From contig CAZQEL010000002.1 in assembly GCA_964591795.1 (NCBI GenBank), positions 38,412 through 64,995 of the forward strand: DNA of 26,584 nt. Direction: 5' to 3'. The notes beneath the pieces were generated by a model, which searched no databases, had not been told where the DNA came from, and saw nothing but the letters and a program-made list of their open reading frames with translations. Shown here one piece after another: positions 1-26,584 of the stretch; the stretch's first letter is position 1, and each line of letters begins with the position of its first letter. The position numbers and the translations under genes were made by a program. This stretch comes from an uncultured archaeon (GTDB lineage: Archaea > Iainarchaeota > Iainarchaeia > Iainarchaeales > CSSED10-239).

Positions 1-35
1 GTGTGACTGTGCATAAGCATATTAATGCAGATTAG
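1..35 (+). CDS. 3' end of an upstream ORF cut by the window edge; its tail is identical to the C-terminus of the M6 protease gene (likely paralogue)
   Basis: Bases 3-35 read VTVHKHINAD-TAG. This is identical in sequence and frame to the last codons of the 144..2549 gene (offset 2514 bp). Confidence 0.4.
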   Translation, partial: VTVHKHINAD

Positions 36-55
36 TTCAAATTAAAAAGGTTTTA
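1..55. repeat. Copy A of an exact 55-bp direct repeat; may extend upstream of the window
   Basis: gtgtgactgtgcataagcatattaatgcagattagttcaaattaaaaaggtttta matches 2515..2569 exactly. The first mismatch is at 56 versus 2570. Confidence 0.9.
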
Positions 56-143
56 TATAAAAGTTATTTTTTAACTTTTATTTCTATTTATTTTAATTAG
101 TTAAGTAGTTAACTTTTTAAATGTTAAAGTATAATAAATATAT

Positions 144-2549
144 ATGATATATAAAAAACTATTCTTAGTTTTAATTATTATTGTAGGACTTTTGTTTTCT
201 TTATTTGTTTATTCGCAAGCATCTTTAAAAACAAATATTATTTCTATATCTCCAATATATGACAAACCCAAAATTCCTATTTTTAAAACTCCTCCTGTAC
301 TTGAAAATTATTGTTCAGGATCTATTTGTCTTCCTCCTGGTGAAACACCAGTTTCTTTAAATTTTAATAGATTATCAAAATTAAGTGCACGAGAATTTGA
401 AACAACCACTATTGAGAATAAAATTGGTACTGCTTCAGTTGTTGGTACTTATGATATTCCAGTTCTTATGGTTGAATTTCCAGATTTACAAGAACCTTCA
501 AATTATACTCAATCAATTTATGATGATGTTTTTAATTCTAGTAATTATTTATCTGGAGAAGGTATAAGTGTAAAGGAATTTTATAAACACAATTCTTATG
601 ATCAACTAGCAGTTTCTTATGATGTTTATGATTGGAGGATGATGCCTCAAAATTATGCTTATTATGTTGCAAATACACATCAACTTGTAGTTGATGCATT
701 AAATATTTTTGGTACTGGTTCAAATCCTATTGATTTTACTCAATATGATTATAATAATGATGGTACATTAGATGGTGTAATTATTCTTCATGCTGGTTAT
801 CAGGCTCAAGAACAACCTGGTCATATTATTTCTCAAGCAAGAATTTATAAAGATTCAACTACTTGGACAATTCAAGGTCTTTATTATGGTGATGCTGCAA
901 TAATTCCTGCAAAGCATGTTAATACTGGTCTTTGTAATAATTGGATTGCAAACTTTAATTATCCTACAGATTGTAGGACTTCACCACAAATTGCAATTCA
1001 TGAATTTGGTCATGTTTTAGGTATTCCTGATCTTTATGCAATAAGTTATGATGGTATTCAGTCGGGCTTTGGTCTTGGTGGTCATACTGTAATGGTTTTA
1101 AATGGAGATACAATTCAAGATGTAAAAAAACCAGTTAATTTTGATTCTTGGTCAAAATATTTTTTTGGTTGGTTAACTCCAACTGTAATAAACGATACTT
1201 CTCAAGCTGACATTTATAGTTTGTCTGCTTATGATACTAGTAATGATGCTTATATTTTAAGAAATCCTTCTACTATGGGTTCTCGTGAATTTTATATAAT
1301 TGTGAATAGATATATTTCAGATACTTCTTTAGATTTATATTTGTTTGGGGTAGTTCCTCCTGTTTTTAATATACATGGTGGTCTTGATATTTTACATGTT
1401 GATGAACAATATATTGATGAAACTTATGCAGGTCCTACTGCTTTTAATAGTATAATGTATGATATTGATGGGGATTATTATGATGATAATATTTCACATC
1501 CAGGTATTGTTTTTGAACAAAATAGATTGGATCAAGCATTAACAAGACATTATTCTGATGATTATACAAATGAAGATTATATTTTTAATCCAAATTGTAA
1601 TCCAATAATTAATGTTGGTAAATTTGATGACATTTCAAGAATTGATCCAAATCCAGATTGTGGTGTAACTAGAGATACAACTTCAAGTAGTTATCAGACT
1701 TTACAAAATAGTGGAATTAAAGTTTATGGTTGGTCTCCAAGTGGTTCTACAGTTGAAGGTTATTTTACAGTTGATACTCCTTTGGATTTAGTTGCAACAA
1801 TCACATCTCCTGATGAGGGTGATTCTTATGGTTTAGATGATTCTATTGATTTTGAATCAGATATTCAAAATCCAATTGGTGATTCTAGTTGTACTTGGGA
1901 ACATAAACTATCAGGTAATTCAACTTACACAACTTTTTCATCAAGTTGTGATTTTTCAGAAACACCTTTAAGTATTGGTTTAACTGAAGGCACATATACA
2001 ATTCAACTTACAGTTGAAGATGAATTAGATAGAACTTCAATTGATTCTGTTGAAATAGATATTGTTATTTCAACTACTTTATATAATCAAATATTAAGTC
2101 CTGTTGAAAATCAAAGTTATCCATATAAAGAATTAGTTGATTTTAATGCAGTTTATTTTAATAATCAAGGAGATGTTTCTTGTGAATGGAAATCTGATGG
2201 ACAAGTTATTTCTAATGAATGTAATTTTTCAGAAAATCCATATAATTTAGGTCTTACTTCAAAAGCATTAAATATAATTACTGAAAATATATCTCCATTT
2301 TTTGTAAATAATAATTCACCAATTATAAGTTCTTTATTTACAAAAAACCCAATTAATAATTTAGTTAAAAATTCAGTTATTGATTCTCCATTCCTATCTT
2401 TAAATTTATCAAATCGTATTCAAATTGCACAATATCATCATAAAACTATAACTTTAACAACAATTGATGATGTTACAAGTTATACAACAAGTATGGTTAT
2501 GAAAGTATGTATGTGTGTGACTGTGCATAAGCATATTAATGCAGATTAG
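144..2549 (+). CDS. Secreted M6-family (InhA-like) zinc metalloprotease with two C-terminal Ig/PKD-like repeats
   Basis: N-terminal hydrophobic signal-like segment (MIYKKLFLVLIIIVGLLFSLFVYSQAS). HEFGHVLGIPDLY zinc motif (HExxH at nt 999-1013). M6-like blocks VLMVEFPD and YDYNNDGTLDGVIILHAGY. Two related about 90-aa Cys-containing modules (SPDEGDSY...CTWEH... and SPVENQSY...CEWKS...). Confidence 0.85.
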   Translation: MIYKKLFLVLIIIVGLLFSLFVYSQASLKTNIISISPIYDKPKIPIFKTPPVLENYCSGSICLPPGETPVSLNFNRLSKLSAREFETTTIENKIGTASVVGTYDIPVLMVEFPDLQEPSNYTQSIYDDVFNSSNYLSGEGISVKEFYKHNSYDQLAVSYDVYDWRMMPQNYAYYVANTHQLVVDALNIFGTGSNPIDFTQYDYNNDGTLDGVIILHAGYQAQEQPGHIISQARIYKDSTTWTIQGLYYGDAAIIPAKHVNTGLCNNWIANFNYPTDCRTSPQIAIHEFGHVLGIPDLYAISYDGIQSGFGLGGHTVMVLNGDTIQDVKKPVNFDSWSKYFFGWLTPTVINDTSQADIYSLSAYDTSNDAYILRNPSTMGSREFYIIVNRYISDTSLDLYLFGVVPPVFNIHGGLDILHVDEQYIDETYAGPTAFNSIMYDIDGDYYDDNISHPGIVFEQNRLDQALTRHYSDDYTNEDYIFNPNCNPIINVGKFDDISRIDPNPDCGVTRDTTSSSYQTLQNSGIKVYGWSPSGSTVEGYFTVDTPLDLVATITSPDEGDSYGLDDSIDFESDIQNPIGDSSCTWEHKLSGNSTYTTFSSSCDFSETPLSIGLTEGTYTIQLTVEDELDRTSIDSVEIDIVISTTLYNQILSPVENQSYPYKELVDFNAVYFNNQGDVSCEWKSDGQVISNECNFSENPYNLGLTSKALNIITENISPFFVNNNSPIISSLFTKNPINNLVKNSVIDSPFLSLNLSNRIQIAQYHHKTITLTTIDDVTSYTTSMVMKVCMCVTVHKHINAD

Positions 2550-2569
2550 TTCAAATTAAAAAGGTTTTA
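2515..2569. repeat. Copy B of the exact 55-bp direct repeat
   Basis: Identical to 1..55. It covers the last 11 codons, the TAG stop and 20 nt of 3' flank of the protease gene. Confidence 0.9.
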
Positions 2570-2670
2570 AAAAGCCTTTTAATCTTTTTATATTTATTAT
2601 TTTAATAGTATTATTTATGATTTTATACAAAACGTTTATTTCTGCAAATATGGAATTATTTTGATTAAAT

Positions 2671-3627
2671 ATGGTTAATAAAAAAATAATTATTAAGAAA
2701 AAAGTTTCTGTTAAAAAAAAACTAGTAATTAAGAAAAAAGTTATTACTAAGCCAGTTGTTAAAAAACCGGTTTCTACAAAAACTTTTTCTCAAGAGTTTA
2801 TTTTTTATTTAATTATTATTTTTTTAGTTGTCCAAGTAATCGGGCTTGTTACAGCGTCATACTATGCGTCTTTACAGGATTTAAGAATTACTCTTATAAC
2901 TGATAATCCAAATGATATAATAAATGCAGTTTATTTAATTTTTCAAATTTTATTTGTAACCGGAATTATTTTATTGATTAGAAGATTTTCAAAAAAGACA
3001 GGGTATTTGAGAATTTTTGAATATCTTGCGATTTTTGTAGGTGCTACAGTTGTTTTTGAAGTTTTTGTACCATCAGTAATTTCAATGTATCTTGCTGTTG
3101 TTTTGTTATTTATTAAATATCTTCTTGAAAAATACAAACCTAAATTTAATAATTTAATTATTTGGTATAATAATTTTTTATTAGCAATTGCAATTGCAGG
3201 TGCAGGTTCAATAATTGGTTTATCTTTAGGTTTAATTCCAGTAATTGTTTTTTTAATACTTTTATCCATTTATGATATTATTGCAGTTTTTTATACAAAG
3301 CATATGATTACTCTTGCAAAAACTTTTTCAAAATCAAAAATGGCTTTAATATTTTATATTCCTACAAAAGAAAAGACCTATCAATTAGGTGGTGGAGATT
3401 TAGTTATTCCTTTAGTTATTAGTTCTTCTTTTTATTTTTTTTTAATTAATCTTAATTATTCTTTCTTAAAAGCAATTGTTCCAATCTTATTAATTTGGGC
3501 ATCTTCTCTTCTTGGTTTGTTTTTAACATTTTATATTTTAAAGAAATTTAATTTAAAAGCAATGCCTGCTCTTCCCTTACAGGCTCTGTTTATGATTATT
3601 GTGATTGTTTTAACTGTAATGTTATAG
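2671..3627 (+). CDS. Presenilin/signal-peptide-peptidase-like intramembrane aspartyl protease (A22 family homologue) with a polybasic N-terminus
   Basis: Multi-pass hydrophobic protein with the family motifs in canonical order: YD (aa 201-202, nt 3271-3276), LGGGD = GxGD (D243, nt 3397-3399), PAL (aa 299-301). The N-terminal 35 aa are Lys-rich (KKKV-type repeats). Confidence 0.8.
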   Translation: MVNKKIIIKKKVSVKKKLVIKKKVITKPVVKKPVSTKTFSQEFIFYLIIIFLVVQVIGLVTASYYASLQDLRITLITDNPNDIINAVYLIFQILFVTGIILLIRRFSKKTGYLRIFEYLAIFVGATVVFEVFVPSVISMYLAVVLLFIKYLLEKYKPKFNNLIIWYNNFLLAIAIAGAGSIIGLSLGLIPVIVFLILLSIYDIIAVFYTKHMITLAKTFSKSKMALIFYIPTKEKTYQLGGGDLVIPLVISSSFYFFLINLNYSFLKAIVPILLIWASSLLGLFLTFYILKKFNLKAMPALPLQALFMIIVIVLTVML

Positions 3628-3698
3628 GTCTTTAACATTTATTTAAACTACAGACTTTTTGTTAATATTTATAAATACTTCTAACCATATAATATATT

Positions 3699-4136
3699 AT
3701 GGTTAAAGAAAAAACTAATAGTGAAAATCCTTTAGAATATAGAGCATTACTTGATAGAATATATATGGCTCTTCCTGCAAAGACATTAGAGAGTACAAGA
3801 TTTGATTTACCTACTGTTGAATCAATAATTCAAGGTAAGCAAACTATTTGGAAGAATTTTTCAAAAGTTGCAAAAGATCTAAAAAGAGATGAAAAACAAA
3901 TATATAAGTTTGTTATGAAAGAAATTTCAACTGCTTCAACTATTCAAAATGGAACTTTAGTTTTAAATGGTATTTTTAATAATTTCAAATTAAATCAAAT
4001 TTTAACAAAATACATTAAATTTTTTGTACTTTGTGTTGAATGTAAAAAACCAGATACAGAAATTATAAGTCAAAGTAATGTAAAAGTATTAAAGTGTGCT
4101 GCTTGTGGTGCAATTTCACCATTACCTAAGTTGTGA
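3699..4136 (+). CDS. eif2b: Translation initiation factor aIF2 beta subunit
   Basis: About 145 aa with a C-terminal zinc ribbon (CVECKKPDT...LKCAACGA). Also has conserved blocks (RFDLPTVES..QGKQT..NF, FVMKEISTAST). Confidence 0.9.
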   Translation: MVKEKTNSENPLEYRALLDRIYMALPAKTLESTRFDLPTVESIIQGKQTIWKNFSKVAKDLKRDEKQIYKFVMKEISTASTIQNGTLVLNGIFNNFKLNQILTKYIKFFVLCVECKKPDTEIISQSNVKVLKCAACGAISPLPKL

Positions 4137-4164
4137 TTTGTGTGAAATTAAATAGGGTAGATAT

Positions 4165-4455
4165 ATGATTGGTAAAATGAATGTAAGTTCAGGTAATAAA
4201 ATATTTGCTTCTTGTGATAGGGATCTTTTAAATACAAAAATAATTACTGATGATTTTGAAATCTATTTTTCTAAGTCTTTTTATGGAGATAGAGAAGTAA
4301 ATTTAAAAGAGATAATAAATCATATTAACAATTGTAATTCAGCTAATATTTTTGGAAATAAAATATGTAATTTACTTTTAGAAAATAAAATTATTTTAAA
4401 AGAATCAATCATTTATATTGAAAAAATACCTCATGTTCAAATTTATAAATTTTAA
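4165..4455 (+). CDS. DUF424-family small archaeal protein
   Basis: 96 aa. The pattern ASCDRDLL...FYGDREV...SANIFGNK...IPHVQIYKF matches what I recall for DUF424. It sits in the usual position next to aIF2-beta. Confidence 0.7.
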   Translation: MIGKMNVSSGNKIFASCDRDLLNTKIITDDFEIYFSKSFYGDREVNLKEIINHINNCNSANIFGNKICNLLLENKIILKESIIYIEKIPHVQIYKF

Positions 4456-4459
4456 GGAG
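4454..4459 (+). promoter_or_regulatory. Shine-Dalgarno-like AAGGAG upstream of the aIF1A TTG start
   Basis: AAGGAG lies 11 nt before the TTG at 4471. Similar AAGGTG motifs precede the ORFs at 6145, 19402 and 24711. Confidence 0.5.
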
Positions 4460-4470
4460 TTGAGAATAAC

Positions 4471-4815
4471 TTGGTAATAAAAAAACCCATTGATCAATCA
4501 AATATTCGTTTAAGAGTTCCAAATCAAAAAGATTTGGAAATGTATGGTGTTGTAACTCAGTTAATGGGTGTTAACAACATTTCTGTAATGTGTGAAGATG
4601 GAAAACAAAGAATTTGTAGAATTCCTGGTAAGATGTTTAAACATATTTGGATCAAACAAGGAGATCTTATTATTGTAAAGCTATGGGATTTTCAACCTGT
4701 AAAAGGTGATGTTGTTTGGAGATACCTTGGTTTTCAAGTTAATGCTTTAGAGAAACGTGGTCTTTTAACTGAAATGTATAAGTTCGCTCAAAGCAGCTCT
4801 AATAGAAAAAGATAA
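4471..4815 (+). CDS. eif1a: Translation initiation factor aIF1A (S1/OB fold), TTG start
   Basis: RLRVPNQKDLEMYGVVTQLMG...CEDGKQRICRIPGKMFKHIWIKQGDLIIVKLWDFQ..KGDVVWRY is the aIF1A/eIF1A signature. An in-frame TAA lies five codons upstream and the conserved N-terminal residues precede the first ATG. Confidence 0.9.
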   Translation: MVIKKPIDQSNIRLRVPNQKDLEMYGVVTQLMGVNNISVMCEDGKQRICRIPGKMFKHIWIKQGDLIIVKLWDFQPVKGDVVWRYLGFQVNALEKRGLLTEMYKFAQSSSNRKR

Positions 4816-4834
4816 TTAAAAAATAGTTTTATCT

Positions 4835-5572
4835 ATGATTGAAAAAGGAAGAGTTGAAGGTTATGTTTTTGATAATAGAACACATGAAGCTATTTTTAAA
4901 CTTTCAAAAAATAATATTATAGATACAATTAATTCACCCATAGCAAGTGGAAAAGAAGCAATTACTTTTTTAGGTTATTTAAAAGACACACCTTTGGCTT
5001 TAAAGATATATAAAATTGAAACATCTAATTTTAAAAATATGAGTCAATATATTAAAGGTGACCATAGATTTAAAAAAATATCAAATGATAAACGTGAGTT
5101 ATTTTTATTATGGGCTTCAAAGGAATATAAAAATTTATCTTTGTCATTAAAGTATGGTGTTAAAGTTCCTGTTGTTTTAGCAAAGGAAAAAAATATTATT
5201 GTTATGTCTTTTGTAGGTGATTCCAATGGTATACCCTATCCTAAACTATCTGAAGTTGATTTTGATTTTGATATGGTGTATCCACAAATAATTGATAACT
5301 ATGCTAAAATTCTTTATGGTGCTAAACTTGTTCATGCTGATTTTTCTGCATATAATATTTTAATAAATCCAGAGAATCAAGAAATAACAATTATTGATAT
5401 GGGTCAATCTGTACTTTATAGTCATCCTATGTCTAAGGATTTTTTAAAAAGAGATATTGTTTCAATAACTAATTTTTTAAATAAAAAATTTCATCATAAA
5501 AATTTAAGTTTTGATAATGTTTTAGATGATATTAAAAAAAGAAAAGAAGAGATTTATGGAAGAGATAATTAG
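4835..5572 (+). CDS. rio1: RIO-type serine/threonine protein kinase (Rio1-like, no N-terminal wHTH)
   Basis: Has SGKEA(ITF), LVHADFSAYNILI and IIDMGQSV catalytic/metal-binding blocks. It is in the conserved aIF1A-RIO-KH gene order. Confidence 0.85.
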   Translation: MIEKGRVEGYVFDNRTHEAIFKLSKNNIIDTINSPIASGKEAITFLGYLKDTPLALKIYKIETSNFKNMSQYIKGDHRFKKISNDKRELFLLWASKEYKNLSLSLKYGVKVPVVLAKEKNIIVMSFVGDSNGIPYPKLSEVDFDFDMVYPQIIDNYAKILYGAKLVHADFSAYNILINPENQEITIIDMGQSVLYSHPMSKDFLKRDIVSITNFLNKKFHHKNLSFDNVLDDIKKRKEEIYGRDN

Positions 5573-6128
5573 GGTTAGTGAAAATAGAATACCTGTAGTT
5601 ATTGGACCTAACGGTTCAACTAAAAGAGAAATACAACGAAGAACAAAAACAAAACTTAATATTGATTCTTCTCTTTGTGAGGTAACTATCTCTGCTGATC
5701 AATCATATTTTGAAGTACATGTTGCAAAAAATATTGTAGCAGCAATAGGACGTGGGTTTTCTCCTGAAAACGCATTTAAACTTTTAAAAGACGATTTTGT
5801 AATTGAAATTATTTCAATTGATGATTTTGTAAAACATACAAAACAAAGACATCTTCAAATAAAGGGAAGAGTTATTGGTCGTGAAGGCAGAATAAAACAA
5901 ATTATTGAAAAAAGATTTAACTGTGTTCTTTCAATTTATGGTAAGACTGTTTCTATAATTGGTGATGAAGCAAACATTAAAGATGCAAAAAATGTTGTTG
6001 AAAAAATTCTTGCTGGTGCTAAACATTCAACAGTAATTAAATCAATTAAAAGATCTGGTATTTTAGAAGATTACAATGAAGTGCATGTTGAATCTAAAAT
6101 TGATGATATTGATTTTGATGAAATTTAA
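5556..6128 (+). CDS. KH-domain RNA-binding protein (archaeal Dim2/Pno1-like)
   Basis: Two KH-like modules (IPVVIGPNGSTKREIQ; IKGRVIGREGRIKQIIE). I chose the ATG at 5556 (MEEIIRV...), which overlaps the RIO stop. An alternative in-frame ATG at 5526 would add 10 aa. Confidence 0.8.
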   Translation: MEEIIRVSENRIPVVIGPNGSTKREIQRRTKTKLNIDSSLCEVTISADQSYFEVHVAKNIVAAIGRGFSPENAFKLLKDDFVIEIISIDDFVKHTKQRHLQIKGRVIGREGRIKQIIEKRFNCVLSIYGKTVSIIGDEANIKDAKNVVEKILAGAKHSTVIKSIKRSGILEDYNEVHVESKIDDIDFDEI

Positions 6129-6144
6129 CAACAAGGTGTAAAAA

Positions 6145-6399
6145 ATGAATAGGATTAAATTAAATTATTGGATAGATGTAGGATTGGCATTATCCTTTTT
6201 AATTTGTTTTATTACTGGCTTAATTAAATGGCCTAACCTAGTTAAAATAATTGGAGTTTCTGCTTATAATATATCATCTAAGGGTAATATTTCAATTTTA
6301 CATGATGTTAGTGGACTTATTATGGGTATACTTGTAATGATTCATTTAGTTTTGCATTGGAAATGGATAGTTTCTGTAACTAAAAGTATGTTTCACTAA
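6145..6399 (+). CDS. Small two-TM membrane protein, DUF4405-like
   Basis: AAGGTG at 6133-6138 precedes the ATG. Two hydrophobic helices are present, and His residues (LHD...IHLVLHWKW) resemble DUF4405. The family call is tentative. Confidence 0.6.
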   Translation: MNRIKLNYWIDVGLALSFLICFITGLIKWPNLVKIIGVSAYNISSKGNISILHDVSGLIMGILVMIHLVLHWKWIVSVTKSMFH

Positions 6400-6428
6400 A
6401 AAATAGATTAAATTGATTTTTGCATAAT

Positions 6429-8543
6429 TTATCTTTCTTTGTCTTTAAGTTCTAATTTTAAGATATCAAGATATCCTGTAATTTCGTTTTCCATTATTGG
6501 GTTTGATCTTACTATTTTAATTTTTTTAGTAAACATTGGCGCGTCTAAAACAATTGTTTCATATTCTCCGCCTTCACCAGCAACATTGATTCCTTTTTTT
6601 TTGTTTATGATGTTTAAATCATACATTACTTCTTTGGATAAATGTTTACCAACCCAACTTTCATCAAGTCCTAGTCCTGCTACTTTCACAATTACTGCAT
6701 CGAAGTTGTTGTTTAAAACTTCGTCTACCACTTTTTCTTGTGTTTTATTCCAAAGTGGAGCGAACATTTTAAGTTCAAGTTCAGTACAGATTTCTTGAAT
6801 TCTATCTCTTTGGTAGTTGCTTTTTATTGCACCTGTAATTATTCCTTGTAATGAATATTTAAGTTTTGATTTTAATAAAAGTTTTTTAAGATCCATTAGT
6901 TCTTTTTCTTTTATTCCTTTTGTTCTTTGTAGTACAAAAGGTATTTCTAATGACTCTGATTGTAAATATAAAATTTTATCATCAATTTTTTGAAACATAT
7001 ATGAATCCGGTGATTCTGTAATCATGGTCATAAGACAGGATATTTTATAGTTTTGTTTATGCATTATATGTAATGCGAGATTTGAATCTTTTCCACCAGA
7101 ATAAAGGCATCCTAAATTAAGATTTGTATCTTTTGATAATTTTTCTAAATAATCTGATTTGTTTTTGAATTTTTCTTCTTTTGAGATTTTTTCAATAATT
7201 TTATCAAAACCACTTCCATATTGTGCAGCAGTTTTCTTTCTATCAAAATCTTCTTTTAAAAGATTTATTTTTTCTCCAATTTGTCTTAAAATTATTTTAT
7301 TTTTACCATCTTTAATTTTGTCTAATTTATCAAGTTTAAATGATTCTTCAATTAGTTCTTTATCAAGATATGGAAGTCTAAGTTCTATGTTGTTATTCAT
7401 GCATACAACATCGTCTCTATAAAGATCATTTTCATGCATTTGGTATAATAGGTTGATTGTGTCTTTTAAAAGATTATTTGATTCTTTAAACTTATGATAT
7501 CCTGCAAAAAGCTCATCTGCCCCTAATCCTGAGAAAATAACCTTACATCCGTCTTTTCTAGCTTTCTTTGATGCGAAATATATGGGTAGTGCTACCCCTA
7601 TTTTGATAGGGTTAGATGATTCAATTAAATCTATAAGGTGGTTAATAGCCTTTTTTGTATCTATCTTATTAACTTCTATCTTCTTTATTTCAAAATGATA
7701 GGTCTTTTCTGTGTTTTCAACAGGGATTAGATCTTTTGGGTTTGTAATTTCCTTTGAATATGCAAAATATCCTGTAAATGGTATTTTGTTGTCTTTAAGT
7801 ATTTTTGCAATAATTAGAGAATCAATTCCAGCGCTATATAAAAGTCCAAGCTTAATTCCTTTTGGTACTCTTTTTAGAATTGAACTTTCTAATTTTTTGT
7901 AAATTTCATCAACAGATGTTTTTGTTTTTTTAATTTTATAAAAAGGTATATTTTTTAAAGTTAGTTTCTTTTTAGCAATATTATAGAAAAGTTCTTTACG
8001 AGGATCTAAAGAATTAATTTTTTCAAAACCCATTTCTTTTAGTGCTTTCTTTTCAGATGCAAATGCAAAGCTTTCTTTGTCAAATGTATACCATAATGGT
8101 TTAATTCCTAAAAGATCACGTCTTAGATAAAGTATATTTTTTTTAAGATAGCAAAAAGCATATGGACCTTGGAATTCATCAATTATTTTTAATCCTTTTT
8201 TTTCAAGTCCTTTCAAAATTAAATCAGCATCATTTTTTACTGATAGATTATATTTTTCAGAAATTTCTTTGTAATTATAGATTTCACAGTTAGTTATTAA
8301 TACTGAATTGTTATATTTAATTGGTTGTGGTGCGTTTTCTACTATTGAAAAAAGATTATGTGCAAGAACAATTCCATCTTCAATCTTTTCTTTTCTAAAG
8401 TCATCTATTCTTTTTGAAAATTTAATATTTCCATTAATATAAATACCGTTGTTATCAAGTCCACGTTTTTCTAAAATCTTAAGTCCTTTAATTATTTCTT
8501 TTTTACTATTAAACACATTTATAAGTCCAAGTATTGAGCACAT
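6429..8543 (-). CDS. Three-domain fusion: class-II glutamine amidotransferase + asparagine-synthetase-like PP-loop domain + Dph6-type diphthine-ammonia ligase (MJ0570-like) domain
   Basis: The start is set at MCSILG (Cys2 nucleophile of Ntn amidotransferases, ATG at 8543). AsnB blocks: NCEIYNY, RDLLGIKPLWY, FASEKKAL, LLYSAGIDS, FSGLGADELFAGY, IELRLPYLD, AAQYGSG. The C-terminal 230 aa carry CLYSGGKDS, ESPDSYMFQ, GIITGAI.SNYQRDRI, FAPLW, GLDESWVG and GINVAGEGGEYET, typical of diphthamide synthetase. No stop or frameshift separates the parts. Confidence 0.85.
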   Translation of the reverse strand: MCSILGLINVFNSKKEIIKGLKILEKRGLDNNGIYINGNIKFSKRIDDFRKEKIEDGIVLAHNLFSIVENAPQPIKYNNSVLITNCEIYNYKEISEKYNLSVKNDADLILKGLEKKGLKIIDEFQGPYAFCYLKKNILYLRRDLLGIKPLWYTFDKESFAFASEKKALKEMGFEKINSLDPRKELFYNIAKKKLTLKNIPFYKIKKTKTSVDEIYKKLESSILKRVPKGIKLGLLYSAGIDSLIIAKILKDNKIPFTGYFAYSKEITNPKDLIPVENTEKTYHFEIKKIEVNKIDTKKAINHLIDLIESSNPIKIGVALPIYFASKKARKDGCKVIFSGLGADELFAGYHKFKESNNLLKDTINLLYQMHENDLYRDDVVCMNNNIELRLPYLDKELIEESFKLDKLDKIKDGKNKIILRQIGEKINLLKEDFDRKKTAAQYGSGFDKIIEKISKEEKFKNKSDYLEKLSKDTNLNLGCLYSGGKDSNLALHIMHKQNYKISCLMTMITESPDSYMFQKIDDKILYLQSESLEIPFVLQRTKGIKEKELMDLKKLLLKSKLKYSLQGIITGAIKSNYQRDRIQEICTELELKMFAPLWNKTQEKVVDEVLNNNFDAVIVKVAGLGLDESWVGKHLSKEVMYDLNIINKKKGINVAGEGGEYETIVLDAPMFTKKIKIVRSNPIMENEITGYLDILKLELKDKER

Positions 8544-8786
8544 TTTTTTATTTTTCCCTTTTATTTTAAGTAATATATATTTATGGTTAAAACATCCTTT
8601 AAATGCTTTTATTTTTTTTAAAAGAATTAATATTGTATAATTTATTTTACTTAACAAACATGTTTAATTAGATTTGTTATGTTTACTTAATAATTACAAA
8701 TAAAAAGAAGATGCATATTATTAATAATTAGTAAATATAAGATAACCTTTTTAAATGTTTTCTGTCAATATTATTATAGTGGTTCC

Positions 8787-8829
8787 TATATTATATATAT
8801 AAATATATTATATATATAAATATATTTTA
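8787..8829 (+). repeat. 17-bp AT-only tandem repeat (2.5 copies), probable TATA/promoter region of top6B
   Basis: tatattatatatataaa occurs at 8787-8803 and 8804-8820, followed by tatatttta. It lies immediately upstream of the GTG at 8830 and ATG at 8839, with no SD motif. Confidence 0.5.
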
Positions 8830-8838
8830 GTGATTTTT

Positions 8839-10584
8839 ATGAATGAGGATAAAACTATAAATCAAAAACAAAAAACTTCAGCAGAAGCTGGGTCAAAAGA
8901 TGGAATTGATGCTAATATTTTATTTAGTGAATTTAAGGAACATTCAGTTGCTGATTTTTTTAAAAAAAATAGACAAATGTTAGGTCTTTATGGAAAACAA
9001 AGAACTCTAACAACAATTATACATGAACTTGTTACTAATTCTCTTGATGCTTGTGAAGAAGCAGGAATTTTACCTGAAATTGAAGTTGCAATCTCTGAAA
9101 TTGGAGATGAATACTATGAAATCTCAGTTATTGATAATGGACCTGGTATACCAGAAAATAAAATTGGTTCTGCTTTAGGTAAATTACTTGCTGGAACTAA
9201 ATTTCATAGATTAGTTCAAACAAGAGGTCAACAAGGAATTGGTGTTTCAGGAATTATTTTATTTTCTCAAATAACAACCGGTAAACCAACAAAAGTTATT
9301 TCTGGAACTTCAAAAGAAAAAGCAGTTTCTTTAGAAATAACAATTGATTCAAAAACAAATTCTCCAAAAATAACAAATAAAGTACATTTAGATAAAAAAT
9401 TTAGAGGAACAGCAATCAAAGCTAAATTTAAAGAAATACAATACAAGAAAGGACAAGGTTCCGTTGATGAATATTTAAGAAGAACTGCAATTTCAAATCC
9501 ACACACAACAATTCTTTTTGAAGATCCTTTTAAGGAAGTTACAAAATATGAAAGAATAATTAAAACCTTACCAAAAATACCAAAGCAAGTAAAACCTCAT
9601 CCAAGAGGAGTTACAGTTGATGAGATGTTGTCTTTAGCAAGATATACTCAAGCAAGAAAAATATCTTCATATTTAACAATGACCTATGACAGGTTTGGAC
9701 AAACTGCAGTTAATTCAATTTCTAAAATTATACATTTTGATATTAATAAAGATCCTAAAAAATTAACTTGGGAGGAAGCAGAAGAAATTGTTTCAGCTAT
9801 TAAGAAAACAAAATTTATTGCTCCAAACACAGATAATTTAGTTCCAATTGGTGAAGAGTTTGTAGAAAAATCATTAAAATCAATAGTTAGTCCTGAGTTT
9901 TGTTTTGTATATACACGTAAACCAGCTGTTTATAAAGGTGGATATGCTTTCCAAGTTGAAGTTGGAGTTGCCTTTGGAGGTAATGCTGGACGTTTAGTAA
10001 GTGTTTCTTCTCCTAAAGCAAAAAATAGAAAAGATAGTTTAGATGATGAAGATGATTCAAAGGAAGTTAGAGTTTCTGAAATTATAAGGTTTGCTAATAA
10101 ATCTCCATTACTTTTTGATGCTGGTGGTTGTGTTATTACAAAAACAGTTCAATCAATGGATTGGAAAAGATATGGTATTCAAAATTTTGATTCAGCACCA
10201 GTAACTGTGTTTGTGAATTTAATATCTGTTCATATTCCATACACTTCTGCTGGTAAATCTGCAATTGCTGATGAAGAAGAAATATTAAGTGAAATTAAAC
10301 TTGCTTTAATGGATGTTTCAAGAAAGCTTGGTAGATATATTATTGCTAAGAAAAAAGAAGCAGAAAAATTAGAAAAAAGAAAAGTTTTTGCAAAATATGC
10401 TCCTGAAGTTGTTCAAGCACTTTCAAGAATTACAGGTGCTGATGCTAAAAATCTTCAAAAGCATCTAGATAAAATGGTTCTTGAAAAATTACAAATGGAA
10501 GACTTAGAAGATGAAAAAAATAACCTTGTTAAAGATAAGGTTGTTGTTGATTCAGTTAAGGATGATAAATCCACTGATGAATAG
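8839..10584 (+). CDS. top6B: DNA topoisomerase VI subunit B
   Basis: GHKL/Bergerat ATPase blocks are present: IHELVTNSLDA, IDNGPGIP, GQQGIGVSG. The transducer region and a Lys/Glu-rich tail follow. The ATG at 8839 is preferred over the in-frame GTG at 8830. Confidence 0.92.
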   Translation: MNEDKTINQKQKTSAEAGSKDGIDANILFSEFKEHSVADFFKKNRQMLGLYGKQRTLTTIIHELVTNSLDACEEAGILPEIEVAISEIGDEYYEISVIDNGPGIPENKIGSALGKLLAGTKFHRLVQTRGQQGIGVSGIILFSQITTGKPTKVISGTSKEKAVSLEITIDSKTNSPKITNKVHLDKKFRGTAIKAKFKEIQYKKGQGSVDEYLRRTAISNPHTTILFEDPFKEVTKYERIIKTLPKIPKQVKPHPRGVTVDEMLSLARYTQARKISSYLTMTYDRFGQTAVNSISKIIHFDINKDPKKLTWEEAEEIVSAIKKTKFIAPNTDNLVPIGEEFVEKSLKSIVSPEFCFVYTRKPAVYKGGYAFQVEVGVAFGGNAGRLVSVSSPKAKNRKDSLDDEDDSKEVRVSEIIRFANKSPLLFDAGGCVITKTVQSMDWKRYGIQNFDSAPVTVFVNLISVHIPYTSAGKSAIADEEEILSEIKLALMDVSRKLGRYIIAKKKEAEKLEKRKVFAKYAPEVVQALSRITGADAKNLQKHLDKMVLEKLQMEDLEDEKNNLVKDKVVVDSVKDDKSTDE

Positions 10585-10626
10585 TTATTTATTTTATTTT
10601 TAATAATTATAAATATGTGAAAAAAT

Positions 10627-11766
10627 ATGGCTGTAAAAAAACCAATAAAACAAGCACTTGAAAAACATGAAATTGAAACTTCAAAAGAAATTGGAGAAAG
10701 GGTTTATAATATTGCAACAAATATTGTTCACCAAATAGAACATGAACATTCACCAACTTTTTCAACAAAAGTTAGAGGTCTTTCAAATGTTTATTTTGAT
10801 AAAACTAAAGGTTATATTCAATTAGGTGATAAGACAGTTACAAGACCTTTTTTAAATTTAGGTGCTGCTAGAAAATTTATGCAAACTGTTTTAGTTACTG
10901 AAAAATGTAATGAATATTTAAAACATTCAAAAACAGCATCAATAAGAGAAATTTATTATGAATTAAAGCACACTGTTGCAAAAACTCATGAAAATACTTT
11001 TGATGGGCAAGATGAATCTAATGATGTAATTGTTGATATTGAACATTCAGTTTCAACTATTAGAGAAAAGCTAGGTCTTCAAGCTGATCCAAAAGGTGCG
11101 CTTTATGGGGATATTACATTAATTGATAGAAAACATAATAATGATGAATTTAATTGTAGTAATTTAGGTCGTGGTGGATGGTCAATCATGTCAAGACTTG
11201 AACCTGATGAAATTGAAATAAAAGAAGTTAATGCTGATTTTGTTTTAGTAATAGAGACCTCTGCAATGTATGGACGACTTATTGAAGAAAATTATGCTAA
11301 AAAACATAGAGCAATTTTAGTAGGTACTTCTGGTCAATCTGCAAGAGGAGCAAGAAGACTTATTCATCGTTTGAGATATGAATTTAATTTACCTATTATT
11401 GTTTTTACTGATGGGGATCCTTATGGATGGTATATTTATTCTGTTATTAAAAGTGGTTCAATGGCACTTGCTGCCCATTCTAAGTTTTTAGCAGTTCCTG
11501 ATGCTAAGTATGTTGGTATGACATTAACTGATGTTGAATACTATGGATTACAGAATGTAACTGAAAAAATGAAGGATGGAGATGTAAAGAGGGCAAAAGA
11601 ACTTATTAATTATGATTGGTTTAAATCTCCTGAATGGCAAAAAGAATTAAAGCTTGCAGTTGATAAAAAAATCAGAATTGAACAACAGGCTCTTGCAAAT
11701 AAATCGCTTGATTTTGTTGCTAAGAAGTATTTGCCTGAAAAGATTGAAGGAAAAATATTTTTATAA
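10627..11766 (+). CDS. top6A: DNA topoisomerase VI subunit A (Spo11 homologue)
   Basis: IREIYYELKH contains the catalytic Tyr region. The Toprim Glu is in VLVIETSAMY and the DxD in VFTDGDPYGWYIY. The gene lies directly downstream of top6B. Confidence 0.93.
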   Translation: MAVKKPIKQALEKHEIETSKEIGERVYNIATNIVHQIEHEHSPTFSTKVRGLSNVYFDKTKGYIQLGDKTVTRPFLNLGAARKFMQTVLVTEKCNEYLKHSKTASIREIYYELKHTVAKTHENTFDGQDESNDVIVDIEHSVSTIREKLGLQADPKGALYGDITLIDRKHNNDEFNCSNLGRGGWSIMSRLEPDEIEIKEVNADFVLVIETSAMYGRLIEENYAKKHRAILVGTSGQSARGARRLIHRLRYEFNLPIIVFTDGDPYGWYIYSVIKSGSMALAAHSKFLAVPDAKYVGMTLTDVEYYGLQNVTEKMKDGDVKRAKELINYDWFKSPEWQKELKLAVDKKIRIEQQALANKSLDFVAKKYLPEKIEGKIFL

Positions 11767-11922
11767 TTATTTTTTAAGAGTATGTTAATAGTTATAAACA
11801 AATAATTCAAATATTTTCTTGCTAAAAAAGTTATAGTTGTTTATTTGTTTCTAATTTTAATTCTTTTTTTCAAATATACTAAACATATATATATTTTTTG
11901 ATTTATACTATTATCTAATACA

Positions 11923-11936
11923 TTTATAATTATAAA
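11923..11936 (+). promoter_or_regulatory. Candidate TATA box (14-bp perfect palindrome tttataattataaa) upstream of acs
   Basis: It lies 24-37 nt upstream of the acs ATG, followed by an SD-like gagtga. Such palindromes are common in AT-rich DNA, so support is weak. Confidence 0.3.
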
Positions 11937-11959
11937 TATAATTTTAGAGTGATAAAAAT

Positions 11960-13894
11960 ATGAGTGAAAATAAATATTATCCATCAAAAGAGTTTTCTGA
12001 AAAAGCATATATTAAGTCAATGGAAGAATATGATAGAATTTATGTTGAGTCAATAAAAAATCCAGAAAAATTCTGGGGAGAAAAAGCACAGGATCTATCT
12101 TGGTTTAAGAAATGGGATTCTGTTTTTGAATGGCATGATATTGATCAACAACTATATTCTTGGTTTAAGAATGGAAAACTAAATGCCTCATATAATTGTC
12201 TTGATCGTCATTTAGAAAAAAATGGAGATAAGGTAGCTTTAATTTTTCAAGGTGAAGACGATTCTAATGTTAAAAAATATACTTATAAAGAACTTCATTT
12301 GGAAGTATCTAGATTTTCTAATGTTTTAAAGAAATATGGAATAAAAAAAGGTGATCGGGTATCTATTTACATGCCAATGATACCTGAGTTTTTAATTTCT
12401 CTTCTTGCTTGCGCTAGAATTGGTGCTATTCATTCAGTTATTTTTGCAGGATATAGTGTTTCAACTATAAAGGATAGATTAATTTTTGCAAAATCGAAAA
12501 TATTAATTACAGCTGATGGTGCTAATCGTGCTGGAAAAAAATTAAATTATAAAGTATCAATTGATGAAGCAATAGATGGTGTGGACTCTATTGAAAAAAT
12601 AATCTATGTTAAAAATATTAATTTAGATATAGATTATAAAAAAGATAAAGAACTTATTTATCATGAAGAAATTAAAAAAGAAGATATTTTAGATGAATGT
12701 GTTCCTGAACAAATGGATTCTGAAGATCCATTATTTATTTTATTTAATTCAGGAACTGTTGAAAAACCAAAAGGAACACTTCATACAACTGCTGGATATC
12801 TTTTATATGTAAATCAAACTTTCAAATATATGTTTGATTATCATGGTTCTGAAGTCTATTGGTCAACAGCTGATATTGGATGGATTACAGGGCATTCATA
12901 TTTAGTGTATGGTCCACTTTCAAATGCTGCAACTGTTTTAATGTATGAAGGTGTTCCAACTTATCCTGATAATAGTGTTTATTGGAGAATTATTCAAAAA
13001 CATAAAGTAAATATTTTTTATACAGCTCCAACAGTAATAAGATCTTTAATGAGATATGGTCTTGATCCTGTTAAGGACTTTGATTTATCTTCATTAAGAA
13101 TATTAGGGTCTGTTGGTGAGCCTATTAATCCTGAAGCATGGATTTGGTATTATGAAAATATTGGTAAAAACAATTGTCCCATAGTTGATACTTGGTGGCA
13201 AACAGAATCTGGTGGTTTTTTAATTTCGCCTTTTCCTGGTGCATTTCCATTAAAACCAGGTTATGCAACTAAACCTTTTTTTGGAATTGATGCTGATATT
13301 TTAAGAGAGGATGGGACAAAATCATCTGTTAATGAATCAGGGTCAGTTGTTATAAAAAAACCATGGCCAGGTATGATGAGAACAATTTATGGAGAACATC
13401 AAAAGTTTTTAGATATTTATTTTTCAAAATATAAACACATTTACTTTTGTGGAGATCGAGGAAAAATAGATGAAGATGGTTATTTTTTCATAATTGGAAG
13501 AATGGACGATGTTATTAAAGTATCAGGTCACAGAATTGGTTCAGCTGAAGTTGAATCAGCTTTAGTTTCTAATAAGAATGTTGGTGAAGCTGCAGTTGTG
13601 CCTTTTCCACATGATATTAAAGGACAAGCTCTATATGCTTTTGTTATTTTAAGAAATGGTATAGTTCCATCTGATGATTTAGTTATAGAACTAAGAGCGC
13701 ATGTTGCTAAGGAAATTGGTCCAATTGCAAAACCTGATAAAATACAATTTGTTGAAGCACTTCCGAAAACAAGTAGTGGAAAAATAATAAGAAGAATTGT
13801 TCGTGCCATTGCCTATGACTCTGAAGATTATGGTGATCTTTCAACTTTGTTTAATCCTAAAGTAATTGAACAAATAAAATGTAAAAAAATTTAA
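11960..13894 (+). CDS. acs: Acetyl-CoA synthetase (AMP-forming)
   Basis: 644 aa with YWSTADIGWITGHSY, WWQTESGG, GDRG..DEDGYFFIIGRMDDVIKVSGHRIG and LPKTSSGKIIRR (conserved catalytic/acetylatable Lys). Confidence 0.93.
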   Translation: MSENKYYPSKEFSEKAYIKSMEEYDRIYVESIKNPEKFWGEKAQDLSWFKKWDSVFEWHDIDQQLYSWFKNGKLNASYNCLDRHLEKNGDKVALIFQGEDDSNVKKYTYKELHLEVSRFSNVLKKYGIKKGDRVSIYMPMIPEFLISLLACARIGAIHSVIFAGYSVSTIKDRLIFAKSKILITADGANRAGKKLNYKVSIDEAIDGVDSIEKIIYVKNINLDIDYKKDKELIYHEEIKKEDILDECVPEQMDSEDPLFILFNSGTVEKPKGTLHTTAGYLLYVNQTFKYMFDYHGSEVYWSTADIGWITGHSYLVYGPLSNAATVLMYEGVPTYPDNSVYWRIIQKHKVNIFYTAPTVIRSLMRYGLDPVKDFDLSSLRILGSVGEPINPEAWIWYYENIGKNNCPIVDTWWQTESGGFLISPFPGAFPLKPGYATKPFFGIDADILREDGTKSSVNESGSVVIKKPWPGMMRTIYGEHQKFLDIYFSKYKHIYFCGDRGKIDEDGYFFIIGRMDDVIKVSGHRIGSAEVESALVSNKNVGEAAVVPFPHDIKGQALYAFVILRNGIVPSDDLVIELRAHVAKEIGPIAKPDKIQFVEALPKTSSGKIIRRIVRAIAYDSEDYGDLSTLFNPKVIEQIKCKKI

Positions 13895-15831
13895 GAAAAA
13901 GCTTTTTCAAGTTTTAAAAGAGTGTTCCATTCTTTATCAATATTTTCTTGAATCTTTTTTATTTCTTTTTTATTTTTTAAAATATCTTTAAACTTTGTTT
14001 GCATTTTTAAAAATTCTTCAATTGGTTTTCTATTTGTTGGTTTGTGATTAATTTTATATTTACTATCTTCACATTCATAGAGTGGCCAAAAGTTTGTTTC
14101 TGTTGCAAGTTTTGAAATATCAATTGTTAAATCTTCAGGTGCTTTCATGTTTGTTGGACAAGCTGCATAAACAATTATTACAGCTGGGCCTTTTTTCTCA
14201 AAAGCTTTTCTGAATTTTTCATGCATGTCTAAAATATTACCAGGGTTAGCTGTTGCAACATATGGTATATTATGTGCAATTGCTATTTTTGCTAAATCCT
14301 TTTTAATTCCAGGTTTCCCACCAGGGGTTGTTGTGGTTGTAGCGTCCATAGGTGTTGCTGATGATCTTTGAGAACCAGTATTTTGGTATCCTTCGTTATC
14401 ATAACACACAAAAACAAAATCATGTCCTCTTTCAAGAGCTCCAGAAAGACTCTGAAGTCCAATATCAAAACTATTCATATTAAGACTAATTCTACCATCT
14501 TTTTCAATTATCATTATATGGTTTTTTTTAAGTTCTGGGCAATATATTTTTCCATTATAATCATAGCTTGATATATTTTTTTTTCTTAAATTTGCAAGGT
14601 TGGTTGGTTTATAATCTGAAAAAGAAATTGCATATTCAAATCTATTTTTTCTTTTTCTTTCATCTAAATGTACTCTATATCCTAATTTTAATGCAATTTC
14701 AATAACATCATCTTTTAATATTGGTGAAATTGTACTATAAGAATATGCTGTAGAGTTTTTTCTTTTAATTACTGTTCCATCACCTTCAATTAAGGCATCT
14801 AATAATATTTTTAAATATTTATTTGATAATTCTTTAAATTCTAATGGTATGAATTTATCTTTTGCTTTTCCAAATTGAGTTAGGTAAGTCCATAATTGTT
14901 GATTACTTATAATAAATCTATCTGTAGAGTACCAATAATTAAATTTAATTTTATTTAAACAATTTGTAATGTTAGTTATTGTTTTTTTCTTTGTTTGAGC
15001 TATAAACGTATTATATTTTTCTCTTTTTTTGGATTTTTTAGATAAGTGTCCTTCAGAAATCCAATATCCTAAAAAAGATAACCAATTTTTCATTTTTATT
15101 TTATTTAATATAACTTTGTTTCCTGAAATTTTATTATATTTTACAGATGGTAATGTAAAATATTGTTGATCTTTTCCATCCCATTTTAAATTTCCAGTTA
15201 TAATATTTATTTTATCACTTCTGCTATAATTTAAAAGTTTATGTGCTTTTATCACTTCAACTTTATTATTTAATTTATTGTATACTGGCACATTATGTAA
15301 TAATGACACATCAAAATGAACAAAATTATGATTAACGGATACGATTTTATTTTTATAGTTATATTTATGCATTTTAACTATTGTTGATTTTTCCATTTTC
15401 ATATTTTTAGGGTTTATTGACCAAATAATGTCTTTTGTATTAATATTTTCAACATTTTTAAAACCATTTTGTGTTAATATTTTTGTTCCAGGAATATAAC
15501 ATCCACCATCTCCTGCAAAAGCCATGAATTTAATTTCTTCTTTTATTTTATTTTTTCTTTTTAAAACTTTATATGCTGTTTCTACTCCAGAGATTGTTGC
15601 AGCTGCATTTGCAAATACAGAGTGTATCCATGGTTCGTTCCAGGATGTATAAGGGTAAATTGTAGTTGTTACTTCTGCACATGATGTTGCTGATGAAACT
15701 ACAATTTTTTTATCGGTTGCAGCATAAGCTGTTCTTAAAATTATAGTAATAGGGCATCCTGGACAAGTCCTATGGCCAGGCATAATTGCTTTTCTATCAT
15801 TTATTTTTTTTGCAAGTTCAATATTATTCAT
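13891..15831 (-). CDS. porB: Pyruvate/2-oxoacid:ferredoxin oxidoreductase beta (TPP-binding) subunit, interrupted by a 343-aa intein
   Basis: The N-extein has HRTCPGCP and ends FAGDGG. The C-extein resumes SFDIGLQSLSGALERGHDFVFVCYDNEGYQNTGSQRS, completing the GDG...N TPP motif. The spliced length would be 303 aa, normal for PorB. Confidence 0.9.
   Translation of the reverse strand: MNNIELAKKINDRKAIMPGHRTCPGCPITIILRTAYAATDKKIVVSSATSCAEVTTTIYPYTSWNEPWIHSVFANAAATISGVETAYKVLKRKNKIKEEIKFMAFAGDGGCYIPGTKILTQNGFKNVENINTKDIIWSINPKNMKMEKSTIVKMHKYNYKNKIVSVNHNFVHFDVSLLHNVPVYNKLNNKVEVIKAHKLLNYSRSDKINIITGNLKWDGKDQQYFTLPSVKYNKISGNKVILNKIKMKNWLSFLGYWISEGHLSKKSKKREKYNTFIAQTKKKTITNITNCLNKIKFNYWYSTDRFIISNQQLWTYLTQFGKAKDKFIPLEFKELSNKYLKILLDALIEGDGTVIKRKNSTAYSYSTISPILKDDVIEIALKLGYRVHLDERKRKNRFEYAISFSDYKPTNLANLRKKNISSYDYNGKIYCPELKKNHIMIIEKDGRISLNMNSFDIGLQSLSGALERGHDFVFVCYDNEGYQNTGSQRSSATPMDATTTTTPGGKPGIKKDLAKIAIAHNIPYVATANPGNILDMHEKFRKAFEKKGPAVIIVYAACPTNMKAPEDLTIDISKLATETNFWPLYECEDSKYKINHKPTNRKPIEEFLKMQTKFKDILKNKKEIKKIQENIDKEWNTLLKLEKAFS
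14473..15501 (-). mobile_element. Intein with LAGLIDADG homing-endonuclease domain inside porB
   Basis: It starts with Cys (CYIPGTKILT, block A) and has a block-B-like SLLH. Two LAGLIDADG motifs are present (LSFLGYWISEGH, LLDALIEGDGT). Block F/G is IYCPELKKNHIMIIEKDGRISLNMN, with terminal Asn and +1 Ser. The penultimate residue is Met rather than the usual His. Confidence 0.85.
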
Positions 15832-15837
15832 AGTTTA

Positions 15838-16617
15838 TCATTTTTTAGTTCTTGTTTTTATTTTATCTAAATGCCATAATACTAATTTTTCAAAATCAAT
15901 TAATTGTATTTCTTTTTTATTTTCACTAGGTGATGTTTTCCATTTTTTATTTAAATCTAATATTTTTTTACTGGAGCTAAATAAAATTGCATCTGTTTCA
16001 TTAAGTTCTTTTTTTGTAAACTTTGGAAGATAATCATTATTATTTTTCTTTTCGTCTCTTTCAAGATTATAATTTATAATTTTTACTATTTTATTTTCAT
16101 TTTCTAAAATATTTTTTATAAAATTATTTTTTGTAGATTCTATATTGTTTGTAGTTTTTTTATTATGATTTCTGTTAGTAACAGGTGCTTTTGCATCAAG
16201 TATGATATCTATAAACAAAAATAATGGGTTTTCTTTTCCAGTATTCTCATTTAATTTATTTAATGCTATTTTTAAATTTTCTATTATGTTTGTTGATGGG
16301 AAATACATAGATACTATTTTCATTTTGTTTGTGTTTTTTAATATTTTTGTGTATATGTTTCTTTTTTCTTCAATTGAAACAACTATTATTTTTCTATTTG
16401 TAATTTGATTTAATTTGTGAATATAATTTGATGTAATATTTATTTCTTTTGCAAGATCTTTTGCTATTAAATGAAGATCTCTATTTGCTTTTGAGGTTTC
16501 TAAATTGAATTTAGGTATTTTTTCATTAAGTGTTTCTTTATCACTATCAGTATATCTTAGTGTATCAATAGGCTTTTGTGTTCGCTTCTTTTTATATTTT
16601 GCTTTATATGTTTTCAT
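15838..16617 (-). CDS. Hypothetical N/K-rich 259-aa protein wedged between porA and porB (no cysteines)
   Basis: The long ORF is tightly packed: 25 nt after the porA stop and 6 nt before the porB ATG. It has a possible helix-turn-helix-like segment (RDLHLIAKDLAKEINITSNYIHKLNQ). I recognise no catalytic motif. Confidence 0.6.
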   Translation of the reverse strand: MKTYKAKYKKKRTQKPIDTLRYTDSDKETLNEKIPKFNLETSKANRDLHLIAKDLAKEINITSNYIHKLNQITNRKIIVVSIEEKRNIYTKILKNTNKMKIVSMYFPSTNIIENLKIALNKLNENTGKENPLFLFIDIILDAKAPVTNRNHNKKTTNNIESTKNNFIKNILENENKIVKIINYNLERDEKKNNNDYLPKFTKKELNETDAILFSSSKKILDLNKKWKTSPSENKKEIQLIDFEKLVLWHLDKIKTRTKK

Positions 16618-16642
16618 GTTATAAGCCTATATTTTTATTTAA

Positions 16643-17803
16643 TTATTTTTTAGAACCAATATATTTTTCTTTAATTGGTTTTTTATTTATAAAAGACATT
16701 AATAAATCTTCAATATCTTTTTCAAAAAGATCACGGCCACCAAGTCCAAATACAAAAGATGATACGTTAACTTTTTTATCATTGTCACATACTGCAAGTT
16801 TAATATCTTTATATAAAGGCGCCATTGATCCTGGACCTTCAGCTCTATCAAGAACAATAATTTCTTTTACATTTTTTAATGTTTTTAAATAATTTTCATA
16901 CATGAAAGGTCTAAATAAAATTGGTCTTAAAAGACCTACACTCTTTCCTTGTTTTCTAAGTTTGTCAATAACTTCTTTTGTTGTTTGTGCACTTGATGAC
17001 ATAAGTATAATTACAACATCTGCTTTTGATGCATAATAGTCTTCGAAGAAATTAATATTTTTTCCAAAAGTTTTTTTGTATTCTTTTGAAATATTAATAA
17101 ATTCTTTTTTAACACTTTTTAAAGCTTTAAACATTTCAATTTTTATTTCAAAAAAAGTGTTTGGAAGTGCAAGTGCTCCAATTGAAATTGGTTTTTTTGT
17201 ATTTAAAAGATTATAGGGTCCTTTGTAATCTCCTATAAATTTACCTACTACTTTGTCATCATATACTTCTAGGTTTTCTAAATTATGTGATGTATAAAAA
17301 CCATCAATGCAAACCATTATTGGTAAGTTTACTCTTTCAGCTAACTTAAATGCAAAAATGGTCATATCATATGCTTCTTGTGCGCTTTCACAAAAAGTCA
17401 TCATCCAACCTTGATCAACTGCACTCATTGCATCTGAATGATCACAATGTATATTTATTGGTGCAGATATTGCTCTATTTGCAATTGGCATAACAATTGG
17501 TAGTCTTAAACTTGATGCAACTGATAACATTTCAAACATATACATCAGTCCTTGTGATGCAGTTGCAGTTACACTTCTAACTCCTGATGCAGCAGCACCA
17601 ATAGTAGAAGAAAGTGCTGAATGTTCGGATTCAACTAAGATCAATTCTGTATTTACTTCTTTGTTTTTAACATGCATAGCATAGCTTTCAATTATTGGGG
17701 TTTGTGGAGTTATTGGGTACATTGCAAAAACATCTACGTTTGCTTGTTTTATTGCGTAGGAGATTGCTTCTCCACCGTTAAGTGCTATTTTTGTTGTTTT
17801 CAT
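16643..17803 (-). CDS. porA: Pyruvate/2-oxoacid:ferredoxin oxidoreductase alpha subunit
   Basis: Has NGGEAISYA, AMYPITPQT, ESEHSALS..IGAAASGVR, TATASQGL and an LPIVM block. SD-like agtgat lies 7-8 nt upstream. Confidence 0.9.
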   Translation of the reverse strand: MKTTKIALNGGEAISYAIKQANVDVFAMYPITPQTPIIESYAMHVKNKEVNTELILVESEHSALSSTIGAAASGVRSVTATASQGLMYMFEMLSVASSLRLPIVMPIANRAISAPINIHCDHSDAMSAVDQGWMMTFCESAQEAYDMTIFAFKLAERVNLPIMVCIDGFYTSHNLENLEVYDDKVVGKFIGDYKGPYNLLNTKKPISIGALALPNTFFEIKIEMFKALKSVKKEFINISKEYKKTFGKNINFFEDYYASKADVVIILMSSSAQTTKEVIDKLRKQGKSVGLLRPILFRPFMYENYLKTLKNVKEIIVLDRAEGPGSMAPLYKDIKLAVCDNDKKVNVSSFVFGLGGRDLFEKDIEDLLMSFINKKPIKEKYIGSKK

Positions 17804-17821
17804 TTTTTAATCACTTTTTTT

Positions 17822-18373
17822 CTATAAAATAATTATTTTTTTTAAATATTTTATTAATTCATTAAAAAAAGCATATATTTCTGGAATGTTTATAAAATAA
17901 TGTTCTTTATACTTTCTTAATTTTTCTTCAGTCCATTTTTGATCATGCCATTGTTCTTTATAATCTAAAACGTGAATTACTGGTTCTAAGGCATCTATAG
18001 CTTTTGCAAACTTACTTTCTATTGTTTTTTGTTCTTTAAATTCATTATAATATTTTTTATATTCTTCTTTTAACTCATCTGGTATTTTATTAATTAATAT
18101 TTCATAGGCTTTATCTTCAAGCATTTCTCTTTTATGGTTATCAACTATTTTATAGTGATCTTTTGAAATTATTTCAACTAGATCGTGATATGCTAATAAT
18201 TTTAATACCTGTAATTAATTGATAGGTTCTGTTATTTTTTTAAGAAAATATTTTGCGATTATGATTGTTGCCCATGAGTGTTCAGCTGAAGATTCTTTTC
18301 TGTTTTTTACTGTTGAATATCTTTCTACTTCTTTTAACTTTAATAAAAGTCTTATTTGATCTAAATTTTTCAT
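17822..18373 (-). pseudogene. HD-domain (YfbR/HD_3-like) phosphohydrolase with a single in-frame TAA
   Basis: The ATG at 18373 overlaps the porD TGA (ATGA). It reads MKNLDQIR...RKESSAEHSWATIIIAKYFLKKITEPIN-TAA(18215-18217)-LQVLKLLAYHDLVEI...MLEDKAY..., continuing in the same frame into the 17822..18124 ORF (AKAIDALEPVIH...). The HD dyad lies after the stop, and no canonical restart codon precedes it. Confidence 0.8.
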
Positions 18374-18645
18374 TCATCTTCCATTTTTATACATTTAACA
18401 GGACATACTTTTGCACAGATTCCGCAACCCTTACAAAAATCCATGTTTGTTTTTGTTCTTTTAATTTTACCATTTTTATCTTTTTCTAGTTGAATACAGT
18501 TTTCTGGACAATAATTATAACATATCATACAATGTAAGCATTTTTTTGAATCCCAGATTGGTTTTTTATGTTTCCAATTTCCTGTTTTATATTTATTTGA
18601 AGTTCCACCTTTTAAAACTCCACCAATTATTTTTTTATCAGCCAT
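18370..18645 (-). CDS. porD: Pyruvate/2-oxoacid:ferredoxin oxidoreductase delta subunit (2x[4Fe-4S] ferredoxin-like)
   Basis: KTGNWKHKKP, then CLHCMICYNYCP and CKGCGICAKVCP cluster motifs. I chose the ATG at 18645 (MADKK...), 16 nt after the porG stop. The track start at 18675 is a TTG inside porG. Confidence 0.88.
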   Translation of the reverse strand: MADKKIIGGVLKGGTSNKYKTGNWKHKKPIWDSKKCLHCMICYNYCPENCIQLEKDKNGKIKRTKTNMDFCKGCGICAKVCPVKCIKMEDE

Positions 18646-18661
18646 ATTTAATCTAAATAAT

Positions 18662-19213
18662 TTATATATTGTCAAACCCTCTTTTTAAACAATTAAGATT
18701 GGGTTTAATATAATGTTCTTTTCTTTTTTTTGTGAATTCTTGTTTAATTATTTTTTCCATATCTTTGTATTCTAAATAATTAAATTTTTTTAATTTTAAA
18801 TATTTAAGTAAGGCTCCAATAAGTACAATATTTGGGTTATTCATTTTTATTTCTTCCATGGATATTTTTGTTGCATCAAAGGTGTAAATTTCCTTACTTT
18901 TAAGGCCTTTAATTTCTTTATTTGTGTTAATTATTAAAGGACAGGTGTAGTTTTTAATTTCTGGTAATAGATTAGCTAAATGTCCATCTATAATTAGAAC
19001 AATATCAGGTTTAGTTATAGGTTCGTGTGTTCTAATTTGCTTGTCTGAAAGTCTAACAAATGCTTTAACTGGTGCTCCACGTCTTTCTGGTCCATATTCT
19101 GGAAAAGATTGAATATTTTTTCCACCTTCCATACCACCAAGAGCTATTAATTGTGAACAGGTTTTAGCTCCTTGTCCGCCTCTACCGTAAATTGAAATAC
19201 TTATATTTTTCAT
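18662..19213 (-). CDS. porG: Pyruvate/2-oxoacid:ferredoxin oxidoreductase gamma subunit
   Basis: Has IYGRGGQGAKT and FPEYGPERRGAPVKAFVRLS blocks. It is the first gene of the porGDAB order. Confidence 0.9.
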   Translation of the reverse strand: MKNISISIYGRGGQGAKTCSQLIALGGMEGGKNIQSFPEYGPERRGAPVKAFVRLSDKQIRTHEPITKPDIVLIIDGHLANLLPEIKNYTCPLIINTNKEIKGLKSKEIYTFDATKISMEEIKMNNPNIVLIGALLKYLKLKKFNYLEYKDMEKIIKQEFTKKRKEHYIKPNLNCLKRGFDNI

Positions 19214-19262
19214 AGTTATTCATTTTAAATTTTGTATTAATAGTTATTAACCAATAGAGTTT

Positions 19263-19279
19263 AAAGACTTACGGTCTTT
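19263..19279. promoter_or_regulatory. Short GC-containing palindrome (aaagac-ttacg-gtcttt) in the divergent porG / orf19402 intergenic region
   Basis: A 6-bp inverted repeat with a 5-nt spacer stands out from otherwise A/T-only DNA. It sits between two divergent starts, so it is not a terminator. Function is unknown. Confidence 0.2.
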
Positions 19280-19401
19280 TTAAAAAGTAAATTTTTAATA
19301 TTACTTTCTTTAAATAAATCATATTCATATAATATAAATATCCTTATGTTATATATATTATTATAAAAGTTAATTTTTTTAAAATAAAGGTGTGATAAAA
19401 T

Positions 19402-19755
19402 ATGCCAAATATAAAATCAAAAGATAGCTTTTCATGGGCAAAAGGTTCAACTTATACAAATAATCCTAGCTACCAAAGTACTGTAAATTATAAAAAAGAA
19501 TCTGTAGGCTTTGTTTCTCTTTCAAAAATAGTCACAGATATTAGAAAGATTCAAAGATTACTTTCTATTTCATTGTCCTCATTAACAAGAGAGGATTTAA
19601 CAAATTTAAAAAAAGATATTGTTTATTTTCAACATATGATTTCAAAAAATATTGCACAAAAAGATGCTCCTTCTAATATTGTAAGAGATTATAATAACTT
19701 AAATGAAGATGTTAGAGTAAAAATTTCAGAAATAGATAAAAAAATACTTAGTTAG
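19402..19755 (+). CDS. Hypothetical 117-aa protein
   Basis: AAGGTG at 19387-19392 lies 9 nt upstream of the ATG. I recognise no motif. Its stop overlaps the convergent membrane-protein stop. Confidence 0.6.
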   Translation: MPNIKSKDSFSWAKGSTYTNNPSYQSTVNYKKESVGFVSLSKIVTDIRKIQRLLSISLSSLTREDLTNLKKDIVYFQHMISKNIAQKDAPSNIVRDYNNLNEDVRVKISEIDKKILS

Positions 19756-21461
19756 TTTTTCTTTTTATTTCTTTTTTTATATTTTGTATATAGCTTATTA
19801 ATTATCCATGTTAGTATTATACAACCAATTGTTAAGCTTAAAATTCCTGATATTCCTTGCATAAACTCATTAGCAATTGCAAAAGATACTCCAATACCAA
19901 ATATTAAAAGACCACTGAATAGCTTTAGTATTTTTCCGTGTTTGTCTTCCATTTTACTAATTTTAAGTGTGAATGCTGCTATTGTGAATAAAACTATTTC
20001 ATCAAGGAGATAAATAAACATGTATATTATTAAAAGAGTATAGTACCATGTATTTGAAATTGTGCTGTTAGCAATCATGTTTGCCCAAAGTAAAGGAAGT
20101 CCTGCTGTACAAGGTATTTCTAAAATTGTAACCCCTGCAGCTAAAATTATAGTTCCTAAAATTATAGTGAAAAAGGTATTTTTAGGATTCATTAGGTTTC
20201 TTATTCTGTCAAATATTTTTGGTTTTTGTTTATCTGAAATAGTTAAAGAAATACCTTTTTTATACCAAAAATAGTCTTTAATATTAATTAGTCCAAAGAT
20301 CACTGATATTAAAACAATTATTAATTTAATTATTGGGCTATAAAAAAAGATTAATGCGTTAAGCACACTTGTGATAAATAATCCGTATATTATAGCGGTT
20401 ACTGTTAAAAATGTAGCTCCGATAATAAATATTTTTTTTCTAGATCCTGAATATACAATTATACTTAATAAAAATAATAATATCCATAGTGAACAGGGGT
20501 TAAGTCCATCTACAAAAGAAATAATTAATGTGTTTAAAAATAAAGATTTATGTTCAACACTAATTTCTTTACCAAATAATTTTATTTTATTTTCGCTATC
20601 TTTACTTGAAACATATTCGTTGCTACCAGGTAATTTTGTTGTAATAGATTCTATTGTATCTAATGGAGAGTTACAATTAATTTCTGTTGCGTAACATCTG
20701 TCAATTGCTTTGTTTAAATTATCTTTTATGTTTGTTTCTCCAGTAATGTATGTATTTCCAATAAATGCTGTTGGATATGCGTCTATTTGTATTGCATAAA
20801 CTTCTTTGTATTTTAAAAATAAGTCTTTATTTTCTTGAAGATTCAGATTATGTTTTTGAATATTTAAATTTGGATATTTTGTTTCTATATATTTAAAATA
20901 TTCTAATGTGTTAATACATTGTTGACAATCGTTAACATAAAATAAATTAATTAATATTTCCTTTCCTTTATTTGGTTCAAGAACAGTTGCTGTTTCTGGT
21001 GATTGAAATACAGTTACATAATTGGAGTCGCTAGTATACATTTCCCAAAGTTTTGGATCTTTTAAGTATATCATTGTATCTTTACAATTATTTATTGAGC
21101 AGTTATTAATTTTAGATATGATTTCTTGTTTAATATTTTCATTAAATCCAATCCATGATTTATTACCAATGAAAGTTATGGGGATACTTGTTGTTTTTTT
21201 ATTAAATGTGTTTCCAAACTCAACAAGTAGTTTTGCACTATCTCGTACAGTGTCAAGTTCGAAATAATTTACTTTAACATTAAGATTTATATTCACATAA
21301 TTCTTTAAAAAAGATTTTTCTTGAGCGCAGTAAGGACAATTAGATGTTCCAAAGAAATAAATATTAACTTCATTATTTGTTGTTTCTTGTGCGTTAATAA
21401 TTCCTGAAAAAGTAGTTATTATAATTGCAAGTATTAATATTATTATTATGTTTTTATTCAT
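19752..21461 (-). CDS. Secreted double glutaredoxin/thioredoxin-like domain fused to a CcdA/DsbD-like thiol-disulfide transporter membrane domain
   Basis: Signal/anchor segment first. Trx-fold module 1 has CPYC (FFGTSNCPYCAQEK) and module 2 has CQQC (YVNDCQQCINT). A polytopic C-terminal half carries two membrane-embedded Cys motifs (GLNPCSLW and EIPCTAGLP), as in CcdA/DsbD cores. Confidence 0.8.
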   Translation of the reverse strand: MNKNIIIILILAIIITTFSGIINAQETTNNEVNIYFFGTSNCPYCAQEKSFLKNYVNINLNVKVNYFELDTVRDSAKLLVEFGNTFNKKTTSIPITFIGNKSWIGFNENIKQEIISKINNCSINNCKDTMIYLKDPKLWEMYTSDSNYVTVFQSPETATVLEPNKGKEILINLFYVNDCQQCINTLEYFKYIETKYPNLNIQKHNLNLQENKDLFLKYKEVYAIQIDAYPTAFIGNTYITGETNIKDNLNKAIDRCYATEINCNSPLDTIESITTKLPGSNEYVSSKDSENKIKLFGKEISVEHKSLFLNTLIISFVDGLNPCSLWILLFLLSIIVYSGSRKKIFIIGATFLTVTAIIYGLFITSVLNALIFFYSPIIKLIIVLISVIFGLINIKDYFWYKKGISLTISDKQKPKIFDRIRNLMNPKNTFFTIILGTIILAAGVTILEIPCTAGLPLLWANMIANSTISNTWYYTLLIIYMFIYLLDEIVLFTIAAFTLKISKMEDKHGKILKLFSGLLIFGIGVSFAIANEFMQGISGILSLTIGCIILTWIINKLYTKYKKRNKKKN

Positions 21462-21685
21462 TTTTTTGCCTTTTTGTTATTCACTGTTATAAATTCGTTA
21501 ATTTCATTAATTAAATTTTTTTTATTTATTCCATACATTTTGCAAACAGAACCAATGTCTAAAATATCCATTTCCATTTTTGCCATAGGGCACATAACGC
21601 ATGGAAAATTATGGCTTAAAAGTATATCTATAACTTCTTTCATTTCAAAAAGTTTTTTTAATTTAGTTTTATCTGTTATTTTCAC
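21458..21685 (-). CDS. DUF1858-like small redox-disulfide protein (CxxC)
   Basis: 75 aa. VIDILLSHNFPCVMCPMAKMEM..LDIGSVCKMYGI resembles the hybrid-cluster-protein-associated redox disulfide domain. Its stop overlaps the downstream start (ATGA). Confidence 0.7.
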   Translation of the reverse strand: MKITDKTKLKKLFEMKEVIDILLSHNFPCVMCPMAKMEMDILDIGSVCKMYGINKKNLINEINEFITVNNKKAKK

Positions 21686-21688
21686 AAT

Positions 21689-22828
21689 TTATCTTTTTGA
21701 CATTTCTTTAAGTTTTTTAATGATTGGAATTAATTCAGATATTAATTTATCTGCATCTTCAAAAGTTGTTTCTTTACCAAGTGTTATTCTTATGTGTCCT
21801 GCTTGTTTTGTGTCGTTTGCTTTTATAGCCTTAAGCACATGATTTTCGTTATTATTATTAGAACCACAAGCAGATCCTGTAGATACTTTTATTCTTCTTA
21901 TATCTAAATTAAATAAAAGCGCATCTCCTTCAATTTTGTCAAATAAAAATGCAGTATGGTTACAAAGTCTATTTTCAAGAGGACCTAATAGTTTAACATT
22001 ACCTAATTTTAAAATATTATCAATTAAATGGTTTCTTATTTTTTTCATATATAATATATCTTCTTTATTAATTACATTAATACATTCTTGAAAACCAATT
22101 ATTCCAGGTACATTTAAAGTTCCACTTCTTAGATTGTACTCGTGGCCACCACCATGTAATAATGGAGTTAAATTAATACCTTCTTTTATTATTAAGGCTC
22201 CAATTCCTTTTGGTCCATATATTTTATGTGCATTTATTGTGACTAAATCTATATTTTGTTTTTCAAGATCAATTTCTGTTTTACAAAAACTTTGACAAGC
22301 ATCTATGTGTAAAAATGTTTTCTTTTCAGAACAAATATTACCAATTTTTTTTATATCTTGAATGGTTCCAATTTCATTATTTCCATGTATGATTGAAACT
22401 ATTATTGTATCATTTCTAATTTTATTTTTTAAATCTTCAAGATCTACAAATCCTTCTTTATCAACTTTTAAATATTCAACCTCATATCCTTGTGTTTTAA
22501 GGTATTTAACAGTATTAAGTACACTATCGTGTTCAATTGGAGTTGTAAGTATGTGTTTACCTTTATTAACATAACTCTGAGCAATTCCTTTAATTGCAAG
22601 ATTATTACTTTCAGTTCCACCAGAGGTAAAAATAAGTTTATGGTTAGTTGCATTTAGTTTATTTAAAATAATATTTCTTGCATTTTCAACAAGTTCGTTA
22701 ATTTCAACACCCAATGAATGCATGCTTGAACTGTTTGCAAAATTATCTGTAAAATAAGGTTTCATTTTTTCAAAAACTTTACTATCAACCGGTGTTGTTG
22801 CTGCAAAATCTAAATATATATATTTCAT
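21689..22828 (-). CDS. nifS: Cysteine desulfurase (NifS/IscS-type, class V PLP enzyme)
   Basis: Has IFTSGGTESNN, INAHKIYGPKGIGAL (PLP Lys), RSGTLNVPGI and STGSACGS (catalytic Cys loop). Confidence 0.9.
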   Translation of the reverse strand: MKYIYLDFAATTPVDSKVFEKMKPYFTDNFANSSSMHSLGVEINELVENARNIILNKLNATNHKLIFTSGGTESNNLAIKGIAQSYVNKGKHILTTPIEHDSVLNTVKYLKTQGYEVEYLKVDKEGFVDLEDLKNKIRNDTIIVSIIHGNNEIGTIQDIKKIGNICSEKKTFLHIDACQSFCKTEIDLEKQNIDLVTINAHKIYGPKGIGALIIKEGINLTPLLHGGGHEYNLRSGTLNVPGIIGFQECINVINKEDILYMKKIRNHLIDNILKLGNVKLLGPLENRLCNHTAFLFDKIEGDALLFNLDIRRIKVSTGSACGSNNNNENHVLKAIKANDTKQAGHIRITLGKETTFEDADKLISELIPIIKKLKEMSKR

Positions 22829-22831
22829 AAT

Positions 22832-23140
22832 TTAATCTCCTTTATCGTATAAAGAACAAGCATCTTTACAAAATTCTTCTCTGTGTTTTTTAATATGTTT
22901 AATAAGTGGTTTGATTGTTTTTTTATTTAAAGTGTATATTATATATTTTCCTTTTCTTTTTGAAAAAACAATTTTACATTCAGAAAGAATTTTTAAGTTG
23001 TGACTTACTTTTGATTGCTCTTCATTAATATCATTACATATATCTGTAACTGTTTTATCTTTATCATATAAGGAATAAATAATTTTCCATCTTGTTTTGT
23101 TTGAAATTACTGTAAAAAAATAATATGATTCGCACTTCAT
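22832..23140 (-). CDS. ArsR/SmtB-family HTH transcriptional regulator
   Basis: 102 aa. The wHTH pattern is ISNKTRWKIIYSL..KDKTVTDICNDINEEQSKVSHNLKIL....V..RKGKYIIYTL. The C-terminal CKDAC pair could sense metal or redox state. Confidence 0.8.
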   Translation of the reverse strand: MKCESYYFFTVISNKTRWKIIYSLYDKDKTVTDICNDINEEQSKVSHNLKILSECKIVFSKRKGKYIIYTLNKKTIKPLIKHIKKHREEFCKDACSLYDKGD

Positions 23141-23260
23141 ATAAAATATATTATAGAAAATGTTTAAATATTTATTTATTATCTATATTTTTGATTTTTT
23201 AGATAAATATATATATTTAATTGAAATTGAAAAAATATGGTCTGATATTGTTCACTTGAA

Positions 23261-24460
23261 TTAACTATCAATAATAAATTCCTTAGCCTTTTCAATATCA
23301 TCATTATATAATAAATCAAAAAGTCTTTGGTAATCAAAATCAGTAGATACTTGTGTTTGTTTTATTTGTTCAAAGAAAATACTTTTTGATATTTCAAATA
23401 AATTATCTTTATTTTGTTCAATACTTTTAAGTTTTTCAACACTTTCTTTTAGGCTTTGTTCTTGAATTTTATTTGCAAATGAAATATAAAATATTTTTTT
23501 ATAAGTTTCTTCAATTTCTTTAAAATTAATGTCTTTTATAAAATAACCTTCTTTTAGTTCTCCTTTAATTCTTATTCTTACAAAAGGTTTTTTGGTATGT
23601 TTGTTTTCTTTAAGTTTTTCAATTTCTTTAATTATACTTTCTTTAATTATGTGCACATCACATTTTTTTAAATTAAGATCTAAATAATATACTTTCCTTG
23701 TGTTGTTTATTGCTTTAAACTTAAGTTCGTTGGTTTTAGTATCAAGTATAAAATATCCTTTATCTTTATCAGATTCAATTTTTTTATTTTGTGTTGAGAC
23801 TGTTGAACCTGGCATAATAAATTTTGTTTTGTCATTAATTTGTTCAACAACACTCCAGTGAAGATGTCCATTTGCAATAATATCAAAACCTTTTGGAAGA
23901 TTACTAAGTGAGGCTATTTCATCTCCTTCAAATGGAAGATATTCTAAAATTGATTGGTGTATTAATAAAATATTATAATTGTCTTTAATTGGTTTTGGAT
24001 TCCATTTTTCTAAAATATCTTTAAAATATCTATCTGGCATACCAGATAAACCAAAAATAGTTATTTTTTCATTTTCTTTTTCAATAGTAATTGAATCTGC
24101 ATGAATTACTCTTAAAAAATTCATAACTTCTAAAAGTTCAACTGTTGATTTATAGTCTTTTCCTCTATATTCATGATTTCCAATAATTCCTATCATTGGT
24201 ATTTTTAGTTTTTTATTTTGTCTTGATTCTAGGTTTATTTTATTTTTAATATCTACTTCATTTAAAAGATGAATTGCTTCATAATAAACTTCAGGGCTTG
24301 GAAGGGTTTTATCAAATAAATCTCCACAGGTAATTATAAAATCAATATTTTCTTCTTTAATTTGTGTAAATGCTTGTGATAATTGCACAAATGAATCCAT
24401 TTCTAGTTCTGACCCAAAATTAAGTCCTAGATGCCAATCACTAAATATTGCAATTTTCAT
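23261..24460 (-). CDS. mre11: Mre11-type DNA double-strand-break repair nuclease (calcineurin-like metallophosphoesterase)
   Basis: Phosphoesterase motifs are in order: IFSDWHLG, CGDLFD, GNHE, LLIHQS, GHLHW. A coiled, K/E-rich C-terminal domain follows. Confidence 0.85.
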   Translation of the reverse strand: MKIAIFSDWHLGLNFGSELEMDSFVQLSQAFTQIKEENIDFIITCGDLFDKTLPSPEVYYEAIHLLNEVDIKNKINLESRQNKKLKIPMIGIIGNHEYRGKDYKSTVELLEVMNFLRVIHADSITIEKENEKITIFGLSGMPDRYFKDILEKWNPKPIKDNYNILLIHQSILEYLPFEGDEIASLSNLPKGFDIIANGHLHWSVVEQINDKTKFIMPGSTVSTQNKKIESDKDKGYFILDTKTNELKFKAINNTRKVYYLDLNLKKCDVHIIKESIIKEIEKLKENKHTKKPFVRIRIKGELKEGYFIKDINFKEIEETYKKIFYISFANKIQEQSLKESVEKLKSIEQNKDNLFEISKSIFFEQIKQTQVSTDFDYQRLFDLLYNDDIEKAKEFIIDS

Positions 24461-24531
24461 AAGTTTAACCTAATGTTTATAAACTATTCTAAATATAAAA
24501 TATATAGTTTGAAACAATATTTATATGTTGT

Positions 24532-24602
24532 GCCTCGATGGCAGAACGGTCATGCATCCGCCTGCAGAGCGGAAGAATTGGGTTCGACTCCCTATCGAGG
24601 CT
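24532..24602 (+). tRNA. tRNA-Cys(GCA): tRNA-Cys (anticodon GCA)
   Basis: The 7-bp acceptor stem gcctcga/tcgaggc has discriminator T, as expected for tRNA-Cys. The anticodon stem tccgc/gcgga carries loop ct-GCA-ga. The T-arm ttggg-ttcgact-cccta has one U-U mismatch. It is the only GC-rich island in the region; no CCA is encoded and no intron is seen. Confidence 0.88.
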
Positions 24603-24710
24603 TTAAATTAGCAATTAAAATGTAAAATTTTAAAATTATGATAAGAAAGAAATCTTTTGTAAATATAATTATTATAAATTATATAAAAGGATTAAAAGGT
24701 GGGAAAATTA

Positions 24711-25358
24711 ATGATATTAAATTATAAATATAAAAATTTAATTTTTAATACTTGTTTTATGAATGCTTCTGGACCATTATGTTCTACCTATGAAGTACTT
24801 TCTGAAATTGGTAAATCTAATTCTGGAGCTGTTGTTTTAAAGTCAGCAACAATTGAGCCAAGAGATGGGAATCCTGGTCCACGTTATTTTGAAAATAATT
24901 TGATTTCTATTAATTCTATGGGTCTTCCAAACCCAGGTTATAAAAAACTGATTGAAATTATTCCAAAATTAAAGGAATTTAATAAACCAATTATTGCAAG
25001 TATATCTGGTTTTTCAAAAGAAGATTATTTAGAAATGGTTAGAGAGTTTGATTCTAAAGGTGCAGATATTTTAGAAATAAATTTATCTTGTCCAAATATA
25101 GTTGGTAAACCACAGGCTGGTTATAATTTTGAATATTCAAAAGAAGTTTTAGAAGCAGTAAGAAAAATAACAACTAAACCAATTGCAGTTAAATTACCAC
25201 CATATTTAGATTTAGTACATCAAAAACAAATTGCTGAAATACTAATAAATGCAAAAGTTGATTTTGCGGTTCTTATTAACTCTGTAGGTAATTGTTTAGT
25301 TATTTCTTGCATAATTTCAATGGTAGGATTATTTTTTAATACATTTGATATTCCATAA
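24711..25358 (+). pseudogene. pyrD: Dihydroorotate dehydrogenase (class 1), 3'-truncated; homology ends near 25289-25292
   Basis: AAGGTG at 24696-24701 precedes the ATG at 24711. DHODH blocks run through NASGP, VLKSAT, NSMGLPNPG, ASISG, EINLSCPN, AVKLPPY and VLINSVGN. The frame then enters the antisense of a tandem repeat (CLVISCIISMVGLFFNTFDIP-stop). The C-terminal third, roughly 100 aa by comparison with typical class 1 enzymes, is missing. Confidence 0.8.
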
Positions 25359-25981
25359 TATAAAAAACCGGTTTTATATGGTGATTCAACTTTTGCCAAT
25401 TGTTTAGTTATTTCTTGCATATATATTTTAAAATGTTCAATAGTAGGATTGTTTTTAAATATATTTGATATTCCATAATATAAAAAATCAGTTTTATATG
25501 GTGATTCAACTTTTGCCAATTGTTTAGTTATTTCTTGCATAATTTCAATGGTAGGATTATTTTTTAATATACTTGTAACTCCAAATTTTAAAAAATCTGA
25601 TTTAGGTTGTGATTTAAATTTATCTAATTGTTTATTTATTTCTGCTAATATCTCTATATTTTCAACAACAATATGATTATTATTTAAAAACCATTTTTTT
25701 AATATGTCTAGTTTTTCCAGATCATATTTTGGTTTAGAATTTGTTTTTATAAGTTCTTTAGGAATCTTCTTTTTTACTTTAAAAGATTCATTTTTTATTT
25801 TTTCACTATTTATTATGATTTTTTTAAAATGTGTATTTTTTTTAGGGTTTGCAATGTTTCCTGTTGTTGCTTCTAATTTAACTTCTTGTTTTTTTATATA
25901 ATCTATATACTGTAATTTTCCATCTGTATATTCTTTTATTTTTTCAACAATATTTTTATTTTTAATTATTACCATAGGCAA
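25220..25981 (-). CDS. Tandem-repeat protein of unknown function (36/40-aa repeats), probably a truncated or decaying gene
   Basis: Repeat units read MQEITKQLAKVESPYKT(D/G)FLYYGISN(I/V)(F/L)KNNPTIE. The last 23 residues are antisense pyrD sequence. The frame stays open upstream to a TAA at 26174-26176 with no canonical start other than the TTG at 25981. Confidence 0.55.
   Translation of the reverse strand: MPMVIIKNKNIVEKIKEYTDGKLQYIDYIKKQEVKLEATTGNIANPKKNTHFKKIIINSEKIKNESFKVKKKIPKELIKTNSKPKYDLEKLDILKKWFLNNNHIVVENIEILAEINKQLDKFKSQPKSDFLKFGVTSILKNNPTIEIMQEITKQLAKVESPYKTDFLYYGISNIFKNNPTIEHFKIYMQEITKQLAKVESPYKTGFLYYGISNVLKNNPTIEIMQEITKQLPTELIRTAKSTFAFISISAICF
25290..25650. repeat. Tandem DNA repeat, units of 108, 120 and 108 bp plus a degenerate partial unit
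   Basis: aattgtttagttatttcttgcat recurs at 25290, 25398 and 25518, with a degenerate copy at 25626. Units A and B share a long identical 3' half. Unit B has a 12-bp insertion and unit C diverges in its second half. Confidence 0.85.
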
Positions 25982-26173
25982 AATATTTTTTTTTTTAATA
26001 TTAGTAATAATATTTTCATATTCATTAATGATTTTTTTTAAATGAATACTAAGTTTTTGTAATTTATTTTCATTATATTTGTTAATATTATATTTAGAAA
26101 TAGATTTTATATAATTAAATTTAATACTTATTTGTTTTATATTTTTTAAATTTTTATTTTTTATAATTATTTT

Positions 26174-26434
26174 TTATTTATTTAATAAATGTTTTTTTTT
26201 AGAATTAGATGATTTATCAATTATTTTCTTTTTATTTGTTTTTTTTACTATAGAATTAGTAATAGTTTCTGATTTATTAATTTTTGGTTTATTTGATGGC
26301 ACAATAGTATTGTTATCTAACTTATTAATTCTATTATTATGTATTTTATTATATAATTCTTTTAGTTTTAGAATTAGTTTTTTTTTAGAATTTAAATCCA
26401 TTTCTTTTTGTTCAATAATATTTTTTAATAACAA
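26174..26434 (-). CDS. Lys/Asn-rich ORF, in the same frame as the repeat gene downstream (possibly its detached 5' part)
   Basis: It is low-complexity with a TTG start. Its TAA stop is the only interruption of an open frame running from 26560 to 25220. Coding status is uncertain. Confidence 0.4.
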   Translation of the reverse strand: MLLKNIIEQKEMDLNSKKKLILKLKELYNKIHNNRINKLDNNTIVPSNKPKINKSETITNSIVKKTNKKKIIDKSSNSKKKHLLNK

Positions 26435-26584
26435 TTTAAAATGAATATCTATTTCTTTAGATTTAATTAATGTAAGTTCTTTAAATTTATTGCAATAATA
26501 AGTATGTAAATCTATTTTTTTTTGTTTATATTTAGTTTTTTTTTTAATTTTTTTTTCTTCTTAACATTTATTTTCTTTTTAACA

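Follow-up and report, generated by a model that had tools for sequence, protein, structure and literature searches.

An archaeal fusion of a glutamine amidotransferase, an AsnB-like domain and the diphthine-ammonia ligase Dph6, and candidate routes for its ammonia

Gene organisation and distribution

The window analysed here, i.e., the whole stretch of 26,584 nucleotides, derives from a low-GC (~26%) DPANN-type archaeon and carries on its minus strand a gene with three parts: a class-II glutamine amidotransferase (GATase), an AsnB-like PP-loop domain and a Dph6 domain (Table 1). In the ORF list the open frame extends over positions 6429..8657, with a TTG at its upstream end. Class-II GATases require a Cys immediately after Met. 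Because of this requirement, and because homologs begin with MC, the ATG at position 8543 was taken as the functional start, so that the predicted product begins with MCSILG. This protein is identical to a 704-aa fusion already present in NCBI/ENA (P0001).

Table 1. Features of the fusion gene, with positions in the window
Feature	Position	Strand	Basis or remark
GATase/AsnB-like/Dph6 fusion gene	6429..8543	minus	704-aa product; stop codon 6429-6431
Ntn class-II glutamine amidotransferase domain, aa 1-205	7929..8543	minus	Pfam GATase_7 and GATase_6; fold
Cys2, N-terminal nucleophile after Met1 removal	8538..8540	minus	kept in 117/119 homologs
Leu64, at the site of the glutamine alpha-carboxylate anchor AsnB Arg49 (human Arg48)	8352..8354	minus	alignment to 1ct9
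AsnB-like PP-loop (synthetase-type) domain, aa 206-445	7209..7928	minus	Pfam Asn_synthase; 1ct9 alignment; fold match
PP-loop 1, SAGIDS (family consensus SGGxDS)	7818..7835	minus	S, G, D and S in 79/79 genome homologs
SGLG motif, Leu340 at AsnB catalytic Glu348 (human Glu364)	7521..7532	minus	alignment to 1ct9
KTAAQYGS, Lys437 = AsnB essential Lys449 (human Lys466)	7212..7235	minus	alignments
Linker, aa 446-475, two predicted helices	7119..7208	minus	conserved D447, K462, L466 and N474
Dph6 (diphthine-ammonia ligase, DUF71) domain, aa 476-704	6432..7118	minus	Pfam PF01902; TIGR03679; fold
PP-loop 2, SGGKDS, aa 482-487	7083..7100	minus	S, G, K and D in 79/79 genome homologs
EGGEYE signature, aa 657-662, E662 = PF0828 E188	6558..6575	minus	invariant in family

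A preliminary description of this DNA had proposed one uninterrupted frame encoding these three domains. Both points were borne out, as the 704-aa ORF is continuous and Pfam and NCBIfam profile searches agree on the domain assignment, and the motifs quoted there (SAGIDS, GADELFAGY, AAQYGSG, SGGKDS, and EGGEYET) were each found at the expected coordinates. The domain and motif matches of the predicted protein are far beyond chance. The same description named two observations that would speak against it, namely, a stop or frameshift in the linker and a C-terminal domain from another PP-loop family; the linker contains zero stops and zero frame changes, and the HMM results assign the C-terminal domain to Dph6.

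The fusion is widespread. A search for it in other genomes, which had also been suggested, found relatives in at least 573 archaeal species genomes, and more than 119 full-length homologs share 42-72% identity with the window protein. Relatives at 38-45% identity occur in Methanolobus, Methanomethylovorans, and Nanohaloarchaea, besides DPANN lineages. Nearly all of the 80 related loci examined encode the fusion as one ORF, and this single-ORF architecture recurs in hundreds of independent assemblies, including that of the cultured Methanolobus bombayensis DSM 7082. All three domains are evidently under strong purifying selection, as read from the homolog alignments. It is practically negligible, then, that adjacent asnB-like and dph6 genes were merged by a linker error: a frameshift or missed stop is rejected by the continuous ORF, by the hundreds of single-ORF homologs, and by a linker that is conserved and helical at high predicted confidence.

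The preliminary description was unaware of any report of this architecture, a statement that does not hold. An AsnB-DUF71 fusion was reported in 2012 for Methanohalophilus mahii, Methanosalsum zhilinae, and Ca. Nanosalinarum, and the use of glutamine-derived ammonia for diphthine amidation was proposed in the same paper (de Crécy-Lagard et al. 2012, Biol Direct 7:32; PMC3541065). The window protein has the same order of GAT-II, Asn_synthase, and DUF71 in a single polypeptide, and by sequence it is a member of this known archaeal GAT-II/AsnB-like/DUF71 fusion family. A search of the literature after 2012 found no publication about the AsnB-DUF71 fusion. What is new beyond the 2012 report is the loss of the AsnB residues Glu348 and Arg49, the TIGR01536 score below its cutoff, the retention of the PP-loop in forms that lack the GATase, and the existence of standalone forms. 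From the consensus of the fusion family the window protein departs only slightly, with Ala238 in PP-loop 1 and Phe65 in place of His.

The Dph6 domain

Residues 479-697 match Pfam PF01902 (Diphthami_syn_2) with an E value of 1e-59 (201.9 bits vs. a cutoff of 23.2), and the score against TIGR03679 (Dph6_archaeal) exceeds its cutoff of 197.3 bits with 239.1 bits. The domain aligns to the standalone archaeal Dph6 of P. furiosus, PF0828 (3RJZ/3RK0/3RK1), with an E value of 8e-49 and with ~39% identity in the fold alignment, and its predicted fold superposes on PF0828 and on P. horikoshii PH1257 (2D13) with TM 0.93-0.97. With both proteins it shares SGGKDS, EGGExE, and the predicted EF-2-interface residues. 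Thus, S44, Y45, E78, Y103, Q104, A149, E183, and E186 of PF0828 correspond to S514, Y515, E548, Y577, Q578, G623, E657, and E660, and these modelled EF-2/diphthine interface positions are conserved or invariant in the family, with the exception of position 623, which holds a small residue. The conserved residues at this modelled interface also include E662. His48 of PF0828 is Gln518 in the window protein. Unlike standalone Dph6, the domain forms the C-terminal part of a longer protein and is preceded by an amidotransferase module of 470 aa.

The motif EGG(E/D)xE188 marks the Dph6 subfamily and ENGE(F/Y)H the DUF71-B12 subfamily (PMC3541065), and the EGG(D/E)xE signature has mutational support from yeast (PMC3585130). 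The presence of EGGEYE and not ENGE(F/Y)H, together with the HMM scores, rules out an assignment to DUF71-B12 or to another PP-loop family, and the C-terminal domain is confidently predicted to be a Dph6-type diphthine-ammonia ligase. M. mahii and M. zhilinae, whose genomes are complete, encode no DUF71 homolog other than the fusion, which must therefore be their Dph6.

The GATase and AsnB-like domains

Residues 68-169 match Pfam GATase_7 (E 1e-19). In the homolog alignments Cys2, Arg27, Asn85, Glu87, and Asp105 are conserved, which points to an active amidohydrolase; Asn85, Glu87, and Asp105 correspond to Asn74 (oxyanion) and to Glu76 and Asp98 (alpha-amino ligands) of AsnB, and are invariant or nearly so. 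The Arg that in a class-II GATase would hold the glutamine alpha-carboxylate, i.e., Arg49 of AsnB or Arg48 of the human enzyme (PMC6748925), is absent. Its place is taken by Leu64, which is Leu in 119/119 sequences of alignment A1 and in 69 of the 79 genome homologs. Because Leu replaces the anchoring Arg across the family, the binding mode of the donor, and possibly its identity, is uncertain.

The middle domain matches Pfam Asn_synthase (E 2e-32) over residues 214-357 and a second stretch, but ends without the final ~100 residues of AsnB. Of the features expected of AsnB, the PP-loop SGGxDS, Lys429, and Lys449 have counterparts in SAGIDS, Lys416 (79/79 genome homologs), and Lys437 (76/79). 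In contrast, Glu348 of the SGEGxDE motif is replaced by Leu340, and none of 79 genome homologs and 89 representatives has Glu at this position, which is occupied by Leu, Ser, or Gln instead. The corresponding human asparagine synthetase variants E364A and E364Q are inactive (PMC6748925).

These residues bear on whether the fusion is a bifunctional asparagine synthetase and Dph6, with an N-terminal half that is a normal AsnB making asparagine from aspartate. The best HMMs for this half are indeed AsnB families (TIGR01536 asn_synth_AEB, 240.9 bits; PRK09431, 208 bits vs. a cutoff of 499), the nearest structures are the E. coli and human asparagine synthetases, and some family members are annotated as asparagine synthase by JGI. 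The TIGR01536 score, however, stays below the cutoff of 267.1, and the missing Glu348, the Arg49-to-Leu change, and the lost C-terminal segment all speak against such a role, so that we regard it as improbable. Since Glu348 and Arg49 are absent and the score is below the cutoff, the AsnB-like half is predicted not to be an asparagine synthetase. The AsnB-like label given in the preliminary description is thus apt for the type of PP-loop, and does not extend to a genuine AsnB. Compared with AsnB (E. coli 1CT9; human ASNS 6GQ3), the window protein has the same two-domain fold and orientation and shares the Cys1 nucleophile, Asn74, Glu76, Asp98, the PP-loop, Lys429, and Lys449, whereas Arg49 and Glu348 are replaced by Leu, Gly75 by Cys, and Ile143 by Lys.

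Predicted structure, variant forms and gene neighbourhood

The AlphaFold model of the fusion is one compact body (pLDDT 93.5, pTM 0.91), and its GATase and AsnB-like domains superpose jointly on E. coli AsnB 1ct9 (TM 0.80). The three domains are thus predicted to form one rigid body in which the GATase and the AsnB-like domain are oriented as in AsnB. The linker is modelled as two helices, H446-456 and H462-469, with block-mean pLDDT values of 87-94, and standalone homologs stop at the same ..DYLxxL helix.

The AsnB-like subfamily is not confined to the three-domain form, as it also occurs in standalone GATase+AsnB-like genes and in Asn_synthase+Dph6 fusions that lack the GATase. Fused and standalone forms are interleaved by similarity, with identities of 40% among fused forms, 37% among standalone forms, and 37% between the two. 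At none of the six loci inspected does dph6 lie beside a standalone GATase+AsnB-like gene as a split pair, and no separate GATase gene adjoins the GATase-less variants at the two loci inspected. Sequences with a degenerate GATase (L064, L074, L076-L078) and sequences without one (L080, P0230, P0245, P0259, P0264, P0265) all keep PP-loop 1, Lys416, and Lys437 unchanged. As these residues are kept despite decay or loss of the GATase, the middle domain appears to do more than convey ammonia; it probably has an intact predicted ATP site and ATP-dependent work of its own, and a function as a passive spacer is unlikely.

The 26.6-kb window contains neither dph2 nor dph5, and no DUF71 gene besides the fusion. 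Clustering of the ORFs from the 80 related loci, which addressed a neighbourhood link to dph2, dph5, or EF-2, likewise recovered zero dph genes and revealed lineage-level synteny only (DRG GTPase, prefoldin-like protein, peptidases, cytidylyltransferase, RNase HII), with RNA polymerase B in addition in Nanohaloarchaea. Extra "homologs" in the fusion cluster, considered as a second AsnB or Dph6, turned out to be PurF and DRG proteins joined by single linkage.

Candidate routes for the ammonia

Diphthamide on EF-2 is conserved in most archaea and eukaryotes, although dph genes have been lost in some archaeal lineages. The amidation by Dph6 is the last step of its synthesis and is thought to require free ammonium. 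For the fusion, we consider it on balance probable, though not strongly so, that Dph6 is fed by the attached amidotransferase and that the middle domain has an ATP-dependent role. Channelled, glutamine-derived ammonia for diphthine amidation is the most economical reading. The Cys2 amidohydrolase would free ammonia from glutamine or a closely related amide donor, the ammonia would reach the Dph6 site by an internal route that runs through the AsnB-like domain or past it, and the Dph6 domain would amidate the carboxylate of EF-2-bound diphthine after adenylating it. Diphthamide formation would thereby be independent of free ammonium, and the AsnB-like PP-loop may either gate or couple ammonia release, or perform a second adenylation.

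The ammonia tunnel of AsnB leads no further than the AsnB-type PP-loop site. This counts against a channel to the Dph6 site, and the invariance of PP-loop 1 despite GATase loss, together with the unlinked standalone module, is not explained by a pure ammonia feeder. The same observations favour the view that two amidoligases reside in one chain, of which the GATase and AsnB-like half adenylates and amidates a non-aspartate carboxylate of its own while Dph6 uses free or leaked ammonia; the reason for the fusion would be a common target (EF-2 or the translation apparatus, for example) or else co-regulation, and not a dedicated channel. Such an arrangement would fit the near-universal PP-loop 1, Lys416, and Lys437 and their survival in the GATase-less forms and the degenerate-GATase clade, the complete standalone genes of the subfamily that are unlinked to dph6, the interleaving of the two forms, and the orientation of the domains, which is that of AsnB, an enzyme in which the AsnB-type site receives the ammonia. 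However, no candidate second substrate is known, nor is a second amidation of archaeal EF-2, and no conserved neighbourhood indicates a pathway. Moreover, the compact, confident three-domain model and the conserved linker fit cooperation better than co-expression. We therefore hold two independent amidoligases to be possible but rather doubtful.

A more speculative reading takes the AsnB-like domain as a distinct archaeal amidoligase subfamily with its own ATP-dependent reaction, so that the fusion would mark an undiscovered diphthamide-associated step. Such a subfamily would be defined by the lack of Glu348 and Arg49 and by the motif KxAAQYGS, and would comprise standalone, Dph6-fused, and Dph6-fused forms without GATase. 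Its reaction could be a second amidation tied to the translation apparatus; alternatively, Dph6 could depend on it as an ATP-gated relay for any use of amide nitrogen.

Which PP-loop domain consumes the glutamine-derived ammonia was already a reviewer's question in 2012 (PMC3541065), and the family offers a natural test case for one GATase serving two PP-loop sites. If the built-in amidotransferase of the favoured, glutamine-fed Dph6 is real, many genome-reduced DPANN archaea and some methanogens would secure the nitrogen for this step internally. For annotation the practical value is modest: the protein is recognisable as Dph6, its AsnB-like half is not to be taken for an asparagine synthetase, and the automatic names "diphthine--ammonia ligase" and "asparagine synthase" each cover only part of it. 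The yeast/eukaryotic Dph6 (YLR143W) likewise joins a DUF71 catalytic domain with EGG(D/E)xE to a module proposed to make ammonia, but there the module consists of two C-terminal YjgF/RidA domains, which have another fold, lie on the opposite side, and would employ a different chemistry (imine deaminase).

Gene, reading frame and domains

On the minus strand, the ORF list gives one open frame from a TTG at 8657 to 6429. In class-II (Ntn) amidotransferases the nucleophile is the Cys directly after the initiator Met, and since homologs also begin with MC, the ATG at 8543, giving MCSILG, is the functional start. The product of 704 aa contains no stop or frame change, so that the single-ORF fusion proposed in the preliminary description stands; all of the motifs quoted there were re-read at their exact coordinates, and Pfam matched all three domains (see table).

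Features of the fusion protein and of its surroundings
Feature	Window position (strand)	Residues (aa)	Remarks
Fusion gene	6429-8543 (-)		
GATase		1-205	Pfam GATase_7/GATase_6, aa 49-169
AsnB-like PP-loop domain		206-445	Pfam Asn_synthase, aa 214-357 and a second stretch
Linker		446-475	
Dph6 domain		476-704	Pfam Diphthami_syn_2, aa 479-697, E 1e-59
aIF2-beta, aIF1A, Rio kinase, KH protein			window neighbours
DUF4405 membrane protein			convergent with fusion gene
Topoisomerase VI B and A			divergent
Acetyl-CoA synthetase; 2-oxoacid:ferredoxin oxidoreductase subunits			window neighbours
Cysteine desulfurase, ArsR regulator, Mre11-like phosphoesterase, tRNA-Cys			window neighbours
2-oxoacid:ferredoxin oxidoreductase beta (TPP-binding) subunit	13891-15831 (-)	343-400 (LAGLIDADG domain)	646 aa, about twice normal length
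HD_3 / YfbR-like phosphohydrolase ORF	17822-18124 (-)		100 aa; match limited to profile positions 82-155 of 165 (C-terminal half)
Region upstream of HD_3-like ORF	18127-18372		14 stops in one minus-strand frame (single frame read)
Dihydroorotate-dehydrogenase-like ORF	24699-25358 (+)		219 aa; profile positions 2-201 of 291
ORF overlapping its 3' end	25220-25981 (-)		253 aa; no Pfam match

The C-terminal domain is strongly identified as Dph6. It scored 239.1 bits against TIGR03679, the archaeal Dph6 equivalog of NCBIfam (curated cutoff 197.3), and its PP-loop 2 (SGGKDS) and EGGEYE motif are invariant across the family. The motif EGG(E/D)xE188 marks Dph6 and ENGE(F/Y)H the DUF71-B12 subfamily (PMC3541065), and the former is functionally required in yeast Dph6 (PMC3585130). 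Positions of the standalone archaeal Dph6 PF0828 modelled at the EF-2/diphthine interface correspond to conserved S514, Y515, E548, Y577, Q578, G623, E657, E660, and E662.

AlphaFold2, run with an alignment of 119 sequences, returned a mean pLDDT of 93.5 and a pTM of 0.91, with the 30-residue linker modelled at high confidence as two helices. Because the pTM is so high for a 704-residue chain, the three domains are predicted to form one compact body with confident relative placement. In Foldseek, the first two domains superposed as one unit on E. coli AsnB 1CT9 (target TM 0.80-0.81, rmsd 2.7-3.3 Å), and the GATase-to-synthetase orientation is therefore canonical; the last domain superposed on PF0828 and PH1257, another standalone archaeal Dph6, with TM 0.93-0.97.

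Spread and prior description

The same fusion was found in many other genomes. Among 5.8 billion proteins searched were an identical one, previously deposited in NCBI/ENA, and more than 118 full-length homologs of about 660-735 aa (42-72% identity, same three Pfam domains), mostly from Woesearchaeota, Nanoarchaeota, and Iainarchaeota/Diapherotrites and usually named just "diphthine--ammonia ligase" by NCBI. When one genome was scanned for each GTDB species, at least 573 carried a relative; those listed include Nanohaloarchaea, Altiarchaeota, Methanosarcinales (e.g., the cultured Methanolobus bombayensis DSM 7082), Methanomethylovorans, Syntrophoarchaeum, and some Halobacteria MAGs. The fusion is genuine and under selection.

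The preliminary description had taken the architecture to be undescribed, which does not hold. In proteins of Methanohalophilus mahii, Methanosalsum zhilinae, and Ca. Nanosalinarum, De Crécy-Lagard et al. (2012) described DUF71 preceded on its N-terminal side by a COG0367/AsnB module, which they divided into GAT-II and an Asn_synthase PP-loop domain, and they proposed NH3 derived from glutamine; the reviewer L. Aravind asked which of the two PP-loop domains takes the ammonia (PMC3541065). In the supplementary table, M. mahii and M. zhilinae have only one DUF71 homolog each, which leaves the fusion as their sole Dph6. The literature search found no papers after 2012 on the fusion. The architecture is thus known and abundant in databases, and the present copy is another member.

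The N-terminal half is AsnB-like

The GATase conserves Cys2, Arg27-Gly28, Asn85, Glu87, and Asp105, the counterparts of E. coli AsnB Cys1, Arg30, Asn74, Glu76, and Asp98 (for Arg27 without Gly28). It differs from AsnB in that Arg49 (human Arg48), which binds the glutamine alpha-carboxylate (PMC6748925), is replaced by Leu64 (invariant in the 119-sequence alignment, Leu in 69 of 79 genome homologs), Gly75 by Cys86, and Ile143 by Lys148. In the AsnB-like domain, PP-loop 1 (SGGxDS in the family, SAGIDS here) and Lys416 (AsnB Lys429) are kept in all 79 genome homologs, and Lys437 (AsnB Lys449) in 76 of them. However, Glu348 (human Glu364), which is common to all asparagine synthetases and whose A and Q variants are inactive (PMC6748925), is Leu, Ser, or Gln in the fusion family, never Glu, and the last ~100 residues of AsnB are absent. 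The N-half (GATase plus AsnB-like domain) thus resembles AsnB in its fold and its ATP site but does not qualify as an asparagine synthetase; its TIGR01536 (asparagine synthase) score, 240.9 bits, is also under the cutoff of 267.1.

Variants and mechanism

With the N-half as query, an exhaustive HMMER search yielded, from the best 150 matches, 147 new representatives, of which 52 have three domains and 86 only GATase and AsnB-like domain. In many of the latter the C-terminus falls on the linker helix (..DYLxxL) of the fusion junction, which argues against random truncation. Six of the standalone genes, all on longer contigs, are complete; at none of these six loci does a dph6 precede or follow. 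Standalone and fused forms interleave by similarity; the former lack Glu348, and Leu replaces Arg49 in 41 of 56 cases (5/6 inspected proteins, with Arg in the sixth). Standalone examples are L081-L085, L087, and L088 (P0271, P0275, P0128, P0129, P0270, P0162), and some of them carry the annotation "asparagine synthetase B".

In a small clade from Methanosarcinales, Halobacteria, and Syntrophoarchaeum MAGs (L064, L074, L076, L077, L078), the GATase is degenerate: the nucleophile is Tyr, Gly, Thr, or Ser, with Cys retained only in L064, Asn74 is Asp (absent from the L078 alignment), and Asp98 is Ser. Both PP-loops are kept, as they are in Asn_synthase+Dph6 proteins without GATase, which are complete internal genes (L080, P0230, P0245, P0259, P0264, P0265); no adjoining GATase gene was present at the two contigs inspected (P0230, P0259). 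L068 and L067 were grouped with these degenerate- or no-GATase variants. None of the family members examined combines GATase and Dph6 without the middle domain.

We lean slightly towards the attached Ntn amidohydrolase as the source of nitrogen, which it would supply to Dph6, because the domain appears catalytically intact from its residues, is rigidly attached, and has been selected across hundreds of species, and because the fusion is the only Dph6 in complete genomes. The middle domain would fit poorly as a mere conduit, since its ATP-binding residues stay invariant where a working GATase is lacking, and the module also lives unfused. Two readings remain: an ATP-dependent relay or gate required for Dph6's use of the amide nitrogen, or an independent amidoligase with a substrate other than aspartate. 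Three points sharpen the mechanistic question: the middle domain is no asparagine synthetase, its PP-loop seems to be required whether or not a GATase is at work, and the module also exists unfused. With the carboxylate-anchoring Arg lost, the amide donor may be bound otherwise than in AsnB and may not be glutamine itself.

Genomic surroundings

A 365-aa DRG/Obg-type translation-associated GTPase recurs upstream of the fusion gene in relatives, sometimes directly adjacent (L003, L006, L008-L010, L012, L014-L017, L019, L020, L023, L036, L069), and a ~138-aa cytidylyltransferase-like gene often abuts its 3' end. This neighbourhood, absent within the window, is lineage-level synteny in Woesearchaeota/Nanoarchaeota. 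In the Woesearchaeota MAG locus L021 (40-3153), the fusion protein continues in frame from an upstream DRG-family GTPase (1037-aa ORF), and the first ~17 GATase residues, including the Cys nucleophile, are lost at the join; in P0141 (1005 aa) the join lies near that point too, but with an SMC-like N-terminus. Both joins are probably deletions or chimeric assemblies.

GC content is ~26%, and the neighbours in the window are ordinary archaeal housekeeping genes; dph2, dph5, EF-2, a second Dph6, and asnB are all absent within it. In the oxidoreductase beta subunit, an insertion begins right after the TPP motif (..FAGDGG/CYIPGTKILT..) and ends at ..ISLNMN/SFDIG.., and resembles an intein that carries a homing endonuclease, placed at the GDGG site. 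The HD_3-like ORF, between PFOR subunit genes, could be a gene that is truncated or has decayed, and the dihydroorotate-dehydrogenase-like ORF may be a truncated gene or have a mis-called end.

Follow-up and report, generated by a model that had tools for sequence, protein, structure and literature searches.

The gene string ArsR-NifS-DUF1858-membrane protein at positions 19752–23140 of the window (the whole stretch of 26,584 nucleotides analysed here) is probably a composite, made up of a trimmed Fe-S operon and a separate membrane thiol-relay gene that share regulation rather than a chemical pathway. The initial annotation had described a compact thiol/sulfur operon of four same-strand genes. 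This observation is confirmed, and the interpretation built on it is partly supported. The open reading frame coordinates give an ArsR-like protein, a desulfurase, a 75 aa protein and a 569 aa protein, all on the minus strand, separated by 3 nt, 3 nt and a 4 nt overlap. Every cysteine motif that had been reported (CKDAC, CVMC, CPYC, CQQC, NPC, PCT) is present in the translations, and the gene identities hold by family matches and by the structural model. The features are as follows.

19402..19755, plus strand: convergent 117 aa gene, function not assigned, marking the former 3′ boundary of the operon
19752..21461, minus strand: secreted Grx-Grx-7TM thiol relay protein, 569 aa, whole gene (homologue search, AlphaFold2)
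19782..20555, minus strand: 7-TM membrane domain, residues 303–560 (73-sequence alignment, TM-only model)
20109–20111 and 20493–20495, minus strand: codons of Cys451 (TM4) and Cys323 (TM1), respectively, checked by translation
20667..20966, minus strand: Grx/Trx-fold module 2, CQQC, residues 166–265, then a Cys256/Cys263 pair (profile match, model)
21081..21374, minus strand: Grx module 1, CPYC, residues 30–127, then a Cys121/Cys126 pair (Pfam Glutaredoxin, model)
21390..21461, minus strand: N-terminal signal-like hydrophobic segment, residues 1–24 (...SGIINA/QE; model helix 2–19, hydropathy peak 1–26)
21458..21685, minus strand: DUF1858-like CxxC protein, 75 aa, GTG start (sub-cutoff family matches and a profile match)
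21689..22828, minus strand: type I (IscS/NifS/MisS-like) cysteine desulfurase, 379 aa (Pfam, NCBIfam and PDB relatives)
22832..23140, minus strand: ArsR/SmtB-family regulator, 102 aa, C-terminal Cx3C pair (HTH_5 and NCBIfam match)
23141..23260, minus strand: intergenic region 5′ of the ArsR gene, 120 nt, AT-rich, probable promoter of the gene string

Same-strand spacers elsewhere in the window are also short (about −47 to +190 nt, typically 15–30 nt), thus tight packing is by itself weak evidence of a functional unit. In the putative promoter region, the last ~35 nt (..TATTTAAACATTTTCTATA..) are also conserved in L004 and L002, both Forterrea-like loci. Both parts of the string would probably be co-transcribed from this ArsR promoter, and the 4 nt overlap between the DUF1858 and membrane protein genes suggests translational coupling. 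The membrane gene is probably co-expressed with the Fe-S genes but not mechanistically coupled to them.

The regulator matches HTH_5 (E-value = 1.6e-9) and the NCBIfam ArsR/SmtB metalloregulator model NF033788 (63.8 bits, cutoff 55). Its C-terminal end carries the sequence FCKDAC, a Cx3C pair. The C-terminal cysteine pair is kept in nine of ten clustered ArsR sequences, namely all those adjacent to NifS; the one that does not show it is a second ArsR copy in L116. Such a Cys-rich ArsR is a likely redox- or Fe-S-sensing repressor.

The desulfurase matches Aminotran_5 (E-value = 7.6e-80) and the IscS subfamily model NF002806 (310.5 bits, cutoff 304), and displays the AHK PLP-lysine motif and an STGSAC active-site loop. 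Among solved structures its best relative is Archaeoglobus fulgidus IscS2 (4r5f/4eb5), which aligns over the full length with an E-value = 1e-96. The 75 aa protein carries the motif PCVMCP. Its matches to Pfam DUF1858 (25.8 bits, cutoff 32.2) and TIGR03980 (32 bits, cutoff 45) are below cutoff, but a profile of its orthologues matches PDB 2k53 (E-value = 2e-7). PCxxCP is kept in 36 of 38 homologues; the DUF1858 homologues at L118 and L119 keep CxxC and do not have the flanking prolines on either side.

These three genes probably represent a trimmed ISC/MIS-type Fe-S and sulfur-mobilisation operon of the form ArsR-NifS-IscU-DUF1858. In such an operon NifS would make persulfide from cysteine, IscU would be the scaffold, and the small CxxC protein would be an accessory thiol/disulfide factor. 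In the window lineage the operon has no IscU gene at its expected place. Gene orders in relatives are in keeping with this. In 39 metagenome loci with DUF1858 homologues, NifS is found in 22, IscU (identified as NifU_N, E-value = 1e-41) in 18, and the membrane gene in only two, both Forterrea-like. The usual orders are (ArsR)-NifS-IscU-DUF1858, with DUF1858 the final gene, or NifS-DUF1858-IscU. The Diapherotrites-labelled MAG GCA_035451465.1 shows a tightly spaced ArsR-NifS-IscU-DUF1858 operon (59% identity to the window ArsR, 46% to the window DUF1858) situated within the same macro-synteny as the window (eIF2beta-DUF424-RIO1-KH ... POR), and no membrane gene is found there. L111 and L112 show the flanks of the window (Mre11 upstream, a homologue of the 117 aa gene downstream) with IscU present and the membrane gene absent. 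Homologues of the 117 aa gene, which has no Pfam match, lie directly 3′ of DUF1858 in loci that do not carry the membrane gene (L101, L110, L111 and L112).

The NifS-IscU pair of non-diazotroph archaea has been described as the minimal MIS system, in a review that does not name DUF1858 as one of its components (PMC13066941). The window operon resembles archaeal MIS/ISC (MisS-MisU) operons in its type I desulfurase, closest to A. fulgidus IscS2, and in that relatives have IscU directly downstream, but the window copy does not include IscU and has the DUF1858 CxxC protein last. At its head is an ArsR-type regulator whose C-terminal Cys pair is conserved, whereas the E. coli-type isc operon is headed by IscR. 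A search for IscU, SufB and SufC homologues across the 26.5 kb window found none, thus the initial annotation was correct that no Fe-S scaffold is encoded beside NifS. Judged from the gene orders, this is a lineage-specific absence from an otherwise standard NifS-IscU operon and is therefore not evidence of a non-Fe-S role.

The 569 aa gene stands at the 3′ end of this operon only in the Forterrea/Iainarchaeum-like lineage (DPANN). In 80 genome loci with homologues of the membrane protein, NifS and DUF1858 are found in just two, both Forterrea/Iainarchaeum-like. A tblastn search of 82 loci with the window ArsR, NifS and DUF1858 sequences gave all three together only in L001–L004. Another 75 genome loci that carry the membrane gene include none with DUF1858 and two with a distant (~25% identity), non-adjacent NifS-like gene. 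The arrangement is kept inside the clade (L002–L004, L083 and L084), where the nearest relatives (L002–L004 and L083) have a secreted Grx gene lying between the DUF1858 gene and that of the membrane protein.

The initial annotation had proposed that the enzyme generating persulfide and the transmembrane relay work as a functional pair. As a dedicated ArsR-regulated four-gene pathway, this would pass NifS persulfide sulfur, or linked reducing equivalents, to DUF1858, from which they would reach first the Cys pair in the membrane and then the Grx modules at the surface. The 3/3/−4 nt spacing, the conservation within the clade and the absence of IscU beside NifS in the Forterrea/Iainarchaeum-like clade are all consistent with it. 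However the whole region is syntenic within that clade, so conservation there says little. Retention of the arrangement in several clade genomes whose membrane proteins are only 57–72% identical makes selection for co-expression possible. The initial annotation had itself named absence of the linkage in relatives as grounds for rejecting the pairing, and outside the immediate clade the linkage is indeed absent: it is missing from 75 of the 77 non-self genome loci analysed that carry the membrane gene, and from 37 of 39 DUF1858 loci. NifS and DUF1858 are conserved, in the same synteny, in NifS-IscU operons that do not contain the membrane gene. We also know of no CcdA/DsbD-type protein that moves sulfane sulfur, and the dedicated pathway must be considered very improbable. 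A weak version of the sulfur idea survives in a recurrent connection, since TusA, YeeE/TsuA, DsrE and DsrH genes, which would form an analogous persulfide-handling set, are repeatedly found beside distant homologues of the membrane gene.

The 569 aa protein belongs to a large, uncharacterised family, with 580 homologues at E ≤ 1e-3 and, for the TM domain alone as query, 2,404 representatives of 50%-identity clusters. The family has no model in Pfam or NCBIfam and is apparently concentrated in apparent CPR/DPANN lineages and Anaerolineae. The AlphaFold2 model (pLDDT 84) displays an N-terminal hydrophobic helix, two Grx folds (each beta-alpha-beta-alpha-beta-beta-alpha) and seven TM helices, with the motifs at residues 42–45 (CPYC), 179–182 (CQQC), 321–323 (NPC) and 450–452 (PCT). 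Module 1 is matched by Pfam Glutaredoxin (23.8 bits, cutoff 22.9) and superimposes on A. fulgidus Grx 3ic4 with a TM-score of 0.70 (normalised to target length); at least 90% of 73 homologues keep Cys42 and Cys45. Module 2, with its Grx fold in the model, gives a weak Redoxin match and a profile match to the thioredoxin-domain protein 3gnj (E-value = 1e-5). In the alignment it is present in Forterrea-like and other long homologues and missing from most Anaerolineae-labelled ones. The exported part bears additional conserved Cys pairs that resemble structural disulfides. The loops after TM1, TM3 and TM5 and the C-terminal tail are K/R-rich, which by the positive-inside rule places the N-terminus and the Grx modules outside the cell, as the initial annotation had expected. 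The motif CPYC of the window protein is the classical glutaredoxin motif, whereas the family consensus, both at module 1 and in the stand-alone secreted Grx, is CPHC. CPHC is the active-site motif of the oxidase DsbA, an observation that runs against reading the family as exporters of reductant.

Cys323 and Cys451 occupy invariant columns in the 73 sequences, and in a TM-only model (pLDDT 83.7, pTM 0.80) TM1 and TM4 are each broken at the P-C motif. In these cysteines the likeness to CcdA/DsbD that had been proposed is borne out, while homology of the domains is weakly supported and not statistically established. Among PDB matches the CcdA NMR structure 5vkv has the top TM-score (0.38/0.44, prob 0.60), but the match is not significant, and every Foldseek E-value for the TM domain is above 0.7. 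Pfam DsbD matches none of the 73 members and DsbD_2 matches one, weakly. With hhalign, DsbD_2 proteins align collinearly, and the first Cys is in register (E-value = 0.008–0.025). The DsbD superfamily is defined by its mechanism, in which a Cys pair in TM1 and TM4 hands electrons on to a Trx-like module that is exported (PMC3322552). Like DsbD, CcdA and ScsB, the window protein has one essential-looking Cys in each of TM1 and TM4, proline-adjacent at the helix break, and is N-out with electron-accepting Trx-fold modules on the outer face. It differs in having seven TM helices as opposed to six in CcdA and eight in DsbD and ScsB, and in a cytoplasmic loop (NIKDYFWYKKGISFTISDKxKPKIF) that is highly conserved. 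Its exported modules are two Grx folds in tandem at the N-terminus, whereas DsbD has an Ig-like N-terminal alpha domain and a C-terminal Trx-like gamma domain. The most likely function of the protein, judged from these likenesses, is export of reductant to the extracytoplasmic Grx modules: a cytoplasmic dithiol donor would reduce the membrane-buried Cys323-Cys451 pair, which would then reduce the CQQC and CPYC modules and, through them, surface or secreted targets.

Neighbours of the distant homologues bear on the donor and on the direction of flow. In 17 distant loci, apparently CPR/DPANN, the membrane gene is immediately followed (gaps −56 to +29 nt) by a gene for a GcvH-like protein in which the lipoyl-Lys is conserved. 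This protein is the conserved genomic partner there, whereas thioredoxin serves the known families. The neighbourhood also includes lipoylation genes, a gene for a CoA-disulfide-reductase-like flavoprotein, and TusA/YeeE/DsrE genes. No GcvH is found in the window, where the gene that overlaps the membrane gene encodes another small dithiol protein, DUF1858, and selenocysteine (CxxU) forms of DUF1858 point to redox chemistry (PMC9312934). That DUF1858 was recruited in this lineage to supply the membrane domain with electrons from the cytoplasm is nevertheless unlikely, and it is just as doubtful that it has taken the place apparently held by the GcvH-like lipoyl protein in most two-module homologues, as DUF1858 was already last in the NifS-IscU operon before the membrane gene came and is parted from that gene by the secreted Grx gene in L002–L004 and L083. 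The CPHC consensus, the structural-looking disulfides and the apparent lineage distribution would also suit a quinone-independent disulfide-forming system, in which the exported Grx is the analogue of DsbA and the membrane Cys pair that of DsbB/VKOR. This carries a low probability, as does the inward flow of electrons, in organisms without respiratory quinones, that goes with it. The window protein has CPYC, and the conserved neighbours, lipoyl-GcvH and an NAD(P)H-flavoprotein disulfide reductase, act as carriers of low potential, to which electron flow from a DsbA-like couple would be uphill. All characterised proteins with the TM1/TM4 Cys design are reductant exporters (PMC3322552).

Reductant export remains the preferred reading of the membrane protein, and several other systems share parts of its architecture or setting. 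The distant loci, unlike the window, presumably resemble the accessory set of sulfur-oxidising sHdr-LbpA systems (TusA, DsrE, GcvH-like LbpA, lipoate ligase), with GcvH-like, LplA, lipoyl synthase, TusA-like, DsrE/DsrH-like and YeeE-like genes under an ArsR-type regulator. They differ in that no Hdr-like genes are seen at these loci, the lipoyl synthase is canonical LipA rather than LipS1/S2, and it is the Grx-TM protein and GcvH that form the conserved central pair. SfLAP/GAP (PF11139), which we take to be in the LysE Pfam clan together with DsbD, is the only Pfam membrane family matching the window protein (21.1 bits, residues 312–497), but this does not reach the 35-bit cutoff, and only five of the 73 family members match. 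To our knowledge neither an invariant Cys pair nor exported Grx modules have been reported for SfLAP proteins. The tandem Trx/Grx folds with a CxxC in each resemble two-unit protein disulfide oxidoreductases; Pyrococcus PDO (1a8l) and the AhpF N-terminal domain (5h29) are the best Foldseek matches to the whole model (E-value about 1e-3), although they superimpose poorly over the whole model (TM-score 0.33–0.34 when normalised by target length, rmsd about 17). PDO and AhpF are cytoplasmic and soluble, whereas the window protein has its tandem modules exported and joined in one chain with a membrane domain.

Four open reading frames lie on the minus strand at 19752–23140, separated by 3, 3 and −4 nt, as the initial annotation described, and all of the cysteine motifs quoted there are found in the translations. 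Family models and profiles also uphold the gene family assignments: an ArsR/SmtB regulator, a type I cysteine desulfurase, a DUF1858-like protein and a Glutaredoxin (Grx) module in the 569-aa membrane protein. The genes and their downstream neighbor are as follows.

22832–23140, minus strand: ArsR regulator gene
21689–22828, minus strand: NifS-type desulfurase gene
21458–21685, minus strand: DUF1858-like gene, 75 aa
19752–21461, minus strand: membrane protein gene, 569 aa
19402–19755, plus strand: 117-aa gene with no Pfam match, convergent with the membrane gene (3′ ends overlapping by 4 nt)

The window has a GC content of about 25% and carries archaeal housekeeping genes (eIF-2beta, eIF-1A, RIO1, a KH protein, diphthamide synthase, Topo VI, Mre11 and POR subunits). 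Its nearest genomes, Ca. Forterrea multitransposorum and a Ca. Iainarchaeum MAG, mark it as coming from an archaeon of the DPANN group, Iainarchaeota/Diapherotrites type. Spacers are often short across this compact window, thus the tight spacing of the four genes is weak evidence for a functional unit.

A genome scan for membrane-protein homologues gave 80 loci. By tblastn, the ArsR, NifS and DUF1858 genes of the window are found together only in its own contig and in three Forterrea/Iainarchaeum-like loci, and these loci share synteny over the whole region from Mre11 to POR. Among 75 other membrane-gene loci analysed there is no DUF1858 gene, and the two NifS-like genes present are distant and non-adjacent. 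The NifS-like matches in loci L037 and L063 were rejected as independent support for linkage; they are about 25% identical and do not adjoin the membrane gene. A metagenome pattern scan with the 75-aa protein gave a wider sample of 39 DUF1858 loci. Here NifS is found in 22 of the 39 and IscU in 18 (NifU_N, E-value = 1e-41), the common gene orders being ArsR-NifS-IscU-DUF1858 or NifS-DUF1858-IscU, and the membrane gene is found in only two, both Forterrea-like. Overall, the ArsR-NifS-DUF1858-membrane gene linkage is limited to six loci (L001–L004, L083 and L084), all Forterrea/Iainarchaeum-like.

Relatives that share the flanks of the window show what else can stand at this position. In loci L111 and L112, Mre11 lies upstream and DUF1858 is followed at once by a homologue of the 117-aa gene; IscU is present there, the membrane gene is not. 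The Diapherotrites-labelled MAG GCA_035451465.1 has the same macro-synteny as the window and displays a tight operon of ArsR (59% identical), NifS, IscU and DUF1858 (46% identical), with no membrane gene there. In several relatives, synteny places homologues of the 117-aa gene at the end of the NifS-IscU-DUF1858 operon. The closest relatives have an additional secreted Grx gene, of 185–189 aa, between DUF1858 and the membrane gene. The proposal that relatives keep a four-gene thiol/sulfur operon thus does not extend beyond the whole-region synteny of one clade, as the arrangement is absent from the 75 other membrane-gene loci and from 37 of the DUF1858 loci. Judged by gene order, the four-gene arrangement is a lineage-specific juxtaposition, and what looked like a thiol/sulfur export operon is best interpreted as an operon for Fe-S assembly without its scaffold gene, with an unrelated membrane gene at its end. 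We advise against annotating the four-gene string as a pathway.

The desulfurase scores 310.5 bits with the IscS subfamily model NF002806 (cutoff 304), which places it in the type I family; it does not reach the cutoffs of the specific NifS and IscS equivalog models. The best solved relative is A. fulgidus IscS2 (E-value = 1e-96), with which the AHK (PLP lysine) and STGSAC (catalytic loop cysteine) motifs align. By these motifs the window protein is a canonical type I desulfurase, with the predicted PLP lysine and catalytic loop cysteine. A search within the window found no IscU homologue, so the pairing with a scaffold that marks an ISC/MIS operon is missing, and the initial annotation was right that no scaffold gene stands beside NifS. 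The NifS-IscU pair corresponds to the MIS system (reviewed in PMC13066941). In 18 related loci, and in the Diapherotrites-labelled MAG with its matching synteny, IscU stands next to NifS and DUF1858 or between them.

The 75-aa protein scores below the cutoffs of both relevant models, with 25.8 bits for DUF1858 (PF08984; cutoff 32.2) and 32.1 bits for TIGR03980 (cutoff 44.95). A profile built from its orthologues finds PDB 2k53 (E-value = 2e-7). A word-index homologue search returned five close relatives only, four of which carry a precomputed PF08984 match, including a 100%-identical database copy. Selenoprotein forms of DUF1858 with a CxxU motif exist (PMC9312934), and on this basis the protein is read as a putative redox-active accessory. 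DUF1858-type CxxC proteins recur as the last or penultimate gene of NifS-IscU operons. In archaeal-looking loci these NifS-IscU-DUF1858 operons have an ArsR with a Cys pair at the head, and bacterial-looking DUF1858 loci run ferredoxin, PP-loop ATPase, NifS, IscU, DUF1858. The ArsR-NifS-IscU-DUF1858 operon provides a concrete and testable Fe-S/sulfur-trafficking context for DUF1858, a domain of unknown function. The DUF1858 loci with this context are:

L089, L101–L104, L108, L111, L112, L115, L116, L121–L124: DUF1858 in NifS-IscU context

The regulator scores 63.8 bits with NF033788 (ArsR/SmtB; cutoff 55), shows the winged-helix HTH_5 domain and has CzrA, SmtB and NmtR among its PDB relatives. 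The C-terminal Cys pair is kept in nine of ten clustered ArsR sequences, i.e. in all those adjoining NifS; the sole sequence without it is a second ArsR copy in L116. Upstream of the ArsR gene a stretch of about 35 nt, containing TATTTAAACATTTTCTATA, is kept within the clade of the window. Inverted repeats were considered as candidate ArsR operators and set aside, as the probable promoter region (23141–23260) displays many imperfect AT-rich palindromes, which are uninformative at about 20% GC.

The membrane protein was modeled with AlphaFold2 using 73 homologues (pLDDT 84). The model shows, in order, a signal-like helix (residues 2–19), a first Grx fold with CPYC (positions 42–45), a disordered linker, a second Grx fold with CQQC (positions 179–182) and seven transmembrane (TM) helices. 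Module 1 scores 23.8 bits for Glutaredoxin (PF00462; cutoff 22.9), a model matched by 69 of the 73 homologues. With its N-terminal CxxC and modeled fold it qualifies as a Glutaredoxin module; the first CxxC and Pro94, of the cis-Pro loop, are each kept in at least 90% of the homologues. A model of the TM domain alone (pLDDT 83.7, pTM 0.80) has TM1 broken at N321-P322-C323 and TM4 at P450-C451-T452, and both Cys323 and Cys451 are invariant in the 73 sequences. No internal repeat of TM1–3 in TM4–6 was detectable by hhalign. Loops rich in K/R follow TM1, TM3 (8 K/R) and TM5, and the C-terminal tail is K/R-rich as well. By the positive-inside rule this puts the 287 residues of the Grx region, which include eight cysteines, on the outside of the cell. 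The outward-facing thioredoxin (Trx) modules of the initial annotation agree with this predicted topology, the Grx/Trx folds lying between the signal-like helix and TM1.

A search with the TM domain alone gave 2,404 representatives of 50%-identity clusters at E ≤ 1e-3, 1,111 at 1e-10 and 347 at 1e-30, and nearly all of the matches carry an N-terminal extension of 130–350 residues. The membrane protein thus belongs to a sizeable family, of about 2,400 clusters at 50% identity, whose membrane domain has no Pfam or NCBIfam model. Split forms are also found, at L054 5959–7347 and L056 4808–6181, where a secreted Grx gene of 140–146 aa is followed by a separate TM-only gene of 309–313 aa that keeps the NPC and PCT motifs. 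These gene structures show that the Grx and TM parts can function as separate polypeptides.

In the DsbD/CcdA/ScsB transporters a Cys pair in TM1 and TM4 passes electrons to an exported Trx-like module (PMC3322552). The window protein shares with the DsbD/CcdA superfamily similarly placed conserved cysteines in TM1 and TM4 and, in the predicted topology, an exported Trx-fold domain on the outer face. As to sequence membership, none of the 73 family members matches Pfam DsbD (PF02683), one matches DsbD_2 (PF13386) at an E-value of 0.012, and a profile search of PDB sequences gave no match to CcdA. The hhalign alignments to six DsbD_2 proteins run collinearly and bring the first Cys into register, at E-values of 0.008–0.025 and a probability of about 2%. 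Foldseek with the whole model found soluble Trx/Grx proteins only. With the TM-only model it gave no significant match; CcdA (5vkv) had the top TM-score (0.38/0.44) and probability (0.60) over 248 columns, with an E-value of 0.81 and an rmsd of 8.1 to a reference that is an NMR model. The initial assignment as a CcdA/DsbD-like conduit stands for the TM1/TM4 cysteine design and the exported modules, and homology is not established by Pfam, PDB profile, hhalign or Foldseek. The protein is CcdA-like in design, and membership in the superfamily is plausible but unproven.

All open reading frames of 82 loci were clustered and the clusters then annotated. In 17 loci the gene that directly follows the membrane gene is GcvH-like; the gaps range from −56 to +29 nt and are mostly overlaps. 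These loci are mostly low in GC, with gene content typical of CPR/DPANN organisms, an assignment taken from gene content because MAG taxon labels are unreliable. The lipoyl-lysine motif is kept in 18/18 GcvH-like sequences of the clustered loci. The GcvH-like gene is usually followed by a Grx of 145–175 aa that has a CPHC motif and an N-terminus resembling a signal or a lipoprotein. After it come either or both of two further sets of genes. The first consists of TusA/YedF-like, TsuA/YeeE-like, DsrE/TusD-like and DsrH-like genes, the second of a CoA-disulfide-reductase-like flavoprotein, LipA, LplA and the LplA C-terminal domain. Often found upstream are ArsR, an MTH895/ArsE-type thioredoxin, an ArsP_1 permease and a small ferredoxin. 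In Anaerolineae-type loci the synteny is local only, or the neighbors are of ars type.

L005–L012, L015, L017, L018, L022, L028, L047, L054, L056, L064: loci with a Grx-TM plus GcvH-like cluster

The GcvH/lipoylation/sulfur-relay neighborhood of the distant homologues is a more promising lead than the four-gene arrangement. No published description of the Grx-7TM family or of its GcvH/lipoylation clusters was found in the literature on GcvH/lipoate, CcdA/DsbD, glutaredoxin, CPR/DPANN and DUF1858. That the membrane gene is repeatedly and tightly coupled to lipoylation genes and a lipoylatable GcvH-like protein provides a testable answer to the question of what lipoate does in such genomes, and hints at how reducing power gets to the surface of these apparent CPR/DPANN cells. 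CPR/DPANN organisms are described in one preprint as being without electron transport chains (bioRxiv 10.1101/2020.04.07.029462).

The simplest history would begin with an ancestral ArsR-NifS-IscU-DUF1858 Fe-S operon, followed by loss of IscU from this position in the lineage of the window and gain of the Grx-TM gene at the 3′ end of the operon. We consider it reasonably probable that the locus consists of two units, a scaffold-less remnant for Fe-S and sulfur mobilisation and a reductant exporter, with a regulatory link. Unit 1 (ArsR-NifS-DUF1858) would be what remains, without the scaffold, of an Fe-S and sulfur-mobilisation operon. In Unit 2, the membrane gene, a cytoplasmic dithiol would reduce Cys323/Cys451, the donor and the direction of flow being deduced, and this pair would in turn reduce CQQC and CPYC outside, which would act as reductants of surface targets. 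A single transcript from the ArsR promoter probably covers both units, and the link between them would then be regulatory.

Other readings appear less probable. The coupled four-gene pathway of the initial annotation, one regulated route delivering reductant or sulfur to the cell surface, is very improbable given the distribution of the linkage. None of the partner genes of the distant loci is found in the window. Recruitment of DUF1858 as electron donor in the place of GcvH is unlikely. An oxidase role of the membrane protein is suggested by the CPHC consensus of the family; it is likewise unlikely. There is also a small chance that the Grx-7TM family is an unrecognised class of transmembrane thiol relay, present in Anaerolineae as well as in apparent CPR bacteria and DPANN archaea, which works with a protein-bound cytoplasmic dithiol partner that is not thioredoxin. 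In most lineages the partner would be lipoyl-GcvH, recharged by the CoA-disulfide-reductase-like flavoprotein. The relay would be tied to persulfide/sulfane-sulfur trafficking, through TusA/DsrE/YeeE elsewhere, and in the window NifS and the DUF1858 CxxC protein would replace the cytoplasmic module, making the adjacency functional. If the sulfur connection of the distant homologues is real, the idea of the initial annotation would be partly rehabilitated.

Several other features are found in the window.

13891–15831, minus strand: POR beta-like TPP-enzyme gene, 646 aa (308 aa in a Diapherotrites-labelled relative)
17822–18124 and 18215–18373, minus strand: two adjacent short open reading frames, 100 aa and 52 aa, both matching the HD_3 phosphohydrolase domain
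24532–24602, plus strand: tRNA-Cys (GCA), between Mre11-like and dihydroorotate dehydrogenase-like genes
25316–25643: tandem DNA repeat of 108–120 nt, about 2–3 copies with 79–94% matches, inside the open reading frame 25220–25981 (minus strand)

The POR beta-like gene shows a faint precomputed LAGLIDADG_3 match, and its homologue in the Forterrea/Iainarchaeum-like locus L002 matches Intein_splicing and LAGLIDADG, which points to an intein within the beta subunit of pyruvate:ferredoxin oxidoreductase. The HD_3 pair, situated between POR subunit genes, looks like a single HD-domain gene split by a frameshift or stop codon. The tRNA-Cys gene is about 1.4 kb upstream of the ArsR-NifS string, and probably lies so close to a cysteine-consuming enzyme by chance. 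The open reading frame with the tandem repeat encodes 253 aa without a Pfam match, and the repeat gives rise to peptide units of the form ..MQEITKQLAKVESPYKT.FLYYGISN..KNNPTIE.. within it.
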